In this document: one piece after another, positions 1 through 64,000 of the stretch | Layout: each line of letters starts with the position of its first letter | How positions within the stretch are numbered: position 1 is the first letter of the stretch | DNA from: Balneolaceae bacterium | GTDB lineage: Bacteria; Bacteroidota; Rhodothermia; Balneolales; Balneolaceae | DNA length: 64,000 nt | Direction: 5' to 3' | Assembly (NCBI GenBank): GCA_034521755.1 | Contig: JAXHMB010000003.1 | Location: forward strand, 503,878-567,877 | The notes under the pieces: model-generated | What the model saw: only the letters and a program-made list of their open reading frames with translations | Told to the model about the DNA's origin: nothing | Databases searched by the model: none | Made by a program: the position numbers and the translations under genes

Positions 1-1721
1 TTATTGTTCTATTTATATCTATAATTAGCAGCTCTGGTGAGCCGGAACCTTATATCAGAAGTAACTCTATTCTAAAAATGGAAATCAGTGGAAATTTACC
101 CGCACGGGCTATGCAAAATCCATTGGATGAATTCCTGAATCAAACTAATAATAGCGTATCAATAGAAACCTTGAAAGAAAATCTTTCGAAGGCAGCCGTG
201 CACGATAATATAAAAGGCGTGCTCCTTGAAATTGATTTTGTATCAGCGGGATGGGCTAACCTTGAAGAAGCTCATAGGGTTATTTCTGCCTTTCGGGACA
301 GCAGTGACAAGTTTATTTATGCAAAAACCAATGATATTGGCTATAACGAGCAAGGGTACTTTTTGGCCACGGCAGCTGACTCTGTATTCTCCCCTCCCGA
401 ATCCTTTTTTGAATTTGATGGATTCCTCAGCCAGATAACGTTTTATACCGGCTTGTTTGAGAAAATTGGCATTGAAGCTGAAATTGCACGCCACGGTAAA
501 TACAAAAGTGCTGTTGAACCTTATTACCAAAAAGAACTTTCGGAAGAAAGTGAATATCAGCTCAACCAACTTATAGGTAAAGTCAGTTCTACCTTTGTCA
601 ACGCTGTACATAAAAAATCCGGGAAAACAGTGGATGAAATTAATGCATTGTTGAATGAGCAGCCCCGGATGATGGTCAGTTTTGCCTATGAAAATAACCT
701 GGTTGACTCACTTCTTTATGACCACCAGCTGGAATCACTGGTTAAATCCAGGATAGGGATAGAACAAGATGAGAGCTTCCACATGGTTTCCAGCAGCAGA
801 TATGCCAAGGTATCGACACAGACAGCCGGACTTAAAACTGAAACTACCAGTGATAAAATCGCCGTTATTTATGCCTCCGGAATCATTTTGCCGGAATTAA
901 ACCAGGGTGCATTTGGCAACCAGCAGGGAATTACGGCCTCCTTTTTTGAAGAGCAGCTCAAGGAAGTTCGTGAAGATGATGATGTAAAAGCTCTGGTAAT
1001 CAGAGTCAACAGTCCGGGGGGCTCGGGTAGCACTTCTGACGAAATATGGAATATGATTGAGCAAACTAAAAAAGAAATGCCGGTTATTGTCTCTATGGGA
1101 CCAACCGCTGCCTCAGGCGGATATTATATTGCCATGGCTGCTGATTCTATTGTTGCTGAGCCCACTACAGTAACGGGCTCAATTGGTGTTTTCTCTACCA
1201 AGTTCAACGCTAAACAGCTCTTCAACGAAGAATTGGGGATTACATTCGATGAAGTGAAGTCACATAATCATGCCGACTGGCTGTTGCCCAGTGGAGGATT
1301 TTCACCGGCCGAAGAGAAAGCATTCCAACAGTTCGTTGATACGTTTTATGATACCTTCATCACCAAAGTAGCCAATGCAAGAGGCATGACGAAAGACGAG
1401 GTTGACAGCATTGCCCAGGGCCGCGTCTGGACAGGTGCAGATGCTAAAGAACAAAACCTGGTAGATGTTCTCGGAGGTATGGATAAGGCTCTTGCAATTG
1501 CTGCAGAAAAAGCCGGGATTGAGCAATATGATTTATCCATTTTACCCAAGAAGAAAGATTTACTCCAAATACTGATGGGTAATGCACAGGTAAAAGTTCA
1601 GTCGTTATTAGGTAACAGTTTATTGAATAATAATCAGCTAATGGAAGCAAACAATCACCTTAGAATACTTAAGCAACGTGGTGTATTAGCATTACTCCCT
1701 TACGAAATTGCAATTCAGTAG
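1..1721 (+). CDS. sppA: Signal peptide peptidase SppA, 67K two-domain S49 type; the 5' end runs off the window
   Basis: 547-aa ORF from nt 78. The frame stays open back to nt 3 and encodes a hydrophobic IVLFISII segment. Two S49/ClpP-like halves; the second has 'GPTAASGGYYIAMAAD'. Confidence 0.85.
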   Translation, partial: IVLFISIISSSGEPEPYIRSNSILKMEISGNLPARAMQNPLDEFLNQTNNSVSIETLKENLSKAAVHDNIKGVLLEIDFVSAGWANLEEAHRVISAFRDSSDKFIYAKTNDIGYNEQGYFLATAADSVFSPPESFFEFDGFLSQITFYTGLFEKIGIEAEIARHGKYKSAVEPYYQKELSEESEYQLNQLIGKVSSTFVNAVHKKSGKTVDEINALLNEQPRMMVSFAYENNLVDSLLYDHQLESLVKSRIGIEQDESFHMVSSSRYAKVSTQTAGLKTETTSDKIAVIYASGIILPELNQGAFGNQQGITASFFEEQLKEVREDDDVKALVIRVNSPGGSGSTSDEIWNMIEQTKKEMPVIVSMGPTAASGGYYIAMAADSIVAEPTTVTGSIGVFSTKFNAKQLFNEELGITFDEVKSHNHADWLLPSGGFSPAEEKAFQQFVDTFYDTFITKVANARGMTKDEVDSIAQGRVWTGADAKEQNLVDVLGGMDKALAIAAEKAGIEQYDLSILPKKKDLLQILMGNAQVKVQSLLGNSLLNNNQLMEANNHLRILKQRGVLALLPYEIAIQ

Positions 1722-1724
1722 CTT

Positions 1725-2570
1725 ATGAAAATTGGCAGGTTTACAGTAGAACAACTTAGTGAAGGACAGTTTGAATTTTTTCCTGATGGGACTATCAACA
1801 GGCAGCCAATTAATAAGGAGAAAGAAGACCTATCAAAGCTGATATCTAAGAAGTCTTCAGAACTGATTGGCATTAACCCAGTTTATATTACAGATGGCAC
1901 CTTCCACATATTATTGGATACAGGCCTTGGCTGGGGACTTGATTCGGGAAGTGCCTACAAAAACGTTTCCAATGTAGTTACAAACTTGGAAATATTTGGA
2001 GTTAAACCTTCTGACATCACCCATATAGTAATTAGTCATTTGCACTACGATCATTCTGCAGGCTCCAGCTTCACCAAAAGTGCCCAAACAGTTCCTACAT
2101 TTCCCAATGCTCGATACTATATTCAGCAATCTGAATGGGATTTTGCACTGAAACAGGTAGAGAATGGAGCGAAACACTCTAAATCGTACACTCCTGATGA
2201 TCTATACCGCCTTTATGCAGATTCATATTTTGAAATGATTGATGGTAAAGAAGAAATCATACCAGGCATAAATCTTATAAGTACAGGCGGACATACCCCC
2301 GGCCATCAAATCGTCAAAGTCCAAGATGGTGAAGATTGTGCCTACTTTTTGGGAGACTTGGTACCATCAGAAGATTATTTAAATCAACACCTCAGAAGCA
2401 ATAATGATGTTGATCCTCTTCAGACCAAAAAGGCTAAAACACTGATTCTTAAACAAGCACTCAAAGAAAAAGCCTTTATGTTATTTTATCATTCAATATA
2501 TACAGAGCCGGGCAGGCTAGCTCAAAACGAAAACAAAGAATTAATACTTAGAGGTATTAAAAAGAATTAA
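1725..2570 (+). CDS. MBL-fold metallo-hydrolase
   Basis: 281-aa ORF with the HxHxDH motif 'SHLHYDHSAG' and a later 'GGHTPGH'. Starts 4 nt after the sppA stop. Confidence 0.8.
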   Translation: MKIGRFTVEQLSEGQFEFFPDGTINRQPINKEKEDLSKLISKKSSELIGINPVYITDGTFHILLDTGLGWGLDSGSAYKNVSNVVTNLEIFGVKPSDITHIVISHLHYDHSAGSSFTKSAQTVPTFPNARYYIQQSEWDFALKQVENGAKHSKSYTPDDLYRLYADSYFEMIDGKEEIIPGINLISTGGHTPGHQIVKVQDGEDCAYFLGDLVPSEDYLNQHLRSNNDVDPLQTKKAKTLILKQALKEKAFMLFYHSIYTEPGRLAQNENKELILRGIKKN

Positions 2571-3642
2571 CTGATTTCTGAAAGTAATGTACGCGTTTCT
2601 TTTTCTTTTTGTCTGAATAGTGTCGCAACGTATAATTGACAACGCGCCCTATAAAAATTATGATCAGAAAAGTCTATCCGATAATAAATATTATCGTTCA
2701 GATAATCAGTCAAAAATCTTACTCCCATAATAAAAGCCATATAGAATCCAGCCTCTGGTATGCATATTCAATTCTTTACGGGTTAAAATACTCCCGGCAC
2801 CCTCCAGATAACCTCTTAGATATGACTTATATTTTGCTTCGGCAATACTGACTAACTCAAGGTTTTGTTCGTCTTCCTCTGCCGTTACAACGCCGCGACC
2901 TGACGCCATCTCCGACGTCAAAGAAAACATAACCCGGCATTACGGTATCCAGGTCAATAACCGCGTAGCCTTTTTCGTCTTTATCTAATAACACGTTGTT
3001 AAACTTCGTATCGTTATGTGTTACACGTAGAGGAAGATCCCCAGAGTCCGCTGATTGATAAAGATTGATAGCCAGTTTTTGGTACTCTTCAATCATGTTT
3101 ACCTGGTCTATGGCTTTTTCGATACGATGGGAATCTGCTTCAATTAATGCCTGGTTAAACTGCTTTAGACGGACATTAATATTATGAAAATCCTGAATTG
3201 TAATATGTAACTTTCGAGGGGAAAAATCTGACAAGTCCTTAAGAAACAAACCAAACATTTTAGCTGCTTCAAATGCCTGTTTCTTAGTTTCGGCCTTATC
3301 ATACGAACAGGCATCACCCAAGAATTCAAACACTCTCCAATATCTGTCTGCGTCTTTATAGAATAACCGACCTTGCAGAGTTGGAATAATGCGAAGCACC
3401 CCCTGATGATCTGAGCTCGCTTTTTCTTTAATGTGGCTTGTTACTTTACAGATGTTATCCATAAGGGCATCAACATCAGTAAATACTTTATGGTTAATCT
3501 TTTGCAAAAGATAATTCTTTTCATAACTCTCTTTTGTACTGACTTTGTAAGTTTTATTGATATGTCCCCCTCCAAATGGTTCAATCTTTTCAGGAACGCC
3601 GAATATCTGAAATTTTTCTACGATTTCAATAAGGTCAGACAT
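2567..3642 (-). pseudogene. Aminoglycoside-phosphotransferase-fold anomeric sugar kinase (AmgK/NahK-like), broken by two frame shifts
   Basis: N-terminal 261-aa ORF (2857..3642) has 'GGGHINKTYKV', 'LLQKINHKVF' and 'VTHNDTKFNNVLLD'. The reading continues in a second frame (2706..2930, 'AEEDEQNLELV..YLRGYLEGAG') and a third ('RFLTDYLNDNIYYR...') to a stop at 2567. Combined length is about 358 aa. Confidence 0.65.
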
Positions 3643-3645
3643 ATT

Positions 3646-4545
3646 TTATCCCACCAAACTTAAAGGATATATTCCTTGTCGATGCTGTTTCAATAGCTGT
3701 TTTCTAACATATTTTTTATCCTCGGCGTAAGTTACCCCAAACCATTCCGAAGAAGTTAGCAATACAGGAACCTTAACCCCCATATCAATCAATTCTTGTA
3801 ACACTTCAGGAACATAATATTCTGCCTTAAGGTCTTGTTTATTTTTTTTGCAGAAAGAAGCCAAGCCTTTTTCTATGATGCTAAAAACCGGAGGCGTAAA
3901 ACCAAGCAGATTCATAGATGCTATTTCCTGACCACTTAAATGATGAACCATGTTATCTTCTTCATAATAAATCTGATCAGTTTCTTTAATAATTTTAGTG
4001 CGTTCCTTAATTGAAATAAGATAACCGTCCTCATCCGTTTCACATATCCCTCTTGATACTGATCCATAAGGAGATAAAGTTTTTTCCAATTTATATCCTA
4101 TCATGCATGCAGCTATTTCCTCTTTTGATATTTCAGACAAATGCTGAGCCATTATGTTAAAAGAAGTCCTGCCATAGAAATCATCAGCATTAGCCATTGC
4201 AAATGGTTGGTCAACAACATCTCGGCAAACCCATAGAGCATGTGCTGTACCCCATGGCTTATTACGGCGTGCCGGTGGAGTCAACCCCAGGGGCAGGTCA
4301 GTCAATTCCTGGAAAACAATTTCTGTATCAATATCAGAATTAATGCGGTTCAGAATAGATTCTCTGAAATCGTCCTCCATATTTTTTCTTATCACAAATA
4401 CTACTTTCCCAAATCCGGCTTTTATCGCATCAAATATGGTATAATCCATGATAGTTTCACCAAAAGGGCCAACAGTATCGAACTGTTTTAGCCCCCCATA
4501 CCTGCTACCCATCCCGGCTGCCAAAATAATGAGTGTAGGCTTCAT
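3646..4545 (-). CDS. Sugar-1-phosphate nucleotidyltransferase (MurU/GlmU-N-like NTP transferase)
   Basis: Real start is probably ATG 4545, 'MKPTLIILAAGMGSRYGGLKQ' (the G-x-G-x-R nucleotidyltransferase loop). The longer 400-aa ORF extension overlaps the upstream gene. Ends 4 nt before the kinase start. Confidence 0.75.
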   Translation of the reverse strand: MKPTLIILAAGMGSRYGGLKQFDTVGPFGETIMDYTIFDAIKAGFGKVVFVIRKNMEDDFRESILNRINSDIDTEIVFQELTDLPLGLTPPARRNKPWGTAHALWVCRDVVDQPFAMANADDFYGRTSFNIMAQHLSEISKEEIAACMIGYKLEKTLSPYGSVSRGICETDEDGYLISIKERTKIIKETDQIYYEEDNMVHHLSGQEIASMNLLGFTPPVFSIIEKGLASFCKKNKQDLKAEYYVPEVLQELIDMGVKVPVLLTSSEWFGVTYAEDKKYVRKQLLKQHRQGIYPLSLVG

Positions 4546-4552
4546 AAGATTT

Positions 4553-5909
4553 CTACAGTTCTCCAATTCCAAAAATCGGCTCCCGGGTAACCCATTGTCC
4601 CTCAGTGAAGTCAGGAATAGATTGAGGAGCTCCTCCATTTTGAATAGAGATTTGGGATAGCGGCGTAATGGATCGCAACACAGCACCATCATAAACATCC
4701 AATACAGGAGCTTTTTCCTGGCGAACACTTTCCACAAAAGCACGGTCCAAAAAGTAGTCCATACCCCCATGGCCTCCACCTTCTGCGATTTCAGCATATT
4801 TTTTCCACAAATGATGATCATATTTTTCCAACCATTTTGCAGCATCATCCCATCGATGTGGATCCGACTTTCCCTCTACATAAATCCTGCGAGTATGATA
4901 GTCAAAATCGGTCAACCCGTTTACTCCCTGAACTCTGAATCCGAGTGAATAAGGCCTTGCCGTATTGGTGTCATGCGTAAGGATAATCGTTTCACCCCTC
5001 GCAGTTTGAATTGTTGATGTAACAATATCTCCCAACTCCCAATTTATATCATAATAGGGATGATCTTCTCCACCCTTGGGATGCTCCTTAATGTAATTTT
5101 TAAGTGATCTGGACTTTGTTGCCACCGACGAAATACTTGTTAGCCTGTTACCTCGGTTCATATCTGCCATTGTTCCTATTGGACCTAGTCCATGAGTTGG
5201 ATATAAATCTGCATTTCTACTTTTAGAATGATTGGTACGCCAGCGTGCTTCGCCATAGGCTCCAGAACCCTCTCCAAAAGCAAGTCCCCCTTCACCATCA
5301 TTAAACTTAATAGCTCTCAGATCGTGCAAGTATCCCCCTCTAAAATGAAGCAGTTCGCCAAATACATCATCCCGCACCATGTTTAGTACAGCCATTACGT
5401 CCCTGCGATAGCATACGTTTTCAAGGAACATAAGGTGAGTACCCGTTCTCCTGGTGTGTATTGACCAGCTCCCAGCACTCTTCAACAGAGAAAGCTCCGG
5501 AAACTTCTGATCCCACATAAATACCCTCTTCCATTGCCTTGATACAGATAGGAGTATGCCATTTCCAATCTGTAGCCATAATCACTCCATCCAGATCTTC
5601 TTTTTCAAGCATCTCTTCATACGAGCGCTCATGCTCAGAATAAACCTTGGGAGATTCCAGTCCTTTTTCTTCGAAAATTTTCTGAGTTTGTTTAACTGCT
5701 TCAGGGTCAATATCACAAATAACCGGACACTCAACCCCTTCATAATCCAGGATATTACTAACATGATTCCTACCTCTCAGCCCCGTACCAATAAAACCTA
5801 TTCGTATGGTATTGTCCACCTTCTTGTTAGCACGCAAGACGTACGGAGCTCCTAAAATAGTTCCAGCTGTAGCTAATGATCCCGTTTTAATAAATGTTTT
5901 CCTATCCAT
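4553..5909 (-). pseudogene. Gfo/Idh/MocA NAD-dependent oxidoreductase-fold glycosidase (GH109-like), one frame shift
   Basis: ORF 5421..5909 has a Tat-like signal 'MDRKTFIKTGSLATAGTILGAPYVLRA' and a Rossmann motif 'IGFIGTGLRGRNH'. The C-terminal 321-aa ORF (4553..5518) overlaps it by ~100 nt in another frame. Combined length is about 452 aa. Confidence 0.65.
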
Positions 5910-5918
5910 AATATTATA

Positions 5919-7721
5919 TTATTCCATGTTTAGCTTTGGCCATAATTTCATTAATGAGTATATGCAGCCCACAACCATCACTGCCAGTATGCTGCCAAAA
6001 AGAAGATTACCATACAGGAAATTGCCTATTGCAAAAAGGGAACCATAAACTCCCAGACATCCAAGTAAGACACTGAGTAAACTGCTTGGCATATCCCATT
6101 TATGTTCCATTTGTTTTAAATCGATACCTCTTTCTGAAGCCACTTCATTAACTTTCCTCCAGCCCGGTCCACCGGGATTCACTTCCTTGCAAAATGCTAT
6201 CAGCACATCCATTGACTCTGGCTTTGTCACAAAAGTAGTAATCACCCAAACTACCGTTGTTACAGCAACAGCTATCAATAGTTTAACGGAAGAAGCATTT
6301 AAAAGAGTAGTAGCTACTGCTTCGTCCGGCACTGCAAACACAAGGATAAAAGCCATAAGAGTAGCAGATACCATCGCCGCTATTTCTGTCACCGCATTAA
6401 TGCGCCACCAAAACCATCGCAACAGGTAAATAGCACCTGATCCAGCTCCCGAGAGCAATAAAATATCGAAGGCCTGGGTAGCATCTTCTAATATAGTAAG
6501 TGCCAGTATGGCTGATAGAATCATCAGCACTGCCGTTGATATTTGTCCCACCAACACCTGTTCTTTTTCGGTAGCTTCCGGGCGGATGAATCGCTCATAA
6601 AAATCATTAACAATATACGAGGCACCCCAATTAAGGTGGGTACTTAGTGTGGACATCACTGCCGCAATCAGAGATGCTACAACCAAGCCAAGCCAGCCGG
6701 CTCCGAGTTTTGTAAGCATTACAGGATAGGCGACATCATCTTTTAAATATTGATCTGTAATATTGGGGAATTCAGATTTTATGGAACCCAAGTCCGGATA
6801 TAAAATAATGGATGCAAGTGCCACGATAATCCACGGCCAGGGACGCACCGCATAGTGTGCAAAGTTAAAAAGCAACGTAGCGCCGACAGCATTTTTTTCG
6901 TCTTTTGCAGCCAGCATACGCTGGGCAATATATCCGCCTCCCCCCGGCTCCGCACCGGGATACCAAACGGCCCACCACTGTACTGCTATAGGAATAATAA
7001 ACATGGTTACTAAAACAGATGGATCAGACACATCAGGCATAATACTAAGCTTTCCCTGAAGTGCGGGATGATTAAATAGATTTGACAGTGAGCCTATCTC
7101 AGGCTGACTAACAGCTACATAAGCTGCATAAAGAGCCCCTACTGTTGCTATCCCATATTGGAAGAAGTCAGTCCAGATGACTCCCTTAATTCCTCCCAGT
7201 GATGAATATATAATGACCACCAAGCTTACAATGAGCACCACAGTAAATGGCTGGAGGTTCAGCATAACACCTCCAATTTTAATCGCAGCCAGTGTTACGG
7301 TACCCATAATCAGACAATTGAAAAAGATACCCAGATACAAAGCTCTGAATCCTCTTAAAAAAGACGCAGCCTTGCCTCCATATCGTAATTCATAAAGTCC
7401 AAGATCTGTCGTAACTCCCGACCGTCTCCAAAGTTTGGCATAAATAAAAACAGTAACCATGCCGGTAATAAGAAAAGCCCACCAGGCCCAGTTTCTTGCA
7501 ACCCCTCCTTCTCTCACAAAACCGGTAACTAAATTGGGAGTGTCAGCAGAAAATGTTGTCGCCACCATTGAAATGCCCAACAGCCACCAGGGCATTGAGC
7601 GGCCTCCCAAAAAATACTGTTTAGTATTTTTACCGGCTGTCTTTGAAGTGATCCATCCAATAGCCAATACAATAACAAAGAAAACAGCAATGATACCCCA
7701 ATCCAGATCCGATAATACCAT
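5919..7721 (-). CDS. Sodium:solute symporter (SSS) family transporter
   Basis: 600-aa polytopic membrane ORF with an SSS-like N-terminus 'YFLGGRSMPWWLLGISMVATTFSADTP'. Confidence 0.8.
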   Translation of the reverse strand: MVLSDLDWGIIAVFFVIVLAIGWITSKTAGKNTKQYFLGGRSMPWWLLGISMVATTFSADTPNLVTGFVREGGVARNWAWWAFLITGMVTVFIYAKLWRRSGVTTDLGLYELRYGGKAASFLRGFRALYLGIFFNCLIMGTVTLAAIKIGGVMLNLQPFTVVLIVSLVVIIYSSLGGIKGVIWTDFFQYGIATVGALYAAYVAVSQPEIGSLSNLFNHPALQGKLSIMPDVSDPSVLVTMFIIPIAVQWWAVWYPGAEPGGGGYIAQRMLAAKDEKNAVGATLLFNFAHYAVRPWPWIIVALASIILYPDLGSIKSEFPNITDQYLKDDVAYPVMLTKLGAGWLGLVVASLIAAVMSTLSTHLNWGASYIVNDFYERFIRPEATEKEQVLVGQISTAVLMILSAILALTILEDATQAFDILLLSGAGSGAIYLLRWFWWRINAVTEIAAMVSATLMAFILVFAVPDEAVATTLLNASSVKLLIAVAVTTVVWVITTFVTKPESMDVLIAFCKEVNPGGPGWRKVNEVASERGIDLKQMEHKWDMPSSLLSVLLGCLGVYGSLFAIGNFLYGNLLFGSILAVMVVGCIYSLMKLWPKLNME

Positions 7722-7828
7722 GTAAGGCCGATTAATTTTAAGCGTTGCCGAGAATTCTACTCAGCTAGGATATCTGATCTGAGGCAAAAATGCCAAAAAA
7801 ATATAGATATAGAGAAATGCGGAAAGCG

Positions 7829-9334
7829 CTACTGTTTGTTCATCGAAATGAGAAACTCTTCATTGTCTTTTGTGCCTTTCATCTTGTCGAGCAGAAACTC
7901 CATAGCCTCAAAAGCATTCATGCGATTGAGATACCGACGAAGCAGTACCACCTTTTCGCGCTCCGTTTCAGGCACAATAAGTTCTTCACGACGGGTTCCA
8001 CTCTTAAAGACATCAATAGCCGGGAAAATACGACGGTCAGAAAGATTACGATCCAGGACAATTTCCATATTACCGGTTCCCTTAAACTCCTCAAAGATCA
8101 GGTCATCCATACGAGAGCCCGTTTGTACGAGCGCTGTGGCCAGTATAGAAAGACTTCCGCCATTTTCTACATTACGAGCAGAACTAAATAGCTGACGTGG
8201 TTCTTTAAGTGCTTCAGAATCTACACCACCTGACATTGTACGACCGGAATTGGGTGCACAAATATTATACGCACGGGCCAATCGTGTAATAGAATCCATC
8301 AGAACCAATACATCGTGTCCACTTTCGACAAGTCGCTTTGATTTTTCAAAAACGATTTCTGAAAGCCCGATATGATTCTCCGGCTTCTCATCAAATGTAG
8401 AAGCAACAACTTCGGCATTTTGCACGGTACGCTCCATCTCCGTTACCTCTTCAGGCCGTTCATCAATAAGCAGAATTATAACCTTCGTTTCAGGATTATT
8501 ATCATTTACTGCATTGGCGATATCACGCAAAATAGTAGTCTTACCTGTTTTAGGCTGAGCAACGATAAGGCCTCTCTGCCCCTTGCCAAGCGGAGCAAAC
8601 ATATCTACAACACGAGTGGTGTATTCATTCGATTTATGCTCGAGTTTAAAACGCTCATTAGGATATATAGGAAGCAAGTCTTCAAAATCCTCACGATTAT
8701 CCATATCGTGCGGTATTTTGCCATTAACCCCATCCACCCGCAACAGGGCAAAATAACGCTCACCTACTTTAGGAGGACGAATAATACCAATCACACAATC
8801 GCCCTGTTTTAATCTAAATCGCTTAATTTGTGAAGGGGAAACGTAGATATCGTCCGGGCTGGCCTTATAATTATAGTTCACAGACCTCAGAAAGCCATAA
8901 CCATCAGGGAGAATTTCAAGTGTACCTTCCTGGATAATATATGGGCCTAAGTCATCCTCAATTTCTTCAAGGCGTTCAGCCAAAGTGGGAGCATCCGATT
9001 CCGGCAGGATATTATGAACACTGTTTTTCTTCTTTTTCTTTTTTCTGCCAGAATTTGAGCTTCGAGAATTGCGGTTATTATTTCCGTTACTCCCGGTATC
9101 ATAGGGCTGTGTGTGATGAGTACCGTCCTGCTGCTTTTCCTTCTCATCCACCTCAGAAAGCACTTTCGAACCTTCTTCAACAGATTTCTTGATACGATCA
9201 ATAAGCTCATGCTTTCGAAGACCCGAAGGCTTAATACCCTGGCTGCGAGCCAGCTCTTGGAGCTCCTTGACCGATTTTTTTTCAAGGGATTTTAAATTTT
9301 CAATGGTTATTCCATCGGTTTGGTTATCCGACAT
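7829..9334 (-). CDS. rho: Transcription termination factor Rho with a low-complexity N-terminal insertion
   Basis: 501 aa. Has '[10 protein letters not shown]' in the RNA-binding domain, Walker A 'AQPKTGKTT', and a conserved C-terminus '[19 protein letters not shown]'. An extra N/S/K-rich stretch lies between the N-terminal helix bundle and the cold-shock-like domain. Confidence 0.95.
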
Positions 9335-9448
9335 AATGATCTAGGTAATGCGTTTTATTGAGATGAATAAAGGTTCTAAAAGTCTTATACAATGCTGTAA
9401 AAGAATTGATCTACTCAGGTAAATTTGGAAGAATCAAGTAGATAAGAA

Positions 9449-10789
9449 TTAACGATTGGTGGCAAATGCTTTCACCCATCGATCAACCGTTGAGTAAAAG
9501 TAAAAACTTCCTGCAAAAATTACTAATTCTGATTCAAATTCTTCAAATAACTTCTGTTGAAGCTCTTTCTTTACAGGCATTATACTAAAATCAGGGAGGT
9601 ATTGACGTACTGTATCAACAGATGCTGCCCGATTTGACTCTGTTGTATGATAAAATATTTTCTTGAATTCCGAAAATTCTTTTCCAACTTCTGAACTTAG
9701 CTTATCCTCCATAATAGAAAGCACTAAAATCGTGTCCTTAACCGGCTTGATGGTTTGTACCATAGCTTTCATCGCACGTACCGCTTCAATGTTATGTGCC
9801 CCATCAAAGTACCAGTCATAATTTTCATTCAGCTTCTCAAACCGACCTTTATTGGGATACATTTCTGCACTCTTATTAATTCCCTCTGCGAGGGAAGCTG
9901 ACGTTATAGGAAACCTTTTTTGAAGTACTTTAGCTACTTGCCAAGTCATGGCAATATTATAAGCCTGAACAGGTGATATACAGCCCGGGCTAAATGTAAT
10001 TTCTTCATTGCCATCTTTGATAGAATAAATCCCGGAGTCAAAGCCTGGGGCAAGTTCCGAAGAGCGGAATACTTCGGCATTCTTATCCGTTGCAATTTCA
10101 TCAATAACATTTTTGGCCGCTCTTTCTAAATGACCGATAATAACAGGTGTATCTTGTTTAATGATTCCTGCTTTTTCAGCTGCAATCTCTTCAATAGTTT
10201 CCCCTAAAAGATCGGTATGGTCAAGCGCAATACTTGTAATAACTGAAACCATTGGAGTGATAATATTTGTGGCATCCAGCCGCCCTCCCAAACCTGTTTC
10301 TATAATTGCCAGATCTACATCCTGTTTGTTAAACCACCAGAAAGCAATGGCTGTGCTCAGTTCAAAATAAGTAAGATCAGATTGATTAATCTGACGCTCA
10401 TTTCCATAAAAAAATGAAGCCAATTCCTGATCTGTTATCTGGCAACCATCTATTACAAATCGTTCTTTAAAATCTTCAAGATGAGGAGACGTGTACAGCC
10501 CAACTTTATAGCCTGCTTTTTGATAAACAGATGCTAATAATCGACAAGTACTCCCCTTCCCATTTGTCCCCGCTACATGAACGTAGTTTCCTTCTCTGTG
10601 AGGACCGCCGATATCATCACAAAACTGACGGAATTTTTGAAGATTAAATCTGGCAGCTTTATTCCCCTCGGACTGAAACTTGGGGATAGCCTCCAAATAG
10701 CCATACACATCTTCTATATCATTAAACAGCATTCGGGAAATCATGGGTTCAAATTTCATTCTTAATGTTAAGGTATGTACTTTAACCAT
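9449..10789 (-). CDS. folC: Bifunctional folylpolyglutamate synthase / dihydrofolate synthase
   Basis: 446-aa ORF with the Mur-ligase P-loop 'HVAGTNGKGST' and 'GLGGRLDATN'. The true start may be an internal Met (10759 or 10744). Confidence 0.85.
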   Translation of the reverse strand: MVKVHTLTLRMKFEPMISRMLFNDIEDVYGYLEAIPKFQSEGNKAARFNLQKFRQFCDDIGGPHREGNYVHVAGTNGKGSTCRLLASVYQKAGYKVGLYTSPHLEDFKERFVIDGCQITDQELASFFYGNERQINQSDLTYFELSTAIAFWWFNKQDVDLAIIETGLGGRLDATNIITPMVSVITSIALDHTDLLGETIEEIAAEKAGIIKQDTPVIIGHLERAAKNVIDEIATDKNAEVFRSSELAPGFDSGIYSIKDGNEEITFSPGCISPVQAYNIAMTWQVAKVLQKRFPITSASLAEGINKSAEMYPNKGRFEKLNENYDWYFDGAHNIEAVRAMKAMVQTIKPVKDTILVLSIMEDKLSSEVGKEFSEFKKIFYHTTESNRAASVDTVRQYLPDFSIMPVKKELQQKLFEEFESELVIFAGSFYFYSTVDRWVKAFATNR

Positions 10790-10815
10790 GTTTTAGAAAT
10801 GACCAGATTAAAAAT

Positions 10816-11901
10816 ATGCTCTACAAAAACCTGTTGAAGCCTCTTTTATTTAGTATGGAGGCCGAAAAAGCCCATGACATTACCTATGCTTTTGCACAAC
10901 AGGCCGATAAATATTCGATCCTGAAGTTTCTAATTAAGGCAATTTACAACTACCAATCTAAAGAGCTTAGTCAAAGCTTTTGGGGAATCACATTTCGCAA
11001 CCCAATAGGCTTAGCGGCTGGTTTTGATAAAAACGGACATATCCCGGAAACTATTGAAGCAATGGGAGCCGGTTTTACAGAAGTTGGAAGTATTACAGCA
11101 AACCCGAGTACCGGAAATCCCAAGCCAAGATCTTTCCGATTACCGAATGATGATGCGCTTATAAATCGCATGGGACTTAATAATGACGGGGCCAAAACTA
11201 TTGTCAAAAGGCTCAAAAACAAATCCCTGTCTATACCTTTGGGCATTAATGTAGCAAAAACTCATAATCCTTCAATCATGGGCGACAAGGCTATTGAGGA
11301 CTACGTATTCAGCTTTACGGAAGCCCAAAAAGTTGCCGATTATATTACTATCAATATTTCATGCCCAAATACTGCCGAGGGTAAAACATTTGAAGATCCT
11401 TCGATTCTTGATGAGCTGCTTGCTGCTCTCAATATCAAGGCAGATGCAAGTATGGTGCCCTCTCTCGTTAAGTTCTCCTGCGACCTTAAAAAAGAAAAGT
11501 TAGTAGAGCTGCTGGATGTCTGTGAAAGTCATAGAGTACACGGATATGTTGCATCCAATACTTCTTCAAAAAGAGAGCACCTGCAAACTGACTCTGACAC
11601 GTTAAAAAACATAGGACAAGGTGGACTAAGCGGAGTTCCCATTCATCAAAAAAGTGTGCAGCTGGTTAAGTGGATCAGCGAAGAAACAAAGGGGCAAAAA
11701 CCAATTATAGGAGCAGGCGGCATCAACTCATTCGAAAGTGCTTTGAACATGCTCAAAGCCGGGGCAGATTTGCTGCAAATTTATACAGGCTTTATTTATG
11801 AAGGGCCCGGCCTAGTTAAGGATATAAATAAAACTCTGACCGGATACCTGCGTGCTCGACAAGCCGATTCTCTATTGCAGCTGCCAACCCATAATTATTA
11901 G
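10816..11901 (+). CDS. pyrD: Dihydroorotate dehydrogenase (quinone), class 2
   Basis: 361 aa with 'GLAAGFDKNG', 'NRMGLNNDG', 'NISCPNT' and 'GGLSG'. Confidence 0.9.
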   Translation: MLYKNLLKPLLFSMEAEKAHDITYAFAQQADKYSILKFLIKAIYNYQSKELSQSFWGITFRNPIGLAAGFDKNGHIPETIEAMGAGFTEVGSITANPSTGNPKPRSFRLPNDDALINRMGLNNDGAKTIVKRLKNKSLSIPLGINVAKTHNPSIMGDKAIEDYVFSFTEAQKVADYITINISCPNTAEGKTFEDPSILDELLAALNIKADASMVPSLVKFSCDLKKEKLVELLDVCESHRVHGYVASNTSSKREHLQTDSDTLKNIGQGGLSGVPIHQKSVQLVKWISEETKGQKPIIGAGGINSFESALNMLKAGADLLQIYTGFIYEGPGLVKDINKTLTGYLRARQADSLLQLPTHNY

Positions 11902-11916
11902 AGGCCTTTGCAAAGA

Positions 11917-14466
11917 CTAGTTCTCTACAGGAAAGCTCACCAAGCATTGTATATGTTCAATACTGTTCTCAAACTCAAACGGATAGAATACAAGGTGATT
12001 ATTTATAGCAGTATTATACGCCGACTCAAGTGAAGATAACGTACTCCTTGATTGCAGTTCAAAGTCTTTAACCTCACCCGTTCGTGAAATAGTAATTAAA
12101 TACGATATAGAACCGGATAAGCGTTGGTTCCCAAGCTCTTCGGGCAGTTTAATATTACTCAAAAAGGCATTCATATCAGGCTTCACACGTGCTTCAACCC
12201 CCAATTGAGAACAGCTGGCGATAGAATCTTCAGGTGTATTTGCTGCAAGAATATCATTCAGCTTATCGACCTTCTCTTTATAAGGCTGAAGCTCAAATTC
12301 AGTTAGATGCTCATTTACAAGTATTCGCACACTGTCCCAGTATGCACCGGTAAAAGGATTGACATTCCTTCTTTCAACTAAGATACTATCTTTCCTCCAG
12401 TACTGATGATAGGCCGTTGAATCAGTATTAGCCTTGGCCCGATTTAAATATCCCTGTAGTGCCCGAAAATGAATGTGAGGTGCTAAATTATTCGCCGCAT
12501 TTTCTAGTGCCAAGGTACGGTACCTTCGGGCTTTCACCATCGTAGAATCTTGTGTTTTTTCTATATCTTGAAACTGTTGCAAGAGGGGGTCTTCACTTTC
12601 ACTTACAGATGAATTATCTGGATTTTCTTGCTCCTTAATTCTTTGTGCATAAATGGTGTCTTCGTGTTCAGTCAAAATCTGTTTTGAAAGCACATCTGCT
12701 TTTGCAGTCTGATCATTAGATTTATATACCTGATACAATGCATACTTTGTTCTGGCAATCAATGCTTCATCAGCATATTCACTATCAATCACTTTGGTAA
12801 AATAAGTCTCAGCGCTATCCGGCATATTTAATGTCAGAAAAAACAGGTTGCCAATCTGATATTGTATATTAGCTTTTTCTCTGTGTGCCTGCCTCTTTTC
12901 TTCAGCCGTTCTAGGAATTTCACTTACATCTATATTCAATGCTTCATCGCTGTAAGCGGCGCTGACAGAAGGGACTTCTGAACCGTTTATTTCAGGTATC
13001 TCTTGTTCATTTGTATTCCCCTGGATGGCTTCAGCCCGCCGCCAATTATCAACCAGTGGCCTGTTACCCCAAATCGCTTTAAAATTACTGGAAGCAGCGG
13101 ATGCCAGCTGGGCATTTCGGTAGTTTAAGAAACCAAAATTATTTCCACGACCCGTATCTTCCCCTCCTTCAATATTCTCGTCTGGTACATTTGATAATAC
13201 ATTCCGCTCAGATTCGTCATCTTCTGCCAGCCGGTTGATTCGATTGCGCCTGATAATTTGCAAGGTAGAATCCAACTCTTCCTTGTTTAAACTTCCCAAT
13301 GCCAATAAACTGTCAACATCTTGTTCCCTGGATTTTAGAGAAGCATAGCTTCCGTAAGCTGATGCCATCGGCGCGCCTGCTTCACCCTCAAAATTCTGCC
13401 CGGATACTGCCGATGAAGAGTCAAAGTAAGCTGCTGCAATTTCATAATCGTTGTAATAATCGCTGTATATTTTACCAAGTTGGTAATAGGCCTTGGATTG
13501 AATCTCAGGACCGGGTTGATTAACCGTTGAACCAAGTAATTGTTTATACCTTTTCTCAGAACTTTCGGTTCTACCAAGAGCCTGCTCTGTCTTTGCAATT
13601 TGAAAAACAATCTCACTCATTCTTTCAAAATTTTTATCATCTTTAGACATACTTGAAAAGATATAGTAAGCCTGATCAAGGTTACCCGCCTTGCGTGCAA
13701 TTTTTCCTTTACTTAACTCTGCCCAATAGCTGTACTGATAATCAGTATAAACTGAAGTGACTCTGTCAAAAATAAGATAGGCCTGATTGTAGTTTTCTAA
13801 TTCCTCATGTACTTGGGCATACAAAAAATAGGCCCTCATTTTTAATGATCGGCCATCAAGATTAGATACCGAAGGTTTTAACTGGTCATGTGCAGCCTGC
13901 CAATTTCCAAGCATAACATGATGTTCAGCAATTAAAACCCGAGTCTCTGCTTCAAACTCAGGTTCCCATTGCTTCTCCAACACAGTTAACTCTTCTTCTA
14001 AGAAAGAAATACCTTCACTGTGTTGATTCAGATCCAATAATGTGCGCCCCTTCCAAATTACAGACTTCTGCCTCAATACCGGGTCTTGGGCAACCTCATA
14101 AAGTTCCTCAAACTTTTGTAATCCAAGATAATATTCTTTCCTGTAATAATATGATTTCCCCATTAAAAAAAGTGCGTTATCCACCCACTTGGAATCAGGG
14201 AACCTTCGAATAATTTGTGCTCCCTTGTCAATCGTATTCTGAAACTCTTCTGCAGCTGTTTGTGGGAGCTCCAAGTGCACCCGAACAGGTTTATCCGGAT
14301 TAATAGATATATTTTGGCTTAAAACCTTTTTCTGTCCTGCGTGAAAGCTTTTTTCAGCATTATAATAAGTGTTATAGTGAGCCCTGAAATTAGTCCAGGA
14401 CTGCTGAACAGCTCCACCACAGCCTGCAACAAACATTGCCGTCAATATATAGGGTAACCATTTCAA
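11917..14466 (-). CDS. Large TPR-repeat lipoprotein
   Basis: 849 aa. Lipobox 'MFVAGCGG'. Many TPR-like repeats of the 'A.Y.LGK.YY' type. Function unknown. Confidence 0.6.
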   Translation of the reverse strand: MKWLPYILTAMFVAGCGGAVQQSWTNFRAHYNTYYNAEKSFHAGQKKVLSQNISINPDKPVRVHLELPQTAAEEFQNTIDKGAQIIRRFPDSKWVDNALFLMGKSYYYRKEYYLGLQKFEELYEVAQDPVLRQKSVIWKGRTLLDLNQHSEGISFLEEELTVLEKQWEPEFEAETRVLIAEHHVMLGNWQAAHDQLKPSVSNLDGRSLKMRAYFLYAQVHEELENYNQAYLIFDRVTSVYTDYQYSYWAELSKGKIARKAGNLDQAYYIFSSMSKDDKNFERMSEIVFQIAKTEQALGRTESSEKRYKQLLGSTVNQPGPEIQSKAYYQLGKIYSDYYNDYEIAAAYFDSSSAVSGQNFEGEAGAPMASAYGSYASLKSREQDVDSLLALGSLNKEELDSTLQIIRRNRINRLAEDDESERNVLSNVPDENIEGGEDTGRGNNFGFLNYRNAQLASAASSNFKAIWGNRPLVDNWRRAEAIQGNTNEQEIPEINGSEVPSVSAAYSDEALNIDVSEIPRTAEEKRQAHREKANIQYQIGNLFFLTLNMPDSAETYFTKVIDSEYADEALIARTKYALYQVYKSNDQTAKADVLSKQILTEHEDTIYAQRIKEQENPDNSSVSESEDPLLQQFQDIEKTQDSTMVKARRYRTLALENAANNLAPHIHFRALQGYLNRAKANTDSTAYHQYWRKDSILVERRNVNPFTGAYWDSVRILVNEHLTEFELQPYKEKVDKLNDILAANTPEDSIASCSQLGVEARVKPDMNAFLSNIKLPEELGNQRLSGSISYLITISRTGEVKDFELQSRSTLSSLESAYNTAINNHLVFYPFEFENSIEHIQCLVSFPVEN

Positions 14467-14490
14467 TATATTGTGGAGGTCATTTTATCA

Positions 14491-15927
14491 CTATTTAATA
14501 GTACTTACTTTAATCATATTGGTGCGGCCGCGTTTAGCAATAGGCATTCCCGTGGCAATAATGACACGGTCGCCCAAATCAACCATCCCATTATCTTTTA
14601 AGTACTCTTCCATTAGCCTTACACTTTTATCCGTATCAAATATTTCATCAATTTTTACGGGCCGAACGCCCCAAACCAAAGCCAGCTGTCTGCGAACTTT
14701 ATCACTTTCTGTAAAAGCAACCAATGGTACCTGCGGACGAAATTTTGCTATTCTCCTTGCTGTACTTCCCGAATGAGTAATTGTACTTATAGCTTTCGCA
14801 TCTACATTTTCTGCAAGCATTACGCATGAATATGCAAGCGACTCTATAATTTGTTTCTCTTTCCACTCAGGTTTTTTGTACCCAAGGCTATTGTAAATAT
14901 GAGAAGCATTCTTCTCAACAGAGCTGCATATTTTATCCATCGCCTTTAATGCTTCAATAGGATATTCGCCGGCAGCCGTTTCTCCAGATAACATTACTGC
15001 ATCAGTCCCATCCAAAACAGCGTTAGCCACATCAGAGCTTTCTGCTCTGGTAGCGCGGGCATTCACCATCATTGACTCAAGCATTTGTGTAGCCGTAATA
15101 ACCGGTTTCCCTGCTTTGCGACAGCGATCAATTATTTTTTTCTGTACAAGAGGTACGCGCTCGCTTGCTATTTCTATACCCAGGTCACCACGTGCCACCA
15201 TAATAGCATTGGCCTCTTCAATAATATCATCAATAACTCCAACAGCTTCGGGTTTTTCAATTTTGGCAATAATGCCGGCTTCACTGCCGGATGCCCGTAC
15301 CCGCGAAATAACATCTTGAATATCATTGGCAGATCTTACAAACGACATCGCTATATAATCTACCTGTTGCTCCAGCGCAAACTCAAGGTCTTCAATATCT
15401 TTTTTTGTGAGCGATGACATTGACAATTTCACTCCCGGGAGGTTTACGCCCTTTCGGGATTTTAACTTGCCGCCAACAATAACCTGGGCAATAATTTCGC
15501 TGCCCTCTATTTTTACAACTTTAAGTTCAAGCAGGCCGTCATCCATAAGAATACGATCTCCGGCTTCGGCATCTTCCGACAGTTTGCTATAATCTATCGG
15601 AACTACTTCAGATGTTCCCTCCTTTTCATTATCTGAGGTAAGCGTTACATAAGTCCCGCTTTCCAAATGCTGAGCTCCCTCCTTCATGTTGCCAACCCGA
15701 ATTTTGGGGCCCTGTAAATCTGCAAGAATAGGAACAGGAATTTCATACATCGCCGAGATCTTGTTTATCAATTCAATAACCCCTGCATGTTCTTCATGAC
15801 TCCCATGAGAAAAATTAATCCGGGCCATGTCCATCCCATTTTGGATAAGCTCCTTTATTCTTTCTTCAGTATTACTGCTCGGACCCAGGGTGCAAACAAT
15901 TTTAGTACGGCGATCTTTTAGAAACAT
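14491..15927 (-). CDS. pyk: Pyruvate kinase
   Basis: 478 aa with 'RRTKIVCTLGPSS', 'MDMARINFSHG', 'IIAKIE' and 'MVARGDLGIE'. Confidence 0.95.
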   Translation of the reverse strand: MFLKDRRTKIVCTLGPSSNTEERIKELIQNGMDMARINFSHGSHEEHAGVIELINKISAMYEIPVPILADLQGPKIRVGNMKEGAQHLESGTYVTLTSDNEKEGTSEVVPIDYSKLSEDAEAGDRILMDDGLLELKVVKIEGSEIIAQVIVGGKLKSRKGVNLPGVKLSMSSLTKKDIEDLEFALEQQVDYIAMSFVRSANDIQDVISRVRASGSEAGIIAKIEKPEAVGVIDDIIEEANAIMVARGDLGIEIASERVPLVQKKIIDRCRKAGKPVITATQMLESMMVNARATRAESSDVANAVLDGTDAVMLSGETAAGEYPIEALKAMDKICSSVEKNASHIYNSLGYKKPEWKEKQIIESLAYSCVMLAENVDAKAISTITHSGSTARRIAKFRPQVPLVAFTESDKVRRQLALVWGVRPVKIDEIFDTDKSVRLMEEYLKDNGMVDLGDRVIIATGMPIAKRGRTNMIKVSTIK

Positions 15928-16150
15928 AAATTTAAATTTAAAACATTTTTGAGAATATCAGAGCAATATGTGGCTGAACTTATAAAAACATTTGATACCC
16001 TAATAAACTATAAGTTAAAAATTAACTTTAAGACTTTTTTACTTATTCCAAGAAATTACATTGACAAAAGTAATATTTACATTATCGTAGGAGTTAAATA
16101 TTATAGATAATATATTTACAATCAGAAACGGTATTTCAAATAGTTATTCA

Positions 16151-17591
16151 ATGATTAAGATTAGACCGCAAAACTTTAACATAAATTTAATTTTAATTTT
16201 TGTGCTGGTTTTTCTTGCAAGTTGCGCGCGGCAATCCAATCCTGATATAGGCCGGGGCTCTACCTATCAATTTGTAGAAGGTTATCCGGAGCTTCGCTTT
16301 TCTACTGTAGGCTTCATTAATGAACAAGGGATTCCAACTCTAAATATTACAGCAAGCATAGTTTATGGCAGCCTCATATATAAAGAGGTAGACTCTGAAC
16401 AACAGGCAAATATAGGTATTGAAATTCGAATTGTAGATATGTCTGAATCAAAAGAAAATAGGAGCCCTGTTGAAACTAAGCAATACAGTTATACCTTCAG
16501 CCAAGATGATACAAACATCATTAACAGTCAGGACTCATTTGACTTCCAGGAACAAATAGAAGTATCACCCGGAAGCTATAAGATATATTTTACTGTAACC
16601 GACCAGCATTCCGGAAAAACTATAGCAAGAACTGCAACATCATCTATCCCTGATCCCAATAATAATGAGCTGGCTCTCACTGAAATACGAATGCTCGGCA
16701 AAGATATGGATGCAAGTTCTCCAGAATGGATTCCCATTAATACCTATGATGTAACAAGTGCAATTGATTCTTTGAGGTTCATCTTTCAGGTAACAAACAA
16801 TAAATCTGAGGAACCCCTTTCCATTAGCTCAGAATTAGTACGTTTTAGGTCCGACTCATCTATTGCCCGACCCATGCATTTTAACAATTATTCTCCCTCA
16901 AGCATAACCTATAAGGGTGTCGACTATTCTGAAGAAACAATTATACAAGAACGGCAACGTCAGCTTTTACAAGAAGGAAGTGTACTTATTGAATTTAGAT
17001 TTGCTAAACAGCCGCGCGGCAACTACCGGTTTCGGGTACAATCAGACAAAGAAGAAACCCAATTATTTAAGGCGCGGGATTTTGGTGTAAAAAGCAAAAA
17101 TTATCCGGCTCTTAAAACAGCAAGAGAATTAGCTCGTCCCCTGGCTTACCTGATGAACGATAAAGAACATGATGCATTAATGTCTATCTCTAATTCTGAT
17201 TCTTTAAAAAAGGAAATTGACAGATTTTGGTTAAAAAATATTGGCAACCAAAATAAAGCGGTCAATGTTCTAAAAATGTATTACGAACGGGTTGAAGCAG
17301 CAAATAAACAGTTTTCATCGTTCAAGGAAGGATGGAAAACAGATACAGGTATGATTTACATTCTGTTTGGGCCTCCCTGGCAGGTAGAAAAATCCGAAAC
17401 AAATGCGATGGGCTTACACTTACAATAGTAACGATCCGGACTATAATTATTATTTCCAGGCATCAGATCTCAAGTCTGAATTCTACCCATTTGACAACTA
17501 CCTGCTGATGAGGCAGCAACAGTATTTTAGTATCCAGTATAATCAAGTACAGCTTTGGCTGACAGGTCAAATCCTAAACAAACGACTTTAG
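16151..17591 (+). pseudogene. GWxTD-domain protein, C-terminus shifted into another frame
   Basis: 425-aa ORF with lipobox 'LASCAR' ends just after 'GWKTDTGMIYILFGPPWQ'. The overlapping ORF 17403..17591 continues the family-typical tail ('WAYTYNS..'). Confidence 0.6.
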
Positions 17592-17954
17592 CGCAAGCAA
17601 CATCGATTACATACAATTTGGTAGTGTGCTCTGCCTTTTCTTATGATTAAAAAATAAAATTTACCCAATCTGCTTTCATAACCTAAAAAATATGCGCTAA
17701 GAGCAGCAATGGCATAATTTTATTAGGTTTTATGAGAAATTTTTTTGTTTTTTTGTACCGAAAAATTACCTTTATTAACAGTACTGTTTAAGTCAGTACA
17801 AGCTGGCTGCCACATTTGTAAACAGTGCGTTAAAAAAGCAGAAGGAAATTGTTAAACTTTGGGTCATTACTTGCTCTCTTAAATGTGGCCTCAGCAGGTC
17901 TAAAGCCCATTTTTTTAGCCTTTCTACTGCTTCTTTTCAAATCATAATCAAATA

Positions 17955-20900
17955 ATGAGGTTATTTATGCTTAGAAAGCTACTCAACTCAGTAGTCATTG
18001 TTCTGGTTTTTGCGTCTATTAGTTTCGCACAGACCGGCTCATTGACAGGAACTATAACTGATGCTTCCTCAGGCGATGTCCTCCCGGGTTCCAACGTTCT
18101 TATCGTTGAACTCTCGAGAGGTGCACCTACCAATGCGGATGGTGTATACGAAGTACGAAACATCCCTGTAGGAACTTATACTGTTCGCGCTTCCTTCCTT
18201 GGATATAGCGTTAACGAACAGCAAGTAGAAATTAGTTCAGGGGAAAACACCCTTGACATTCAACTTCAACCAGACACCTTCGGTCTTGACGAAATCGTTG
18301 TTACCGGTGTAATTTCCGGAACTCCGAAAAAGAAGCTTGCTTTTACAGTAAGCAGCGTCAGCTCTGAAGAACTCGAAAAAGTACCTGCCAGCAACGTTGC
18401 CGGTGCTTTGCAGGGTAAAATGGCCGGTGTAAAGGTTATTAACAATACTGGTGCTCCAGGCGGTGCCGCTTCAATTCGTTTGCGTGGTTCTACTGCAATC
18501 GGAGGCGGTAGTGGTGGAGACCAAGATCCTCTCATCATCGTTGATGGTGTGATTCTTGAAGGTACACTTGCCGACATCCCTACCCAGAGCATCAAGAACA
18601 TTGAGGTTCTGAAAGGTGCTTCTGCTGCATCACTTTACGGCTCCAGAGCTGCTAATGGTGTAATTCAGATTTTCACCAACCGTGGCAGCTAAGGCGCAAC
18701 CGGGTAAAACTAATGTAGTCATTAAACGAATATGGTACTTCGTTCTTAAGGCAAGCAATGGCCTCTGCGAGAAAGCCACAGCTTTACTCACAGCTCAGGA
18801 AGTTACTAATGCCGGTGGTAACCCAGCAAACTACAGCCTAGATCCAACAGGCAGTTACATGGTAGACGGTAATAACAACCGTATCCAAGCTGCTGACGGT
18901 ATTGCTGACAACCCATACGGACAGACTTTCGATCAGTTAGACCGTGTTTATGATCCGGGAACAACGTTGAATAACTTTGTTTCTGTTTCACAATAATGAG
19001 ACATCCAACTTCTCTCTTTCATTCTCTAACTTCAGAGAATCAGGAGTTGTTAAGTATACTGACGGATACAACCGACAAAACGTACGGTTTAACCTTTACC
19101 AAAACATTACTGAAGGTTTAGATCTTTCAGCCAGTGGTAGTTACTCACAGTCTACAAACGACCAGGTAACACAGGGTCCGGGATCTCCTTTCTGGGGCGC
19201 TGTATTTATGCAGCCTAACTACGACATTCTTGCTGATAACGAAGAAGACGGATCTCGATTTAATGTAAACGCTGATCCCTATTCTGTAGAGGACAACCCT
19301 CTGTATAGTTTAGATCAGGAAGAGCGTACTACAGATCGTAACCGCTACTTAGGAAATATGCAACTCAAGTATCGTCCTATTCAGCCTGTATTGCTTGAAG
19401 CCAGCTACAGTATCGACCGGACCAATTCAGTCTATGAGCGATTTATTCCCAAAGGAATCCTTTCAAGTACTGGTTTTTCAACCAGCTCAAACTCAGGTCA
19501 GCTGCGTCGTTCTACCTTTGAGAACGTTGCTCAAAACATGAGCGTTACTGCCGGATACGATGAACGTTTCGGTGATGTTAACGTACGTGTTAAAGCAAGT
19601 TACCTCTATGAGGACAGTGATTTCCAATCATTTGGTGCTACCGGTAACGACTTCGCCATTGGTGGAGTTAAGTCCTGGGATGCTATCCAAAGCAGTGGTA
19701 CAAAGAGCCTGGACAACAGGACCACACAAGTACGATCCGAAAACATTTTCGGTATCGTAGCTCTTGACTACAAAGACCGTTATATCTTTGACCTGTTGGT
19801 TCGTCGAGATGGTTCATCTCTCTTTGGTGAAGATGAGCGTTATAACAACTACTTCCGTGCTTCCGGTGCTTACCGTATCACAGAAGATGTTGACATACCT
19901 GGATTCAATGAATTGAAAGTACGTGCCTCTTATGGTACTGCCGGTCTGCGTCCTCCGTTCTCAGCACAATACTTAACATACAACCTTAGCGGTGGTAACC
20001 CATCCAAGAATACCTTGGGTAACCCTGAATCGAAGCCTGCTCTTTCAAAAGAGCTTGAGGTTGGACTTAACGCTGAGTTCCTGAACAGGTTCTCATTCGA
20101 AGGTTCTTATTCAACAACTACTGTTGAAGACCAATCCCTTAACGTACCTCTGCTGCTTTCGCAGGTGGATTCAACTCCAGATGGGAAAATGCAGGTACTA
20201 TCGAAACCAACACTATTGAAGCTTCTCTTAACGCGCAGGCTATTCAGCAGCGTGACATGAGCTTGAGCTTCGGAGTTATCTTCGATCGTACACGTCAGGA
20301 GATTACCGAACTGGACGTTGCACCTTTCTTCCAAGGGCCTACAACACAGAATGCTGATGTATTCTTTGTGGCCGAAGGAGAAACATACGGTGTAATGTAC
20401 GGTACTAAGTGGGCTACGAGCATCGATCAGCTTACACAAAATCAGATTGCAAATGCTGGTGGACAAGCTGCTCTTAGCGTAAACAGTGACGGTTATGTTG
20501 TTACCGGAGAAGGAACACCTTCTGAGGCTCCTATCAACAGACTTAACGAAGATGGAGATTCCATTATTAAGATTGGAGATGTTAACCCTGACTTTAACGT
20601 AGGGTTCTCAAGTAACTTCAATTACAAAGGTTTTGGACTCTACATGCTTTGGGACGCCAAAATTGGCGGCGATATTTACAACCAAACAAAGCAGTGGTTG
20701 TTCAGAGAAGCCAGACATGGAGAAGTAGACCAAGCTGGAAAATCCGACAAGAAGCCGGAAAACTATTACAGAGCTTTCTATAACACCAACAACCCAAGTT
20801 CTTACTTCGTGGAAGATGGTACGTATATTAAGCTGCGTGAAGTTTCTGTTTCTTATAGATTCGGACAAGATCAGCTGGGAAGCCTTGGCAACGTATTTGA

Positions 20901-21069
20901 GAGCATCAATATTAGTGCCATTGGCCGTAACCTACTTACTATCACTGACTACTCAGGTTACGATCCTGAAGTTGCTGGTGTAAATGGCGACCCGACAAAC
21001 TTCGCCTTTGATGGATTTACATATCCTAACTTTACATCAATTTCTGGATCTCTGGAACTCAGATTCTAG
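17955..21069 (+). pseudogene. SusC/RagA-type TonB-dependent outer-membrane receptor, at least 3 frame disruptions
   Basis: Four consecutive ORFs: 17955..18692, 18682..18996, 18977..20260 and 20257..21069. Signal peptide, CarboxypepD_reg-like 'GTITDASSGDVLPGSNV', plug 'GSRAANGVIQIFTNRG', and a beta-barrel ending in '...LELRF'. Combined length is about 1038 aa. Confidence 0.8.
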
Positions 21070-21093
21070 ATTTAATTTAAAAAGAGATTACTT

Positions 21094-22697
21094 ATGAAAT
21101 CTTTAAAATATATCTTAAAAACTAAGCATGAACTCCTTGGCTTGTTTGTACTTGCCGCAGGTTGCGCAGATTTAGCGGTTGAGAATAAAAACTCACCGAC
21201 TACAGCCCAGGTGTTATCTGAACCTGCCGATATTGAATCACTGGTACAAACCGGCTTTGTAGGCTGGTGGCAAGCAACTACAGGCACTTATGTGGCTGGG
21301 TTGCGTGTTGGATCAGACGTTTATTCCTGCTCGTGGGGTAACTTTGATATGAGAAACCGTGGTACAGAACCACGTATCCCATATGACAACAACCCTACTG
21401 CCAGTGGCGATGCAAAAGCAATGGCTGAAGACCCATGGTACGGTCTTTATGGAAACCTGGTACAAGCTAATGACTACCTTCAGGCTATGGAAGAGCAGGA
21501 TTTAACTATTCCGAGCCCTGATGCACCAGCAGTTTCTGATGAAGACTACACTACAATGGTTACTGCTGCAGCCAGACTGCTTCAAGGTTTAACCCTTGGC
21601 GATCTTGGACTGTATTTCGACAAAGCATTTATCTTTGACGAAACGACTACCCAAGACGAGCTGCTTAATCTTCAATTTAGCTCACCTGCAGATGTACTTG
21701 CAGCGGCAGATGCTAAGCTTGCAGAAGCAGCCAACCTTGCCAGTGGCTTACCGGCTGCTGTAACACTTGGTGACGGCTATATCAGCGGTTACGATGGTAT
21801 GACCATGAACGATGAATTCGTTCAGCTTGTCAATACACTGCGTGCCCGTTATATGGTACTCGGTGCTCGTACACCTGCTGAAAATAGCGCCCTTGACTGG
21901 AATGCTATTAAAGGATTCGCTGCCAATGGCATAGACTTTGACTTCTCTCCTGTTGGCAACTATGAATTCTGGTTCAGCTATCCACTGCTTTACAGTGATA
22001 GTGCCTTAGGTAACTGGGCACGTATGGACCAAAGTATCGTTTGTGAAATGGACCCGAGTCAGCAATGTACTTATCCTACAGATGGCACCTTCCTGGACAA
22101 GCATCATCTAACGATGATCGCCTGACATCTGACTGGGTACATGATGCTAACATTCCTTACCCGGCATCTCGTGGTTTGTACTTCTATACAGAATACGAGC
22201 CAAACAGATATCCACAAATGTCCTTCTTTAACCCCAACGGCGCGGTTGGCCCTATGCCACACGTCTTACAGGCTGAGAATGACCTGATGTGGGCTGAAGC
22301 TGTTGCACGTACCAATGATGCAGCTAACTATGCAGCTGCTGCTCAGGCCGTAAACAACACGCGTGTTGGTCGCGGTAACTTATCACCTATGGATGCAACA
22401 GATTTCACTGCAGGTAACGCCATAGATATGATCCGTTACGAGCGTGAGATTGAGTTATTTAACTCTGGCTTCATGCAGGCTACAGGTGACAGAAGAAGAT
22501 TTGGAGAACTGCAGACCGGTTCATTGATTCACTATCCGGTACCTGCTAAAGAACTCCTGATTCTTCAGCAAGAGCTGTACACTTATGGTGGTGTGAATAA
22601 CACTGATCAGGATGGTACTGCCGGTAAAGTCGGAGAGAATCCATTCGATATTAAGCTTACTAACGTTAAGGATCTTGACATCCCAACGAAGCAATAA
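21094..22697 (+). pseudogene. SusD/RagB-family nutrient-binding lipoprotein, one frame disruption
   Basis: ORFs 21094..22125 and 22065..22697 overlap in different frames. Lipobox 'LAAGCAD'. Sits directly after the SusC-like gene. Combined length is about 534 aa. Confidence 0.7.
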
Positions 22698-22718
22698 GCT
22701 TTAATTCACTAAGATTTA

Positions 22719-22751
22719 AAAGGGCACTTTCTTCGGAAAGTGCCTTTTTTT
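22719..22751 (+). terminator. Rho-independent terminator after the SusD-like gene
   Basis: Hairpin ggcactttc-ttcg-gaaagtgcc followed by a T7 run. Confidence 0.75.
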
Positions 22752-22805
22752 ATTATCTTATGTTAACACATTGAAAAATGAATACACTTATACAATTTAA
22801 CAAGT

Positions 22806-23333
22806 ATGGCTATGGAAACTTTCAAATTCTCGAACAATATTAAATTTAGCAGCCTTGCACTTTTCCTATTGGGAATTACTTTCTTTTTAGGCGGATGCTC
22901 AGCAGGATTGAACAGTGGAATTGACAATACTTATACCCTTACACTGGGAGATGCTGAAGAACAGGGCGTTCAGGAGGTTGTAACAAGATTAAGGAACAAT
23001 CACCATTATGAAATTGAGCGGAATGATACGTACACCAGCGGAGAATCGCGTGTTACCACCTATTGGAAAAAGAGTCCTCCCTTTTCTAAGGATCCCAATT
23101 ACAAGGCACAACAGGTTGAAACACGTATTATACTAACTACAAGACTACGGTCCAGCCAAGGTTACCGGCTATTTCGTATCAAGTTTCAGGGTGAATACAG
23201 AGCACTGATGCCGACTGAAACCGGTGGAAGTGAATTTCAGAAAATGCCTTTAACTGAAGAAGCAGAAGATTACTTTAAAGACATTGCTTATGACCTTAAG
23301 GATCAAGTCTCAGGCAGTAGCCGTGGTTTCTAG
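22806..23333 (+). CDS. Small lipoprotein of unknown function
   Basis: 175 aa with signal and lipobox 'FFLGGCSAG'. Bracketed by terminators. Confidence 0.5.
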   Translation: MAMETFKFSNNIKFSSLALFLLGITFFLGGCSAGLNSGIDNTYTLTLGDAEEQGVQEVVTRLRNNHHYEIERNDTYTSGESRVTTYWKKSPPFSKDPNYKAQQVETRIILTTRLRSSQGYRLFRIKFQGEYRALMPTETGGSEFQKMPLTEEAEDYFKDIAYDLKDQVSGSSRGF

Positions 23334-23354
23334 GTTAAAATAAATAGGGACTTC

Positions 23355-23387
23355 AAAAGGCTCACAAATAAATGTGAGCCTTTTTTA
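23355..23387 (+). terminator. Rho-independent terminator
   Basis: Hairpin ggctcaca-aataaa-tgtgagcc followed by a T6 run. Confidence 0.7.
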
Positions 23388-23436
23388 TTGGCATCCGGTT
23401 TCAAGTCAGCATGTAAACTGGCATATCTTACCTTTT

Positions 23437-26400
23437 CTAATTAACGATGTTGCCCTGCCTGTCAATTATAATATAAGATTGGTCTGCAGGCATACTTACA
23501 TTCATCTCTTCGCCATTTGGCCAAATAATAGAAACAACATCAGGCACCTCGCTATACCCCAGAATCTGGGTAGATGAACTCTGACTTAAATAACCGGATC
23601 CAGCCTTTATCTCTCTGCGATACGAAACAGGATTGCCATCTTTGTATAATCTCAACTTGGCTCCAATTGCTGAGGGGTTCTCTGATGGTCCCTCCAACCG
23701 AATACTGATCCCCCGGGCCGAACCATTATTGGCATACAGTTTAGTTTCTGATCCATTTTTGAGTGACCACCAATCAGGTTTGCCATCTCTGTTATAATCA
23801 CTTACAGCCGAGCCTCTTTGCTCACCGTAAATTTCAATGCCCGATGAATCTGCTGAAATCGCATTAAAGCTTCCTGTACCATCACCCAGCATGAGCAGGC
23901 CCCGCCCTGCATCAGCACGCGTATCTTCAATAGTACCGGCAAAGAAATTCTGGCTTATAAAAAGATCTTCCTTACCGTCAGTATTAAAATCTGCTACATT
24001 AATTCCAAAGCCTGTTGTAAGTTGTGCTTCAAGTGGTAATTCAACAGGAGAAAAGCTTCCGCCCTCATTAAAAAAGACAACAGAAGAAAATGTATTGGCG
24101 CTTACCCAGCTAAAATTCTCAAGGCTTATGCCTAAAATTTGATCTATGGTTTGATTGCTGTATTGTTCATGGCTTTGATTCTGCTCCTTAACAAGGTAAA
24201 TTCACTTCCCAATTTGCTTAAGTCTTCTAAAAGGAACCCAACCCCGAAGCTCATTACTATAGCCTGCCTCTATAATGCTTGTTGGTTTTGCAGCATAGGA
24301 ATAATAAAACAATCTTACTTCTTTGCCTGAATCCCTGATAAAGCGATAATACTTATTATTTTTGCCTGCATTGGTCAATACCAGATCCATTCTGCCATCA
24401 TTGTTGAAATCACCGGTATTCACACCATTCCAGAGTCCATAATAACTGCTGAGTCCCCACGATTCTGTAGCATCAGAAAATGTGCCCTCGTTATTTATCA
24501 ACAGAAGCGGCGTATTCCATTCACGAGCCAGGATTAAATCAGGCCAACCGTCACTGTTAACATCACTGAAGACTGCCCCGCTAATCATGCCAATAGACTG
24601 CAGCCTATTTGATGAATCATACCGATACTTGCCATCTTCATTCAAAAGAAGCCATGAAGAGGCAGGAAGCAGGATATTTCAATGGGTAAATCTTCCTCCT
24701 ATGAAGAGGTCCAAGATCCCCGTCTTTATCATAATCTGCAGAGGCCATCGGTCCCAAGGCTTCTTTTCTATTCAGTAAAATCGAAGCATCTATTTCTGTA
24801 TCAACTGATCCGGTCATTTTGGCCATGTTTACCAAAATAGAATCCGTTGATGTCTCATAATTAAATGGAGCCATCAAGACTGTAGATTTATCCTGTTGGT
24901 TTAATGCGAGCACAGAATTTACATCATTCTGAGAACCGGCTTGCTGAGAAATTGTTTTCTCGACAAAGGTATTCCCATTATTATTTTCAAAAACAGAGAC
25001 ACTGCCCCCTTTACCTGAACCGATAATCAGCTCGTCAAAGCCATCGTCGTTTAAATCTGCCCAACTTATCCCCGGCCCTGACTGGCTCAACCTATAGGGC
25101 AATAAAGATTGCTTTTGCTCGAAATCATTGAAATACTCTTCTGTATGAGTATGGTCCAAACAGCTCACTCTTATCAACAAATAAAGGCTGCTTTCCTGAC
25201 GAGTTGGAATCAGACTCTTTTGGTTGTTGGGCCGACAGGTCAGATTTACTGAATTCATAGATTCGATTTGCCTGCAGGTTATCTATTGTTGATACCGTGC
25301 CATCGTACCATGTAATTTTAATGCTTATAGGCACAGATGAAGCTGCAAAAGAATATATCTGTTCAGAGCTGGAGAGGTAAGTACCTCCTCCACTTACTTC
25401 CTTTGATTGTCTTATCCCGCCGGTCACTTCAATGGTAGATCCTATAGCCTGTGTATTGGTACTGTCTCCTATCAGTCTTACACCAATTCGGTCAGCTCTT
25501 GTCGTGTTTTTGAAAAGACCCGCTTTCCCATTTAATCTATTCATAACCAAATCCAAGTCACCGTCATTGTCAAAATCAGCTGTTGCAAGACCTTGTGAAA
25601 TATCTTTTCCTTCAAATCCCCAATCAGCACTTTTATCAGAGAACGTTAAGTCCCCATTATTTTTGAAAACAATATTTGTCTGCTCCAGTGAAGGATATTG
25701 CAACATAACCTGGGTAGGATCAATCTGATTCTGAGCAATCTTTCTTTGCAACTCATTATTGGCATCCAAATCCTGGCTGTCATAATAATTGCCATTCGTA
25801 ATAATAATGTCTTCATGTCCATCAAGATCTACGTCAGCAAAAATTGAGCCCCAAGTCCAGTTGGATGACTTTACCCCTGCGTAGTCCGTAATATTTGAAA
25901 AAGTAGCATCCCCTCGATTCAACATAAGCGTATTACCAACATACTGCGGCCGATTCTCAATTGCACCTACCGGCTCCGGCAGTGGGATCATGGTACCGAG
26001 GTGTTTAAGCTTATTACTCTGTTTTTGAGCCAGCATTTCTGCTATGAAAATATCCGTTGAACCATCCTTATTTAAGTCGGCATTATCAACTGACATTGAA
26101 GAAAGACTGGTGTGTCGGACAGCCGTTCTTTCCAGTGCTTTAAATGTACCGTCTTTTTGATTGATCCAAATTCTATCCGGACTCTCGAAATCATTACACA
26201 CATAAAGATCTTGATATCCATCATCATTTATATCAAAAAACTTGGCATGAAGACCCCAGTCCTTAAGTTCTCCAACAGCATTTCCCGACTGATCTTTAAA
26301 AATCCCCGAATCCATAGTCTTTTTAGTAAAATTGCCTTTACCATCATTTATATAAAGCAAGTCTGACTCACCTGTTTCAAATCTAAGTACAAACTCCCCC

Positions 26401-27147
26401 CTCTCTTCCAGTACATAATGATCTTTAAATTGCTCTCTAATAGAAAACTCATCTCCTTCTTGCTTCACAATATCATCAAACATGCGCTTGGTTGGATAAA
26501 TGTCTTTAGCTGACCGTGCTTTATAATTTGTGATATAAATATCCAGGTCACCATCTTTCTCAATATCTGAAATGGCAATAGAATGGCTCCCATATTTCTC
26601 CGATCCCGGAAATGGATTAGATTTTTGAGTAAAATTTCCTTCCCCATCATTTATAAACAAAGTGTTTCCATTAGCTAAAGTGGTTACAATCAAATCTAAA
26701 TCACTGTCACCATCTATATCGGCAAACGCTACACCGGTAGAGTACTTGCCATCCATTGAAAGTCCTGTCCCTGCCTCTTGAGTGACATCCTGAAATTTCC
26801 AATTACCCTGATTTAGGTAAAGCGCATTGTTTCCGTCAATATTAGCAAAATATACATCCGTCAGACCGTCATTATTGATATCACCTGCAGCTACACCCGA
26901 ACCATTAATAAGAACCCTGTTTCTGCTGACCTGTTCTTTAGTTACTACGTTCTCGAATTGAATACCTGAATTAGCCGGTGCGATTTCTTGAATACCCTGT
27001 TGACTCAGAAAAGGACCATCCCATTTCAACTGTCTTCCAGCGGTAGCCATCTTCTTCAACCCATTCCTTCGGTGTTTGAGAAGAACAAGCGTTAATTAGT
27101 ATTACCGTTATAAATAACAAAAACAGACTTTGGGTTAACTTATACAT
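23437..27147 (-). pseudogene. FG-GAP/VCBS-repeat protein with a C-terminal ASPIC/UnbV-like domain (CRTAC1 family), at least 5 frame disruptions
   Basis: ORFs 25125..27059, 24638..25258, 24202..24645 and 23437..23892, plus an unassigned gap at 23893..24201. Repeated 'D.DGD.DL' FG-GAP motifs. The lipoprotein start 'MYKLTQSLFLLFITVILINACSS' at 27147 is in yet another frame. Confidence 0.7.
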
Positions 27148-27291
27148 ATGCAGGCCTTAATTAATGGTCGGTGTAAATTTAAAGAAGTGAAAATAATAAT
27201 AGTTCATGTAAATCAGAGAAGGAAAAGACTTGAAAATTATTTCAACCCTATTATCAGATAATACCTAAATATTGTAATTTTTGCTATCCAA

Positions 27292-28452
27292 CTACATATG
27301 ACGTGGTAACTGAGAAGGAATTCGAACCAGCACTTCATAGTTTAAATAATTGGTCATTTCACTGAACGAGGCTACCGTTATCTCTTGATCTCCCTGCCGG
27401 CCTATAATTACAACCTCATCTCCTTTCTTTGTTTCGGGTATATCCGTCACGTCAATCGTAAGCATGTTCATGTTTACCAATCCGGCAACAGGGGCACGTT
27501 CTCCATTGACCAGCACAATGCCCACATTTGTGAGGTTACGGCCAAAACCATGACTGTAGCCAATGGGCACAGTGGCAATGATTTGATCCCGGCTTGTGAG
27601 ATAGGTATTGCCATAGCCAACAAATTCTCCGGCCGGTACCTCTTTAGTGCTCATCACTTTGCTTTTCCAGGTCATGATACGCTTTAAAGGATCTTTGTGC
27701 TTCTGGTCAATGTCTTCGTACTTCTTTACAAAGTTCATATAAGTTTCACGATTAGGCCAAAAGCCATACTGAGCAATTCCTATGCGCACCATGTCCATCG
27801 TGGTCTCCGGATAATTCAAAGTTGAAGCAGAACAGGCCGTATGCTTTATTTTGGGACGAATACCCGCCTCTTCAATTTCTTGACAGTACTTCTTGAAGTT
27901 TTCAATCTGCTTCTTCACGCGCACATGATTACTTACGCTTTCAGCTCCGGCATAATGGGTACATAAGCCATCCACTGAAAGATGCTTCTCATTTTTTTTG
28001 ATCAGCTCAATAGCTTTATTAAGCATGCTGTTCTGCAATCCAAGTCGATTCATGCCTGTCTCAAGGTGCAAGTGCATACGTGCTTTTTTGCCTACCTCTT
28101 TAGCTTCCCTGATTGCAGCTTTTAGCCTGTCCAGCTCAAAAATATAGAAGGATATATCTTTTTCAATGGCCCAGTCCAACTCGGTGTCTTCAATCATGCC
28201 CATGATCATAATATGACTGTCCGGTTTTATCTTGGCTTCACAGGCTTTTTTAGCCTCATCAGCACTGAATACACCAAAATGCCGGATACCGCATTCTTCG
28301 GCCATAGGCACAAACTGTTCAATGCCGTGACCATAAGCATTTCCCTTAATAACCGAACAAAAGATGGTGTCCCCTCCGATATACTCCTTTAAAAAACGAA
28401 TATTTTGTTCTAAAGCTGATTTACTCAGCTCAATATGTGAGGGATGAACCAT
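27292..28452 (-). CDS. alr: Alanine racemase
   Basis: 386 aa with the PLP-lysine motif 'SVIKGNAYGHG'. Its start overlaps the stop of the upstream M20 gene (TAATG). Confidence 0.8.
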   Translation of the reverse strand: MVHPSHIELSKSALEQNIRFLKEYIGGDTIFCSVIKGNAYGHGIEQFVPMAEECGIRHFGVFSADEAKKACEAKIKPDSHIMIMGMIEDTELDWAIEKDISFYIFELDRLKAAIREAKEVGKKARMHLHLETGMNRLGLQNSMLNKAIELIKKNEKHLSVDGLCTHYAGAESVSNHVRVKKQIENFKKYCQEIEEAGIRPKIKHTACSASTLNYPETTMDMVRIGIAQYGFWPNRETYMNFVKKYEDIDQKHKDPLKRIMTWKSKVMSTKEVPAGEFVGYGNTYLTSRDQIIATVPIGYSHGFGRNLTNVGIVLVNGERAPVAGLVNMNMLTIDVTDIPETKKGDEVVIIGRQGDQEITVASFSEMTNYLNYEVLVRIPSQLPRHM

Positions 28453-29588
28453 TACTTCCTATTCTTTTGAATTTTGTTAATAATTCCTACGAACATTTCT
28501 ACACCTGCAGGTATAATTTCATCAGGGAAATCATAATCTGAGGCGTGCAAGCTGGACTGATTGACTCCGGAGCCCAGTCCAAACATCGCACCGGGAATCT
28601 GCTTTGTAAAATGCCCAAAATCTTCTGACCAGCTAAACGGGGTTTGCTTGCGCTTAATGCTCATGCCCTTATCCTCAGCCACTTGCCTGATAATGGAGGT
28701 CATTTCAACATCATTTTTTGTAGCTGCAAAAGCTTCTACCCATTCGGTATCAATTGCTAAATTGTATGTAGCAGCCAGTCCTTTGGATATCTTCGAGGCT
28801 TTCTCTTTCATTTTTTCCAATAGCTCATCATCATAGGTTCTCAGCGTTGCCATCACCTCGGCATATCCCGGGGATGTACCAAAAGCTCTCTCACCCAACC
28901 TGGCATGAATAACGGTAACCTTGGCAGCATCATCCAGGGAAGCATCAAACTGTGGAATCGCTGAAAGAGATTGTACCAGCTGCGCCATGGCAAGTGCCGG
29001 GCTTTTACCCTGCTCGGGGTGTGCGGCGTGGGACGTTGCTCCTTTAAAGCGAGCAATAAAACCTACCGAGGCAGCGGCAAATACGTCCTCTTTTACTACA
29101 ACCGTATTCTTTTCATATCCGGGCAGATTATGAAGGGCAAAAATATAATCAGGCTGAAGCTCCTTAAATTTTTCATCCTCTAAAACCTGCTGTGCCCCTT
29201 CTCCGGTCTCCTCTGCCGGTTGAAAAAGCAAATACACATTCCCGGCCAAAGCGCTTTGTTCTTTAAGATGTTTTGCCACCCCACAGATAATTGCCATATG
29301 TCCATCATGGCCGCATTTATGTCCCGTATCTTTATCACTGGACTTGTATTTGAAATCATTTTCCTCTGGAATAGGCAGGGCATCCAGCTCGCACCGCAGC
29401 ATCACTGACGGGCCATCCTTGCTACCTTTGTAACACGCTGCAATTCCATGGCCACCAACTCCTGTTATCAGCTCATCAGGATTTGTAGTGGCAAGAAATT
29501 CTTTAATCTTTTTTGCCGTCTTTTTTTCCTTTCCCGAGACTTCAGCTAATTGATGAAGCTCCCGGCGAACCTTTGTAAGTTCTTCCAT
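28452..29588 (-). CDS. M20D-family amidohydrolase (aminoacylase/hippurate-hydrolase-like)
   Basis: 378 aa with 'HKCGHDGHMAI' and 'LFQPAEE' metal-site motifs. Confidence 0.75.
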   Translation of the reverse strand: MEELTKVRRELHQLAEVSGKEKKTAKKIKEFLATTNPDELITGVGGHGIAACYKGSKDGPSVMLRCELDALPIPEENDFKYKSSDKDTGHKCGHDGHMAIICGVAKHLKEQSALAGNVYLLFQPAEETGEGAQQVLEDEKFKELQPDYIFALHNLPGYEKNTVVVKEDVFAAASVGFIARFKGATSHAAHPEQGKSPALAMAQLVQSLSAIPQFDASLDDAAKVTVIHARLGERAFGTSPGYAEVMATLRTYDDELLEKMKEKASKISKGLAATYNLAIDTEWVEAFAATKNDVEMTSIIRQVAEDKGMSIKRKQTPFSWSEDFGHFTKQIPGAMFGLGSGVNQSSLHASDYDFPDEIIPAGVEMFVGIINKIQKNRK

Positions 29589-29616
29589 AAATTAACTTTC
29601 TGTGCAAGCTTAAATA

Positions 29617-29643
29617 GAAAAAAGCAGCTTCCGGGGCTGCTGC
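29617..29643 (-). terminator. Possible intrinsic terminator between the M23 and M20 genes
   Basis: On the minus strand, a 6-bp agcagc/gctgct stem is followed by T6. This would split the six-gene cluster into two transcripts. Confidence 0.45.
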
Positions 29644-29666
29644 GTTCACTTTCCAAGTAACAAAAA

Positions 29667-30263
29667 TCAGAATAAATTCCCCAGGACCAATTTAGGGTCC
29701 GGATAGGTCTCCAGAGCTGAAGCATGGTCAGCATCAGATACCACCCCGGGCATATCTGCTTCTTTTGGGTCTTTCCAGCTCAACTGAAAATGCAGGTGCG
29801 GAATCCACCCACCGTTCTCTTCTTTGGCACCCAATTCTCCAATTTTTTCTCCGGCTGTAATCAGATCCCCTGCTTCTACCCTTTCCGGTGAAGCCTTGGA
29901 GAGGTGTCCATACAGGGCAAACAACGTCTCATCACCCAGCTCATGTACCGTAACAATGGTACCGCCATAATCGCCCTGCCGATCATTATCTCCGGCATAG
30001 GCCACTTTCCCATCGCAGAAAGCATATACCGGCTGGCCGGCATCAGCCCAAATGTCAATACCCATGTGAATATAGCGTTTTCCTTCAAAATGAGGAGCCA
30101 AATACATGCCCTTTCGCTTTTCGTTGTATCCACCGGCACCCCACTCTATGGCCTCAAGTTTTTCTTCATCAGCTCCATTACTTAGATCTACCTGTTGCAT
30201 TTTTTTAGGATAGTCCATGATTGGGGCAAAAGAAAAAGAAGAAAGGTCCGTTCGCTCACTCAT
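29667..30263 (-). CDS. M23-family metallopeptidase-like protein, no signal peptide
   Basis: 198 aa with 'HMGIDIWA' and 'PHLHFQL' (LytM-type HxxxD / HxH motifs). No N-terminal hydrophobic segment. Confidence 0.7.
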   Translation of the reverse strand: MSERTDLSSFSFAPIMDYPKKMQQVDLSNGADEEKLEAIEWGAGGYNEKRKGMYLAPHFEGKRYIHMGIDIWADAGQPVYAFCDGKVAYAGDNDRQGDYGGTIVTVHELGDETLFALYGHLSKASPERVEAGDLITAGEKIGELGAKEENGGWIPHLHFQLSWKDPKEADMPGVVSDADHASALETYPDPKLVLGNLF

Positions 30264-31330
30264 TCTACAATCTTGTCAATATAATCGGAGTTCATTATCC
30301 CCAGTGCTCCCATGTATTTCATGCGAAAGCGAATAAAATCACCGACTTGGTAATCGTTTTTGTTATCTCCCACATCCAGAATGAGCATGTCGGAGCTGGC
30401 ATCGGCTATTCGAACGTCATCATGCACATTTATCAAGTGGTCCGGATTAATATCCAGGTAACCGATATCCAATATAGCCCGGTATGAGGTTTCTCCATAT
30501 TTTTCTTTATCAATAGATGTTACCTTGCCCTGTGGGTTTTTGCCCAGATCTCCGCTGGGCACTTTGGGCTTTTCAGCTATTTCTATGACTTGCGAATAAA
30601 GCTCCAGCACATCGTTATGCATGCCCGGGATCGTTCCATCTGCAAACAAATCTTTTCCGAAGAAGAGTGCTTCCCCCACCCTGAAGTGGTTGATGCCTTT
30701 GGGCAGCTGGTTCCTAAGCAAGAGTGGAATGGTAACCGTAGTCCCTCCCGACACCAACGGGATATCTTTATCAAACTGCAGTTCAATAATCTGCTTGTAC
30801 AAGGCCAGCTGAATAAGTTTGTCTTCATCCGGCATTACTCCATGCATGCAGTTTAAATTAGTACCAATACCAATGACTTCAAGCGCCGGCAAATCAAAAA
30901 CCTTTTCATAAAAGTCGATGAGATCATCGCGCATCACTCCTTCGCGCAGATCTCCCATCTCAATCATTACAATTACTTTGTGCACGGTATCCTGCCGCTG
31001 GGCTTCCTCAGAAAGAGCATGCAGGGTGGATAACTCGGTATTAAGGCTGGCGTCAGCATACTTAACAACCGATTCAATAATATCTCTTGGGGGCGGTTTT
31101 ATATAAATGGTAAGAACTTCGGGATCAATCTCTTTTATTTTTTTAAGATTGCTAATCCTGGAATCATGCATTTCACCAATGCCCAGGTCGACCACCTCTT
31201 TCAAGAAATCGGCATGGCCACAAAGCAGCTTCGTAGTGATGCCCCATTTAATATCATTCTCCTTAAACATATTATCCAGAAAACGATAATTATCCCGGAG
31301 CTTGTCGCGATATAACTTTAAATAGGCCAT
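30260..31330 (-). CDS. Alanine/ornithine-racemase-family PLP enzyme (COG3457-like)
   Basis: 356 aa. Fold-type III N-terminus with a lysine in 'GITTKLLCG'. A 4-nt overlap with the M23 gene suggests translational coupling. Confidence 0.65.
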   Translation of the reverse strand: MAYLKLYRDKLRDNYRFLDNMFKENDIKWGITTKLLCGHADFLKEVVDLGIGEMHDSRISNLKKIKEIDPEVLTIYIKPPPRDIIESVVKYADASLNTELSTLHALSEEAQRQDTVHKVIVMIEMGDLREGVMRDDLIDFYEKVFDLPALEVIGIGTNLNCMHGVMPDEDKLIQLALYKQIIELQFDKDIPLVSGGTTVTIPLLLRNQLPKGINHFRVGEALFFGKDLFADGTIPGMHNDVLELYSQVIEIAEKPKVPSGDLGKNPQGKVTSIDKEKYGETSYRAILDIGYLDINPDHLINVHDDVRIADASSDMLILDVGDNKNDYQVGDFIRFRMKYMGALGIMNSDYIDKIVE

Positions 31331-31332
31331 AC

Positions 31333-31776
31333 CTACTTGTTAAGTCTCATTTCTAAATACTTGTTTGTAAATCCGTACTTTTCATAAAGGTGAACAGCCG
31401 GATTATCAGGTTCAACATGCAGGGCTATATCACCTTCTGTGGCTTCGATAATACGCTCCATTAACTGCTTGCCAATACCCTGCCCCCGGTACGAAGCATC
31501 CACGGCAATATAAACCAAAATATGCTCGGGAATAAAACCGCCCATATTTGTATGATTGATGATAACTGAGCCTACAATGTTATCGTCATCATAAGCAACC
31601 AGGATAAAACCATCCTGGCCTTCGCCATCTCCATAGGCATAAGCTATGCAGCGCAGTATACTTTCCTTTTTATCACCATACTCATCGAGGTGACTATAAA
31701 GGAACTCAGCAATGTCGTCACGACTGAATCCTGTCGGATTCTTGTCATCAGATTCAATTATGGAATATTTAATCAT
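31333..31776 (-). CDS. GNAT-family N-acetyltransferase
   Basis: 147 aa with the acetyl-CoA-binding motif 'YRGQGIGKQLMERI'. Confidence 0.75.
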   Translation of the reverse strand: MIKYSIIESDDKNPTGFSRDDIAEFLYSHLDEYGDKKESILRCIAYAYGDGEGQDGFILVAYDDDNIVGSVIINHTNMGGFIPEHILVYIAVDASYRGQGIGKQLMERIIEATEGDIALHVEPDNPAVHLYEKYGFTNKYLEMRLNK

Positions 31777-31799
31777 ATAAACTGCTAATCGTTGAATTT

Positions 31800-33356
31800 T
31801 TATCCGGCAATAGCTTCTTCTTTCTGTTCTGTTTTCTTTTCATCTTTCTTATCACTGTCAGGTACTGCCAGCGAAACAATAATAAATGCTATTAGCGATG
31901 CCGTAATTCCGAATACATTTGGATCGAGGCCAGCTGGTAGTTGCTCTAAACCAATACTTATTGTTATCCCTCCCTCAATTAAATACGGTATAGGTGGAAC
32001 GTTAATTAAAAATTCTAAGGGTATTGCTATTTGTAGAAATAGAGTTGTTCCGCCACCTATCAGCATGGCCGCTATCGCACCAATACTGCTGCTCTTTTTC
32101 CAATATAAAGCACCTATGATAGGTACGAATAATCCTGACACCATGAAAGCATAAGAATAGAGCATAAGATCAAGGACACTGGTCATGGTTGTGGCAATCA
32201 GTAAAGCCGTAAGACCAATAATGAGAGTCGTAATTTGTGAGAACCTGAGGAAGGTATCACTTTGGTGATCCACATCTTTAAAATACCCGATAATATCGGA
32301 AACAACATTGCCCGATGAAGCCATCAGGCAGCTATCGGCAGTTGAGAGTATAGCTGAAAAATAGGCCGACATCATAATGCCCATCAGACCTACCGGCAAT
32401 ACCGTTCTCAATAACATTGGCAAGCCGGTTTCGGGATCGGTTTCAGAAATATTTTGAGCACCCAGATAATCGAACATCCCTTGACCGGCACCCACCTTAG
32501 CAAACAGACCGAGTAATACTCCCATGAATGCCATTACAGGCCATTCAAATAGTCCGGCCATATACCAGGCTCTCTTTGCCGTTTTCTCATCATTACAGGC
32601 GTATATTCGCTGGTAAAGCGTCATACCTACAAACCATATGGGAATAATGGTAACGGCCCAGTAAACTACATTTTGCCAAGTGATATTAGTCAGTGAAAGT
32701 AACTGCGGATCGACTGTACTGGTGATGCCTTCCCATCCGCCTACGGCGGTGTATGAAATCGGAATTCCGATAAATATTAACCCTGTCATCAGTAGCGCCC
32801 ACTGAAGAGTATCTGTATAAATGACGGCCTTCAGGCCTCCCATCACGGTATAAACTACTGCAATGGTACCCATGATCAACAGGGCGGTATTCAGTTCAAG
32901 ATTTGCAAAGGTACCGGTTGCCAGCTTGGCTCCTGCCAGTATTTGCGAGCTGGTAAAACCGGCATAACCTATGGCTGATATGATACCCGCAATTAAAGCT
33001 ACGCGCGCATTAAAGTAGTATTTGAAAACTTCCGGAAAGGTATAGGCCTTATCAAAAGCCCGGTTACCCTTTACCTTCGGTATGAGAAAAACGGCGGCAA
33101 GCCAAGCACCAATCAGACCGGTAAAAAGCATCCATGAACCCGACAAGCCCATAGTAAATCCAAGCCCGCCCAGGCCTATAGAAAATCCGCCGCCTACATC
33201 TGTTGCAACTACCGAAAGCCCTACATGCAGGCTGCTCATATTACGGCCGCCTACATAGTAATCATCAGCTCCTTTATTCCTTTTGAGGAAGAAAAAGCCA
33301 AAGCCCAACATGAGTATCATGTAGAGCACAAAAATGGAGAGATCAATCCAATGCAT
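31800..33356 (-). CDS. Sodium:solute symporter (SSS) family transporter
   Basis: 518-aa polytopic ORF with 'YYVGGRNMSSLHVGLSVVATDVGGG'. Confidence 0.8.
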   Translation of the reverse strand: MHWIDLSIFVLYMILMLGFGFFFLKRNKGADDYYVGGRNMSSLHVGLSVVATDVGGGFSIGLGGLGFTMGLSGSWMLFTGLIGAWLAAVFLIPKVKGNRAFDKAYTFPEVFKYYFNARVALIAGIISAIGYAGFTSSQILAGAKLATGTFANLELNTALLIMGTIAVVYTVMGGLKAVIYTDTLQWALLMTGLIFIGIPISYTAVGGWEGITSTVDPQLLSLTNITWQNVVYWAVTIIPIWFVGMTLYQRIYACNDEKTAKRAWYMAGLFEWPVMAFMGVLLGLFAKVGAGQGMFDYLGAQNISETDPETGLPMLLRTVLPVGLMGIMMSAYFSAILSTADSCLMASSGNVVSDIIGYFKDVDHQSDTFLRFSQITTLIIGLTALLIATTMTSVLDLMLYSYAFMVSGLFVPIIGALYWKKSSSIGAIAAMLIGGGTTLFLQIAIPLEFLINVPPIPYLIEGGITISIGLEQLPAGLDPNVFGITASLIAFIIVSLAVPDSDKKDEKKTEQKEEAIAG

Positions 33357-33560
33357 AGAAAGGCAAGTAAATTAATCTACCGGTTGTGGTAAAAAATTGA
33401 TTATGCTTAAATTTTTTCCGGTTACAATGGATTTACTTCAATATACCGGTTAAAGCCTGCTTATGTCAAACCACATTTCCCTAATATTTTGGTACTTAAT
33501 ATTTTAACCTGTCAATGGAACCTGCTATCTTAGAGAAAAGATTAAACTGACTTTTTTCTC

Positions 33561-34796
33561 ATGATCACTACTAAAGAATCCATTGCACTTGAAGACAAAT
33601 ACGGCGCTCATAACTATCATCCCCTGCCCGTGGTATTATCCAAAGGCGAAGGTGTTTTTGTTTGGGACCCGGAAGGCAATAAATACTATGATTTTCTGTC
33701 TGCATATTCTGCAGTAAACCAGGGACATGGGCACCCTAAAATTATCAATGCTCTTAAAGAGCAATCAGAAAAATTGACACTTGTGTCTCGTGCTTTTTAC
33801 AGCGATATGCTTGGCGTTTATGAAGAATATATGCACAATTATTTTGGCTACGACAAGCTCCTGCCCATGAATACCGGCGCTGAAGGAGTAGAAACAGCCA
33901 TCAAGTTATGTAGAAAATGGTCGTATGAGAAAAAAGGGCTCACCCCTGAAAAAGCTATGATTGCTGTGGCGAAAGGGAATTTTCATGGAAGGACTACCAG
34001 TATCATTTCTTTTTCTAATGATCCCGTAGCGCGCAAGAATTTTGGACCGTATACTCCGGGATTCATGTCGGTTCCATACAATGATTTACATGCTTTGGAA
34101 GAAGCCCTTAAACACAAAGAGATTGCCGGTTTTTTAGTTGAGCCTATTCAGGGTGAGGCCGGAGTAATAGTACCGGATGATGGATACCTGAAAGAAGCCT
34201 ATGAACTCTGCCAAAAATACAACGCTCTCTTTATTGCTGATGAAATACAAACCGGGATTGCCCGCACCGGCAAACTGCTGTGCGTGGATCATGAAAACGT
34301 GCGTCCTGATATTGTCATTCTGGGAAAAGCTTTATCCGGCGGTGTGTATCCGGTTTCTGCTGTACTGGCTGATGATGAGATCATGGAGTGCATTCGTCCC
34401 GGTGAACACGGTTCAACCTATGGCGGCAATCCCCTGGCTTGTGCTGTAGCCATGGCAGCTTTGGATGTAGTAAAAGAAGAGAAGCTGGCTGAAAATGCTG
34501 AAAAGCTTGGAAAGATCTTTCGTAAAGGAATGGAGAACCTTTCTCAAAAAACAGATCTCATAAAACTGGTACGGGGCAAAGGGCTGCTTAATGCTGTGGT
34601 AATTAACGACAGTCCCGAGAGTAACACTGCCTGGAACATATGTGTACGCCTTAAGGAAAATGGGCTGTTGGCTAAGCCAACACATGGGAATATCATAAGG
34701 TTTGCCCCTCCGCTCGTAATGACAGAAGAACAGCTTAATGAGTGTATCGATATTATTTCTGAAACTGTAATGGAATTTGAAAACGTAACTGTTTAA
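33561..34796 (+). CDS. rocD: Ornithine--oxo-acid aminotransferase
   Basis: 411 aa with '[13 protein letters not shown]', '[18 protein letters not shown]', '[11 protein letters not shown]' and 'LGKALSGG'. Confidence 0.9.
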
Positions 34797-34808
34797 TGGA
34801 ACGCGGAT

Positions 34809-34895
34809 GCCGCGGATTGTATGGTTGGGCACGGATAAAATTAAGGAGATAACTTAAATCCAGCGTCATCAGCCCAATCAGTTTCAATCTGTGGC
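34809..34895 (+). other. Long imperfect hairpin downstream of rocD
   Basis: Outer 11-bp helix gccgcggattg / caatctgtggc, whose two G-T pairs are valid only for a plus-strand RNA. Inner helices are ttgggc/gcccaa and ggat/atcc. Confidence 0.45.
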
Positions 34896-34938
34896 ACAAA
34901 ATAGGGTGGTAAGATTCTTCCAATAGAAATGCCCTCGA

Positions 34939-34983
34939 GAACCTGCGTCCGCCAGCCGGCGGATATGAGCCCGACGAGCTACC
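34939..34983 (-). repeat. Chimeric tRNA-fMet-derived motif, copy A
   Basis: gaacctgcg + tccgccagccggcgga + tatgagcccgacgagctacc. The 9-nt and 20-nt blocks are identical to the tRNA gene at 37321..37393. Confidence 0.85.
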
Positions 34984-35236
34984 GGTCGTACTTCTTTTCT
35001 ATCAAATCCCAGATAAACTTCCGCCCTTTAGCCGTCTTCAATTGTTTCTCTCTCCTCATTGCTTCAGCTTTCGTTTCGAACTCTTCGGTATGCACAATTT
35101 CCCAGGGCCTGAATTGAATCGTCCATCCTTTCTTTCCAAGTTTGTTATGAGAAAGCATGCGTGCATCCAGATCAGAAGTGAAGCCTACATATATTTTATC
35201 ATAAGAAGGGGAATACAATGCGTAAACAGTAAACAT
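34979..35236 (-). CDS. Small GIY-YIG nuclease-domain protein (YhbQ/URI-like), copy 1
   Basis: 85 aa, 'MFTVYALYSPSYDKIYVGFTSDLDARMLSHN...EAMRREKQLK' (GIY..YIG plus a conserved R/E). The stop codon lies inside the tRNA-derived motif. Confidence 0.8.
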   Translation of the reverse strand: MFTVYALYSPSYDKIYVGFTSDLDARMLSHNKLGKKGWTIQFRPWEIVHTEEFETKAEAMRREKQLKTAKGRKFIWDLIEKKYDR

Positions 35237-35313
35237 AAGCTCAGAATAAAAAAAGGCCTTAGCACCATGCTAAAGCCTTTTGATAGTGGCGGGGGCATCC
35301 CGAGGAATTGGGA

Positions 35314-35358
35314 GAACCTGCGCCAGCCGGACGGCGGATATGAGCCCGACGAGCTACC
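35314..35358 (-). repeat. Chimeric tRNA-fMet-derived motif, copy B (variant middle segment)
   Basis: gaacctgcg + ccagccggacggcgga + tatgagcccgacgagctacc. Confidence 0.8.
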
Positions 35359-35360
35359 GG

Positions 35361-35609
35361 TCATACTTCTTCTATCAAATCCAGACCAAACTTCCGCCCT
35401 TTAGCTGTCTTCAATTGTTCCTCTCTCCTCATTGCTTCAGCTTTCGTTTCGAACTCTTCGGTATGCACAATTTCCCAGGGCCTGAATTGAATCGTCCATC
35501 CTTTCTTTCCAAGTTTGTTATGAGAAAGCATGCGTGCATCCAGGTCAGCGGTGTAACCGACATATATTTTATCATAAGAAGGGGAATATAATGCGTAAAC
35601 AGTAAACAT
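35361..35609 (-). CDS. Small GIY-YIG nuclease-domain protein, copy 2
   Basis: 82 aa, near-identical to copy 1 (VGYTADLD, REEQLK; a different C-terminal tail). Confidence 0.8.
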   Translation of the reverse strand: MFTVYALYSPSYDKIYVGYTADLDARMLSHNKLGKKGWTIQFRPWEIVHTEEFETKAEAMRREEQLKTAKGRKFGLDLIEEV

Positions 35610-35679
35610 AAGCTCAGAATAAAAAAAGGCCTTAGCACCATGCTAAAGCCTTTTGATAGTGGCGGGGGCATCCCGAGGA

Positions 35680-35920
35680 CTCTGTTAGACTTACCATCTA
35701 TTGAGAATGGGGAAAATCTTACCATTTTTAAAATACCAGCCCACCGGAGACAGGCTAACCCGAGGAAGAGAGTTAGACTCTATGTCCCGAATCAGTCCCT
35801 CCGGTTGTTGGTATTACTCAAACCTAAATAGCATTCTAGCTGAAAACTATGAACAGAGTCAGGTCCGGTAATACCGTGCTGGTAATTAAAACATAAACCA
35901 TTGAAAGATGAGAATTATTG
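35680..35920 (+). ncRNA. Candidate IS110 bridge (guide) RNA region in the left non-coding end
   Basis: Contains cccgagga (35758..35765, identical to the left target flank), tcccgaat (35785..35792, reverse complement of the right flank attcggga) and gttagactc (35772..35780, matching the IS left terminus gttagact at 35684..35691). Confidence 0.4.
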
Positions 35921-36944
35921 ATGTCTACGACAAATCTTAGCAATACAAAATACTACGTTGGAATCGATATTTCGAAAGCAACCCTGGATTGCTGGATTCG
36001 ACCGGCCGGGAACCATCTGTGCTGTAAAAACGAACGCCAGTGGATTTGATCAGCTGTTACAATGGATGGGCGATCAAGGCTGCACGGTGGATAACACCGT
36101 TATGTGCATGGAGAACACCGGCATTTATGGAAAACGGTTGTTGGTGGCTCTCACTGAAGCCGGCTGGCCTACTGCGGTTGAGAAAACCACCGTAACCGAT
36201 AAGGTCGGTCCCGAGCACGACCGCAAAGAGGATGAGTTCGATGCGAGTCTTCTCGCTGAGTACGCGGATCGCTTTGCTGACCAACTTCATATAACCACCC
36301 CACCCGAAGAGGCCTTAGACCAGATAAAGCAACTCTATAGCGAGCGACGTCGACTGGTGCGCCAGCGGACAGCGACCAAAACCAAGCAAACCCAGTCGAC
36401 CCAGCAGCCGCATTGCCTACAACTGCTTCGACACGGATGGAACCGGCAGCTGGAGTTCCTGGACAAACAAATTGAGACCTTGGAGTCCCGGATCGCCCAA
36501 ATTATAGAAGCCCACGAGGGGCTTTGTAGCTATTTTACGCTGTTGCAGAGTATTCCTGGTGTAGCTGAAGTAACAGCTTGGTTATGGTTGATTCATTTTT
36601 ATGGGCAACCAAAGCTAAATCCAAAGAAAATTGCCTCTCGATTTGGAGTAGCCCCGCACACTCACGAGTCAGGATCTTCGGTCCGCGGGAAAACCAGATC
36701 GAGTGGTCACGGGGCCTCTGAAATGCGTTCAACCATGACCCTGGCGGCCCGTTCAGCCAGTACGCACTATGATCGTTTTAAAGCCTATAAACAAAAGAAA
36801 CTCGATGAGGGAAAATGTTGGCCTGTTGTACGAAATAATTTGGTAAATAAATTAATCACCATAATGTGTGCCATATGGAACAGCGGCCAGCCATACGATC
36901 CGGATCACACCTCACGATTTGACCGGGAGAAAAAAGCTGCATAA
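35921..36944 (+). pseudogene. IS110-family DEDD transposase, frame shift near codon ~30
   Basis: ATG 35921 gives 'MSTTNLSNTKYYVGIDISKATLDCWIRPAG', then a stop. The remainder, 'TNASGFDQLLQWM...GVAPHTHESGSSVRGKTR..', is in the 35958..36944 frame. Confidence 0.8.
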
Positions 36945-36971
36945 TACTTGCAAAAGTCATAGCATTCGGGA

Positions 36972-37016
36972 GAACCTGCGTCCGCCAGCCGGCGGATATG
37001 AGCCCGACGAGCTACC
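36972..37016 (-). repeat. Chimeric tRNA-fMet-derived motif, copy C
   Basis: Identical to copy A. Confidence 0.85.
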
Positions 37017-37270
37017 GGTCGTACTTCTTTTCTATTAAATCCCAAATAAACCTTCCGCCCTTTAGCCGTCTTTAGTTGCTTCTCTCTGTTCATTGCTTCA
37101 GCTTTCGTTTCGAACTCTTCGGTATGCACAATTTCCCAGGGCCTGAATTGAATCGTCCATCCTTTCTTTCCAAGTTTGTTATGAGAAAGCATGCGTGCAT
37201 CCAGGTCAGAGGTGTAACCGACATATATTTTATCATAAGAAGGGGAATATAATGCGTAAACAGTAAACAT
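37012..37270 (-). pseudogene. Small GIY-YIG nuclease-domain protein, copy 3, with a 1-nt insertion near the 3' end
   Basis: Same N-terminal 70 aa as copy 2. An extra g (ggaaggttta versus ggaagttta) shifts the frame, so the ORF reads through the tRNA-like motif to 36905. Confidence 0.7.
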
Positions 37271-37281
37271 AAGCTCAGAAT

Positions 37282-37312
37282 AAAAAAAGGCCTTAGCACC
37301 ATGCTAAAGCCT
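37282..37312 (-). terminator. Intrinsic terminator directly after tRNA-fMet; copies also sit in units 1 and 2 near 35249..35279 and 35622..35652
   Basis: Minus-strand hairpin ggctttagca-tgg-tgctaaggcc followed by T7. Confidence 0.7.
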
Positions 37313-37320
37313 TTTGATAG

Positions 37321-37393
<73 letters not shown>

Positions 37394-37424
37394 ATATAAA
37401 TTCATTTATTCATCGCGAACATTT

Positions 37425-37457
37425 GAACCTGCGTCCGCCAGCCGGCGGATATGAGCC
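37425..37457 (-). repeat. Solo truncated copy (D) of the chimeric tRNA-derived motif, upstream of the tRNA
   Basis: gaacctgcgtccgccagccggcggatatgagcc lies 32 nt 5' of the tRNA start, with unrelated flanks. Confidence 0.8.
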
Positions 37458-37585
37458 GGATTTCAACATCAAATCAGACCCGCGATGTAAGACTCCAATA
37501 ATAAGGGTTGACATAGGTACTTGTCAATACTAAATTAACTATTCTTTTCTGAACCAATAACAGATTTAAAACCACTCATATCCTT

Positions 37586-38956
37586 ATGGCTATTGATACA
37601 AAGGTCAATCCTCAGCAAGTACATAAAATATTAGATAAACATATTCTTACCGATGGATATGATCTTGTGCTTGATCTTGAAAAAAGTGAAGGAATTTACC
37701 TATATGATTCAAAAAGCGGCAACCGTTACCTCGACTTTTTCACTTTCTTTGCTTCCAATCCTCTTGGGATGAATCATCCGCGCTTGGCTAACGAAGAGTT
37801 TATCCAAAAAATTGGAAAAGCTGCCGTCAACAAGCCTTCAAATTCTGATGTATATACAGAGGCCATGGCTGAATTTGTAGATCACTTTGACCGAGTGGGT
37901 ATTCCTGACTATATGCCCTATTCTTTCTTTGTTTCAGGTGGTGCCCTAGCAGTAGAAAACGCTCTTAAAGTAGCATTTGACTGGAAAGTGCAAAAGAATT
38001 TCCAAAAAGGGTATCGACAGGAAAAAGGTCATAAGGTACTACACTTTGAAAAAGCTTTTCATGGCCGATCGGGTTATACCATGTCACTCACAAACACAAA
38101 GCCGGGCAAAGTAAAATACTTTCCAAAGTTTGACTGGCCGCGTGTGGTAAATCCGGTTATGAAGTACCCGGAAACTAAAGAACACATCCGGCAGGCTGAA
38201 ATGATGGAACAAAAAGCCATAGCTCAAGCTGAACGCTACTTTGAGATGTATAAAGATGATATTGCATGCATCATCATTGAACCTATTCAAGGGGAAGGCG
38301 GCGACAACCATTTCAGGCTTGAATTTCATCAGGCACTTCGGGATTTGGCTGACAAACACGAAGCATTGCTTATTTATGATGAGGTACAAACCGGAGTTGG
38401 GCTGACCGGTAAATTCTGGGCTCATGAACATTATGTAAAACCTGATATTCTGGCCTTCGGTAAAAAAGCACAGGTTTGTGGAATTCTCTCAAATACAAGA
38501 GTGGATGATATTGAAACAAACTGTTTTCATGTTTCTTCAAGGATAAATTCTACGTGGGGCGGCAACCTCGTTGATATGGTCCGCTTTGGACGCATTCTCC
38601 AGGTCATAGAAGAAGAAAACCTGGTAGAAAACGCCGCTTCCGTTGGAGGATATCTGCAAGAAAAAATTATAGCACTCTCTGAAGAATTCGAACATTTCAC
38701 CAATCCTCGAGGAAAAGGACTTTTCTGTGCTATAGACCTGCCCGATGCTCATGCAAGAGATGCTGTAGTTAAAGAATGTTTCAACCATAATCTTATGATC
38801 TTATCTTGTGGAGAACGCAGCATCCGGTTCCGTCCCCCATTGACAGTACAAAAAGATCATATTGATGAAGGCATTGAAATCATCAAGAAAGCCTATAAAA
38901 AAGCCGCCGACAGATGCCCCGTTTTAAAACGAAATGTTGGAGATAACGGACATTAA
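37586..38956 (+). CDS. lat: L-lysine 6-transaminase (class III aminotransferase)
   Basis: 456 aa with 'HILTDGYDLVLDLEKSEG', 'YLDFFTFFASNPLGMNHP', 'DEVQTGVGLTG' and 'AFGKK'. Confidence 0.8.
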   Translation: MAIDTKVNPQQVHKILDKHILTDGYDLVLDLEKSEGIYLYDSKSGNRYLDFFTFFASNPLGMNHPRLANEEFIQKIGKAAVNKPSNSDVYTEAMAEFVDHFDRVGIPDYMPYSFFVSGGALAVENALKVAFDWKVQKNFQKGYRQEKGHKVLHFEKAFHGRSGYTMSLTNTKPGKVKYFPKFDWPRVVNPVMKYPETKEHIRQAEMMEQKAIAQAERYFEMYKDDIACIIIEPIQGEGGDNHFRLEFHQALRDLADKHEALLIYDEVQTGVGLTGKFWAHEHYVKPDILAFGKKAQVCGILSNTRVDDIETNCFHVSSRINSTWGGNLVDMVRFGRILQVIEEENLVENAASVGGYLQEKIIALSEEFEHFTNPRGKGLFCAIDLPDAHARDAVVKECFNHNLMILSCGERSIRFRPPLTVQKDHIDEGIEIIKKAYKKAADRCPVLKRNVGDNGH

Positions 38957-38991
38957 TTAATCCTGTTGTCAGTTATTGCTAACCGGCAAGA

Positions 38992-39711
38992 TCAAACCAT
39001 CTGATGTGATTCAGGCTGTATCGTTATTTCATTGAGTACTGAATCAGCTGGCTGATTGGCTGCATAGTAGATGGCTTTGCCCACTTCTTCGGGCGTAAGC
39101 ATTTTATCCGATTGTACTCTCATGTCAACGAGCTTATCATCCCAGAACGGAGTATCTACACCGCCAAGATGCATCAGTGTGAATTTAATACCACTTCTCT
39201 TGTTTTCTTCAATAAGTGATTTGGTAAATCCTGTGACTGCAAACTTGGAAGCTGCATAAACCGATGAGTTTTTCATCGGATATTTGCCCAGAGTACCCGG
39301 CAACATTATTACCCTACCCTTCTTTTCAGTTGCCATATGACGTACTACCGTTTGTGTAACCAAGAATGTTCCATACACATTAGTGTTAATAACTTCTTTG
39401 GCATTATCCGGTTTAATATCCAACAGTGGCTGTATTAGGCCACGGCCAAAAGCATTAACTAATACATCGATGCTTCCAAGATCTTCATTTATCTCTCTTA
39501 CCATTGTTGAAACCGAAGCCAGGTCTGTTACCTCAACTCCTATCACAAAAGCTTCGCCCCCATTATTGTTAATCTCTTTGGCAACTTCCTCTGCTTTATC
39601 CTGATTACGGGCAGCCAGAACAACCTTAGCCCCGGCTTGACCAAACACTTTGCCTGCTGCACTTCCAATTCCGCCTGATCCTCCAACAATAAGTACTACT
39701 TTACCTTTCAT
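38992..39711 (-). CDS. Short-chain dehydrogenase/reductase (SDR)
   Basis: 239 aa with 'VGGSGGIGSA' and the catalytic 'YAASKFA'. Confidence 0.8.
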   Translation of the reverse strand: MKGKVVLIVGGSGGIGSAAGKVFGQAGAKVVLAARNQDKAEEVAKEINNNGGEAFVIGVEVTDLASVSTMVREINEDLGSIDVLVNAFGRGLIQPLLDIKPDNAKEVINTNVYGTFLVTQTVVRHMATEKKGRVIMLPGTLGKYPMKNSSVYAASKFAVTGFTKSLIEENKRSGIKFTLMHLGGVDTPFWDDKLVDMRVQSDKMLTPEEVGKAIYYAANQPADSVLNEITIQPESHQMV

Positions 39712-39785
39712 AAATAAATTTAACTATGGTATTTGAGTTAATGTGTCTATTCAATTTTTCTGCACTCTATTTCGTTCACCAAATA

Positions 39786-39812
39786 AAAAAAGGCTCCGCT
39801 TGGAGCCCTTTA
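39786..39812 (-). terminator. Intrinsic terminator after purL
   Basis: Hairpin ggctcc-gctt-ggagcc, with T7 on the minus strand. Confidence 0.7.
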
Positions 39813-39834
39813 AAAATTTAAGTTTGGAAATATT

Positions 39835-42072
39835 TTATTGAGTCATTGCAGAAGGAATAGCAGACTCATAAATACCGGATAAATCTGATATATCTATTTT
39901 GATGTAATCATCAATATTGAGGGATTTGCCAGAAACAAAACCTAATTTTTGAACTGGAATTCCGGCACTTTCGAAATGCTCATTCACTTTTTCTTCTTGA
40001 TCAGAGGGACAAGTGACTACAACACCAGACTGTGCTTCACTGTAAAGGATATCATGCTCACTATTGCCCAGATCTTTGACAGATAGTTCAGCCCCCAGAC
40101 CTGAATAGATGGCCATTTCGGCCAAGGTTACCGCCAAGCCGCCGTCTGATATATCGTGTACTGCATTGACCTTTCCTTCACGAATGCCCTCCAAAAGTGC
40201 ATTCTGCAATTTACCTTCAAACTCAAGATCAATATATGGTGTGTCTCCCATTGTTAAATCATGAATAGCGCTCAGGTATTCAGAACCTCCTAATCCATTT
40301 CGCTCAGCTCCAACAAAGAAAACGGTATCGCCTTCTTCCTTGAAGTTTGGCGTCATCGTATGCTTCTCTATATCTTCAATCAAACCGAGCATTCCGATAA
40401 CCGGTGTTGGAAATACTGCTGACTTAGGATTTTCATTATAAAAACTCACGTTACCACCTGTTACCGGTGTATTAAACTGGCGACAGGCATCACTCATACC
40501 GGCTAAAGCTTCTTTAAATGTCCAGTAAACTTCCGGTTTATACGGGTTGCCAAAGTTAAGGCAGTTCGTGATAGCCATCGGTTTCGCACCGCTGCACACC
40601 ACATTTCGGGCTGCTTCTGCCACGGCAATTTGTCCACCGCGCCGCGGATTCAAATATACATACCGACCATTACAATCAGTCTTCACGGCCAACCCTTTGT
40701 TGGTACCTTTAATTCGAATCACCCCGGAATCTGAGGCACCGGGCCCGTTTACGGTATTGGTTCGCACCATGGTGTCATACTGTTCATGCACCCATCGTTT
40801 GGAAGCAACATTTGGTGAGCTCAGCAGCTTATTGAGAATTTCATTATGATCCGTGGGATGGTCCAGTGAATCAACATCAAAGTTCTGGGTTTCATCCAGG
40901 TATTTTGGGCGGTTTGCTTCTCGTTCATAAACCGGTGCTCCGCCACCAAGCACCAGACTGTCTGCAGGGATATCAGCTTTTATTTCACCATCTTTGATAT
41001 AAGTGACATTTTCGCCCTCAACAACTTCACCAATTACAACAGCATTCAGATCCCATTTTTCGTAGATGTCAATAATCTCTTGCTCACGTCCCTTCTCTGC
41101 TACCACCAGCATACGCTCCTGACTTTCAGAAAGAAGCAGCTCATAGGCCGTCATGCCATCTTCACGGGCCGGCACTTTATCAAGATCAAGCTTCATGCCG
41201 CATTTGCCCTTGGCACTCATCTCAGATGAAGAACAGGATATACCGGCAGCACCCATATCTTGCATACCCACTATGCCGCCATTTTTAATCGCTTCAAGCG
41301 AAGCTTCTAATAACAGCTTTTCCGTAAAGGGATCTCCTACCTGAACACTTGGACGCTTATCTTCACTTTCTTCACTAATCTCTTCAGAAGCAAAAGTGGC
41401 CCCATGAATACCATCACGACCCGTACTTGATCCAACAATGATTACAGGATTACCTGTCCCTTCTGCAATAGCTGAAGCTGTTTGGCCTTCCTTTACAATA
41501 CCCACACTCATGGCATTAACCAGTGGATTAGCCTCATACTTTTCATCAAAATAAATTTCTCCTCCTACCACCGGTACTCCAAAAGCATTGCCATAATCAG
41601 CAATACCTCTTACAACTCCATCCAACAAAAATCGAACCCTTGGATTATCAAGCTTTCCAAAGCGAAGTGAATTGAGGCTGGCAATTGGACGTGCTCCCAT
41701 TGTAAAGATATCACGGTGAATACCTCCTACGCCCGTTGCTGCTCCCTGGTAAGGCTCAATAGCCGAAGGGTGATTATGGCTCTCAACTTTAAAAGCACAG
41801 CCTAACCCATCACCAATATCAACGAGACCGGCATTTTCTTCTCCTGCACCCACCAAAAGCTGGGGGCCTTCATTAGGGAGCTTTTTAATTTCAAGTATGG
41901 AGTTTTTATATGAACAGTGCTCGCTCCACATTACAGAATAAACCCCAAGCTCGGTAAAAGTAGGGGTACGCCCCAAATACTCTTTTATCATTTCAAACTC
42001 TTCTTCATTCAGGCCATGCTCTATAGCCAAATCAAGATCTACTGTGGGTTCCTCGATTGTTTGTTGAGACAT
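39835..42072 (-). CDS. purL: Phosphoribosylformylglycinamidine synthase subunit PurL
   Basis: 745 aa with '[10 protein letters not shown]', '[22 protein letters not shown]' and 'DISDGGLAV'. Confidence 0.95.
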
Positions 42073-42107
42073 CCGTGGGTTGGTTATATAAGTTATCAGT
42101 TATAAAA

Positions 42108-42806
42108 TTAGACCTTTAATAAATCAATAAGTCGTTCAAAATCATTAAATACAAAGTCAGCCTTTCGGTGTTTTTCAGGGTCACCGTTTGATGTAAACCA
42201 GGCAACTTTCCATCCATAATTAATGCCGCCAATAACATCAGAATTAAATGAATCACCGATATACAAGATATCGGCAGGCTGTAATCCTGTGAGCTCTGTA
42301 GCGTGATCAAAAACTTTATGATGCGGCTTCAACACTCCAACATCTTCAGAAATTACCAAATGACTGGCCTTGTCATATAAATCAAACTGCTCAAATTTCT
42401 TTTGCTGCGTTTCCGAAAAGCCGTTAGTCAACACCCCTACGCTATAGAACTCCCGGATTTTATGAAATGCCTTTTGTGCCCCTCTTATCCATTGCCAATG
42501 ATTGCGGTAGCTCTTCATATAATAAGTGCCTACCTCTTCATATCGAAAACTGTCAAGCGAAAGGGAATCCAAGGTTTGTTCAAATCGATTGCGCTGGAGC
42601 TCTTGTCGCGTGACTTTATTCTTACTGTACAGCTTCCACTGTGTGCTGTTTACTTTTTGGTAGGTATCAATAAGCTCTTTTGAGCTGATTCCATTAAACA
42701 AATCGAAATGATTATGCACATCTTTGAGTCCTGCCTGTTCTGCACTCTTGTGATCCAAGAGTGTATCATCTAAATCAAAATAAATAAACTTGGGTTCTAG
42801 AAGCAT
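42108..42806 (-). CDS. HAD-superfamily hydrolase (YjjG-like)
   Basis: 232 aa with 'IYFDLDDTL' and 'YIGDSFNSDV'. Confidence 0.75.
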   Translation of the reverse strand: MLLEPKFIYFDLDDTLLDHKSAEQAGLKDVHNHFDLFNGISSKELIDTYQKVNSTQWKLYSKNKVTRQELQRNRFEQTLDSLSLDSFRYEEVGTYYMKSYRNHWQWIRGAQKAFHKIREFYSVGVLTNGFSETQQKKFEQFDLYDKASHLVISEDVGVLKPHHKVFDHATELTGLQPADILYIGDSFNSDVIGGINYGWKVAWFTSNGDPEKHRKADFVFNDFERLIDLLKV

Positions 42807-42935
42807 AACGACATGAATTTAAAGGGCTAAAGATATGGAACTTATGCCAGATCAAAAACTAAGATTATAGATAAAAAACCATGTATCATTTTTATTGCCA
42901 TTTCGTATATTTTAGCGCTTTCGAATTATTAACTA

Positions 42936-43535
42936 ATGTATTTTTTTATGAAAAAGAATTTAATCATCGGTTTAGCTGTAATCCTTGTCCTTGGCTTTTA
43001 TGCTGTAAGTGTAAATAACAGCCTTGTACAAAAACAGGAAACAGTCAACAACGCATGGGCTCAAGTAGAGAATCAGTATCAGCGACGTTCAGATCTTATT
43101 CCGAATCTTGTAAATACTGTTAAAGGTGCTACAAATTTTGAACAAGAAACGCTGACCAGCGTGATTGAAGCGCGCAGTAAAGCAACTTCAATTCAAGTTA
43201 GCGCGGATGACCTGAATGATCCTCAAAAAGTAGCTCAATTCCAGCAGGCACAGCAGCAGCTTTCCGGAGCCTTGTCGCGATTATTGGTTACTGTTGAGCG
43301 CTATCCCGAACTGAAGGCAAACCAAAACTTCAGAGACCTGCAAACACAGCTTGAAGGCACCGAAAATAGGATTTCAACGGAACGTAAACGTTTTAATGAT
43401 GCCGTAAGAAGTTACAATACTTCTATTCAAAAATTTCCGACGAACCTGTTTGCGGGCATGCTTGGATTTGACCAAAAAGCTTATTTTCAGGCGGATGAAG
43501 GTACTGACGAGGCTCCTGAAGTTAATTTTAATTGA
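42936..43535 (+). CDS. lemA: LemA-family membrane protein
   Basis: 199 aa. N-terminal TM helix, then 'QVENQYQRRSDLIPNLV' and 'RKRFNDAVRSYN'. Confidence 0.85.
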   Translation: MYFFMKKNLIIGLAVILVLGFYAVSVNNSLVQKQETVNNAWAQVENQYQRRSDLIPNLVNTVKGATNFEQETLTSVIEARSKATSIQVSADDLNDPQKVAQFQQAQQQLSGALSRLLVTVERYPELKANQNFRDLQTQLEGTENRISTERKRFNDAVRSYNTSIQKFPTNLFAGMLGFDQKAYFQADEGTDEAPEVNFN

Positions 43536-43603
43536 TATTTCAAGTTTACTCAAAGCGGCTTTAAGCTGCTACTATTTAACCTTGTGCAAAATTCTTTAGG
43601 GAT

Positions 43604-44059
43604 ATGAGCTCTAAAAACTTATTGACACCAGAACAGGAACAACACATCATTGCTGCTATTGCAGATGCTGAAAATCAGACATCAGGGGAAATTCGCATCC
43701 ATATTGAACAACACAGCAAGCGCGATCCTTTGGTACGCGCCGCACGCATTTTCCATGAGTTGGGCATGGATCAAACGGAGCTTCAAAACGGTGTTCTTAT
43801 TTACATTGCCAGTGAAGATCACAAAGCAGCTGTTTATGCAGGCAAAGGCATTCATAAACAAGTTGAAGATCCTTTCTGGAATGATGTGTTAGAGATTATT
43901 CTCCAGCACTTCAAAAAAGAAGAGTTTGAACAAGGTATTGCAGAAGCCGTCACCAAAGTTGGTAACAAGTTAAAGGAACTGTTTCCTTATCAGCGCAAAG
44001 GTGTGAATGAACTCTCAGACGAAATAAGCTATAACGACAACAAAGAAGAAGAGGAATAA
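43604..44059 (+). CDS. TPM-domain (TLP18.3/Psb32/MOLO-1-like) protein
   Basis: 151 aa with 'AIADAENQTSGEIRIHIE' and 'NGVLIYIA..DHKAAVYAGKGI'. Confidence 0.7.
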   Translation: MSSKNLLTPEQEQHIIAAIADAENQTSGEIRIHIEQHSKRDPLVRAARIFHELGMDQTELQNGVLIYIASEDHKAAVYAGKGIHKQVEDPFWNDVLEIILQHFKKEEFEQGIAEAVTKVGNKLKELFPYQRKGVNELSDEISYNDNKEEEE

Positions 44060-44062
44060 ATA

Positions 44063-44839
44063 ATGACTAGGTCTTCATCTTTATTTAATAGCTATCGAAC
44101 GTATGTTCTTCTGCTCTGTGTTTTTATTGCGGCCCCGGCGTTGCTGTCGGCACAGCAGTATCGGTCAGAACCTGTAGGCATGGTTAATGATTTTGCCAAC
44201 ATTTTATCTTCTTCTGAAGTACAAAGCCTGGAAAATAAACTTCGCAATTATCGAGATACTACAACCACAGCTATTGTCATCGCCAGCATCTCCGATTTGG
44301 AAGGCGTTTCAATAGAGGAAGCTGCCACAACTATTTTCAATGACTGGAAAATATGGCATGAAGATCAGTACAACGGCGTACTTATTCTCATTGCTCCTAA
44401 CGAACGCAAAATGCGTATTGAGGTTGGATATGGGCTTGAAGGAGCTATTCCTGATGTGATGGCAGGAAGAATAATACGGGATGTATTGACTCCTCAATTT
44501 AAAAGAGGAAACTTTTATGCAGGATTGGACCGAGCCACTGACATCCTTATCGATTTGGCAGAAGGAGAATTTGAAGGCAATATTTCGAGCACTACATCTG
44601 CCAATGAAGACGATGTTGCTTCTGTCATAGTATTTATTCTGTTCATAATTTTTGTGATTTACTCCATACTTAGAAAAGGCGGCCGCAAGGGACGCCAAAG
44701 AACCTTAGGCTCCGGTGGATTTATCTGGCTGGGTGGCGGTGGCTTTGGGTCCGGTGGCGGCGGAGGTAGCAGCTTCGGTGGATTTAGCGGTGGCGGCGGC
44801 TTTGGGTCCGGTGGCGGCGGTGCCAGTGGCGGCTGGTAA
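44063..44839 (+). CDS. TPM-domain protein (YgcG-like) with a TM helix and glycine-rich tail
   Basis: 258 aa with a signal peptide, 'NGVLILIAPNERKMRIEVGYGLEG', a TM helix 'VIVFILFIIFVIYSIL', and a tail 'GGGGFGSGGGGGSSFGGFSGGGGFGSGGG'. Confidence 0.75.
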   Translation: MTRSSSLFNSYRTYVLLLCVFIAAPALLSAQQYRSEPVGMVNDFANILSSSEVQSLENKLRNYRDTTTTAIVIASISDLEGVSIEEAATTIFNDWKIWHEDQYNGVLILIAPNERKMRIEVGYGLEGAIPDVMAGRIIRDVLTPQFKRGNFYAGLDRATDILIDLAEGEFEGNISSTTSANEDDVASVIVFILFIIFVIYSILRKGGRKGRQRTLGSGGFIWLGGGGFGSGGGGGSSFGGFSGGGGFGSGGGGASGGW

Positions 44840-44841
44840 AT

Positions 44842-44882
44842 AAAAAGCTCTGCAAATTGAGAACCAACCTGCAGAGCTTTTG
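44842..44882. terminator. Possible bidirectional terminator between convergent genes
   Basis: 9-bp stem agctctgca / tgcagagct with a 15-nt loop, flanked by A5 and T4. Confidence 0.45.
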
Positions 44883-44906
44883 CGCCGTTAAAGCGTAGCA
44901 ATTCTG

Positions 44907-47408
44907 TTATTGCATCACTGTTTCTTTTGATTGTTCATCATCATGCTTTGGCGTGCTCGGTGTCTGGTTTTGGTATTCCTCAAGCGTAAACTCATCTACC
45001 TGAACCACATCAATACGCGCATCTTCAGCTTTTCTTATTAGCTTGGCTTCTTCTTCAGAGATAATGCCCTTTTCAAGAGCCTCATCAATTACAAAACGAG
45101 GCTGTGTTTTGGGAAGTTCTTTTTTCTTGGTTGCTACGTGAATCTTCTTATAAACGTGCTCAGCATCTTCCAAAGCATTAAGCCCGTATTCGTAGCGGCC
45201 CAAAGCATCTTCTTTGTCATCAGAAACAAATATGCCTTTTGTCAGTCGATCTCTTCTTTCACCGGTCTCCTGCATGGCTTGAGCTACTTTGCTGCCCAAT
45301 TTATCAGAAGGCATGCTGCTGATTCTGTTCATTCGAGACCACAAGGCAATCGGTCCGCGGAATAGCCAGCTTAAACCCGGGACTTTGATTTCTTTGTAGA
45401 TACCATCAAAAGCTTCCTGGATTTTTGCAAAACCGTACTCCATCGACCACTTGAGGAATATCTCGTCTTCTTTCGGGCGACCTTCTGCTTCAAATCGACG
45501 TAATGTTGCTGTAATGAGGTACATCCAGCTGAGGATATCTGCAAAGCGGCCGCTTATCTTTTCTTTAATTTTGAGTCCGCCGCCATAACTTCCAAGTGCA
45601 ATGTCTGCCATAAATGCAAAGGAAGCTGAAGTCCAGGACAATTTTCTATAATACTTGGCTGCAGTTCCGCTTACCGGTGATGAGGCAATAGCCCCGCGGG
45701 TTAATGACATAAGCAATGCACGTGCTTTATTACGCCCTACATGACCAATATGCTTCCAGAAAACATCATCAAATGCTTTAAGGTCTTTTCTGGTAAGGGC
45801 ATCGATTTCATCATATGCATAAGGATGACAGCGAATAGCTCCCTGACCAAAAATCATCAGCGACCTTGTAAGAATATTTGCTCCCTCTACTGTAATGGCA
45901 ATAGGAAGTGAAATATAACCGCTTGCAAAAATATTACGCGGACCGCGGGAAATACCTGCCCCACCCTGAATGTCCATGGCGTCATTGATAATTTCACGGG
46001 TAAGCTCGGTAAAATTGTACTTGGCTATAGCTGTCACTACAGCAGGCTTAACACCACTGTCCAGACCTCCACACGTGTATCTTCGCCCGGCTTCCATCAG
46101 GTAGGTAAGCCCACCCATTTTGGCCATCGGTTCTTCAATACCCTCAAATTTGCCAATATTAATTCCAAACTGTCGGCGAATGGCTGTATAAGCTCCAATA
46201 GCCCGAGAGGCTAATTTAACGCCCCCGGTACTTTGTGCGGGAAGGGAGATACCACGTCCAACGCCCAGCGATTCCATAAGCATGCGCCAGCCTTCTCCGG
46301 CCTGTTCGGCACCGCCAATAATTTGATCTACAGGAATAACCGCATCATCTCCGGTAATAGGGCAATTATAAAAAGGAACACCCAGCGGATCGTGACGTCG
46401 ACCCAGAATAATTCCATCGGTATCACTTGGAATAAGAGCACAGGTAATTCCAAGGTTTTCTCCTTTTCCTAAGTAGTTTTCAGGATCTTTAAGTTTAAAA
46501 GCTAATCCAATCACCGTCGAAATCGCTGCCAGTGTGATATACCGCTTCTCAAAATTCAGCCTGATTTTCAACTCTTCGTTATCATCCTTGAATATCACGC
46601 CCTCTGCGGTCATGGCCCCGGCATCAGAGCCGGCAGTGGGTTCGGTAAGCCCAAAGCAAGGCATCTCTTCACCGGTAGCCAGCTTTGGCAGATAATGATC
46701 TTTTTGCTCATCCGTTCCATAGTGCATCAATAACTCTGCCGGACCTAATGAGTTGGGTACCATCACAGTTGTCGCTAATGGACCGCAACGTGAAGCAAGC
46801 TTGGTAACAATCGCACTGTGTGCCGATGCCGAGAACTCAAGTCCGCCATATTTTTCAGGAATAATCAGCCCAAAGAATTTATTTTTTCGCATGTATTCCC
46901 AGGTTTCATCATCAAAACCTTTGCGCACATAAATGTCCCAATCTTTAACCATTGAGCAAAGTTCTTCAACCGGCCCATCAAGAAAGGCTTGTTCCTTTTC
47001 AGTGAGCTCGGGATAATTTTCATTAACCAATCTTTTCATGTCCGGTTTTCCTGAGAACAGTTCAGCATCCACCCACGTGGTGCCTGCCTCAATTGCTGTT
47101 CGCTCTGTCTCAGAAATGGTAGGAAGGAAATTCAGCGCGTCAAGCAATTTCATAATGCCGTTGGTTACCAGCATCCGTCTAATTGGCTTGATATTAAATA
47201 TTAAACAGAGCACACCATAAGTTATAAGAAGCCATGCTGGTGCATTTACACCCCAAAGTGTTGCAAAACCGGCAATAGCCCAAATCCATAATGGTGCTCC
47301 CCAGAATGCCAGAAGTGTTGCCGCAACAATGAATCCAACAATAATGGTCCATGTCGGATATTGCATCAAAAATCCTAAGCTGTTATTTAAAAATTCCATA
47401 TTGTTCAC
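44907..47408 (-). CDS. fadE: Large FadE-type acyl-CoA dehydrogenase with an N-terminal membrane segment
   Basis: 833 aa. Two N-terminal hydrophobic helices, then 'GLTEPTAGSDAGAM' and an ACAD-like core. Confidence 0.8.
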   Translation of the reverse strand: MNNMEFLNNSLGFLMQYPTWTIIVGFIVAATLLAFWGAPLWIWAIAGFATLWGVNAPAWLLITYGVLCLIFNIKPIRRMLVTNGIMKLLDALNFLPTISETERTAIEAGTTWVDAELFSGKPDMKRLVNENYPELTEKEQAFLDGPVEELCSMVKDWDIYVRKGFDDETWEYMRKNKFFGLIIPEKYGGLEFSASAHSAIVTKLASRCGPLATTVMVPNSLGPAELLMHYGTDEQKDHYLPKLATGEEMPCFGLTEPTAGSDAGAMTAEGVIFKDDNEELKIRLNFEKRYITLAAISTVIGLAFKLKDPENYLGKGENLGITCALIPSDTDGIILGRRHDPLGVPFYNCPITGDDAVIPVDQIIGGAEQAGEGWRMLMESLGVGRGISLPAQSTGGVKLASRAIGAYTAIRRQFGINIGKFEGIEEPMAKMGGLTYLMEAGRRYTCGGLDSGVKPAVVTAIAKYNFTELTREIINDAMDIQGGAGISRGPRNIFASGYISLPIAITVEGANILTRSLMIFGQGAIRCHPYAYDEIDALTRKDLKAFDDVFWKHIGHVGRNKARALLMSLTRGAIASSPVSGTAAKYYRKLSWTSASFAFMADIALGSYGGGLKIKEKISGRFADILSWMYLITATLRRFEAEGRPKEDEIFLKWSMEYGFAKIQEAFDGIYKEIKVPGLSWLFRGPIALWSRMNRISSMPSDKLGSKVAQAMQETGERRDRLTKGIFVSDDKEDALGRYEYGLNALEDAEHVYKKIHVATKKKELPKTQPRFVIDEALEKGIISEEEAKLIRKAEDARIDVVQVDEFTLEEYQNQTPSTPKHDDEQSKETVMQ

Positions 47409-47432
47409 CGTAGATTAGTTAGCTTCAAAAAA

Positions 47433-48044
47433 TTAGTTGGCATCCAGAGCTGTACGTACATGAAATCCCTGGATGATATGTTCAATGGCATCTTTTATAA
47501 ACTCCTGCTGATCGATTCTGTTATCCAGCCGCTTTGATAAAACTACTGACATTACACCATGCAGCTGAGCCCAAAAAGTGTACGCAGCAATACGCGGACG
47601 AGGTTCATCAAGTAAGTTTTTGCTCACCCCCTCCTGTAGCGTATCCGTTACAATTTCGTATCCTCTTCGAGCCTGACGAAATTTTTCTTTTGGATACCTG
47701 CTCATTTCATCTGAACTGACCATATACAGGATTTGATACTCACGCGGATTCTTCAGCGCAAAATTTACATACACATGCGCAAGTGCTTCCAGTTTTTTAA
47801 TAGGGTCAAACAAATCCAGAACAGCATCTTGCAATTGGTTATTCAACTCTTCAATGGATTCTTCCATCAACGTGTGGAGAAGATGATCCTTGCTGTCAAA
47901 ATGCAGATAAATACTGGTTGCGGTAACTCCAACTTCACGCGCAATCTTCCTCAATGAAAAATTGCGATAACCCTCTTCAAAAAGTTGACGCCGGGAAGAT
48001 TCAAGTATTTTTTCCTTTAAATTTTGTTCGTTTTCTTTGGACAT
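47433..48044 (-). CDS. TetR/AcrR-family transcriptional regulator
   Basis: Likely start at ATG 48044, 'MSKENEQNLKEKILE'. HTH 'FSLRKIAREVGVTATSIYLHF'. The longer ORF extension overlaps trmB. Confidence 0.8.
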   Translation of the reverse strand: MSKENEQNLKEKILESSRRQLFEEGYRNFSLRKIAREVGVTATSIYLHFDSKDHLLHTLMEESIEELNNQLQDAVLDLFDPIKKLEALAHVYVNFALKNPREYQILYMVSSDEMSRYPKEKFRQARRGYEIVTDTLQEGVSKNLLDEPRPRIAAYTFWAQLHGVMSVVLSKRLDNRIDQQEFIKDAIEHIIQGFHVRTALDAN

Positions 48045-48049
48045 AAGCT

Positions 48050-48074
48050 CATAGGTTAACACTGTTAACCTATG
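48050..48074. promoter_or_regulatory. Perfect 25-bp palindrome, candidate TetR operator
   Basis: cataggttaaca-c-tgttaacctatg starts 6 nt upstream of the TetR start codon. Confidence 0.55.
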
Positions 48075-48139
48075 AAATAATAATTTATTGCCAGAAAAGC
48101 AATACAGGCCGTTAAAGAAAGAATAACCAACTATTTTAT

Positions 48140-48841
48140 TTAACACTTAATACCTATCAGACCGTTCAAGGGAATAACCGGAAGTTTGAACTTAATGAAG
48201 TGAATAGTTTTGCCAGCCTCTAAATGCTTTTTCTCATAAAATGTCTGAATTGTCAGCATCGGATCATCCGGTCTTTCAGCATAGACATCCTCCACGATAT
48301 CTAATATTATACATTCTGTCTTAGAAACCACCTCTTTAGTGAAGGTAAATAATGAATCACTATCTGTCTTAAAGTTTATGATCCCGTCTTTAGCCAGAAC
48401 CTTTTGGTAGATAGACAAAAATTTAGGAGAGCTAAGGCGCTTACTGCTATTACTGTCCCTGGGATAGGGATCCGGAAAAGTTATCCAAAATTCGTCAATT
48501 TCTTCCGGAGCAAAATATTCGTGCAGGTGATCGATATAAATACGCAAAAAACGAACATTTTCCAGCTTCTGCTCCAGAGCCCTTTTAGCACCTTTCCAAA
48601 TGCGGGCTCCTTTAATATCAATGCCAATGAAGTTTTGATCGGGATTTCTCCGTGCAAGTTCGAGGGTGTACTCTCCCTTTCCACAGGCCAGTTCTACTGT
48701 TATCGGATGGGGATTTTTAAAGACTTTTTCTCTCCATTCCCCTTTCGGCTTTTTATTCTGTTCTGATTGGAAATCAGTGAGTTCTAATACATTCTCAAAT
48801 TCACCGATTTCTTCAAAGCGCTGGAGTTTGTTTTTAGACAT
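48140..48841 (-). CDS. trmB: tRNA (guanine46-N7)-methyltransferase
   Basis: 233 aa with the SAM-binding 'ELACGKGEYTLELA', 'GIDIKG' and 'FPDPYP'. Confidence 0.85.
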   Translation of the reverse strand: MSKNKLQRFEEIGEFENVLELTDFQSEQNKKPKGEWREKVFKNPHPITVELACGKGEYTLELARRNPDQNFIGIDIKGARIWKGAKRALEQKLENVRFLRIYIDHLHEYFAPEEIDEFWITFPDPYPRDSNSSKRLSSPKFLSIYQKVLAKDGIINFKTDSDSLFTFTKEVVSKTECIILDIVEDVYAERPDDPMLTIQTFYEKKHLEAGKTIHFIKFKLPVIPLNGLIGIKC

Positions 48842-48867
48842 GAAAAATTAAAGTCTTGGATTACCGG

Positions 48868-49521
48868 CTAAGGCGAAAGGCGCTTTATGTTCCACTGGTC
48901 ATCAGCCCTGAAGTATTTAAGACGATCGTGCAGGCGTCCCTGCCTTCCCTGCCAAAACTCTACCGATGAAGGCTTAAGAATATAACCACCCCAAAATTCA
49001 GGGGTAGGGATTTCTTGGTTATCGAATCGATTTTCCATCTTCGTAAAATTTTCTTCCAGCTCTTGCCTGGATTCAACAGTCTGGCTCTGATACGAAGCCC
49101 AGGCTCCCAGCTTGCTTTGACGTGGACGCTGTTCGAAATAGGCCTGAGACTCTTCCCTGCTGAGCTTAAAAACCTGTCCTTCAATTCGCACCTGCCGTTC
49201 TAAAACAGGCCAAAAGAAACACAAGGCTGCATGCGGGTTTTCTTCCAGCTCCTGCCCCTTTCGGCTCCCATAATTCGTAAAGAAACGGAATCCGTCTTTT
49301 TCAACACCTTTAAGCAGTACAATGCGTGATGAAGGCTTTCCATCTTTACCGGAAGTGGAAAGGGTCATAGCATTGACTTCCATAAATTCTGTTTCCAAAG
49401 CCTGGCTAAACCACTCCGAAAACTGATCCATTGGATCGGAAGCGACATTGTCTTCTAACAATTCTGCGCGGTCGTATTCCCTGCGGATGGATTCTATATC
49501 ATCTTTTCTGCTTGTGCCCAT
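48868..49521 (-). CDS. pdxH: Pyridoxamine 5'-phosphate oxidase
   Basis: 217 aa with 'RIVLLKG..DGFRFFTNYGSRKG', 'RIEG' and 'EFWQGRQGRLHDR'. Confidence 0.92.
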   Translation of the reverse strand: MGTSRKDDIESIRREYDRAELLEDNVASDPMDQFSEWFSQALETEFMEVNAMTLSTSGKDGKPSSRIVLLKGVEKDGFRFFTNYGSRKGQELEENPHAALCFFWPVLERQVRIEGQVFKLSREESQAYFEQRPRQSKLGAWASYQSQTVESRQELEENFTKMENRFDNQEIPTPEFWGGYILKPSSVEFWQGRQGRLHDRLKYFRADDQWNIKRLSP

Positions 49522-49529
49522 GGTTAGTA

Positions 49530-50108
49530 TCAGCCAAAATATGCTGGCTCATTCCCCTTTTTCCATTTTATGTTGCAGCCTACACTTGGCTTTTGCTCTT
49601 CTTTTTCTTTGCCATCAAACAGAAATTCAACAGCCTCTCTGATATCTTTTCCGTTCACCGGTTTATCATTCCCGGGTCTGCTGTCATCAAACTGTCCGCG
49701 ATAAACCAGCTTGTAATGCTCATTAAAAAGGTAAAAATCAGGAGTACAGGCTGCACGGTAATCTTTAGCAACTTCTTGTGTACCGTCATACAAATAAGGA
49801 AAAGAAAAACGTTTTTCGCGTGCTAAGTTAGCCATTTTAACCGGGCTGTCATCAGGATAATTCTCTACATCATTAGAGCTGATGGCAACAATACCAATCC
49901 CTTTTTTTTGCAGATCGCGGGCAGCAACCACAAAGCCTTCCAGAATATGTTTAACAAATGGGCAGTGGTTGCATATAAATACAACCAATAATCCTTTTGC
50001 ATTGTCAAAATCACTAAGAGAAACAAGCTGGTTGTTAACAGTATCAAAGAGTTTGAAGTCAGGAGCTTCAGTTCCCAAGTCTAACATTGTTGAGGGTGTT
50101 TCAGACAT
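49530..50108 (-). CDS. Thioredoxin-fold AhpC/TSA-family protein
   Basis: 192 aa with 'LLVVFICNHCPFVKH'. Confidence 0.7.
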   Translation of the reverse strand: MSETPSTMLDLGTEAPDFKLFDTVNNQLVSLSDFDNAKGLLVVFICNHCPFVKHILEGFVVAARDLQKKGIGIVAISSNDVENYPDDSPVKMANLAREKRFSFPYLYDGTQEVAKDYRAACTPDFYLFNEHYKLVYRGQFDDSRPGNDKPVNGKDIREAVEFLFDGKEKEEQKPSVGCNIKWKKGNEPAYFG

Positions 50109-50211
50109 ATCACTTTAGATTATTTAGTCAATATTTTGTTGTAAGTAATGCTAAATTTTGTTTCTTGAATATATTAAATGAGCAGCGAAGTATGAATTTT
50201 TTACTCATAAA

Positions 50212-51273
50212 TTAAAACAATGTTAATTGTCCTTTCTGAGGACGCTTAAAATCACCGGTATTTAAAGAAAAGTCTTTCTTGTTGAAACCCAACTTTTTGG
50301 TTTGCACCTCAAACAGGCTGCGTATCTGTTCAGCGAAATTACCTTTACCGTGAAAACGCTCTCCAAATTCAGCCTTATTTAATTTTCCATCTCGCATATC
50401 TCGTATTCTGTTCAGCACTTTATCTTTTCGATCAGGAAAATGCTGCTCCAACCATTTAGGGAAAAGCTCTTTTACGCCATAGGGCAGCCTCAAGATAGTA
50501 TATCCGGCCATGGTAGCACCGGCATCCCTTGCCGATTCCAAAATACGGGCGCACTCATGGTCTGTCAGTCCCGGTATGATGGGAGCTACATTGACACCCA
50601 CAGAAATACCTGCTTCGGCCAGCTCTTCAATGGCTTTCAGCCGGCGATACGGCTGTGAAGTTCTGGGCTCCATAACTCTTGCAACATCTCTGTTTAGCGT
50701 AGTAATTGAAAGTGTTACATGCGTGGCATTATGCTCAGCCAGTACCTTGAGGTAATCAATATCGCGTGTTACCAGATAGTTCTTGGTAATGATAGCCACC
50801 GGATTCAAACATTCGGCAAATACCTGCAGGCAACTTCTCGTGATTTCCAATTTTCTTTCAATGGGCTGATAGGGATCCGTTACTCCGCTCATAACAACAA
50901 CCCGGGGAACCCAGTTTCGGGAAGCAAATCGTTCTTCCAGTTTTTCTGCAGCATCATATTTCACCATAATTTTAGATTCAAAATCCAGACCTGCCGAAAA
51001 CCCCAGGTACTCGTGTGTAGGCCTGGCATAACAATAAATACATCCGTGTTCACAACCGCGATAGGGATTCAGGCTGGCATCAAAAGGAATATCCGGACTG
51101 TCATTTTGGGAAAGGATTTCTTTGGTATCATCGCGGTACAGTTGTGTTTCAGGTGCAGGCTTTTCTCCCGTTTCTTCATCCAGATCGTAATCGGTGTAAT
51201 GGCCTTCAAACCTGTTGCCGGGATTGTCTGAAGAACCGCGTCCACGTATGGGATTGTGCTCTGATTCCGTCAT
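50212..51273 (-). CDS. Radical SAM protein (PA0069/SplB-like, COG1533)
   Basis: 353 aa with CxxxCxxC in 'YRGCEHGCIYCYARP'. Confidence 0.75.
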   Translation of the reverse strand: MTESEHNPIRGRGSSDNPGNRFEGHYTDYDLDEETGEKPAPETQLYRDDTKEILSQNDSPDIPFDASLNPYRGCEHGCIYCYARPTHEYLGFSAGLDFESKIMVKYDAAEKLEERFASRNWVPRVVVMSGVTDPYQPIERKLEITRSCLQVFAECLNPVAIITKNYLVTRDIDYLKVLAEHNATHVTLSITTLNRDVARVMEPRTSQPYRRLKAIEELAEAGISVGVNVAPIIPGLTDHECARILESARDAGATMAGYTILRLPYGVKELFPKWLEQHFPDRKDKVLNRIRDMRDGKLNKAEFGERFHGKGNFAEQIRSLFEVQTKKLGFNKKDFSLNTGDFKRPQKGQLTLF

Positions 51274-51351
51274 TGAAATGAACTGTTTTTAACTATCACC
51301 TCAAATTAACATCAAAAGTGACAACATAGTGTCATCTCAATTTTTGCCCAT

Positions 51352-51379
51352 AAAAAAAGCCCGGTTACAAAACCGGGCT
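51352..51379 (-). terminator. Intrinsic terminator after the lipoprotein gene
   Basis: Hairpin agcccggtt-acaa-aaccgggct, with T7 on the minus strand. Confidence 0.7.
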
Positions 51380-51405
51380 TAAAAATGAATAGAACACAAT
51401 TTGAC

Positions 51406-52215
51406 TTATTCATCCAGACCTACAGATGAGCAGTCTACATTAGTCGAACTTGTTGCATTTCCTGACCAGCATACTCTTTGGCCCTGAGCAGGATCATAAT
51501 AACCTATTTCTTGGTCTGTATCCCAATAAACAGTAACCGCTTTAGAAGAGTTATACATCTCGTGGATATCGCCATTCTCAGAATAATATATGATATCCGT
51601 AACCTGTCCCTGACCATCATAAATCTTTATATCAATCGTTCTTTCTGAGTTGCTTATGACCTCCCAATCAGATTTGAGAATTGGGGTTTCAGCACCCGTA
51701 TCATCAAAAATAGTATTAAAGGTCCAGTCACCTTCGTTTCCATTTGAATGAACAAAGCCTGAAATCATATTATAATCATCAAAACTATACTGTGGACTGC
51801 TAAAGGTATAATACATATCCCAGTAGATGCCATTAGCTACTTCTTCTGCTGTTAAGCGAATGCTAGCACTGGTACCCTGATAGCTATAAGAATATTCCCA
51901 TTCCCATACACCGTTATTAAAGTTAGCATTTGATCCCTGGGCATTTTGAAAAAACGGGGCATAAATCTGTCCCAGGTATGAGAAGCTGCTAAAGCCTAAA
52001 ACAGTGTTCTTAGCATCATCAAAATTAGTTGATGATGACTTTTCCGCAGTTACCTTAGATGTCCCTTCAAAATATGATATATCAGGTTTTGAATTTTCGG
52101 CAACAGACGATGGAATTGCGGGAGCATCTCCTTTTGATCCGGTACCATTGTCTCCACAACTGATGAGACCAAAGGCCAAAACGGCAAATGACAGTATGTA
52201 GCTTAATCTTTTCAT
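51406..52215 (-). CDS. Lipoprotein of unknown function
   Basis: 269 aa. Signal and lipobox 'MKRLSYILSFAVLAFGLISCGDN', shared with the ORF at 53887..54990. Confidence 0.55.
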   Translation of the reverse strand: MKRLSYILSFAVLAFGLISCGDNGTGSKGDAPAIPSSVAENSKPDISYFEGTSKVTAEKSSSTNFDDAKNTVLGFSSFSYLGQIYAPFFQNAQGSNANFNNGVWEWEYSYSYQGTSASIRLTAEEVANGIYWDMYYTFSSPQYSFDDYNMISGFVHSNGNEGDWTFNTIFDDTGAETPILKSDWEVISNSERTIDIKIYDGQGQVTDIIYYSENGDIHEMYNSSKAVTVYWDTDQEIGYYDPAQGQRVCWSGNATSSTNVDCSSVGLDE

Positions 52216-52336
52216 AGTACTCTTTTTTTAAAAGTTAATTTTCTATTTCTCTAAAATACGATTTATTTGATTAAATAGGCTCAAATAACTTTTCTATTGG
52301 TTAGACCTCAAGCCTACCTATTCCTTACAAACCTTT

Positions 52337-53698
52337 TTAATTTACATAAACTGTTTTAATATTTACAAACTCTTTGATGCCCGCCTCTGACAGCTCTCGT
52401 CCGTATCCTGACTCTTTTATACCACCAAAAGGAAGGCGCGGATCAGATTTTACAAAGGCATTTACAAAGGTACAACCCGCCTCGATATCCTCTGAGGCAA
52501 TTTTTTCCGCTTTTTGAACATCTTCAGAAAAGATAGCCGCCCCCAACCCATATTTTGTATCGTTAGCAACTTTAATAGCTTCAGCTTCGTCATTTACTTT
52601 AATAATTGACAGAACCGGGCCGAAAAGCTCTTCATTATAAGCCGGCATCCCTTTTGAGACCTCTGTTAAAATTGTTGCAGGATAATAAGCTCCGTCACCA
52701 TCCGGCTTTTCTCCCCCTAAAATACAATGGGCACCATTCTCAATACTTTTTTGTACCTGTTCATGAAGCTCATCACGGAGATCAACTCTTGCCATAGGAC
52801 CAATATCTGTATCTTCCTCAAATGGGTCGCCCACCACTTTACTTTTCATTGATTCAACCACTTTGTTAAGAAAATCATCATAGACTTGTTCAACGACGAC
52901 TAACCTTTTAGCCGCAATACAGCTTTGCCCACTGTTAATAAGCCGGGAAGTAACGCAGGTTTCTGCTGCTTTATCCAAATCGGCGTCTTCAAGAATGATA
53001 TAAGGGTCACTGCCTCCCAATTCCAGTACGGTCTTCTTTAAAACGCTCCCGGCTTTCTCTGCAACGGCTTTTCCGGCCCGGGTGCTCCCTGTTAACGTAA
53101 CAGCTGCTATGTCCGGGTTTACAATCAATGCTTGTGTCTGATCAACATCGGCAATGACTGTACGAAAAATGCTCTTGGGTATTCCTGTATCGTGAATAAT
53201 TTCTTCAATTTTTAAAGCACAGCCTGTTACATTGGGAGCGTGCTTGAGAATAGCAGCATTGCCTGCCATCAAAGCCGGGGCAGCAAATCTAAATAGCTGC
53301 CAAAAGGGAAAATTCCAGGGCATAATGGCTAAAACAGTACCCAAAGCATTATAATGAATATAGCTTTTGGTCCCATCTGACTCTATCTGTTCATCAGCTA
53401 AAAAGTCTTCTGCATTATCGGCATAATATTCACAAACCCAAGCGCACTTTTCTGCTTCAGAGACTCCCTGTGCTAACGGTTTACCCACTTCATTAGCCAT
53501 CAATTTTGCCAATTCTTCTTTTTCTGCTCTTAAGGTAGCAGCTACTTTTTTTAGTAATTGAGAACGATAAGCAAAAGATTTCTGAGACCAATCTTTTTGA
53601 GCTTCAGAGGTTTCTTGCACAATAGATTTGAGCTCATCATTACTCATTTGTTCATATTCTTTAATCAGATCGCCGGATGCAGGATTAACAGACTTCAT
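52337..53698 (-). CDS. NAD(P)-dependent aldehyde dehydrogenase (succinate-semialdehyde-dehydrogenase-like)
   Basis: 453 aa with 'ELGGSDP', catalytic Cys in '[11 protein letters not shown]', and a '[13 protein letters not shown]' tail. Confidence 0.8.
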   Translation of the reverse strand: [453 protein letters not shown]

Positions 53699-53822
53699 AA
53701 TAGTTATAGTAAATTTGTTAGTAAGATGACGTTTAAAAAGCGAACCAGAACTTCCTAATTATAAAAAACAATTAGTTAAGCTATTCCATTTACCAAAAAG
53801 ACTTATAATCACCTTTACTTTT

Positions 53823-53862
53823 AAAAAAAAAGAGCCTGCCATTTAACCGGCAGGCTCTTTTT
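53823..53862 (-). terminator. Intrinsic terminator after the VWA lipoprotein gene
   Basis: 10-bp stem agagcctgcc / ggcaggctct, flanked by A8 and T5. Confidence 0.7.
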
Positions 53863-53886
53863 AAATCATATTTAATTAATTATTAA

Positions 53887-54990
53887 CTAGGGAGAGGGTA
53901 CACTAAATGAAAAGAAGGCTTCTGCCTGTCCCTTTTTTGTACCTAATTTAAGCGTAAAGTACAGTATAGTACCCGGCTGTAGGTTACTAAAACCTGATCC
54001 TGAAAGCTTAACCTTATATTGAATATTTCCTTTTGATGTAGCAACAGCAATATTCTGATAAAGCGATGAAGCATTTACAGAAACATTATTAGGATCGATA
54101 CCAGAATAACTCCCTCCTGTACAAGTAGATATATTCCGCATCTCCTGCACGGCTGCCGGATCTGGATTATTACTGAGATCTGAGGCTGGTCCCAACCCGA
54201 TCGAATAGATGGGCGAATCCATATTATTGGCTACCGTACACACACTATCTCGCAAAGCGGTACTGTTTGGATAACCGTCGGAAAGTAATACTATTCCTCG
54301 CTCATGTGACTGAGTAGGCTTTTCCTGTTCGGAATACTCCAAAACTTCAAGCAAAGATGGATATGTAGGTGTACCACCACTGGATTCTACGTTATCAACA
54401 GAATCTTTGAGGGCTGAAGTATTATTAGTGAACTCAGCCAAAAGTTCTGAATTGGATAAAAAGGGCCGATTAGGATTGCCTTGATAGGTAAATATACTGA
54501 TATCAAAATTGCTTGCATTTTGTGCAAACTCATCCACAAAATCCTTTGCTCCCTGTACTCGAGTACGATTGGGGTCATTGCTACCCATACTGCCGCTGCC
54601 ATCAATATCGAGAGAAATTGCAAATGGGTCATTCCCCGGCTGATTAACTGTGCTTGATATAATATCAGCAGTTATATTTGATACGGCTTTATTCTTACCA
54701 AACACTACCCGGCTGTTCTGTCGGGCAATCTTACTACTTGCATCTCCCGATAGTGAGTCGAGTGTTATCTTAGCATCCACTACCCCCGAAAGTATGCTAT
54801 TCCTATCTTCATCTAAAGGTGTTCCTAACACATCAAATTCTCCGGTATTCAAAAAGTCCGAAGACACCTGCGTACCAACCACTAAGGCTTGGTCGACCGG
54901 TATTTCTTTGGGGCCGGTGCTGTTGTCTCCACAACTGATGAGGCCAAAGGCCAAAACGGCAAATGAGAGTATGTAGCTTAATTTTTTCAT
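53887..54990 (-). CDS. von Willebrand factor A (VWA)-domain lipoprotein
   Basis: 367 aa. Lipobox 'LISCGDN', MIDAS-like 'DIDGSGSM', and 'GGTPTYPSL'. Confidence 0.65.
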   Translation of the reverse strand: MKKLSYILSFAVLAFGLISCGDNSTGPKEIPVDQALVVGTQVSSDFLNTGEFDVLGTPLDEDRNSILSGVVDAKITLDSLSGDASSKIARQNSRVVFGKNKAVSNITADIISSTVNQPGNDPFAISLDIDGSGSMGSNDPNRTRVQGAKDFVDEFAQNASNFDISIFTYQGNPNRPFLSNSELLAEFTNNTSALKDSVDNVESSGGTPTYPSLLEVLEYSEQEKPTQSHERGIVLLSDGYPNSTALRDSVCTVANNMDSPIYSIGLGPASDLSNNPDPAAVQEMRNISTCTGGSYSGIDPNNVSVNASSLYQNIAVATSKGNIQYKVKLSGSGFSNLQPGTILYFTLKLGTKKGQAEAFFSFSVPSP

Positions 54991-55119
54991 AATAGATTTC
55001 TTCTTAGTATTAATATTAGGCTGTGTACTTAGTAATGCGAATTATTTGATTAAATGAGGTCAAATAATTCGCATTACTAATAGTTAGACCATTACCTGCA
55101 CTATTCCTTACAATATTTT

Positions 55120-55233
55120 TTAATCAATATAAACCGTCTTGGTATTTATAAATTCTTTAATATTCATCTTAGACAGCTCACATCCGTAGCCTAAATGTTT
55201 GATACCACCAAAAGGAAGAAGTGGATAAGATCA
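55120..55233 (-). pseudogene. Relic of an aldehyde dehydrogenase C-terminus (~38 codons)
   Basis: Translates to 'LPFGGIKHLGYGCELSKMNIKEFINTKTVYID*', which aligns with '[32 protein letters not shown]' of the 52337..53698 gene. There is no upstream remainder. Confidence 0.7.
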
Positions 55234-55251
55234 CATAATTGAAACTCATTT

Positions 55252-56439
55252 TCAATTTTCATTTTCTACGACTGCTTCATTAATTTTCTTAAAGGTTTTC
55301 CTCAGTAACTCTTCCTCCATAATCAAGGGTGGTGCAATTCGAACTAACGTATCAGAATGAAGGGTCCACCCAAGAATTATACCTTTATCAAAACAGGCTT
55401 CCACTACTTTTTGTGTTAATCCTTTATCTGAGAGTTCCATTCCAAGCATCCCTCCCTTACCTCTTATTTCAGATATACCTGAAGCAGTCAGCATCTCCCT
55501 TGCACATTGTTCAATCATTTCCGCTTTTTTATCGTAACCACCTTGCAAAAGCTCATTTAAAGTGGCATGAGCAGCAGCACAAGACACCGGATGGCCGCCA
55601 AAAGTCGTTACATGGTTTAAGGGTGGTTCATACATGAATGATTTAAAAATGTCGGAAGATGATATAAATGCTCCCATTGGCATTCCTCCTCCCATAGCTT
55701 TAGCAAGACATAAAATATCCGGTACTACTTCATAATGCTGAAAAGCAAATAAGGATCCTGTCCTAAAAAAACCGGTCTGAATTTCATCAAAAATCAATAA
55801 TACACCGTGCTCATCACATTGCTGCCTTACTTTTTGCAACCATCCTTTATCTGCAGGAATGATCCCTCCTTCTCCCTGAATAGGCTCCATGATTACTGCA
55901 GCCGTCTCGTCATCTATCACCTCAAGATTCTCAAAACTGTTGAAGTCCAAAAAGTGGACATCCGGCAACAGTGGCAAATAGGGATCTCGATAGACATCTC
56001 TTCCCGTAACGCTTAAAGATCCATGGGTGTCCCCATGATAGCCATGATGAAAAGCAACAAACTTATGCCGGCCGGTATATTTTTTAGCCAGCTTTAGTGC
56101 TCCTTCATTTGCTTCTGTTCCACTATTCACAAAATAAACTCTGTCAAGTTTTTCAGGCAAGGTTGAGGTAAGCAGCTGTGCATATTTCGATTGGCTTTCC
56201 TGGATAAATTCACCATACACCATCACGTGCAGGTGTTTGTCAACCTGCTCTTTTACTGCCTTTACAACCTTAGGATGACGATGTCCCAAGCTGCTTACTG
56301 CAATGCCGGAAATGAAATCAACATATTCTTTACCATCAGTTGTATAGATAAAAGGGCCCGCCGCTTTTTCAATTTCAAGAGCCATAGGTGAATCACTGGT
56401 TTGAGCAATATGCTTATAAAAGTAATCTTTATAATTCAC
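55252..56439 (-). CDS. Class III (acetylornithine/GABA-type) aminotransferase
   Basis: 395 aa with 'DFISGIAVSSLGHRHP', 'DEIQTGFFRTG' and 'LAKAMGGG'. Confidence 0.8.
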   Translation of the reverse strand: MNYKDYFYKHIAQTSDSPMALEIEKAAGPFIYTTDGKEYVDFISGIAVSSLGHRHPKVVKAVKEQVDKHLHVMVYGEFIQESQSKYAQLLTSTLPEKLDRVYFVNSGTEANEGALKLAKKYTGRHKFVAFHHGYHGDTHGSLSVTGRDVYRDPYLPLLPDVHFLDFNSFENLEVIDDETAAVIMEPIQGEGGIIPADKGWLQKVRQQCDEHGVLLIFDEIQTGFFRTGSLFAFQHYEVVPDILCLAKAMGGGMPMGAFISSSDIFKSFMYEPPLNHVTTFGGHPVSCAAAHATLNELLQGGYDKKAEMIEQCAREMLTASGISEIRGKGGMLGMELSDKGLTQKVVEACFDKGIILGWTLHSDTLVRIAPPLIMEEELLRKTFKKINEAVVENEN

Positions 56440-56642
56440 AGTCGTTTATTTAAGCTGACGTTTAATGTCCATTTTTTATATTAAAAGATAACATAAATCT
56501 TACAAGTGCTTAAGAAGATATAGCGGAAACTCTACTCTTCAATTAACAGTTGACTTAACCATATCACTGAAATCACCATTTATTTCACTTAAGCGATAAA
56601 AAAGCTATAATTAGCTGTAAATAAATTAAAGTAATATCTCGA

Positions 56643-59562
56643 ATGACGGACACCGCTACAAAGAATTATTTATACTTCTTATTAATTATTCTATTGGCTG
56701 GGTTCAGCTATCTGGTCATTAATACTATACCTAATTCAAGTGTTTCAAAAACAGCCCGTCTTGGTCAGGATACCCTGCTGGAAGAGAAAAAGGAATCTGA
56801 TAAACTAAGTAAAGAACAAACCAAGAAAGCCCGGAATGAATATTACTTTACTCTTTTAAGAGATCCCAAAACAAATACCATTCCTGATAACATTCGCGCG
56901 CGGGAGTTAAATCATGCTCGCTCTGTTCCTACCCTGCAAGAAGTTAACCGGAGGTTAAAAGCCAAAAATCCTAATTTTAAGCCGGCCCAAGATTTTACCT
57001 GGCAGCTTGCCGGTCCGACCAATGTTGGTGGAAGAACTCGTGCGCTGGGCATTGATCAGCGTGATCCAAGTATTGTAATTGCCGGAGGCGTTTCGGGTGG
57101 TATTTGGCGATCAACTGATAATGGTAACTCATGGACACTTAGAACGCCTGACGCAGAAAACTTTAGCGTATCATCACTTGCCCAAGATCCTACCAATCCT
57201 GATACCTGGTATTATACTTCAGGTGAATTAATCTCCTCTTCGGCTGGAGCCCCGGGTGCTCCCTACTCTGGTACAGGAATATTTCGATCAACTGACAATG
57301 GTATAAGCTGGACAAGAATTCCAGGTACTGAAGATGATAACACCCAGTTTGATTCCCAGTTTGATTATGTAAACAGAATTGCTATTTCACCTACAACAGG
57401 AACGGTTTTTATAGCCAGTAATGGACTTGGTATTTTTCGATCACCAGATGGAAATACATTTAACGACCTTAACACTTGCGCGGGGTGGAATGACATCTAC
57501 ATGCTGATGTAGCCGTAGCCAGCGATGGTACTTTAGCAGCAGTTTTGTCTTCGGTAGACGCTGTTAAAGGAAGCGCTACGAATAATCCCGGTGTATTTAT
57601 TTCAACAGATGATGGTCAAAGCTGGACTGAAATTACGCCGGCTGATTTTCCTTCAGCACATGCCCGAAGTGTTATTACTTTTGCCCCTTCTGATCCCAAT
57701 ATTATCTATACATTGACTAAAAAAGTAGCATGATGTCCGCCAGACAGGTTTCAGCATGTTTGATATCTCAGGAGGACTTACGGGCAACCCGGCTGACTGA
57801 TCAAGTTCTTTGCGGAAACTTACCCAATTTTACTGATGGACCCGTTGGTGGAATGAACCTACAGCAATGGATATAATATGACGGTTAGAGTTAAACCTGA
57901 TGATCCTGACTTTGTGTTAATCGGCGGTACAAATCTTTTCCGATCAACAGATGGTTTTGCCACAGCACCCAGCGACAATTCGCAAAGTGAAAAGAATAAA
58001 TTTTGGGTTGGAGGTTATGCCAAAGCAAATGATATATCCCAATATCCGGAACAACATGCCGATCAACATGAAATTGTATTTGATCCATCAGACCCTAACC
58101 GTGTTTGGGTTGGCCATGACGGTGGGCTTTCTGTTTCTAATGATATTGCAGCTTCATCTGTTACATGGACTGATAAAAACAACGGATATGTGGTCACTCA
58201 GTATTATGATGTTTCCATCCCTGAAAATGAAAATGACAACAGGTTGATGGGGGGCACCCAAGACAATGGCACCACCTTTTTTGAGTTTGACCGGCAACTA
58301 AGCGAGACGTTGGATTCACAAGATATTTCATTTGCCGACGGGGGATACTCATTTTTTACTGACAACTATATTATTGTTTCTAATCAGAACAAATGACAGC
58401 AGAAATAATAACAGGGTAATCTGTTATGGATGTAACCAAGACTTTGGATGAGTCCATTTAGTATTATACACCCTGCAGGATGTCAATACCAGTCTATTTA
58501 TCAACCCCTATGAGATAGATTTTCAGAACGAAAATATTATGTATTATCCTGCTCAAAACGAACTCTGGAGAAATACAAAAATTGATGAAATTACAAATCA
58601 GGAAAATAACGGTACAACCAAAAATTGGAGAGAAGTAGATTCTGCCAAACTGCCTTCCAAATATACGAAATATACGATATCAGCACTTAAATCAACTAAT
58701 ATACCGGCTGACAACCTCTATTATGCAGGCTCGGACCCATCTGATACTGCCGGGAGCGCCTGTAATAAAGCGTCTTGATAATGCCTCAGCAAACTCATCA
58801 GGTCCTGTAGATATTTCAATACCTAATGTGCCAAACGGAGCATTTGTGCATGACATCGCTGTCAATCCCACAAATGGCAATGAAGTCCTCGTTGTAATGT
58901 CGAATTATAATATTGTGGGGCTATACCATTCCGTTGATGCAGGAAACAGCTGGGAAGCTGTTGAGGGCAACCTAACAGGAGACAACAATCCGGGGAGCTC
59001 CAATCCAGGCCCATCAATAAGGTCAGCTGCAATTATCCCAGCCGAAGGTGGGTCCATATTTGTGTTGGGAACCAGCACAGGAATATATGCGTCACAAAAT
59101 TTAGATGGATCTAATACCATGTGGGGCAAAGAATCTGCCAGCATGATAGGTTCCTCTTTAGTAGAAAACATTGATTCTCGTTTTTCAGATGGAGACATCG
59201 CCGTTGGTTCACATGGCCGTGGCATTTTTGTGGGATCTTTCCAAGGCGAAATTAACTTTAATGCTCCTGACAATTCAACTGTTTCCCAGAACTTTCCAAA
59301 TCCGTTCTCAACTTCTACAGATACTAATATACCAGTAAATTTTGCCAACAGAAGTAGGGTCACTATAAATATATATAACATAACCGGAAGAAAGATTATG
59401 CAGCCGGTTATTGATCAGATATATCAACCCGGTCCTACAAATATCCCAATTAATTTTAATTCAACTCATGCAAGTGGAATTTACTTATATCAAATTATTG
59501 CCGAACCCACTGATGAGGGTAAAAAGTTTGTAGGCACCGGCAAAATGACTTTTATCAATTAG
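56643..59562 (+). pseudogene. BNR/Asp-box (sortilin/VPS10-like) repeat protein with a T9SS C-terminal sorting domain, at least 4 frame disruptions
   Basis: ORFs 56643..57512, 57545..57733, 57878..58396, 58539..58778 and 58723..59562. Asp-boxes 'STDNGNSW', 'STDNGISW', 'STDDGQSW' and 'SVDAGNSW'. Tail 'NFPNPFS...GIYLYQI...GKMTFIN'. Confidence 0.7.
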
Positions 59563-60187
59563 TTGACTTTTGTCGCCATAACTCAATCAATTCTGTAAAT
59601 TCGTCCTGCAGTTCCTGGGTACTATCCTCGGCATACCATTTATGCAACTTTTCTGCCCATTCTTCTTTAGTAATTGAATCATCATCTTTCCACTCCATTG
59701 CTTTTTCTTGAATCACAGCAGGACGCGGTCCCCAAGTGCCAATTTCTTCCAGAGTATTAGCATCAAGACATATGAGCTTGGGAATTGACCGGCCACCATT
59801 GGTTAAATATTCATCCATAATATCTAAATGCTTGTCCCGAAGAATAAAACGTATATCAATATTAGCAGAAGTTTCTGCAATTTTATTAAGAACAGGTACA
59901 TTTTGAGCTGCATCACCACACCATCCTTCTGTGAGCACCAGCCATATCCACTGACTGTCAAGGGCTGAAATTTTTCTCAATAATGTATCATTGAGCTCAG
60001 TACGCTTATCTAACCTATTCATCCGCTGTATATTCATTCTCGTATAATGAAGGATCTCATCAGAATCATCCCCACTAGTCGTTTTACCCTCCTCTAGTAG
60101 CTCATCAATAAGCTTACGATATTCTGAATACGACATAGATTCTTCAATTATTTCACGGGTAATAACAGAGGCTTGCTTAGTAGTCAT
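59555..60187 (-). CDS. Thioredoxin-fold family protein
   Basis: 210 aa with 'LTEGWCGDAAQNVP'. Confidence 0.6.
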   Translation of the reverse strand: MTTKQASVITREIIEESMSYSEYRKLIDELLEEGKTTSGDDSDEILHYTRMNIQRMNRLDKRTELNDTLLRKISALDSQWIWLVLTEGWCGDAAQNVPVLNKIAETSANIDIRFILRDKHLDIMDEYLTNGGRSIPKLICLDANTLEEIGTWGPRPAVIQEKAMEWKDDDSITKEEWAEKLHKWYAEDSTQELQDEFTELIELWRQKSTN

Positions 60188-60249
60188 AATATAAAATTAC
60201 GTAATTGGTATTTATTACACATAAGACGCTGTATTCATCAGCTATCTTA

Positions 60250-61171
60250 CTACAAAAGCACGTCTAAGCCCCATTCCATTCCAACCAAAGTATGTTTTAT
60301 AAGCAATACAGAAATCAAAAAAAGCACGAAAGCCAATGAAACAATAAACTTTATTCTCATCACCATTTCATAATCAGTTCTTTCGGCTGTCAATCTTTTT
60401 AAGAGATTGCCCACCCAAAAACCTGCTGCTATACCAATAGCGAAAAAACCAAATGCCAACCAAAAATGCTGTTGCAGCATGGTTAAAAAGATAAGAGCTA
60501 AACCTCCGAAAAATGCTGTCTGAAAAAATCTTATCACTGCAATAATTCCATATCTAATAGCAAAGGTCTCATCGCCCTCGTTCAATATCTTCATCCAGCT
60601 GGTAGATTTGTGAGATTGGATACAAACTCAAAATAATAAGTGCTACCCCAATGCTTGCACTTAGAATTGGCAGCGTAATTGTATCCGATCCGGCAGCCAG
60701 ATAGCCAAGGAGCAGTGAATTAGTGCCCGTACTAACCCCTATGGCAATGAGGCTTTTTATAGGTGTGCCCTTCCATCGGGCATGAGGTGTCGAGTAAAGC
60801 CAAAAAAACAGCATGCTGATTAAATAAATAACAACAAAAAGATTGCCGGCCGGAATAGCTATAATTAACCCAACGAACTGTAAAATAAGCGAGGCAGCCC
60901 ACATCCATCCTGTCATTTTTGGCGGGTTCTTAAGACCCCCAATCGGCCCCTCATCTTTATCCCAATAGGAGTTAAAGGCAGTTGCACCACCAAATAAAAG
61001 CAAGTGTACATTGGCAAACTGAACAACATACATTGGCCAGTTCATGTCTTCAGCCAAAAAGCCACCTAGCAAAAATCCACCGGACAAAATAAACACCTGA
61101 TAATGCCATCTTAGATGCAGGAAAAAATGCCAAATCTGTGTTGGTATGGGAAGGTTTCTATCTGTTTCCAA
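60250..61171 (-). pseudogene. UbiA-family prenyltransferase-like membrane protein, one frame shift
   Basis: ORFs 60569..61171 and 60250..60594. The join reads 'YQLDEDIERG|DETFAIRYGI' if one g of the ggg run at ~60575 is removed. Combined length is about 307 aa. Confidence 0.6.
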
Positions 61172-61253
61172 GAAAATAGTTTATTTGCCGGATTGCCTTA
61201 AGTCTATGGAATTGCACTTATCAATCCAATAAAAGAATAGTATATTTGAAGCC

Positions 61254-62162
61254 ATGCAGAAAACCGAAAACATAGCAAATTTCATTCATACTAAACTCGA
61301 ACCTGAAAAGTGGCAAGGGCTTAAAAATTCACATGAAGAACGTATTTCTGAGCTCATTGATGGTTATATGGCCCGACGCCAGGAACAGGCTAAACATCCG
61401 GTGCTGGATTTTTTGTTTGAATACTATGCATTTCGTCCCTCTTACCTTAGAAAATGGTCCCCCGGTTTTGGAGTGCTTCTAAAAGGTGCCACCCGATCTG
61501 ATACACCTCAGCTTAGTGAACTTATATTCACAGACAAAGGTGCATTTCTAAATCCTGACTTACTCCCTGATAACAGGAACAGTGCCATCCAATGGATTTT
61601 AAAAATGCTGAAAAACTCTTTAGAAAAACAACCATCATTTGGATGTTTTGGCATGCACGAATGGGCCATGGTTTATAAGCAAGACCCTGACCAGGTTCGG
61701 CACAACCACCTTCCTTTACGCATGAATAAAGAGGAGTTGGCTGAGTTTGTAGAATCCCGCCCATTGGTCTGTACTCACTTCGATGCCTTTCGCTTTTTTA
61801 CAGAACCCGCGAAGCCAATGAACAAGTTCAAGCTTTCCAGAGAACAGTTTGCAGAAACGGAACAACCGGGATGCCTGCATACAAATATGGATTTGTATAA
61901 ATGGGCTTTTAAAATGTATCCGTGGATTAGCAGTGAACTCATTCGCGAAGCTTTTGAGCTGGCCGTTAAAACACGTTACTTCGATATGAAAGCAAGTCCC
62001 TATGATCTGTCAAGCTATGGACTGGAGCCTATCAAAATAGAAACAGAAGAAGGGAGAGTGGAATATTCAAGAAAACAGATAGAGATTTTTCAAAAATCTC
62101 AGCCCATCAGAAAAAAATTGATCGAACAGTATACATTACTTTCAGAGATTCTAAAGCATTAA
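61254..62162 (+). CDS. Conserved hypothetical protein
   Basis: 302-aa uninterrupted ORF ('HPVLDFLFEYYAFRPSYLRKWSPG'). I do not recognise the family with confidence. Confidence 0.5.
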   Translation: MQKTENIANFIHTKLEPEKWQGLKNSHEERISELIDGYMARRQEQAKHPVLDFLFEYYAFRPSYLRKWSPGFGVLLKGATRSDTPQLSELIFTDKGAFLNPDLLPDNRNSAIQWILKMLKNSLEKQPSFGCFGMHEWAMVYKQDPDQVRHNHLPLRMNKEELAEFVESRPLVCTHFDAFRFFTEPAKPMNKFKLSREQFAETEQPGCLHTNMDLYKWAFKMYPWISSELIREAFELAVKTRYFDMKASPYDLSSYGLEPIKIETEEGRVEYSRKQIEIFQKSQPIRKKLIEQYTLLSEILKH

Positions 62163-62168
62163 GTGCTT

Positions 62169-62197
62169 CAGATCCTGAAACAAGTTCAGGATGACAC
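62169..62197. repeat. Left 29-bp inverted repeat flanking a GIY-YIG ORF
   Basis: cagatcctgaaacaagttcaggatgacac. It contains its own 8-bp hairpin, atcctgaa-acaag-ttcaggat. Confidence 0.9.
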
Positions 62198-62242
62198 TTT
62201 TTGTAAGATATGCAAGGCTTGTAGGTCTTACAAAGAAAAGTT

Positions 62243-62554
62243 ATGGGTTATCATAATCGAATTGGCAAGAATGGGTATGTTTATATCCTTTCAAATTGTA
62301 AAAGAAATATGTTCTATATAGGAGTTACAAATGATCTTGAATATAGAATCTTGCAACATAAGGAAGGGAAGGGCTCAGCTTTTACAAAGCGATATAAGTT
62401 AAAGTATTTAGTTTATTTTGAAGAATACCCTAATATCAAAGAAGCTATTTCCAGAGAAAAACAACTAAAAAACTGGCACCATAACTGGAAAAGAAATTTG
62501 ATAAAAGAATCGAATCCCAGCTTAAAAGATTTAGCAAAAAAATATTTAAAATAA
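62243..62554 (+). CDS. GIY-YIG nuclease-domain protein, a lineage distinct from the tRNA-linked copies
   Basis: 103 aa, 'GYVYILSNCKRNMFYIGVTNDLEYRILQHKEGKGSAFTKRY...AISREKQLKNW'. Confidence 0.8.
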   Translation: MGYHNRIGKNGYVYILSNCKRNMFYIGVTNDLEYRILQHKEGKGSAFTKRYKLKYLVYFEEYPNIKEAISREKQLKNWHHNWKRNLIKESNPSLKDLAKKYLK

Positions 62555-62562
62555 CACCCTTT

Positions 62563-62591
62563 GTGTCATCCTGAACTTGTTTCAGGATCTG
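62563..62591. repeat. Right 29-bp inverted repeat
   Basis: gtgtcatcctgaacttgtttcaggatctg is the exact reverse complement of 62169..62197. Confidence 0.9.
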
Positions 62592-62633
62592 GATTGGACA
62601 TTTTATATAAGTTTCTATCTGAAATTTACCTAT

Positions 62634-63827
62634 TTAAACAGGCAAAGAAATCTTCCCAAAATTGACGCGGCGCCCGATATTCTGTTTTGGATCCATAAAA
62701 AAGCCATCACCTGAAAGCAGTTCATTGGCCAGCACCGCAAAACTAACAGCCTCTTTGGCATCAGGGTTGAAGCCAATCTCTTCAAACGAATAAATCTTTT
62801 GATCACTTAAAAGATCACGAAGCCAATCTACCAGCTGTTGATTATTTATTCCTCCTCCACTTAGATAGATCTCTACTTCAGAATCTTCGGCAATTTCGAG
62901 TATTGCATCAGCCAAAGATTGAGCCGTAAACCATGTAAGAGTGGCTGTCAAGTCCTTTTTCCCTATGTCTATATCATTCTCACTGATTATACTTTCTACC
63001 CAACTCAGATTAAATTCTTCAGGTCCGGTAGTCTTTGGAAAGGGCTTCTTTAGATAAGGGTGAGCTATTAAGTTTTTAAAAAGTTCGGCATTTATAGTTC
63101 CCTCAGCAGCCAACCTGCCACCTTCATCAAAAGGTTTTTCAAAATGCTTTTGCACAGCACTGTTAATTAAGGTATTCCCCGGTCCGGTATCTCCGGAAAT
63201 ACTGTCCCTTTTTGATTCTAATGGCGGTAGAAATGTGAGATTGGCAATACCTCCAATATTAACCAATACACGAGCCGATGAAGTATCTCGGAAAAGCAAT
63301 TCATCTACAAAAGATACCATCGGGGCTCCCTCTCCTCCGGCAGATGTATGTTTTTGACGAAAATCGCTGACAGTGAGGATGCCCGTCTTTTTAGCAATGT
63401 GATCTCCATCTGCTATTTGAAGTGTCGCATTTGGCATGCCTTCTTGCTGATGCTGAATCACAGGAGCATGATAGAGCGTCTGGCCATGGCTTGCAATGAC
63501 ATCCACATCGAAAGGCTCTATTTCCCATTCGTGCAATCTTTCCAATACAAGATCAGCATGATAATCACCCAGCCAGGTATGAGCAAGGCATACCTCCTTC
63601 AAACTTACCTCTTCTACAGAAACAATCGATTTCAACTTGTTACTGACTTCATCCGGATAAGCAACCGTAGCAAAGTGTTCCAGTTCCAGCTTTGTGTCTT
63701 TGCCCGTGCCGGTAATCCGACATAAAGCAATATCCAATCCATCAAGAGAGGTCCCGGACATCAATCCTACAATCATTTTCTGATGCTTGGAGGCTATTTT
63801 ATATATCTGCTCAATAGAAGAGTTCAC
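62634..63827 (-). CDS. anmK: Anhydro-N-acetylmuramic acid kinase
   Basis: 397 aa with 'GLMSGTSLDGLDIALC' and 'NIGGIANLT'. Confidence 0.88.
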   Translation of the reverse strand: MNSSIEQIYKIASKHQKMIVGLMSGTSLDGLDIALCRITGTGKDTKLELEHFATVAYPDEVSNKLKSIVSVEEVSLKEVCLAHTWLGDYHADLVLERLHEWEIEPFDVDVIASHGQTLYHAPVIQHQQEGMPNATLQIADGDHIAKKTGILTVSDFRQKHTSAGGEGAPMVSFVDELLFRDTSSARVLVNIGGIANLTFLPPLESKRDSISGDTGPGNTLINSAVQKHFEKPFDEGGRLAAEGTINAELFKNLIAHPYLKKPFPKTTGPEEFNLSWVESIISENDIDIGKKDLTATLTWFTAQSLADAILEIAEDSEVEIYLSGGGINNQQLVDWLRDLLSDQKIYSFEEIGFNPDAKEAVSFAVLANELLSGDGFFMDPKQNIGRRVNFGKISLPV

Positions 63828-63926
63828 TGTATCTGCTCATTTTGTATTTCACATTGCGTATTAAACACTACGTTTCTATGTTCAGTCCAAAGATGATTAC
63901 CAAATTACCCATACGCAATTAATTTT

Positions 63927-64000
63927 ATGAGTGAACTTACCGATCAGGATTACGAGGACTACGAAGAAGATCTCAAAATTTTAACTGATACCCTTCGTAA
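63927..64000 (+). CDS. Start of an unidentified ORF (3' end outside the window)
   Basis: ATG 63927, 'MSELTDQDYEDYEEDLKILTDTLR', open to the window end. Confidence 0.3.
   Translation, partial: MSELTDQDYEDYEEDLKILTDTLR

Follow-up and report, generated by a model that had tools for sequence, protein, structure and literature searches.

The minus strand of the window (the whole 64,000-nucleotide stretch of Balneolaceae DNA that was analysed) carries a tRNA-Met gene followed by three repeat units, each made up of a small GIY-YIG open reading frame (ORF) and a chimeric, tRNA-like junction. In the junctions, blocks of the neighboring tRNA sequence alternate with short hairpins that stand in place of tRNA segments. 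The question that this locus raises is whether such hairpin-patched pseudo-tRNAs are decaying copies of the tRNA or a conserved element, and in the latter case what the element may do next to a nuclease gene.

The locus reads, on the minus strand, promoter match, upstream pseudo-tRNA, 27-nt spacer, tRNA-Met, terminator, and three GIY-YIG units with a period of 373–375 bp, which we designate C, B, and A (C is nearest the tRNA-Met and A is farthest). All features below are on this strand unless stated otherwise. The promoter-like site (37498..37527; TTGACA-18-TATTAT, 11/12 matches) is a strong sigma-70-like match that lies upstream of the upstream pseudo-tRNA and probably drives the entire tRNA/nuclease unit. 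The sequence CGCGGG, which corresponds to positions 1–6 at the tRNA 5' start, begins 13 nt past the -10 hexamer; in related loci the distance from the -10 hexamer to the tRNA start is nearly equal, about 12 nt. The functional tRNA is an initiator-type tRNA-Met(CAT) (37321..37393), identified both by ARAGORN and by Rfam RF00005 (66.8 bits). It has a GGG/CCC anticodon stem and a mismatch at 1:72, and its minimum free energy structure is a cloverleaf (z-score -3.6). An intrinsic terminator consisting of a 14-bp hairpin and a T run (37285..37315) is found 3' of the tRNA, and identical copies of it follow junction C (35624–35654) and junction B (35251–35281).

Only one of the three ORFs is intact. 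Copy A (34979..35236) encodes 85 amino acids and ends at a TAG stop inside the former D loop of the junction. Copy B (35361..35609) is frameshifted by a 2-nt deletion and ends at a TGA (35361–35363), and copy C (36905..37270) has a +1 frameshift near its 3' end and reads through junction C. An earlier reading of this DNA, made from the sequence only, placed the TAG stop in the D loop, which is accurate for copy A but not for the two frameshifted copies. Junction C is interrupted by an IS110-family insertion sequence (35680..36963, plus strand, 1,284 bp) located in the loop of its second hairpin. The element matches both the DEDD N-terminal domain (PF01548, 5e-17) and Transposase_20 (PF02371, 9.6e-14). 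Its score against NF033542 is just under the cut-off (134.5 bits compared with 140), consistent with a frameshift in the transposase (ORFs 35918–36049 and 35958–36944). There is one copy of the element in the window, and a plasmid search with it returned no match.

Alignment with the real tRNA-Met confirms that three blocks are identical in tRNA and junctions, as had been claimed. Read on the plus strand, the 11-nt block tggcgggggca (acceptor 3') is found at 35287, 35660, and 37321, the 9-nt block gaacctgcg at 34939, 35314, 36972, 37338, and 37425, and the 20-nt block tatgagcccgacgagctacc at 34964, 35339, 36997, and 37357. Two hairpins occur between these blocks. The canonical hairpin 1, tccgccagccggcgga, is found at 34948 (copy A), 36981 (copy C), and 37434 (copy D, the upstream pseudo-tRNA), and hairpin 2, tcccgaggaattggga, at 35298–35313 (copy B).

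The three junctions are not equivalent. Junction A (34939..34983) consists of the 20-nt block, the canonical hairpin 1 (34948–34963), and the 9-nt block; it stops straight after GGTTC, and has neither hairpin 2 nor the acceptor block. Junction B (35287..35358) contains the 20-nt block, a scrambled hairpin 1 (35323–35338), the 9-nt block, hairpin 2, and the 11-nt block. Its hairpin 1 is rearranged to ccagccggacggcgga, in which the canonical stem is no longer formed, and its hairpin 2 has a single mismatch, which reads A.C on the sense strand and G.T on the plus strand. Junction C is divided by the IS110 element into a promoter-proximal part (36964..37016), with the 20-nt block, hairpin 1 (36981–36996), the 9-nt block, and half of hairpin 2 (36964–36971), and a distal part (35660..35679), with the second half of hairpin 2 (35671–35679) and the acceptor block. 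Without the insertion, hairpin 2 of junction C reads tcccga-attcc-tcggga in the tRNA sense, a perfect 6-bp stem with a 5-nt loop. No uninterrupted junction of the window contains both canonical hairpins. The sequence-only reading had correctly described the rearranged middle segment of copy B, and the blocks and both hairpin replacements that it quoted do exist. However, the junction it spelled out is a composite of several copies: both canonical hairpins were assigned to 35287–35358, where hairpin 1 is in fact scrambled, and the same pattern was extended to copies A and C, which share hairpin 1 but of which A lacks hairpin 2 and C is split.

The upstream pseudo-tRNA (37421..37484) had been taken for a truncated, solitary junction ('solo D'). 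It belongs instead to a separate conserved class found upstream of the real tRNA. It consists of CGCGGG, a GATTT/AAATC hairpin that substitutes for the D arm, GGCTCATA (positions 30–37), hairpin 1 (37434–37449), and CGCAGGTTCAAAT (positions 48–60). Replacement of the 5' acceptor strand and D stem by the end of the ORF, which had been described as general, is a property of copies downstream of the tRNA only, whereas upstream copies retain the 5' half.

None of the extra copies is recognised as a tRNA. ARAGORN reports a single tRNA in the window, the real tRNA-Met, and junctions A, B, and C and copy D do not match RF00005 even at E<=10 (the family threshold is 29 bits). Beyond the real tRNA, an Rfam scan of the window at E<=10 gave only weak, sub-threshold sRNA matches derived from the terminator hairpin. 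The predicted fold of the junction RNA is a series of separate local hairpins and not a cloverleaf, with unremarkable z-scores (0.18 for junction A and -0.72 for the upstream copy). With the hairpin patch in place, the extra copies cannot fold as tRNAs. Neither hairpin 1 nor hairpin 2 is followed by a T run, and neither resembles an intrinsic terminator; a terminator consensus scan reported nothing but the 14-bp hairpins that follow the acceptor block and, inside the IS110 element, two weak sites. A 33-mer motif from the junctions is present in three exact copies in the 64-kb window compared with none expected. There is no sign of REP- or MITE-like dispersal, as the junction motifs are not found elsewhere in the window and nearly all copies of the motif in related loci are in a tRNA-Met context.

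We compared 80 genome loci holding a homologue of the GIY-YIG protein. The homologues are 82–88 amino acids long and are found in Gracilimonas, Balneola, and other Balneolaceae as well as in all major orders of the Bacteroidota. Exact-match look-ups with the protein of copy A and with the neighboring aminotransferase returned no record. A tRNA-Met(CAT) is identified by ARAGORN upstream of the ORF on the same strand in 67 of the 80 loci, usually 30–70 nt away. The majority of these neighbors (58) are initiator-type, and the other nine are of a second CAT class. The loci without an upstream tRNA-Met are mostly cut by a contig end, masked, or rearranged. The stop region of the ORF aligns to the local tRNA with scores of 40–104, compared with 11–18 for most control stretches; the ORF continues into an incomplete duplicate of that tRNA and often terminates at the D-loop TAG. 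A TCC..GGA hairpin is present no more than 90 nt past the stop in 68 of the 80 loci, and about six further loci have a variant, truncated, or interrupted form. The general layout is an optional upstream copy (tRNA positions 1–37, hairpin, positions 48 to ~60), a leader, tRNA-Met, a terminator, and then at least one GIY-YIG unit, which comprises the ORF, tRNA positions ~18/30–37, the hairpin, positions 48–76, and a terminator. The motif search proposed with the sequence-only reading thus finds the hairpin recurring with GIY-YIG genes beside tRNA-Met across Balneolaceae and Bacteroidota, and the motif is clearly neither confined to this locus nor lacking conservation with GIY-YIG genes elsewhere.

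The hairpin replaces tRNA positions 38–47 with TCCnnn-loop-nnnGGA, typically TCCGCC-NNNN-GGCGGA or a variant of it. Its boundaries are always CATA/TCC and GGA/C, that is exactly 37/38 and 47/48 (A37 and C48). The stretch that it replaces is common to the two host tRNA classes, CATAACCC(G/T)(A/G)AGGTC. All copies are oriented as the tRNA. The copy after the ORF agrees with the local tRNA in its T arm and acceptor 3' strand, and even in its terminator. The tRNA-derived blocks track the local tRNA with occasional stem-breaking changes, and the anticodons of the copies are often mutated (CTT, CCT). The hairpin loops are mostly identical inside one locus and different among loci. In several cases the hairpin outlasts decayed flanks (locus L076 at 4843, L038 at 4933, and L062 at 78).

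As an unbiased test of the insert, we scanned metagenome contigs with a pattern in which only the tRNA flanks are fixed (GGGCTCATA-N14-16-CGYAGGTTC). A TCC...GGA hairpin is carried by 103 of the 138 matches, which is every true pseudo-tRNA context; the other 35 are chance matches in coding DNA or a real tRNA with a long variable loop. Inserts other than hairpins were considered as a second type of patch and rejected, the candidates being chance matches inside conserved coding sequences. Hairpin variants in the scan include GTC/GAC, ACC/GGT, GGC/GCC, GCT/AGC, and CGA/TCG; the last is the type of hairpin 2 in the window, found here at the 38–47 position.

The stem shows extensive covariation. 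Among 44 distinct 16-nt inserts, 98.1% of cells are paired and 32 cells are double changes. None of 500 shuffles scored as high, and slid controls were 30–51% paired. The outer three pairs (TCC/GGA) are nearly invariant, the inner three covary, and the loop is 2 to 5 nt long. Covariation together with near-invariant ends indicates that the pairing itself is selected, along with the closing TCC/GGA sequence. Recognition of a duplex palindrome by a protein dimer was considered and rejected as the main reading; the distance between the arms varies from 2 to 5 nt and the inner positions covary, which favors a folded hairpin over a dimer-bound duplex. Among 110 distinct variants there are seven sense-strand G.U pairs and four A.C mismatches, a difference that is not significant.

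The junctions are thus almost certainly instances of a conserved element, a dead tRNA-Met copy with a self-contained hairpin standing in for one strand of a cloverleaf arm. The sequence-only reading had argued that identical replacements in several copies point to a functional element and not to independent decay, and its argument is borne out by the same hairpin, with compensatory stem changes, across the Bacteroidota. Comparative sequence analysis strongly supports the view that the element is selected and functional.

The upstream class of patched copies is found in about a third of the loci (L031, L037, L043, L051, L055, L056, L060, L077, and others, as well as copy D of the window). These copies consist of positions 1–37, the hairpin, and positions 48 to ~60, followed by the tRNA leader, and their hairpin lies ~54–70 nt before the tRNA start. 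They may be tandem, as in L056 (five 92-nt units) and L077 (about five 99-nt units). In L056, ARAGORN mis-calls a dead copy as tRNA-SeC. Hairpins also replace other tRNA segments. In Cyclobacterium a second TCCGCC..GGCGGA hairpin takes the place of the D arm. A T-loop patch, TCCCGA..TCGGGA after GGTTC, is found in L021, L031, L065, L074, L078, and the window, and a T-loop patch of the form TCCGCC..GGCGGA after GGTTCGAGT in L058, L091, and L099. Second T-loop patches recur in distant lineages.

Arrays of GIY-YIG units are not limited to the window; L056 has eight ORF units of 373 nt, and arrays are also found in L099, L072, and L012. Mucilaginibacter sp. McL0603 is an example of a strain with arrays. 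Contigs frequently end inside patched arrays, which break assemblies. Breakpoints are found in or beside the hairpin loops, namely the IS110 insertion of the window, a 42-nt insert in L061, and truncations in L033, L117, and L070.

The Balneolaceae cassette is always found beside the genes for ornithine aminotransferase and L-lysine 6-transaminase, with local rearrangement of this neighborhood in the window and in L021, and der is a conserved neighbor in 26 Bacteroidota loci. Clades of the GIY-YIG protein follow genera and families. No conserved recombinase or other partner gene was found near the cassette in 81 loci, only housekeeping neighbors, and neither relatives of the protein nor the motif were found in 2.9 million viral contigs. 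Taken together, synteny, family-wise clades, and the absence of a recombinase and of viral occurrences indicate that the locus is old and mainly vertically inherited within families. That the repeats are identical to the local tRNA implies concerted evolution. One exception is a relocated cassette behind tRNA-Arg (L155).

Two further sets of loci depart from the general layout. Among the 19 metagenome loci whose flanks extend 1.2 kb or more in both directions, eight contain patched copies without a GIY-YIG ORF nearby, and six of these eight adjoin a real tRNA-Met. Retention of the hairpin thus does not require a nuclease gene at the locus, although the genome may carry one elsewhere. In four loci (L064, L044, L116, and L142) foreign DNA abuts tRNA position ~30, and the tRNA upstream of the ORF is a non-functional, 5'-truncated copy (positions ~30–76) with wild-type 38–47. 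These four are the only spare copies with a wild-type 38–47 segment, and they probably mark integrated elements that attach at the anticodon loop.

The protein encoded by copy A is a member of the GIY-YIG superfamily (PF01541, E=5.5e-16). In the homologue alignment Y5, Y16, G18, R26, and H30 are invariant and E63 is nearly so. With 85 amino acids the protein comprises the catalytic domain alone and has no room for a separate DNA-binding domain. The structure model of copy A (pLDDT 89.8) matches the folds of UPF0213, Slx1, I-TevI, and UvrC, the latter two being more distant, and the top 11 Foldseek matches are all UPF0213 or Slx1. A profile search against PDB sequences gives 1ywl (3.9e-7), 1zg2 (2.6e-6), and Slx1 (7wme, 5e-4), and the best matches by sequence or fold are 1zg2, 1ywl, 6seh, and 7cq4. 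Among solved structures, the nearest are those of two UPF0213 proteins, BH0048 and EF2693, and of the Slx1 nuclease domain, so that within the superfamily both sequence and fold place the protein with Slx1/UPF0213. No NCBIfam model matches this subfamily, and the wider family comprises 1,536 clusters (50% identity) at E<=1e-10. Slx1 cleaves branched and stem-loop DNA in a structure-specific manner, and a hairpin substrate would fit this activity. However, there is neither an Slx4 partner nor a RING domain. We know of no link between Slx1/UPF0213 (YhbQ-like) nucleases and tRNA genes or conserved hairpins, and a literature search for such a link with UPF0213/YhbQ nucleases found none.

Several known systems resemble parts of this architecture. 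SegB is a full-length homing endonuclease of ~220 amino acids that includes a DNA-binding part; its gene is carried by phages and moves horizontally. In the tRNA cluster of T-even phages this free-standing GIY-YIG homing endonuclease drives tandem amplification of tRNA plus segB through microhomology between tRNA and ORF (PMC13096335). The window is similar in that a GIY-YIG gene lies directly beside tRNA genes, the repeat unit consists of (part of) a tRNA and the nuclease gene, and at the junction tRNA sequence is joined to the 3' end of the ORF, truncating the C-terminus that the ORF encodes. However, the protein of the window is an 85-aa catalytic domain encoded on the chromosome, syntenic within families and not found in the viral contigs searched, and hairpin-patched pseudo-tRNAs have not been described for SegB. 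The cassette differs from a homing endonuclease gene of the SegB or I-TevI type in that its product lacks a DNA-binding domain and its distribution is syntenic, not patchy or phage-borne.

GIY-YIG ORFs of fungal mitochondria, such as the Allomyces atp6 element, duplicate the 3' end of their host gene. As in the window, the ORF adjoins an essential gene on its 3' side, with the gene intact upstream and a displaced partial copy downstream. However, the host gene in that case encodes a protein, the displaced copy decays without a conserved hairpin patch, and the element is demonstrably mobile between species. Integrases provide another parallel; as Williams is said to have described in 2002, they make partial tRNA duplications at attachment sites, with anticodon-loop and T-loop sublocations. 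The direct repeats of the tRNA 3' part from position ~30, the patches at the two classical crossover arms, and the four related loci in which foreign DNA abuts position ~30 all recall such duplications. However, neither an integrase nor an island lies between the repeats, the units measure ~375 bp, patches make the repeats inexact, and integrases are not known to produce upstream copies of the 5' type. With no conserved recombinase in 81 loci and patched repeats 375 bp apart, the junctions do not look like integrase attachment sites. We found no description of a hairpin-patched pseudo-tRNA/GIY-YIG architecture in the open full-text literature, where the SegB study was the one relevant paper, and the Rfam scan matched no family to it. 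Nuclease genes located next to tRNA genes and accompanied by tRNA-derived repeats are already known; the new component is the conserved hairpin-patched pseudo-tRNA.

Our leading, though tentative, proposal is that the hairpin is a handle for the Slx1/UPF0213-type nuclease and that cleavage drives local recombination and array formation. The hairpin would form in single-stranded DNA (or RNA), where the minimal GIY-YIG nuclease could use it as a structural handle. A nick or cut at the hairpins would then stimulate exchange between the flanking tRNA-derived repeats. Such exchange would homogenise the repeats with the real tRNA, make tandem arrays such as the three 373–375-bp units of the window, and tie the nuclease gene to an essential tRNA gene. 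The proposal would account for the concerted repeats, for arrays both with and without ORFs, for the breakpoints at the loops, and for the persistence of an active nuclease gene at a fixed locus. Tandem amplification by SegB sets a precedent for such a role of a GIY-YIG nuclease. Against it, eight of 19 well-flanked metagenome loci keep their patches with no ORF nearby. A 6-bp stem is not extruded from duplex DNA, so single-stranded phases would be needed, and the seven G.U and four A.C pairs identify neither the folding strand nor the nucleic acid, DNA or RNA. In addition, the near-invariant TCC/GGA could be read by another factor, and ordinary unequal crossing-over could yield arrays without a nuclease.

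A different purpose for the patch, which we think unlikely, would be protection. Positions 38–47 would be the site of the nuclease, or of an integrase acting on the anticodon arm, and spare copies would be patched against cutting, deletion of the nuclease gene, or secondary attachment. The sequence-only reading had offered a version of this idea, an immune form of the target, and the comparison weakens it; its two other suggestions, a recombination site and an RNA signal, are both still plausible. The replaced segment is common to both host tRNA classes, the boundaries never vary, all 103 in-context copies of the anchored scan are patched, and integrative elements do use this anticodon loop, as the four loci with foreign DNA illustrate. 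However, a wild-type 38–47 segment adjoins an intact nuclease gene in every real tRNA as well as in the four truncated copies. Any sequence would suffice to destroy a site, yet a covarying hairpin with invariant TCC/GGA is kept, and the same hairpin replaces D-arm and T-loop segments too. A catalytic domain of 85 amino acids resembling Slx1/UPF0213 is also unlikely to read a 10-bp sequence alone.

Similarly doubtful is a role in RNA, in which patched copies in the 5' leader or in the 3' UTR of the nuclease mRNA would set tRNA maturation and mRNA stability. They might prevent tRNA folding or mispairing, block RNase P/Z and exonucleases, or bind an RNA-binding factor; we regard these routes, taken jointly, as improbable. 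Transcription is suggested by the promoter-like site upstream of the upstream copy and by the lack of room for a promoter between terminator and ORF. Every copy is in tRNA orientation, the stems covary with some sense-strand G.U pairs, and the junction RNA folds into local hairpins that are not recognised as tRNA. However, A.C mismatches would be damaging in RNA, yet they occur almost as often as G.U pairs (4 and 7), and a purely structural RNA would leave the invariant TCC/GGA unexplained. The fold z-scores are unremarkable, there is no Rfam match, and the breakpoints that cluster at the loops are breaks in DNA.

It is very improbable that the copies are neutral relics of an old duplication or attachment site, kept alike by gene conversion and tandem amplification: their tRNA-derived blocks do follow the local tRNA with occasional stem-breaking changes, anticodons are often mutated, some ORF copies are frameshifted, and integrase-type partial copies exist at this tRNA, but the stems show compensatory substitutions and 98% pairing across phyla, hairpins survive amid decayed flanks, no recombinase is a conserved neighbor, and gene conversion should often erase the patch, whereas wild-type spare copies number only four and lie beside apparently integrated DNA.

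Returning to the proposal that the nuclease acts on the hairpin, a broader and more speculative extension is that hairpin and minimal GIY-YIG nuclease may form a previously unrecognised, structure-guided recombination module at tRNA-Met in lineages of the Bacteroidota, Balneolota, and Rhodothermota. The pseudo-tRNAs would be its substrates, and cutting them would cause the repeats to evolve in concert, alter copy number, and keep the cassette at an essential gene. Independent of this proposal, dead tRNA copies that look engineered routinely flank the initiator tRNA locus in a major bacterial phylum, and one large subfamily of the common UPF0213-type GIY-YIG proteins is tied to tRNA-Met genes and to a covarying element that is a concrete candidate substrate. 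If the nuclease acts on the hairpins, the locus would be a chromosomal analogue of the SegB-driven tRNA amplification reported in 2026. If the pair does constitute a recombination module, it would be a chromosomal, vertically inherited counterpart of homing and would provide the first cellular role for the UPF0213 class of nucleases.

The GIY-YIG ORF and the patched partial copy of the tRNA that accompanies it are not confined to the neighborhood of tRNA-Met(CAT). In one related locus (L155, 4800–5260) the ORF, together with an initiator-type patched pseudo-tRNA, lies behind tRNA-Arg(CCT), which shows that the two can relocate as one unit. We also identified versions that lack the ORF (L169, 5150–5340, and L148, 2985–3390), in which the tRNA is followed by a terminator, a segment of the form TAGCTCG..hairpin..48–76, and a second terminator. 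The left boundary of these units is identical to that in ORF-containing loci, and these units have either lost the ORF precisely or represent the arrangement that preceded its arrival.

Directly upstream of the cassette, two loci carry foreign DNA with repeated ggtacaNaataggtacaNa motifs (L064, 2750–2915, and L044, 1–135) that adjoins the tRNA at approximately position 30. The same boundary is found in L116 and L142. This DNA probably marks the terminus of an integrative element for which the anticodon loop of tRNA-Met serves as the attachment site. The genes flanking the cassette in the window encode ornithine-oxo-acid transaminase and L-lysine 6-transaminase (33561–34796 and 37586–38956). 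Their order relative to the tRNA in the window and in L021 differs from that in other Balneolaceae, indicating local rearrangement around the cassette.

An IS110-family element (35680–36963), present once within the 64-kb window, is inserted at exactly the loop of hairpin 2, the T-loop hairpin, in junction C, the chimeric pseudo-tRNA following GIY-YIG copy C. There is no target duplication, the transposase is frameshifted and split into two ORFs (35918–36049 and 35958–36944), and a plasmid search with the element returned no match. Hairpin 1, which occupies tRNA positions 38–47, is interrupted in its loop by a 42-nt insert in L061 (3290–3360) and is cut off inside its loop in L033 (3270–3290). 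Taken with the IS110 insertion, these two cases suggest that breaks or insertions occur preferentially in the hairpin loops. The scrambled hairpin 1 of copy B (35323–35338) resembles the outcome of excising the 5-mer CGGAC and re-inserting it, inverted, on the opposite side of the loop; in the minimum-free-energy fold, the scrambled sequence can pair with the retained 5' strand of the anticodon stem.

At 37421–37527, a sequence that strongly matches a promoter (TTGACA-18-TATTAT) precedes a remnant of a tRNA 5' end, and thus transcription of the real tRNA-Met of the window seems to pass first through a pseudo-tRNA leader of approximately 100 nt. The D arm of this upstream pseudo-tRNA is replaced by a third kind of hairpin, GATTT..AAATC.

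The largest array that we observed, in the Mucilaginibacter sp. McL0603 chromosome (L056, 2040–5200), begins with five upstream pseudo-tRNA units of 92 nt, which are followed by the real tRNA and then by eight GIY-YIG units of 373 nt. Contigs end within or adjoining such arrays in a large share of the genome and metagenome loci, with the matched ORF beginning no more than 320 nt from a contig end in about 20 of the 80 genome loci; these repeats therefore commonly break short-read assemblies. In some records of related loci the tRNA is masked by runs of N. The junctions of the Mucilaginibacter array are called as tRNA-SeC(TCA) by ARAGORN, and such calls are an annotation trap.

Follow-up and report, generated by a model that had tools for sequence, protein, structure and literature searches.

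The window, the whole 64-kb stretch of Balneolaceae DNA analysed here, contains a compact unit in which two inverted hairpin repeats enclose one small nuclease gene (named ssn). The left arm (62169–62197; CAGATCCTGAAACAAGTTCAGGATGACAC) and the right arm (62563–62591) are 100% complementary and lie 365 nt apart; the repeat stops at 29 nt on both sides, which is its full length. Each arm is an SRM/NTS-like hairpin repeat carrying GTGTCATCCTGAACTTGTTTCAGGATCTG, on the minus strand in the left arm and on the plus strand in the right arm, with the GTC tag toward the gene in both cases. In the right arm a G follows, giving C-TGG and corresponding to C-YRG. The hairpin itself has an 8-bp stem and a 5-nt loop (ATCCTGAA-ACAAG-TTCAGGAT; 62172–62192 in the left arm and 62568–62588 in the right arm, neither assigned to a strand), and folding as ssDNA yields −6.1 to −7.8 kcal/mol with a z of about −3. 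No third arm copy was found in the window with up to 3 mismatches allowed, and none arose in 100 dinucleotide shuffles. Rfam at gathering thresholds returned nothing at the arms, its sole match in the window being a tRNA-Met. The GC content of the unit is 31%, against 41.6% for the window.

Between the arms, 62243–62554 (plus strand) is the sole sizeable ORF and encodes an Ssn-type GIY-YIG nuclease with 103 aa and a single domain. It is preceded by a 5′ leader (62200–62234, plus strand) with an imperfect inner inverted repeat (TTTGTAAGATATGCAAG/CTTGTAGGTCTTACAAA), and the TGTAAGG...TCTTAC pair is also present upstream of other Balneolaceae ssn genes. Two convergent genes flank the unit. The left neighbor (named p302; 61254–62162, plus strand) encodes a conserved 302-aa protein without family assignment, ends 6 nt before the left arm and anchors the comparison of orthologous sites. 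The right neighbor (62634–63827, minus strand) encodes anhydro-N-acetylmuramic acid kinase (AnmK), with its stop at 62634, 42 nt past the right arm. No recombinase gene adjoins the unit. The first-pass annotation had described perfect 29-bp inverted repeats, each with its own 8-bp hairpin, around a lone GIY-YIG ORF in a convergent gap, and the complementarity of the arms, the enclosed ORF and the two flanking genes confirm this description.

Three further GIY-YIG ORFs are located on the minus strand of the window (34979–35236, 35361–35609, and 36905–37270). They share just 34–35% identity with ssn over 65 residues, in agreement with the earlier view that ssn belongs to a lineage apart from these copies. 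Near these ORFs, described earlier as tRNA-linked, a single real tRNA was detected (tRNA-Met, 37320–37393), not three.

The ssn product and its relatives

Pfam GIY-YIG (PF01541) matches the ssn product over residues 11–85 with an E value of 8.4e-16, and Pfam and NCBIfam identify only this generic domain; the NCBIfam model TIGR01453 reaches 15.9 bits where its cut-off lies at 56. With 103 aa and no extra domain, the product is within the size range of the small single-domain Ssn proteins (<150 aa). Its AlphaFold model (pLDDT 83) forms one compact domain, and each of the 11 top-ranking PDB structures by fold is a GIY-YIG nuclease (UPF0213, Slx1, or HIGLE), with UvrC entries ranked lower. The nearest solved folds are UPF0213/YhbQ-type and Slx1 proteins (PDB 1zg2, 1ywl, and 7cq3), among which 1zg2 matches in sequence (E 2.5e-8) and by Foldseek (probability 1.0), but these proteins constitute separate GIY-YIG subfamilies. 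Slx1 acts on branched dsDNA together with its partner Slx4, and we know of no link between UPF0213/YhbQ-type or Slx1 proteins and tagged hairpin repeats.

The closest comparison was made with a 94-aa SsnA-type protein of Neisseria gonorrhoeae (L218:1489–1773), which was recognised by its length and NTS flanks and is an entry distinct from the meningitidis protein CAX49033.1. The two proteins are 48% identical over 85 of the 94 residues (E 4e-28 pairwise, 3e-18 by tblastn in 7.3 Gb). In CDD, the Ssn family corresponds to cd10448 (GIY-YIG_unchar_3). Homologues of Neisseria SsnA have been defined by a BLAST E value below 1e-10 and a coverage of at least 75% (PMC11893778), and the ssn product lies within both limits against the gonorrhoeae comparator. 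Y14, Y25, G27, R35, H39, and E72 are invariant in a 12-sequence alignment including the Neisseria protein; N91 falls just short of this there but shows no variation across a 40-sequence alignment. The GIY/YIG tyrosines and the metal-binding residue that cleavage by Ssn proteins requires are thus all present. Among ssn homologues, pS reaches 0.80–0.95 (saturated synonymous sites) whereas pN is 0.10–0.24. Scanning IMG/VR at the protein level yielded no relatives. PADLOC and PHROGs gave no meaningful match to the product, and a known role in defence or in phages is therefore unsupported.

Resemblance to the Ssn/NTS system of Neisseria

The Ssn/NTS system was described for SsnA of Neisseria meningitidis (Chenal et al., Nat Commun 2025, PMC11893778), and the window unit resembles it in the protein, the gene arrangement and the repeat. 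In both, the gene lies between inverted hairpin repeats with their tags inward and encodes a GIY-YIG protein of one domain and about 100 aa, the repeat consists of a GTC tag, an 8-bp stem of the form AT...AT, a loop of 4–5 nt, then C and YRG, and the repeat family is also scattered without the gene. Position by position, the NTS (C-GTC-ATTCCCGC-GMAV-GCGGGAAT-C-YRG) and the window repeat (T-GTC-ATCCTGAA-CTTGT-TTCAGGAT-C-TGG) agree, and both arms show the NTS architecture of GTC 5′ of the palindrome and C 3′ of it in fixed orientation. Cleavage in Neisseria is governed by the three nt 5′ of the palindrome, and the 3′ C is the top base for binding (PMC11893778); the GTC tag and the C after the stem are both present in the window repeat. 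The typical arrangement is NTS-ssnA-NTS, whose IS-like architecture has been remarked on, and Ssn-related motifs (SRM) are found on both sides within 500 bp for 42% of Ssn homologues, associated rather than obligatory (PMC11893778). The N. gonorrhoeae homologue gene likewise lies between canonical NTS, with a minus copy upstream and a plus copy just past the stop.

The published SRM pattern (HGTCWYN(0-2)YYVSBRHN(0-5)WNVSBRGN(0-2)RNCYNB) detects 9 sites in a 3.3-kb Neisseria control locus. It has no match in the window or in 7/8 Balneolaceae ssn loci (L340 left out), and its sole match in L001 is about 1.9 kb from the ssn gene; by this pattern, the window unit is not flanked by SRM. The pattern misses the window repeat because the stem is A/T-rich. 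Since it gave no match, the hairpins were compared by position-wise architecture and by a structural search (GTC, perfect stem, loop, and C). These results suggest that an abundant variant with an A/T stem and the core CTGAACTTGTTTCAG escapes the published SRM pattern.

Several differences from the Neisseria system were also identified. The window stem is A/T-rich and its loop is CTTGT; the host belongs to Balneolaceae, and the main text of PMC11893778 does not mention Bacteroidota-type hosts. Each side of the unit carries a single hairpin, and further copies are very few in Balneolaceae genomes, whereas pathogenic Neisseria carry hundreds of NTS. The inversion of the interior between relatives, seen here, is not described in PMC11893778. 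Literature searches returned nothing relevant on the repeat sequence itself and no Ssn follow-up papers.

Collectively, the sequence evidence makes it very probable that the unit is an Ssn-family ssDNA nuclease gene with its cognate hairpins, the counterpart of the NTS. It is a Balneolaceae example of the Ssn/hairpin system described in 2025, with the published NTS-ssnA-NTS architecture (PMC11893778), and not a novel kind of element.

Conservation and dispersal of the hairpin repeat

The 27-nt core of the repeat is identical on both sides of the homologous genes in L001, L002, L003, and L144. Other units each carry one altered arm, by one mismatch in L143, by a change of the C after the stem to A in L339, and by a 23-nt loop insertion in L340. 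An alignment of six Balneolaceae units shows no variation in the left-arm core, which is intact in L339 too. The homologous units occupy three chromosomal sites (Alr/FKBP, Ddl/RecQ, and p302/AnmK), and L340 lies beside a mechanosensitive-channel gene.

The stem covaries. At its three variable positions, 137/144 copies are fully Watson-Crick paired, with 8 compensatory variants, against about 18% full pairing expected from column frequencies. The GTC and C tags, which are strand-asymmetric, are kept whatever the direction of transcription. The GTC-stem-loop-stem-C hairpin adjoins an ssn homologue in 13/13 non-redundant loci inspected (L008–L017 being one locus sampled repeatedly and counted once), among them those of Ekhidna and Flagellimonas and some in which alternating hairpins form arrays. 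As every Ssn-type gene examined carries an adjoining hairpin, the association of hairpin and ssn is real.

The repeat also occurs far from the gene. The exact 27-mer was found in at least 120 metagenome stretches, on contigs of 23–60% GC, and a degenerate form in at least 120 stretches in IMG/VR. Among the metagenome matches listed, 6/128 copies have an ssn gene within 250 nt and 122/128 do not, most exact copies being solo or gene-less doublets. The first-pass annotation had proposed solo palindromes as marks of empty or target sites. Some doublets are dispersed MITE-like elements of about 146 bp, 92–97% identical to each other in unrelated flanks. In Balneolaceae, SRM-like hairpins are rare (about 10 per 693 kb), which makes an NTS-like genome-wide role doubtful there. 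Three of these ten directly flank ssn (L143 and L144), and in L175 a fourth has a partial ssn-like match at a distance of about 200 nt.

The abundance of gene-less copies bears on a simpler explanation, that the arms are ordinary terminators or generic REP sequences at convergent gene ends and that the nuclease gene came to lie between them by accident. Among the matches listed, 27-mer copies favor gene 3′ ends (14 convergent vs 3 divergent contexts), other hairpins occur in the same spacer of relatives, and the left-arm hairpin scores as terminator-like for the upstream gene because GACACTTTTT comes next on the plus strand. However, the T-run is found at the left arm alone, the right arm having none on either strand; ssn homologues at unrelated loci are bracketed by the same 27-mer although their synonymous sites are saturated; and the share of Balneolaceae hairpins at or near ssn, together with tags kept independent of transcription, argues against a generic repeat, as does the binding and cutting by the Neisseria homologue beside an equivalent motif (PMC11893778). 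We regard this accidental association as highly improbable. A terminator-only reading was rejected on the single T-run and on tag conservation independent of transcription direction. The possibility raised earlier that the 27-mer is a common REP-like sequence is partly correct, as most listed copies lack a nearby GIY-YIG ORF, but the hairpin stands beside every Ssn-type gene examined.

Orthologous sites in relatives

The p302/AnmK convergent spacer has a median length of 37 nt in 40 relatives and mostly holds no insert, and in some relatives it holds other hairpins instead. The source genome is outside the GTDB representatives, and its best neighbor is at 68% identity. L144 is occupied whereas its sister L142 is empty, with 83–85% nt identity in the flanks, and the presence of the unit is patchy on the p302 tree. 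Neither the edges of the arms in the window nor the comparison of L144 with L142 showed a target-site duplication, and no direct repeat abuts the arms. Ssn of L143/L144 is 69% identical vs 63–64% for p302, and in L339 the unit is 78% identical at the nt level vs 75% for AnmK. This divergence, roughly in step with that of the flanking genes, suggests long vertical residence with losses. No near-identical ssn genes were seen at several loci; proteins found on many contigs represent one locus resampled.

With the orthologous flanks as reference, L339, L143, and L144 carry the interior of the unit in the opposite orientation to the window, and the breakpoints are inside the arms. Together with the perfect identity of the arms, this raises the idea of an invertible cassette, a regulated switch in which the gene would be flipped by recombination at the 29-nt arms, perhaps with the help of Ssn nicks on opposite strands. 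A single inversion event between lineages would suffice for the observed pattern, and no recombinase gene adjoins the unit. The flanks converge, so that ssn lies downstream of a co-directional gene either way, and the leader moves with the gene; hence no obvious on/off logic is apparent. A regulated switch is very unlikely.

The distribution of the unit is also relevant to a hypothetical autonomous transposon, a counterpart of IS200/IS605 or RAYT/REPIN with a GIY-YIG enzyme, in which the nuclease would recognise the terminal hairpins and move both the unit and the gene-less doublets by excision and insertion. Homologous units at three different Balneolaceae sites, the L144/L142 polymorphism, patchy presence on the p302 tree, doublets dispersed in unrelated flanks, the low GC of the unit, the lack of target-site duplication as for IS200/IS605, and the published remark on IS-like architecture (PMC11893778) are all compatible with such an element. 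In contrast, the unit is single-copy in 64 kb, no identical multi-copy ssn genes were seen, the unit at the p302 site has diverged about as far as its neighbors, and its arms are in inverted orientation; single-strand peel-and-paste elements make the cuts at their two ends on a single strand. [quoted passage not shown] An autonomous transposon is thus rather unlikely. The earlier claim of autonomous mobility is not supported, given the one copy per 64 kb, the missing target-site duplication, the rarity of the hairpins and the divergence of the unit in step with its flanks.

Discussion

Reading the unit as an ssn gene within its cognate hairpins leads to a mechanism that is proposed from homology to Neisseria SsnA. 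Each arm would fold into its 8-bp hairpin once the DNA is single-stranded, as may be the case for the lagging-strand template, for DNA entering by transformation or conjugation, or in the course of repair. The Ssn protein would bind the hairpin plus the adjoining 3′ C and cut a few nt 5′ of GTC, on the GTC-bearing strand only. Because both tags face inward, the predicted cuts are just inside the arms, near 62555–62564 on the top strand and near 62198–62207 on the bottom strand. The sequences themselves establish the homology, motif architecture, conservation, covariation, pattern of presence and absence, and inversion; we infer site-specific cleavage of ssDNA, as opposed to dsDNA or RNA, and a cellular role that may lie in the control of incoming ssDNA or in genome dynamics. 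The system behaves in a REP/RAYT-like manner, with one long-resident nuclease gene between hairpins of its own and with solo copies and gene-less doublets of that hairpin family scattered in other genomes, and recombination made possible by the identical arms has flipped the interior.

A bolder proposal is that Ssn itself mobilises the unit and the gene-less doublets, which would represent an unrecognised class of ssDNA transposon built on a GIY-YIG hydrolase and a functional analogue of RAYT/REPIN. We consider it quite unlikely. If it were true, the Balneolaceae units with one hairpin per side would be the minimal autonomous form, and opposite-strand nicks just inside the arms would also account for the flipping of the interior.

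The Ssn/hairpin system, studied so far in Neisseria and Wolbachia, is now extended to Balneolaceae. One hairpin per side, empty orthologous sites, inverted interiors and gene-less doublets together make these units well suited to testing whether ssn is domesticated or selfish. Ssn enzymes are under development as site-specific ssDNA cutters, and with its fully conserved 27-nt site the new protein-site pair is a ready candidate for a new specificity.

Among other known systems, REP/REPIN-RAYT (TnpA-REP) shares a single-copy gene, apparently vertical with losses and flanked by inverted short hairpin repeats, as well as a repeat that also occurs solo, in inverted short-spacer doublets and in BIME-like arrays. 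It differs in that the enzyme here is a GIY-YIG hydrolase and not an HUH/Y1 transposase, and the tag is GTC...C instead of GTAG or CGTC. IS200/IS605 elements share subterminal hairpins recognised as ssDNA and the lack of target-site duplication, but the unit has no TnpA (Y1) or TnpB, its hairpins are inverted, not direct, and no multi-copy identical gene-carrying elements were found. GIY-YIG homing endonucleases of the I-TevI type share the catalytic domain and presence/absence polymorphism of the DNA, whereas ssn has no DNA-binding domain or intron/intein context and occupies an intergenic chromosomal site, and its TIGR01453 score stays under the cut-off. From the likeness to a MITE or REP-type element drawn in the first-pass annotation, the REP-type hairpin pair with a central nuclease gene stands; the MITE part does not, as the unit encodes a conserved protein, has no target-site duplication and is single-copy in the window. 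Gene-less doublets that are MITE-like do occur in other metagenomes.

Architecture of the ssn unit

The unit at 62169-62591 (423 bp) carries one GIY-YIG gene, ssn, between two hairpin arms. The left arm (62169-62197, CAGATCCTGAAACAAGTTCAGGATGACAC) and the right arm (62563-62591) are exact reverse complements of 29 nt lying 365 nt apart, and the sole substantial ORF inside them is ssn (62243-62554, + strand, 103 aa; Pfam GIY-YIG E 8.4e-16), which confirms the inverted arms around a lone GIY-YIG ORF described in the first-pass annotation. At up to 3 mismatches, these two are the only arm copies in the window, and shuffled sequences gave zero. Each arm contains a hairpin with an 8-bp stem and a 5-nt loop, whose predicted folding energy as ssDNA is -6.1 to -7.8 kcal/mol (z about -3). 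The catalytic residues of the protein are intact, and its predicted structure consists of one GIY-YIG domain. The GC content of the unit is 31%, compared with 41.6% for the window.

On the left, the unit is bordered by p302 (61254-62162), a conserved 302-aa protein without family assignment, and on the right by the convergent gene of the anhydro-N-acetylmuramic acid kinase AnmK (62634-63827, - strand). The left arm may also act as a transcription terminator for the upstream gene. Pfam and NCBIfam gave no match for p302, whose relatives at 45-68% identity come from Balneolaceae, Rhodothermales, Myxococcota-labelled MAGs, Nonomuraea and Micromonospora.

The unit belongs to the Ssn family

Proteins of the Ssn family (CDD cd10448) are GIY-YIG proteins of ~94 aa that cut ssDNA only, beside a hairpin repeat (Chenal et al. 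2025, PMC11893778). The Neisseria repeat is the NTS (CGTCATTCCCGCGMAVGCGGGAATCYRG), the general name being Ssn-related motifs (SRM), and Ssn genes typically lie between such repeats in an arrangement termed 'NTS-ssnA-NTS' (PMC11893778). The trinucleotide 5' of the palindrome controls cleavage, the C just 3' of it is the base that matters most for binding, and Neisseria SsnA limits incoming NTS-bearing ssDNA in transformation (PMC11893778). Two Neisseria gonorrhoeae chromosomes, found by tblastn in a plasmid collection where they are filed as plasmids, served as comparator (L218). These PLSDB entries (NZ_CP119140.1 and NZ_CP119142.1) are mislabelled chromosomes of 2.17 Mb.

In the comparator, a 94-aa protein is encoded between canonical NTS copies: the upstream copy is in minus orientation, and the other, in plus orientation, follows immediately on the stop codon. 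As in the window unit, the tags point inward. Aligned with this protein over 85 of its 94 residues, the window Ssn shows 48% identity (E 4e-28) and is thus a homologue as defined in PMC11893778. The window repeat T-GTC-ATCCTGAA-CTTGT-TTCAGGAT-C-TGG was compared position by position with the NTS, C-GTC-ATTCCCGC-GMAV-GCGGGAAT-C-YRG; the homology to SsnA is accompanied by an NTS-like architecture with both functionally critical tags, GTC 5' of the palindrome and C directly 3'. The published degenerate SRM pattern has zero matches in the window, because it demands G/C-rich stem positions; the Neisseria control locus yields 9 sites, and seven Balneolaceae ssn loci together yield one match, ~1.9 kb from the gene in L001 (Balneolaceae bacterium YR4-1).

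The window unit is a member of this family published in 2025. Its first-pass interpretation was right in part, namely in the REP-type hairpin pair with a nuclease and in the lineage distinct from the tRNA-linked GIY-YIG copies. Three modest points are new. One is an SRM variant with an A/T stem, abundant but overlooked by the published pattern. The others are the minimal layout, with a single hairpin on either side of the gene and clean empty sites in related genomes, and the inversion of the interior in three relatives. Membership of the homing endonucleases, IS200/IS605 elements and MITEs was also considered and rejected, since the unit lacks a defining feature of each.

Homologous units in Balneolaceae

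At E <= 1e-5, more than 5,700 relatives of the ssn protein were found, the closest named ones being from Balneolaceae. Homologues with 57-73% protein identity occur in L001, a related MAG (L002) and Fodinibius salinus (L003) at differing chromosomal sites, alanine racemase/FKBP in the first two versus Ddl/RecQ in the third, and on both sides of each gene the same hairpin, AGATCCTGAAACAAGTTCAGGATGACA, recurs with the same layout. This recurrence around ssn at unrelated loci and the conservation of the strand-specific tags make it extremely improbable that the arms are a pure terminator or REP coincidence.

Leader and trailer alignments of six units revealed an invariant 27-nt core, with the exception of one mismatch in one arm of L143 (Aliifodinibius salipaludis), and the remaining non-coding sequence is scarcely alignable. 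Between the window ssn and these relatives, pS is saturated (0.80-0.95) and pN is low (0.10-0.24), which together with the invariant core indicates that protein and hairpin alike are under strong constraint from purifying selection. One ssn copy, in a Fodinibius MAG (L144 6959-7249, - strand), is interrupted behind residue 77 by an in-frame stop (TGG to TGA) and is either decaying or affected by a MAG sequencing error. In another locus (L340 160-215), the left hairpin of the ssn unit carries a 23-nt loop insertion with both stem halves kept.

The orthologous p302/AnmK site

We compared 80 p302-bearing loci from species-representative genomes; the best p302 is only 68% identical, so the source species is absent from this set. 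The gene order thioredoxin-like, UbiA-like, p302 and then convergent AnmK is widely conserved, and in Balneolaceae the last two genes usually converge. The p302/AnmK spacer has a median of 37 nt, with frequent overlap, in the 40 loci with both genes, as against 471 nt in the window, so that, compared with most relatives, the 423-bp unit is an insertion. Hairpins of the SRM-like kind are rare in the p302-locus genomes, with ~10 in 693 kb where ~0.4 are expected by chance; three directly flank ssn, and one more is close to a partial ssn-like match (L175). Another Balneolaceae genome (L161 6897-6990) has, exactly within its p302/AnmK spacer, a doublet of a G/C-stem SRM variant (GTCATCCCGGGCCTGACCCGGGATC) that encloses no gene.

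The unit adjoins p302 in L143 and L144, and AnmK in a closer relative, L339, whose Ssn, in the database search, matches 74% of the query at 86% identity. In all three, the flanks align with the window one way and the interior the opposite way (L339 1050-1535; L143 6893-7350; L144 6905-7355), with breakpoints within the arms. Judged from these alignments, the simplest explanation would be that recombination between the identical arms flipped the interior, while re-insertion at the same point is a possible alternative. A regulated invertible switch, to which one inferred inversion is the sole pointer, seems very unlikely.

Compared with the window, L339 is 78% identical at the nucleotide level in the unit and 75% in AnmK, and L143 and L144 are 69% identical in Ssn and 63-64% in p302. 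The unit has thus diverged in step with its neighbours, which fits long vertical residence. Its presence is patchy on the p302 tree, an insertion polymorphism: L142, the sister of L144 (flanks 83-85% nucleotide identity), has an empty site with no leftover hairpin, and L145 (6870-12300) has a LysR-DabB-DabA (inorganic carbon transporter) block where its sister L143 has the ssn unit. The 3' end of p302 appears to be a rearrangement hot spot. The first-pass annotation favoured autonomous mobility, and the comparison of orthologous intergenic regions that it proposed showed empty sites and inverted interiors. Units at multiple sites, the presence/absence pattern and dispersed hairpin doublets would suit autonomous transposition, which we nonetheless consider unlikely given the co-divergence with the flanks, the single copy in the window, the failure to find near-identical copies at different loci and the fact, generally known, that GIY-YIG enzymes act by hydrolysis. 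The p302/AnmK site shows no visible target-site duplication.

In the 5' leader of the window ssn (62200-62234), a second, imperfect inverted repeat, TGTAAGG ... TCTTAC with ~17-20 nt between its halves, is kept in the Balneolaceae leaders of L001 (2940-2975), L002, L143, L144 and L339, and could be a promoter, operator or structural element.

The repeat family apart from the gene

The degenerate repeat form GTCAYNCYGAACTTGTTTCRGNRTC occurs in at least 120 IMG/VR stretches, with an ssn-like gene in 1 of the 120 listed. Among the matches listed, 137 of 144 copies are fully Watson-Crick paired at three variable stem positions, where column frequencies predict ~18%, and eight compensatory stem variants are present; this stem covariation is strong evidence of selection for hairpin formation. 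The exact 27-mer is found in at least 120 stretches of metagenome contigs with 23-60% GC. Among its listed matches, 6 of 128 copies have an ssn-like gene no more than 250 nt away, and most copies lie outside long open frames with a preference for gene 3' ends.

Inverted hairpin doublets were found in both orientations. A tags-inward doublet with a 25-nt spacer is set within longer terminal inverted repeats as part of a MITE- or REPIN-like element of ~146 bp, whose copies (L225 10600-10740; L228 3000-3140; L272 9180-9320; L279 13150-13290) are 92-97% identical within unrelated flanks. In other lineages, ssn lies amid tandem arrays of two alternating hairpin types that resemble REP BIMEs. One such locus (L341 2250-3115) has BIME-like arrays of GTCACCCCGAATTCATTTCGGGGTC and GTCATGCCGAACTCGTTTCGGCATC around an ssn homologue; one hairpin overlaps the gene 3' end, which would account for the C-terminal extensions seen in part of the family.

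At least one GTC-stem-loop-stem-C hairpin stands beside the gene at 13 of 13 non-redundant ssn homologue loci inspected, and most copies are gene-less, so the repeat is common and REP-like and also specifically ssn-associated. The search for the arm sequence proposed at first pass yielded the anticipated solo copies and also gene-less doublets, together with an association that a mere common repeat would lack. NTS/SsnA and REP/RAYT are repeat-gene associations of the same sort.

Proposed mechanism and role

By homology to the Neisseria enzyme, Ssn would bind the extruded hairpin on ssDNA and cut a few nucleotides 5' of GTC on the tag-bearing strand only; with the tags pointing inward, one cut is predicted immediately inward of each arm, the two being on opposite strands. 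Balneolaceae genomes contain so few hairpins that a genome-wide role seems less likely there. The better analogy for the Balneolaceae unit would be a REP/RAYT-like, largely self-maintaining gene-plus-site pair.

Other GIY-YIG ORFs and further features of the window

Three other GIY-YIG ORFs (34979-35236, 35361-35609 and 36905-37270, all - strand; 82-121 aa) belong to another subfamily. As proposed at first pass, ssn is of a distinct lineage, sharing 34-35% identity with them over 65 residues; their best match to the 94-aa Neisseria protein is 38% over 64 residues. One lies in each of three ~300-nt direct repeats in the region 34937-37460, which has a 36-nt sequence present four times and no GTC-tagged hairpins. 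Its sole genuine tRNA is tRNA-Met (37320-37393), and an IS110-family transposase ORF (35958-36944) lies between GIY-YIG copies 2 and 3. Elsewhere, the ORF at 58723-59562 has a type IX secretion C-terminal sorting domain (PF18962, just under the curated cut-off), which fits a host of the Bacteroidota-related (FCB) group.
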